Below are positions 1-8,944 of a stretch of DNA of 8,944 bases, piece by piece. The first letter of the stretch is position 1, and the number at the start of each line of letters is the position of its first letter. The DNA comes from an uncultured archaeon (GTDB lineage Archaea > Asgardarchaeota > Jordiarchaeia > Jordiarchaeales > Jordiarchaeaceae). Location: NCBI GenBank assembly GCA_964510585.1, contig CAZECW010000031.1, forward strand, positions 1-8,944, given 5' to 3'. The notes under the pieces were generated by a model that saw nothing but the letters and a program-made list of their open reading frames with translations, did not search any database and was not told the origin of the DNA. A program made the translations under genes and the position numbers.

Positions 1-63
1 ACACTTGAGGCCGCCCAGTGGGAAGTAGAATTAAAGGTCGCGGTGTACAACCAGCTCTGCTAA
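1..63 (+). CDS. Probable 3' end of an upstream gene (partial, product unknown)
   Basis: Frame +1 is open from base 1 to TAA at 61-63 (...TLEAAQWEVELKVAVYNQLC*). Frames +2 and +3 stop early. The fragment is too short to identify. Confidence 0.35.
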   Translation, partial: TLEAAQWEVELKVAVYNQLC

Positions 64-95
64 ACCGCCACCGGAAAACCCGTGGCGGGGCAGAG
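55..95. other. GC-rich stem-loop spanning the putative stop codon
   Basis: CTCTGC(55-60) pairs with GCAGAG(90-95); CCGCCAC(65-71) pairs with GTGGCGG(82-88); inner GG/CC closes an AAAAC loop. Confidence 0.5.
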
Positions 96-125
96 GAAAA
101 ACTGCACTAAAAGGAAAAAGAGATA
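96..125 (-). terminator. Possible U-rich archaeal terminator for the EamA gene
   Basis: The minus strand reads CTTTTTCCTTTTAGTGCAGTTTTTCC about 80-110 nt after the EamA stop. Oligo-T tracts are typical archaeal terminators. Confidence 0.3.
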
Positions 126-204
126 ATTATGCAACAGGGCAGTGATTGCCGAAAACTTCGAATTCAAGAAATAAGGGTAAAAGTAGAAAATTTCCTAACT
201 TTTA

Positions 205-1155
205 CTACTTACCAGCTAAGTATATTGCAACTCCTATCAGTAATCCACCGATAACTGTATAGAAGGTGGGAACCTCGCCCAAGAATATGAATGCTAGGGC
301 TACGGCAAAAACTATTTCTAAAAGCATTATCACAGCGGAAACTGAGGCGGATATGTATTTTAGACCCGCAAAGTATAGTGTAAACGCTATAGTTGTGCAT
401 ACCAAGCCAGTATAGCAAACCGCAATAATCGCTGGGGCAGCCGTTAATGCAGATAGGGAAGACGGATCATAAAAACTGTAAATTGCAGCTGGTACAGCTA
501 AAACCAGCATCGTCATAATAATCACCGCCGAGGTGAGATCCATAGAATTAACTTCATTACTATTTGAGCTATTTAGAAATTTTTTTGAGTAAACTATGTA
601 AAAAGCCCAAATTACTCCCCCCAGAAGCACCACCATATCGCCTATGAATGCCCCGCTCCATAGGGTCTGAAGATTACCATTAGTGGTAATAAGAATAACA
701 CCCAAAACACTAATAGTGATGGCTAGTATTTTCTGGCGACCCATTGCTTCTCTGAGAATCAAGAAGGAAAGCACAGCCACAACAATCACATTCATATTTA
801 TGAGGAGAGACGCTTTACCCGCTGTGGTATACTCCATACCGATAAACTGGAAAAGGTAGCCCAAAGCGTTAAACAAGCCCAATGCAAAAATTCTACGATC
901 TCTCAGAAAATGGAAAGCGTTTCCGGAACCTAAAAACTTTATAAGAATAATAGTCATTAAGCCCGCGGCAAAAAAGCGGAAGAAAACGAAGATTAAAGGG
1001 TGCATAAAGCCCAATCCCCACTTAACTGAGGGAAAGGAGCTACCCCAAGCGAGTGAGGCTAAAATCATTAAAAATTGACCCTTTCTAGCATCACTAGAAA
1101 TTAACCTATTAAACTGCCATCTAGTTGTTTCCAAAAAGAACACCCGAAATTTCAA
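205..1155 (-). CDS. EamA/DMT-family (drug/metabolite transporter) membrane protein
   Basis: Two EamA repeats, about 10 hydrophobic segments, and typical motifs (LAWGSSF, FFRF, YTTAGKASLL, G..IWAFY, V.TTIAF.LYF.GL, LLEIVFAV.LAFIFLGE). Tandem stops TAG TAA. The start is uncertain (TTG 1155 or GTG 1143). Confidence 0.92.
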   Translation of the reverse strand: MKFRVFFLETTRWQFNRLISSDARKGQFLMILASLAWGSSFPSVKWGLGFMHPLIFVFFRFFAAGLMTIILIKFLGSGNAFHFLRDRRIFALGLFNALGYLFQFIGMEYTTAGKASLLINMNVIVVAVLSFLILREAMGRQKILAITISVLGVILITTNGNLQTLWSGAFIGDMVVLLGGVIWAFYIVYSKKFLNSSNSNEVNSMDLTSAVIIMTMLVLAVPAAIYSFYDPSSLSALTAAPAIIAVCYTGLVCTTIAFTLYFAGLKYISASVSAVIMLLEIVFAVALAFIFLGEVPTFYTVIGGLLIGVAIYLAGK

Positions 1156-1323
1156 ATACTGTATTTAATGTTGCAACTCTAAAAATTATTAAAATATATT
1201 CTTTTTGCTTAGAGGGAAGCATATAGGCAGAAAAACAGAGATACAAATCCAAAAACAAGAATTTCTTTCGAAAAACTTTCAGAAATGTGGACTAGTATAA
1301 TCGGAAAATAAATTAATGAAGTT

Positions 1324-2214
1324 TTATTTTTTCTCTTTGACTTGTTTCCTAAGCGTGTCGATGCCAAAGTCCCCAACCGTTTCGGATGTTTCAACGGGAC
1401 GATACCATGCCTTCTTGGGGCCAATTACTGATCTGGACTTCCACCCCACGCTCTTTTTCTCAGAATTAATATATTCCATCATTTTGTCTATTTTTGAGGT
1501 TATATCTTTTAGGTCAGCGTCCTTCACCCCGTATTCGGGAGCTAGTTCCTTGACTCCTTGCAAATTGGTTGTGACCGTGTACCAGAATCCCCAATCCTTC
1601 GATAATAACTGGGCAATGTACTTGGCATTTATGCACTCCTCTTCCTTTTCTCCCACCTCATGAGCTCTTATGAGTGCACATGTATCTTTAATATCCTTTT
1701 CAGCTATTTTCACGATTTGCATTTTTTCAAGCAACATATCGGTGACAGTTATTGTTGGATAATCTAATTCTAAGCGGTTCTTGAAGTCTATGTCGTGGTT
1801 CATTTTGAGCTTTTCATAGAAAACATCGACGTGGAACCACCCTTTTGGGTGATAGTAAATTTGTCTCTCACTAACTGCTGAGGATATTGTGGTTACTCTT
1901 TTAATGTAACCTTGGGAAATGAAAAAGCTCTTGATTTTGTCCCTTTGGTTTTTGTAGGCCATAAAGTCTAAATCCGTAAACTCTTGGCCCCCCTCAATGC
2001 CAAGCCGGCCTATTTTTTTGGAAAATTCCTCCACATTTCTGGTGTGCAGCCTGATGGCAACGCCACCCAGTAGTCGAATGATGAGTTTCTGCTTGTTAGC
2101 TAGATCTACTAACCTTTTACCTTCCTCAAAAAAGACTTCGCTGGGCACAATACCATTCCATTCTTCGGGCAACTCAATGGTTATGTGTTGCCCTCTTTTA
2201 TCAAGCCATACCAT
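1324..2214 (-). CDS. Uncharacterised nucleotidyltransferase-fold protein (pol-beta superfamily, AbiEii/MenT-like motif layout)
   Basis: hGG motif (LLGGVAIRLH, G50-G51), DxD (TDLDF, D81/D83), third acid (HVDVF, D130), helical LLEK (K164) and KDIKD (173-177). ATG start preceded by GGGGTG SD-like motif on the minus strand. Confidence 0.7.
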   Translation of the reverse strand: MVWLDKRGQHITIELPEEWNGIVPSEVFFEEGKRLVDLANKQKLIIRLLGGVAIRLHTRNVEEFSKKIGRLGIEGGQEFTDLDFMAYKNQRDKIKSFFISQGYIKRVTTISSAVSERQIYYHPKGWFHVDVFYEKLKMNHDIDFKNRLELDYPTITVTDMLLEKMQIVKIAEKDIKDTCALIRAHEVGEKEEECINAKYIAQLLSKDWGFWYTVTTNLQGVKELAPEYGVKDADLKDITSKIDKMMEYINSEKKSVGWKSRSVIGPKKAWYRPVETSETVGDFGIDTLRKQVKEKK

Positions 2215-2249
2215 TCAGACACCCCAGAAACTAATACTCCAGAACTTTT

Positions 2250-2257
2250 TTATATAA
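2250..2257 (-). promoter_or_regulatory. TATA box candidate for the nucleotidyltransferase-like gene
   Basis: TTATATAA about 36 nt upstream of the ATG at 2214, in the divergent intergenic region, with an A-rich BRE-like stretch upstream on the minus strand. Confidence 0.45.
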
Positions 2258-2465
2258 TTATTTGTAACCAAAATATAAAATATTCGGGTAACAATGAACT
2301 CTAACTGATAACCTTTTCGGCATAGGTGTGTATGTGAACTCGTTTTGCAAGGGGATTAATAGTGCTTCTGGTTCTCCAAGGATTTAGCTAATTATGGCTT
2401 AATTTTGTGTGTAGGAATTTTCTGATTTATGAATCCATTATGATGTTTCTAAAGGTCTAGTTAAA

Positions 2466-2474
2466 AATATAAAT
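2466..2474 (+). promoter_or_regulatory. TATA box candidate for the acyl-CoA synthetase gene
   Basis: AATATAAAT about 55 nt upstream of ATG 2528; position and composition only. Confidence 0.3.
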
Positions 2475-2527
2475 TATGGTCGTAACGTGCTATTCGTAAT
2501 CGGCCAACGTTTTTGGAGGTGCTTTCA

Positions 2528-3994
2528 ATGCAGATGGAGAGCCACAGCGAATTATTCAATGAAATCGATGAAATCGTGCACCCTCGTTCTATTGCCGTAG
2601 TTGGTGATTCACCAAAAGGCAGACTTTATTGGTTGAAAAGTATTGTGGAAAGCGGGTTTGAAGGCCCCATTTATCCTATTAATCCAAGTGTAGAAAGCGC
2701 TTTGGGGTTGAAGTTTTATAAGAGTCTCTTAGAAGTTCCAGGAGAGATAGATTTAGTGATTATTCGGGTTCCGGCTAGGGTGGTTCCCGAAGTTGTGAAG
2801 GAAAGCGTCTTGAAAAAGGTTAAATGTATTGTTATTTTTTCTTCAGGGTTTAGTGAGAATAGTGAGGAAGGGGCTGAGCTTGAGAAGAAATTGGTGCAAA
2901 CCATAATGGGAACGAGGACGAGAATAATTGGCCCCAACTGTATGGGGATTTACTGCCCAGAGAGCAAAATCTCCTTCCGCCCCGACACTTGCATGGAGCC
3001 CGGACCGGTTGGTTTTATCTCGCAATCTGGAGGGCATGCAATCAATTTTTCCCTAGTGGGAATGACTCTCGGACTTAGATACAGTAAAGTTTTTAGTTAC
3101 GGAAATGCCTGCGACTTAGACAGCCCGGACTTTTTAGAGTACCTCGCTGAAGACGAAAAAACCAAGGTTATAGGAATGTACATTGAGGGAATAAAAAATG
3201 GGGAAAGACTTGTTTCCGCTCTTAAAAAGGCTGCGAAAATTAAACCAGTAGTGGTCTGGAAAGGCGGAAGAACTGAAGCAGGCGCCAGAGCTGTGGCCTC
3301 CCACACAGGCTCCCTCGCTGGTTCCAACAAGATTTGGGAAGCTGTTTTAAAACAAACAGGTGTGGTGTCCGTTAGAGGATTCGATGAACTTCTGGATACC
3401 ATTTCAGCATTTGTTTTTTGTCCTCCGACAACTAACAGAAAATTGGCTCTGGTATCAATTTCGGGAGGTTCAAGTGTTTCTAACACTGATTTCTGCATAG
3501 AGGAGGGACTTGAAGTTCCAGAACTATCTAGAGAAACTAAAGAGAAATTGAAGGGATACATTCAAGAAATGGGAACAAGTGTGAAAAATCCCCTAGATTT
3601 GGCGGGAAGTTACAATTATCCTGGAGTATTGGAGAATGTTCTGGGAATATTAGGTGAGGACAGAAATATTGGATCAGTTATTTTCGAAGTACAAATCCAT
3701 TACACCAGTCTAATAGAAAAACTAGTGGACACACCCATAAGCAACATTATTTACGGCGGTATGGTGGAAGGCTGTAAAAGAGTTCGTGATAAAAGTAATA
3801 AGCCTGTTTTGATTGTCCTACCAAGAACCTCTTACGAAGAAAAGTACAAAGAGGTGAAAGAGATTTTTATAAAGGCAGGTTTACCAGTTTTTCCAAGCAT
3901 CGCCAGCGCTGCGAAGGCACTCCACAACACTATTAAATATTATGAAGGAAAAGAAAAAATTACACCCAATAATTCAAAGCAAATTATCTTTTAA
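2528..3994 (+). CDS. Acyl-CoA synthetase (ADP/NDP-forming) alpha subunit / CoA-binding protein
   Basis: CoA-binding Rossmann N-terminus (PRSIAVVG, IYPINP, EIDLVII), GPNCMG, SQSGG, GN.CD, YIEG, and the phospho-His motif ASHTGSLAG, plus NPLDL. No ATP-grasp (beta) domain. Start moved from TTG 2513 to ATG 2528 because GGAGGTG (2515-2521) is an ideal SD for it. Confidence 0.88.
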   Translation: MQMESHSELFNEIDEIVHPRSIAVVGDSPKGRLYWLKSIVESGFEGPIYPINPSVESALGLKFYKSLLEVPGEIDLVIIRVPARVVPEVVKESVLKKVKCIVIFSSGFSENSEEGAELEKKLVQTIMGTRTRIIGPNCMGIYCPESKISFRPDTCMEPGPVGFISQSGGHAINFSLVGMTLGLRYSKVFSYGNACDLDSPDFLEYLAEDEKTKVIGMYIEGIKNGERLVSALKKAAKIKPVVVWKGGRTEAGARAVASHTGSLAGSNKIWEAVLKQTGVVSVRGFDELLDTISAFVFCPPTTNRKLALVSISGGSSVSNTDFCIEEGLEVPELSRETKEKLKGYIQEMGTSVKNPLDLAGSYNYPGVLENVLGILGEDRNIGSVIFEVQIHYTSLIEKLVDTPISNIIYGGMVEGCKRVRDKSNKPVLIVLPRTSYEEKYKEVKEIFIKAGLPVFPSIASAAKALHNTIKYYEGKEKITPNNSKQIIF

Positions 3995-4133
3995 ATCTTG
4001 GTGAAAGTGTTTAGCATAGGACTCAAATTTGATTCAGAATCGAAAAACTAGAAGGGTTTAAGCGTAATAAATTTTAAATTTACTTCTTTATTTTTAACTT
4101 TAAGGTTTGTAAGGTCTAATTGAGGAAATTCTT

Positions 4134-5087
4134 ATGAAGAGGCGAGTCTTGGTAGCTGATACGATGCATTCAGAAGCAATTAGCAGAATGAGAACCGCGG
4201 GTCTTGAAGTGGTTGTGAATGATAAAATTTCTCCCGAGGAGCTTAAGGCACAGATATCTGAATTCGATGCCCTAATTGTTAGGAGCAGAACCAAGGTGAC
4301 CCGCGAAATTATTGAAGCAGGAAAAAAATTGGTTCTTATTGGCCGTAGTGGTGTAGGTTTAGATAATATCGACCTAAAAGCGGCTGAAGAAAAAGGAATT
4401 CGGGTGGTCAACTCCCCAGAAGCTTCTAGTGTTTCTGTGGCAGAATTGACGATAGGAGCTATGATTTCTTTGATGAGGAATATTCACACGGCAGATAGGG
4501 CAATGAAGGAAGGGAAATGGCTTAAAAAGGAACTAGAAGGCCGTGAGCTTAAGGAAAAAACGCTGGGCATAATTGGTTTTGGAAGAATAGGACAAGAAGT
4601 TGCACGACGAGCCATCGCTTTCCAGATGAGAGTCTTAGCTTACGATGTTTTAGAAGAAAGGAGAAAAGACGCCGAGAAAATGGGAGTATGCTTCGTTGGA
4701 ACGTCGAGGGAAGCGTTAGAGAAATTGTTGAGAGAGTCCGACATTATAACACTACACGTGCCCTACCAACCTGAAACAGCGCACATGATTAATGATAAAA
4801 CCATATCACTAATGAAGGATGGAGTATTTATTCTAAATGTAGCACGCGGAGGAATAATAGATGAAAAGGCACTCTTTGAAGCTTTGAAAAGTGGAAAAGT
4901 AGCGGGAGCAGCACTTGACTGTTATGAGCAAGAACCCCCCACCAATCTTCCGTTTGCAAAGCTACCAAACGTGCTATGTACACCACACATAGGCTCTTCA
5001 ACCCAAGAAGCTTTAATAGCGAATAGTAAAATAATCGCTGATAAAGTCATCGAATTCTTTAAAAGGGATATACAAAAAGTTAATTAG
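4134..5087 (+). CDS. D-isomer-specific 2-hydroxyacid dehydrogenase, short SerA (D-3-phosphoglycerate dehydrogenase)-like, no ACT domain
   Basis: GRSGVGLDNID, NAD-binding GIIGFGRIG with a downstream Asp (YD), LHVP, NVARGG (catalytic Arg), DCYEQEP (Glu), TPHIG (His). At 317 aa it lacks regulatory ASB/ACT domains, so the substrate is not certain. Confidence 0.88.
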   Translation: MKRRVLVADTMHSEAISRMRTAGLEVVVNDKISPEELKAQISEFDALIVRSRTKVTREIIEAGKKLVLIGRSGVGLDNIDLKAAEEKGIRVVNSPEASSVSVAELTIGAMISLMRNIHTADRAMKEGKWLKKELEGRELKEKTLGIIGFGRIGQEVARRAIAFQMRVLAYDVLEERRKDAEKMGVCFVGTSREALEKLLRESDIITLHVPYQPETAHMINDKTISLMKDGVFILNVARGGIIDEKALFEALKSGKVAGAALDCYEQEPPTNLPFAKLPNVLCTPHIGSSTQEALIANSKIIADKVIEFFKRDIQKVN

Positions 5088-5190
5088 TAACCACTTCTTC
5101 ATCATCGCTCACACAGGAAGTGTGTTTTTCAAAGCTTACCCGTTGGAATGTTGCCTTAAATGGCTGAACCGTGAATAGGGAGGCTATATT

Positions 5191-5775
5191 ATGGTTAAGA
5201 GCATGTACCGCTATATATCTGAAACTTGGAGAGAAACGGATACTGACGAGATGCGTACTTTATGGCGAGAACGACTTGCCCAGTGGCGCAAACAACCAAC
5301 AGTGGTACGCATAGAACATCCTACACGTTTGGACCGTGCGCGAAGTTTGGGTTATAAAGCTAAGCAGGGCTATGTCCTTGCACGAGTCCACGTGAGACGT
5401 GGCGCCCTGCGTAGGAGCCGCCCCCGAAGAGGGAGAAAACCAAGAAAAATGGGATTCAAGAGACTAACCGCAGTGAAGAATCTAAGATGGATCGCGGAGG
5501 AGCGGGTTGCAAGAAAGTTTCCCAACCTCGAAGTTTTAAACTCGTACTTTGTTGCTTCAGACGGCGTCTCGAAGTGGTACGAGGTTATACTAGTTGATCC
5601 AAACCACCCCGCCATTAAGAATGATCCCAGCATAAACTGGATTTGTAACAAGTCTAATCGGAGACGTGTTTTTCGGGGTTTAACTTCCAGCGGGAAGAAG
5701 GCAAGAGGCCTCCGTCGCAAGGGGGTAGGCGCAGAGAAAATTCGACCTAGCGTACAAAAGGGAAGGAAAAGGTAA
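5191..5775 (+). CDS. rpl15e: 50S ribosomal protein L15e (eL15)
   Basis: Hallmark segments [74 protein letters not shown] at 5178-5183. Confidence 0.99.
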
Positions 5776-5790
5776 AAGTAATTCCAGGTT

Positions 5791-6258
5791 TTGGGTGGCC
5801 TACTGGTGTCTTCGGCCCGTGTAATTTGGATTGATTTGGAAACCTTTGCCCATGCTACAGAAGAGCCGGAAAAGGTCTTTAAGGCTCTATCTTTTCTCTT
5901 ACCAGAGGGGGGAGAAAAGTTAGTTAGCAGAGAAACTGCGCATGGCCACTATCGTAACATAATAATTATTTACAAGGCTAAACTAACCGATAAGGAGACT
6001 ATCGAATGGTTTTTGCATATGCTTTCAGAGAGAATGAATGATGAGGATAAGAAGAGGCTTTTTCGCCTATTTGATATGAGGTTTGACGATTCAGGGATAC
6101 TTTATCTTCGCTTCGATAAGCAGGAAGCATTCTTAGGTAGGCTCAAGCTTAGCGAGAGTGAGGATGTAATCCGCGTTAGAATTAGGTTCTCAGCCCATCC
6201 TATTAGCAAAGAACTTATTGAGGAAATTTGTCTGGATCGCGGACTGATGATAAAATGA
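5791..6258 (+). CDS. COG1325/DUF54-type RNA-binding protein (predicted exosome/RNase P-associated)
   Basis: HATEEPEKV..AL, GHY.N.I, LYLRFDKQEAFLG and D.I motifs typical of this archaeal family; usual position between rpl15e and rpp30. Start may be GTG 5806 rather than TTG 5791. Confidence 0.85.
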   Translation: MGGLLVSSARVIWIDLETFAHATEEPEKVFKALSFLLPEGGEKLVSRETAHGHYRNIIIIYKAKLTDKETIEWFLHMLSERMNDEDKKRLFRLFDMRFDDSGILYLRFDKQEAFLGRLKLSESEDVIRVRIRFSAHPISKELIEEICLDRGLMIK

Positions 6259-6926
6259 CAATTTATTTAGATTTTAATGTGAGCTCAAACTTTGGCGAGG
6301 GGCAGTCAACCCCTGAAGAGATGGCCAAAATATCAAAAATTTTGGGTTTCTCTGGGTTAGCATTCGCAGACTTCTTTCAGAAAGACAATTACAAAGAACT
6401 TAAAGAAGCTCTATCTAAACTTCCTTTAACAGCCTATTCCCGCGTAAATCTAAATTTTGATAACGTAGCTAAAAATAGTAAGATGCTGAATAGGGTTAGA
6501 GACTCAGTCGATGTAGTGGCAGTAGCGTGTTTGAATAGGAGGGTTGCAGTTTGGGCAGCGAGGAATACAAATATAGATCTACTTTATTTTCCAGAAGTTA
6601 AGATGTATAAACAAGTTGATAAATCACTTGTAGGACTAATTTACAGTAGCGAAAACGCGTTGGAAATATCAGTCAGACCCATATTGTTAAATAGGGGCTT
6701 GAGGAGAGCCAACGTTTTGGGCATAATCAGAAGTGCATTGGAAATTGCTTTGAGGGAGCAGATTTCACTAGTTTTAACAAGCGATGCACACAACAAGTTT
6801 GAATTAAGGTCTCCCAGAGCTTTGGCCGCATTAGGTAGCTTGCTGGGAATGCCTTATGAGCGAAGTAAGGAAGCTTTATCAAAAAATCCTTTAAAGGTTT
6901 TGGAGCGGAGAAATAAGTCAAAATAA
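6255..6926 (+). CDS. rnp3: Ribonuclease P protein component 3 (Rpp30)
   Basis: PHP-like TIM-barrel pattern (LGFSG, VD.VAV, IDLL, LEI...P.L, LVLTSDA..KFELRSPR.L.ALG.LLGM) in conserved operon context. Start set at ATG 6255, which overlaps the upstream TGA (ATGA, 6255-6258). Confidence 0.9.
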   Translation: MTIYLDFNVSSNFGEGQSTPEEMAKISKILGFSGLAFADFFQKDNYKELKEALSKLPLTAYSRVNLNFDNVAKNSKMLNRVRDSVDVVAVACLNRRVAVWAARNTNIDLLYFPEVKMYKQVDKSLVGLIYSSENALEISVRPILLNRGLRRANVLGIIRSALEIALREQISLVLTSDAHNKFELRSPRALAALGSLLGMPYERSKEALSKNPLKVLERRNKSK

Positions 6927-6959
6927 AAAGAAGTGCTAGTATAGAGGGGAGAGTTATCT

Positions 6960-7310
6960 TTGAAATTATATAGAAACCGTTACATAGCCTTCAAAATTAT
7001 TAGTGAATCGACTTTTTCAGCAGAGAGAATTGTTGATTGTATATGGAGAATGCTACTCAACCTTTTTGGGGAGGTTGGGGCGAGTAGAACAAATTTCTGG
7101 TTAATAGAATATAATCCAGAAAAAGGGGAGGGAATTTTGCGTTGCACACATACGAGTGTTGATATGATGAAGGCAGCACTAGCAACAGTAACCGAGTTAA
7201 ACGGGTCACCACTTATAATAAATGTTCTAGGTGTCTCGGGTACAATAAGGGGTGTCCGGAGATTTTTCAAAAATAGTTATAGAGAAATAGAGAAGTTTAA
7301 TAAGAGTTGA
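6960..7310 (+). CDS. rnp2: Ribonuclease P protein component 2 (Pop5/Rpp14 family)
   Basis: RYIAF.I, LFGEVGAS, GILRC and LGVSGTI motifs; adjacent to rpp30. TTG start with a GGGGAG SD; an in-frame TAG at 6942-6944 excludes an upstream start. Confidence 0.92.
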   Translation: MKLYRNRYIAFKIISESTFSAERIVDCIWRMLLNLFGEVGASRTNFWLIEYNPEKGEGILRCTHTSVDMMKAALATVTELNGSPLIINVLGVSGTIRGVRRFFKNSYREIEKFNKS

Positions 7311-7325
7311 AAGGTACTTTTATTC

Positions 7326-7387
7326 TGGGGATGATGTTACCGTCCCAGACGGAGCCAATATGAAGAACCCGTGACAAAACTGACCCA
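7326..7387 (+). ncRNA. Box C/D 2'-O-methylation guide sRNA (D' guide predicted to target 23S rRNA G2251, E. coli numbering)
   Basis: Terminal stem UGGG(7326-29)/CCCA(7384-87); box C AUGAUGU(7331-37); 12-nt D' guide UACCGUCCCAGA(7338-49); D' CGGA(7350-53); C' AUGAAGA(7360-66); 13-nt D guide ACCCGUGACAAAA(7367-79); box D CUGA(7380-83). The D' guide forms 11 bp (one G-U) with the P-loop sequence CUGGGGCGGUA. Confidence 0.85.
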
Positions 7388-7410
7388 CCACTAATTATTC
7401 AATTGGAGAA

Positions 7411-8088
7411 ATGAGATTGAGCGCATACCAAAAAAAGGGAGATATGACAGAGGCTCAAAAGGAAGCTTACGGCAAACTTGAAAGAAAAGTTTTAGAGCAA
7501 GGAGAAGTTATACAGAAGCAGAGTCTTAGAATCAAGGAACTTGAAAACTTGGTCGAGCAGCGAGAAAATGAATTAGCACACCTCAAAAGAACATACGAAC
7601 TTGAAATTCAGAATCTCGGCGACCTTTTAAACCAGCTTAAGAGCCAGTCTGAAGACCAAATAAACAAAATAAAGAGCCTAGAGAGCAAAATGAAAGATGA
7701 ATCAGATGATCACAAGTATCGGGAAGAGGATTTAACTTTTAAAATACGTAGCCTTGAGAAAAGGATTACTGAACTGGAAAGCCAAGCCAGGGAAAAAGAT
7801 GAGATAATAAATGAACTAAATCAGCAATTAGACATGACAGCCGCAAGAATCTCAGACTTGGAGAAAACAATCAAAGATAAAGACTCAAAACTGGCTTCAA
7901 TAGAATCCTTGATAATGGAGGACGTTAATTACAAGCCCTACTTCATAGTTAAAAAATACGGTTCTAGCAACATACAAGATATTAAAAAAACACTGGGATT
8001 ACAAGAGGGAACAGTAAGACGCATAGTACTTGAACTTGAGAAAAAGGGGTTAGTTAGGGTGGACGGCGACCATATTCACCTTGTGTAG
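7411..8088 (+). CDS. Hypothetical protein: long coiled coil with a C-terminal winged helix-turn-helix domain
   Basis: Residues about 20-170 are E/K/Q/L-rich with heptad periodicity. The C-terminal ~55 aa (SNIQDIKKTLGLQEGTVRRIVLELEKKGLVRVDGDHIHL) match the wHTH pattern with an L..KGLV wing. GGAG lies before ATG 7411; alternative start ATG 7444. Confidence 0.8.
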   Translation: MRLSAYQKKGDMTEAQKEAYGKLERKVLEQGEVIQKQSLRIKELENLVEQRENELAHLKRTYELEIQNLGDLLNQLKSQSEDQINKIKSLESKMKDESDDHKYREEDLTFKIRSLEKRITELESQAREKDEIINELNQQLDMTAARISDLEKTIKDKDSKLASIESLIMEDVNYKPYFIVKKYGSSNIQDIKKTLGLQEGTVRRIVLELEKKGLVRVDGDHIHLV

Positions 8089-8151
8089 AATTCCAAAAAA
8101 GGGAACTACTCAAAGAGCATCCCAAGATCTTTATTTAAAAACAATCCTTTA

Positions 8152-8601
8152 TTACCTTTCGTTTTCCACCACTATTTCTACGGGATGTATAACATTTTCG
8201 AACCATTGATACGCGGCCATATCAATCCTGTCACTTAAGGTTCCAAATATGACCCAAACTACTGGGTTTATCTCCATAAAAGGTTTATCGGCACTTGAAG
8301 GTTTAGCAATGGTGGGGTGGGAGTGAAAGATCCCAATCATCTCTTTACCCTCGCTCTCAGCTTGCACCAATATCCTATAAAGCTCCTCAACATCTATCAC
8401 AAAGCTAACTGATGATTCCGCCACATTCTTGGTGAAAACCACGTCTAGGGCTTTGGCTGTTTCCCCCTCAAAAAGTCCCAAAATAACTCCACATGCTTCT
8501 TTGGGATAATTTTTACGAGTTTCTTCGAGCATCATTTCAATGTGCTCATTATTGAGAATAATTTTTCGAATCTTGGGAATAGGCAGTAAAACTTCCTCCA
8601 A
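8152..8601 (-). CDS. JAB/MPN+ (JAMM, Mov34 family) metallopeptidase, desampylase/deubiquitinase-like
   Basis: YPKEACG (catalytic Glu35) and IGIFHSHP...PSSAD (His93, His95, Ser102, Asp105). Single domain, 149 aa, TTG start. Confidence 0.9.
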   Translation of the reverse strand: MEEVLLPIPKIRKIILNNEHIEMMLEETRKNYPKEACGVILGLFEGETAKALDVVFTKNVAESSVSFVIDVEELYRILVQAESEGKEMIGIFHSHPTIAKPSSADKPFMEINPVVWVIFGTLSDRIDMAAYQWFENVIHPVEIVVENER

Positions 8602-8944
8602 AATTTAGTTCTTAGAAAACTTAGCAGGAACAGCTATTAGTACTTTTTGAAAACCCGAAGACCTTACGGACTAATTTGAAGATACCCCCAAAATCTACTG
8701 AAAACTATTAAGAATTTAAAGCTTAAAAGAAGGATAAAAAACAATTATCGAGTTAACTAGCGGTATTTTAGCATAGTGCCCGGTGACGAAAGCAAAGTGT
8801 GAACGACACTATGTTCCTCGTTAGTGAATTTTTGTAAAAAAATGGGGGGGTTAATGGAAAGAAATTTGTACGGGAGGGAGGTACCGTTATACCAAAAAGG
8901 TGATACACGCCCATGGCGCAAACAACAGTACCTCCCACAGATTA

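Follow-up and report, generated by a model that had tools for sequence, protein, structure and literature searches.

A probable dual-guide box C/D sRNA gene beside pop5 in an uncultured Asgard archaeon, with predicted targets at G2251 and helix 89 of 23S rRNA

Positions 7326–7387 on the forward strand of contig CAZECW010000031.1 (GCA_964510585.1) very probably encode a 62-nt dual-guide archaeal box C/D sRNA, whose D′ guide would select G2251 of 23S rRNA and whose D guide would select the equivalent of E. coli 2459. Reading its guides against the rRNA of close relatives, we find that it most likely directs 2′-O-methylation at G2251 and at this helix-89 base. The window, meaning the whole stretch of DNA that was analysed, has a length of 8,944 nt and is contig 31 of a 3.78-Mb MAG that is 96% complete. 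The observations that we bring to this assignment are the architecture of the element, its conservation, covariation in its stem, complementarity of the guides in the correct register, covariation between guide and target, and the presence of genes for the three core proteins.

Architecture and conservation of the element

The element has the layout of the archaeal C/D class (Table 1). Box C and the CUGA of box D, together with a 4-bp stem, make up the K-turn-capable terminal motif of this class, and internal D′ and C′ boxes delimit guide spacers of 12 and 13 nt, close to the class norm of about 12. The same layout is found in orthologues. It departs from the C/D consensus in a D′ box that reads CGGA versus CUGA and in a D spacer of 13 nt versus the optimal 12. 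A sequence-only reading of this DNA had proposed such an sRNA here, and the four boxes, stem, bulge and 53-nt span from C to D all lie at the coordinates it gave. The K-turn contacts that it listed (sheared G·A and A·G, U·U, G-C and U7337-A7379) are likewise present in the letters. It had further explained the non-consensus last base of box C by the final K-turn pair. This explanation holds in many lineages, in which base 7 of box C pairs with the nucleotide preceding box D as U-A, G-C or A-U, but it has exceptions in Asgard family f15 (A·C) and in genome G006 (A·A).

Table 1. Features of the predicted sRNA gene and its neighbours, in window coordinates
Feature	Position	Strand	Remarks
pop5 (RNase P protein Rpp14/Pop5)	6960–7310	+	Pfam PF01900, E 1.6e-24; directly upstream of the sRNA
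TATA-box-like element TTTAATAA	7296–7303	+	within the 3′ end of pop5; centre about 26 nt upstream of 7326
Predicted dual-guide box C/D sRNA gene	7326–7387	+	62 nt; between pop5 and the next ORF
Terminal stem, 5′ half, UGGG	7326–7329	+	pairs with 7384–7387 (T7326-A7387; G7327–29 with C7384–86)
Bulge G7330-A7331-U7332	7330–7332	+	3 nt; overlaps box C
Box C, AUGAUGU	7331–7337	+	seen in sequence; invariant in five congeners; UGA core invariant in the wider alignment
D′ guide UACCGUCCCAGA	7338–7349	+	12 nt; antisense to 23S P-loop (helix 80); N+5 is C7345, opposite G2251 (predicted target)
Box D′, CGGA	7350–7353	+	degenerate; GA kept
D′–C′ loop, GCCAAU	7354–7359	+	6 nt; unconstrained
Box C′, AUGAAGA	7360–7366	+	seen in sequence; invariant in congeners
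D guide ACCCGUGACAAAA	7367–7379	+	13 nt; antisense to 5′ strand of 23S helix 89; N+5 is C7375, opposite the E. coli 2459 equivalent (predicted target)
Box D, CUGA	7380–7383	+	seen in sequence; invariant in congeners
Terminal stem, 3′ half, CCCA	7384–7387	+	seen in sequence; covariation
Downstream gene	7411–8088	+	225 aa; weak Pfam matches below cut-off: a coiled-coil family, plus a C-terminal TrmB/MarR helix-turn-helix; not part of the sRNA

Conservation of the element was strong among close relatives. A motif tailored to the layout had a single occurrence in the 3.78-Mb genome and none in five Markov shuffles, but because this motif was written post hoc, we consider conservation the better test. 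The element was found at the same place in all five congeners, with boxes and D′ guide identical and with a D guide that differed by 1 nt in one genome. Conserved boxes and guide downstream of pop5 in relatives, which the sequence-only reading had named as a check, were thus kept in five of five genomes. The flanking proteins (pop5 and the downstream product) are 62–96% identical among these congeners, with lows of 62–73%. The D′–C′ loop was the sole internal part that varied (GCCAAU, AUAAAG or UAUAAG), and the flanks varied too. Across other lineages, the length of this loop ranges from 3 to about 25 nt.

The guide is also retained in more distant archaea. We searched 400 Asgard genomes with a pattern in which a C or C′ box is followed, after four unspecified bases, by the guide core and the D′ GA; this gave one match each in 62 genomes, compared with 2 of 400 for a reversed control. 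The D′ guide core CCGUCCCAG is kept in these 62 Asgard genomes and also in many MAGs of Bathyarchaeia, DPANN and Thermoprotei. Matches were unevenly distributed across Asgard families: they occurred in every sampled genome of f1 (5/5), f2 (5/5) and f15 (4/4), in most genomes of f17 (4/5), f5 (22/31) and f25 (7/12), and rarely in the two largest families sampled (1/135 and 2/89). A scan of prokaryotes with one genome per species returned at least 119 matching stretches. Among the 80 listed, most were from Bathyarchaeia, with others from Freyarchaeota/Jordarchaeia, Baldrarchaeum, Micrarchaeota, Iainarchaeum, Altiarchaeales, and Nitrososphaerota-labelled and Thermoprotei MAGs. About 14 of the matches listed were bacterial, a number expected by chance.

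Covariation in the terminal stem gave further evidence for an RNA structure. Across 26 distinct sequences, the stem scored 0.60, compared with a mean of 0.24 in shuffled alignments; none of 500 shuffles reached the observed value, and controls slid along the alignment scored 0.34 or less. Existing family models did not capture the element. An Rfam search of the whole window at E ≤ 1 returned no match, and a search with the short stretch returned only matches below the gathering score (given in brackets after each bit score), namely snoPyro_CD RF00095 with 17.3 bits (45), sR7 RF01310 with 11.4 (37), sR9 with 11.1 (36) and sR36 with 7.9 (55). Architecture and conservation both support a box C/D sRNA between pop5 and the following gene, as had been proposed, and on these comparative grounds we regard 7326–7387 as a genuine RNA gene.

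Predicted targets of the two guides

Since the host MAG contains no assembled 23S or 16S gene, we read the targets from the 23S of two congeners, G005 (a complete genome; 23S gene L037) and G004 (23S gene L038). Alignment to E. coli rrlH placed P-loop residues C2248–G2253 at L037 2381–2386 and C7345 opposite G2251. The sequence ACUGGGGCGGU, which the sequence-only reading had given as E. coli 23S 2247–2257 with the N+5 position on G2251, was confirmed against rrlH, and the alignment bears out that the D′ guide is set in the register to methylate G2251 as its predicted target. However, the 11 consecutive base pairs that had been claimed were not found in the genus. That count had used the target sequence of E. 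coli. The two trustworthy congener 23S genes read GCUGGGGCGGCA at the P-loop flank, and on them the D′ guide forms nine contiguous pairs (positions 2–10, with one G-U opposite G2253), beyond which position 11 is an A·C mismatch and position 12 pairs as U-A.

We rejected a GGUA version of this site carried by a partial 23S in congener-assigned MAG G001 (L039, G001:C194:1063–2750), which had no megablast match and only about 74% blastn identity to the 23S of the genus. L039 carries long insertions and its source MAG has 8% contamination; L039 probably stems from contamination or in any case does not belong to the rRNA of the genus. The GGUA version also occurs in G068, a genome of another family.

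Conservation, rather than the extent of pairing, carries the case for G2251. Against LSU and SSU rRNA (4.7 kb), 538 of 2000 shuffled guides (27%) matched as well as the D′ guide, so the match alone is not significant. In orthologues, a CUGA, CAGA, CGGA or CCGA directly follows the guide, and these D′-type boxes at the same offset fix the D′ box and its register. Guide position 11 tracks 23S position 2257 in the genomes with both a matched sRNA and a 23S: in f2, f8 and f15 a guide G faces C, and in f5 a guide A faces U. We note that these matched pairs come from eight genomes, as several sRNA-bearing MAGs contain no 23S. The guide also fits the archaeal family of P-loop sRNAs, which have a 12-nt guide with the core C-C/U-G-Y-C-C-C-A-G immediately upstream of a D or D′ box. 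We consider the G2251 assignment credible because of the deep conservation of the guide against a universally conserved target, the tracking of position 2257 by position 11, and the same core in published archaeal sRNAs.

It is also conceivable that this is a real C/D sRNA whose D′ half does not methylate in the host genus, because it is degenerate, acts only as a chaperone or needs U2257, and that the helix-89 D guide is the sole active one. The duplex in both trustworthy congener 23S genes, in which nine pairs including a G-U are followed by A·C, would be compatible with such a loss of activity, as would the CGGA box and the lack of significance of the D′ match alone. However, duplexes of roughly 8–10 bp can support methylation in archaeal sRNPs, orthologues have the same G-U, and the Rfam consensus for eukaryotic snR67 likewise has a CGGA D′ box beside its P-loop guide. 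Moreover, no other part of the sRNA is as well conserved across phyla as the D′ guide, and this includes the genus, where the adjacent loop drifts. We therefore consider a non-methylating D′ half unlikely, and G2251 remains our predicted target for this guide.

The pairing opposite G2253 shows a pattern of its own. U7343 occupies this position in the host, and U is kept in most copies from Asgard, Bathyarchaeia, DPANN and Thermoprotei although C would pair perfectly; C is found instead in only about one fifth of the Asgard matches. The conserved G-U sits two positions from the G targeted for methylation.

The D guide, which the sequence-only reading had left unassigned, pairs through 10 contiguous Watson-Crick base pairs with UUGUCACGGG, the 5′ strand of helix 89 in the G005 23S. 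Its N+5 position falls on the base aligned to E. coli 2459 in rrlH, which is G in the host lineage. A match of this strength was reached by 23 of 2000 shuffled guides. Helix 89 varies between Asgard families and the D guide varies in step, giving four matching guide–target states: GUCACG with guide CGUGAC in f1 and in genome G009 of f2, GUCGCG with CGCGAC in f8 and f15, GUCGUG with CACGAC in f5, and GUCGCA with UGCGAC in f25. The N+5 register moves by 1 nt or more between lineages, within E. coli 2458–2460. We consider that the assignment of the second guide to helix 89, with its covariation, would be a modest addition to knowledge.

This covariation across lineages had to be qualified because 23S contains a look-alike of the target. 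A near-invariant site close to helix 93, GACCGUCGUGAGACAG, resembles the helix-89 strand (both have a GUCRYG core, at L037 2591–2602 and 2724–2735, respectively), and owing to this resemblance one guide can pair with either site. The helix-93-proximal site pairs about as well or better with the guides of f5, f8, G006 (f2) and one Bathyarchaeia genome, and the preferred site seems to differ between lineages, suggesting that members of a single sRNA family have switched targets.

These pairings raise the alternative that the true target of the D guide is the helix-93-proximal sequence (E. coli ~2592–2603) or a tRNA, with helix 89 matched only through likeness. A tRNA target would be easily overlooked in this assembly, as tRNAs are poorly recovered; aragorn and the Rfam tRNA model detected only 5–7 tRNA genes in the 96%-complete genome. 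Among these 5–7 tRNAs, in a scan that was not exhaustive, the best guide matches scored 6 or less. Perfect-complement 9-mers of the two guides occurred elsewhere in the genome 12 and 7 times (own antisense strand included), which is no more than chance, and no candidate stood out. Against a helix-93 target, helix 89 scores 10 in the host genus, all Watson-Crick pairs, compared with 5 for the helix-93 site, and the guide changes along with helix 89 in f1, f2 (G009), f15 and f25 while the helix-93 site is almost invariant. We regard this alternative as very unlikely for the host and retain helix 89 as the predicted D target.

The 23S genes used here differ in length. L038 of G004 (3910 nt, partly N-masked) carries an insertion of about 820 nt relative to L037 of G005 (3086 nt), located at about L037 2060, and in G068 and G130 the 23S carries insertions that lie at or inside the GGGAUAACAG/helix-89 region. 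The insertions of G004, G068 and G130 look like rRNA introns beside the peptidyl-transferase centre.

Genomic setting, core proteins and proposed mechanism

The sRNA gene lies in an RNase P protein operon, as the sequence-only reading had stated, with the gene order rpl15e, RNA-binding protein, rpp30, pop5 and then the sRNA. The pop5 stop is 15 nt before the sRNA stem, and the next ORF starts 23 nt after the sRNA. Counting the two genes as linked when box C lies no more than about 150 nt past the end of pop5, we found the sRNA immediately downstream of this gene in Asgard families f1, f2 and f15 and at about 12 Bathyarchaeia loci. With three Asgard families and about a dozen Bathyarchaeia MAGs, this linkage spans two phyla, and the recurring placement beside pop5 is a modest addition to knowledge. 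The 225-aa downstream gene follows the sRNA in the host genus only; in f15, a gene with a JAB domain comes directly after it. Elsewhere, the sRNA occurs in unrelated contexts: its upstream neighbour is a class I tRNA synthetase gene in f5 and a beta-CASP nuclease gene in Iainarchaeum.

The short distances to both neighbouring genes, the recurring pop5 linkage and a report of L7Ae binding to mRNA K-turns (PMC5539422) would accommodate chance boxes or a cis-acting K-turn in the pop5 3′ UTR or the leader of the next gene, bound by L7Ae for regulation, but we find either highly improbable given that the same RNA occurs in those unrelated contexts, that both guides are conserved beyond what a K-turn alone would explain, and that the layout occurs once in the genome and not in shuffles.

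The sRNA may have a promoter of its own. The TATA-box-like element TTTAATAA would be a candidate, judged by its sequence and position, and A/T-rich boxes are present about 25–35 nt upstream of sRNA copies in other lineages too. We note that conservation of TTTAATAA is not clean evidence for a promoter, because the element overlaps pop5 coding sequence.

The host genome encodes the proteins of an archaeal C/D sRNP. Contig 60 carries the fibrillarin and Nop5 genes next to each other, and contig 18 carries two genes of the L7Ae family. In bacteria and mitochondria, G2251 is modified by stand-alone methyltransferases of the SpoU family, RlmB in E. coli and Pet56/Mrm1 in mitochondria. These enzymes yield the same chemical product at the same nucleotide but recognize it by protein alone, whereas the route predicted for the host is RNA-guided. 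We found no RlmB in the 96%-complete host genome. Its sole SpoU-type methylase belongs to the TrmJ family (215.6 bits; cut-off 167) and, with 46 bits, falls far short of the RlmB cut-off of 160. The search thus turned up no stand-alone enzyme for Gm2251.

Under the established model of C/D sRNPs, L7Ae would bind the terminal C/D K-turn and the internal C′/D′ K-loop, and Nop5 and fibrillarin would assemble on the L7Ae-bound motifs. Each 12–13-nt guide would then pair with pre-23S rRNA, and fibrillarin would methylate the 2′-OH of whichever target nucleotide pairs with guide base 5, counted upstream from D′ or D. By this rule, the D′ guide would pick G2251 in the helix-80 P-loop, and the D guide would pick the E. 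coli 2459 equivalent on the 5′ strand of helix 89. For the host, we infer transcription of the sRNA, RNP assembly and both methylations from the genomic evidence. Because domain V contains both sites, next to the peptidyl-transferase centre, it may be that the sRNA also keeps the two 23S segments together during folding.

Relatives in archaea and eukaryotes

To our knowledge, Gm2251 is among very few rRNA modifications present in all three domains. It is made by a dedicated enzyme in bacteria and mitochondria and by a guide RNA in archaea and eukaryotes. Within this picture, a conserved G2251 guide in a genome apparently without RlmB adds an Asgard data point, and the current view of how Gm2251 is made is unchanged. 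The gains are the annotation of a previously unannotated RNA gene and the assignment of a second target in helix 89. For C/D sRNAs of Asgard archaea, we found no publication in the literature searched.

Guides for this nucleotide have been predicted in other archaea. Dennis et al. 2015 (PMC4644070) predicted guide-directed methylation of alignment position G2520, which corresponds to E. coli G2251, in three of seven archaea. Three sRNAs in Additional file 1 of that paper, sR107 of T. tenax, sR04 of N. equitans and sR45 of M. kandleri, are of the same class as the host sRNA and have the same predicted target and N+5 register; we linked them to the G2520 prediction by guide sequence and not through the paper's own table. 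Their guide cores are nearly identical to that of the host, reading AGCCGUCCCAGU-CUGA in T. tenax and GGCUGUCCCAGG-AUGA in N. equitans, both with U opposite G2253, and GCCCCAGC in M. kandleri. The partner guides differ. In T. tenax, the P-loop guide occupies the D position and the D′ guide is unrelated, and in N. equitans and M. kandleri the P-loop guide is accompanied by a GAGCC-type guide, whereas the partner in the host and in many Asgard genomes is the predicted helix-89 guide.

Haloarchaea provide a further parallel. In Grosjean et al. 2008 (PMC2584109), an H. volcanii sRNA is predicted for Gm1934, equivalent to H. marismortui Gm1950 and E. coli Gm2251, and a 2024 review (PMC11542601) gives H. 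marismortui Gm1950 as "aFIB + sRNA" among detected rRNA Nm sites. The Haloferax sRNA is archaeal and would guide 2′-O-methylation of the same universally conserved P-loop G, but in a phylum that differs from that of the host. The sequence-only reading had presented an RNA-guided route to G2251 as the point of interest. Our comparisons support this function as a prediction, but the route is not new, having been predicted or assigned in archaea in all three of these publications. The sRNA is an ordinary, well-supported addition to a guide family already predicted in other archaea.

The same reading had also suggested a counterpart of the eukaryotic guide for this site, which our comparisons support only as functional equivalence. 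In yeast, Gm2619 (equivalent to E. coli Gm2251) is guided by snR67 (PMC11121408). The snR67/U31 (SNORD31)/AtsnoR35 group, Rfam clan CL00053, guides the equivalent P-loop G, as the host sRNA is predicted to do, and the snR67 consensus in Rfam has the D′ guide followed by a CGGA D′ box, as in the host. The second targets differ, being Um2724 for yeast snR67 and, by our prediction, helix 89 for the host sRNA. When the clan models (RF01177, RF00089 and RF01281) were run on the short stretch, snR67 scored 15.2 bits (E 0.29; gathering score 55), and the U31 and snoR35 models gave no match at E ≤ 10. The snR67 score comes from box C, the CGGA D′ box and the target-constrained guide. Homology is therefore not demonstrable at this score; because the similarity is confined to the boxes and a guide constrained by its target, homology and convergence with snR67/U31 are indistinguishable.

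Hoeppner and Poole 2012 (PMC3511168) place the snR67/U31 clan in LECA and describe only weak similarity of LECA snoRNAs to archaeal sRNAs. One could imagine a single ancient orthologous lineage of P-loop guides, often located after pop5, older than the split between Asgard archaea and Thermoproteota (Bathyarchaeia) and directly ancestral to the snR67/U31 clan. We consider this scenario quite unlikely. If true, it would provide one of the rare cases in which a single guide RNA can be followed from archaea into LECA, and selection, for instance for product release, would account for the near-universal G-U opposite G2253.
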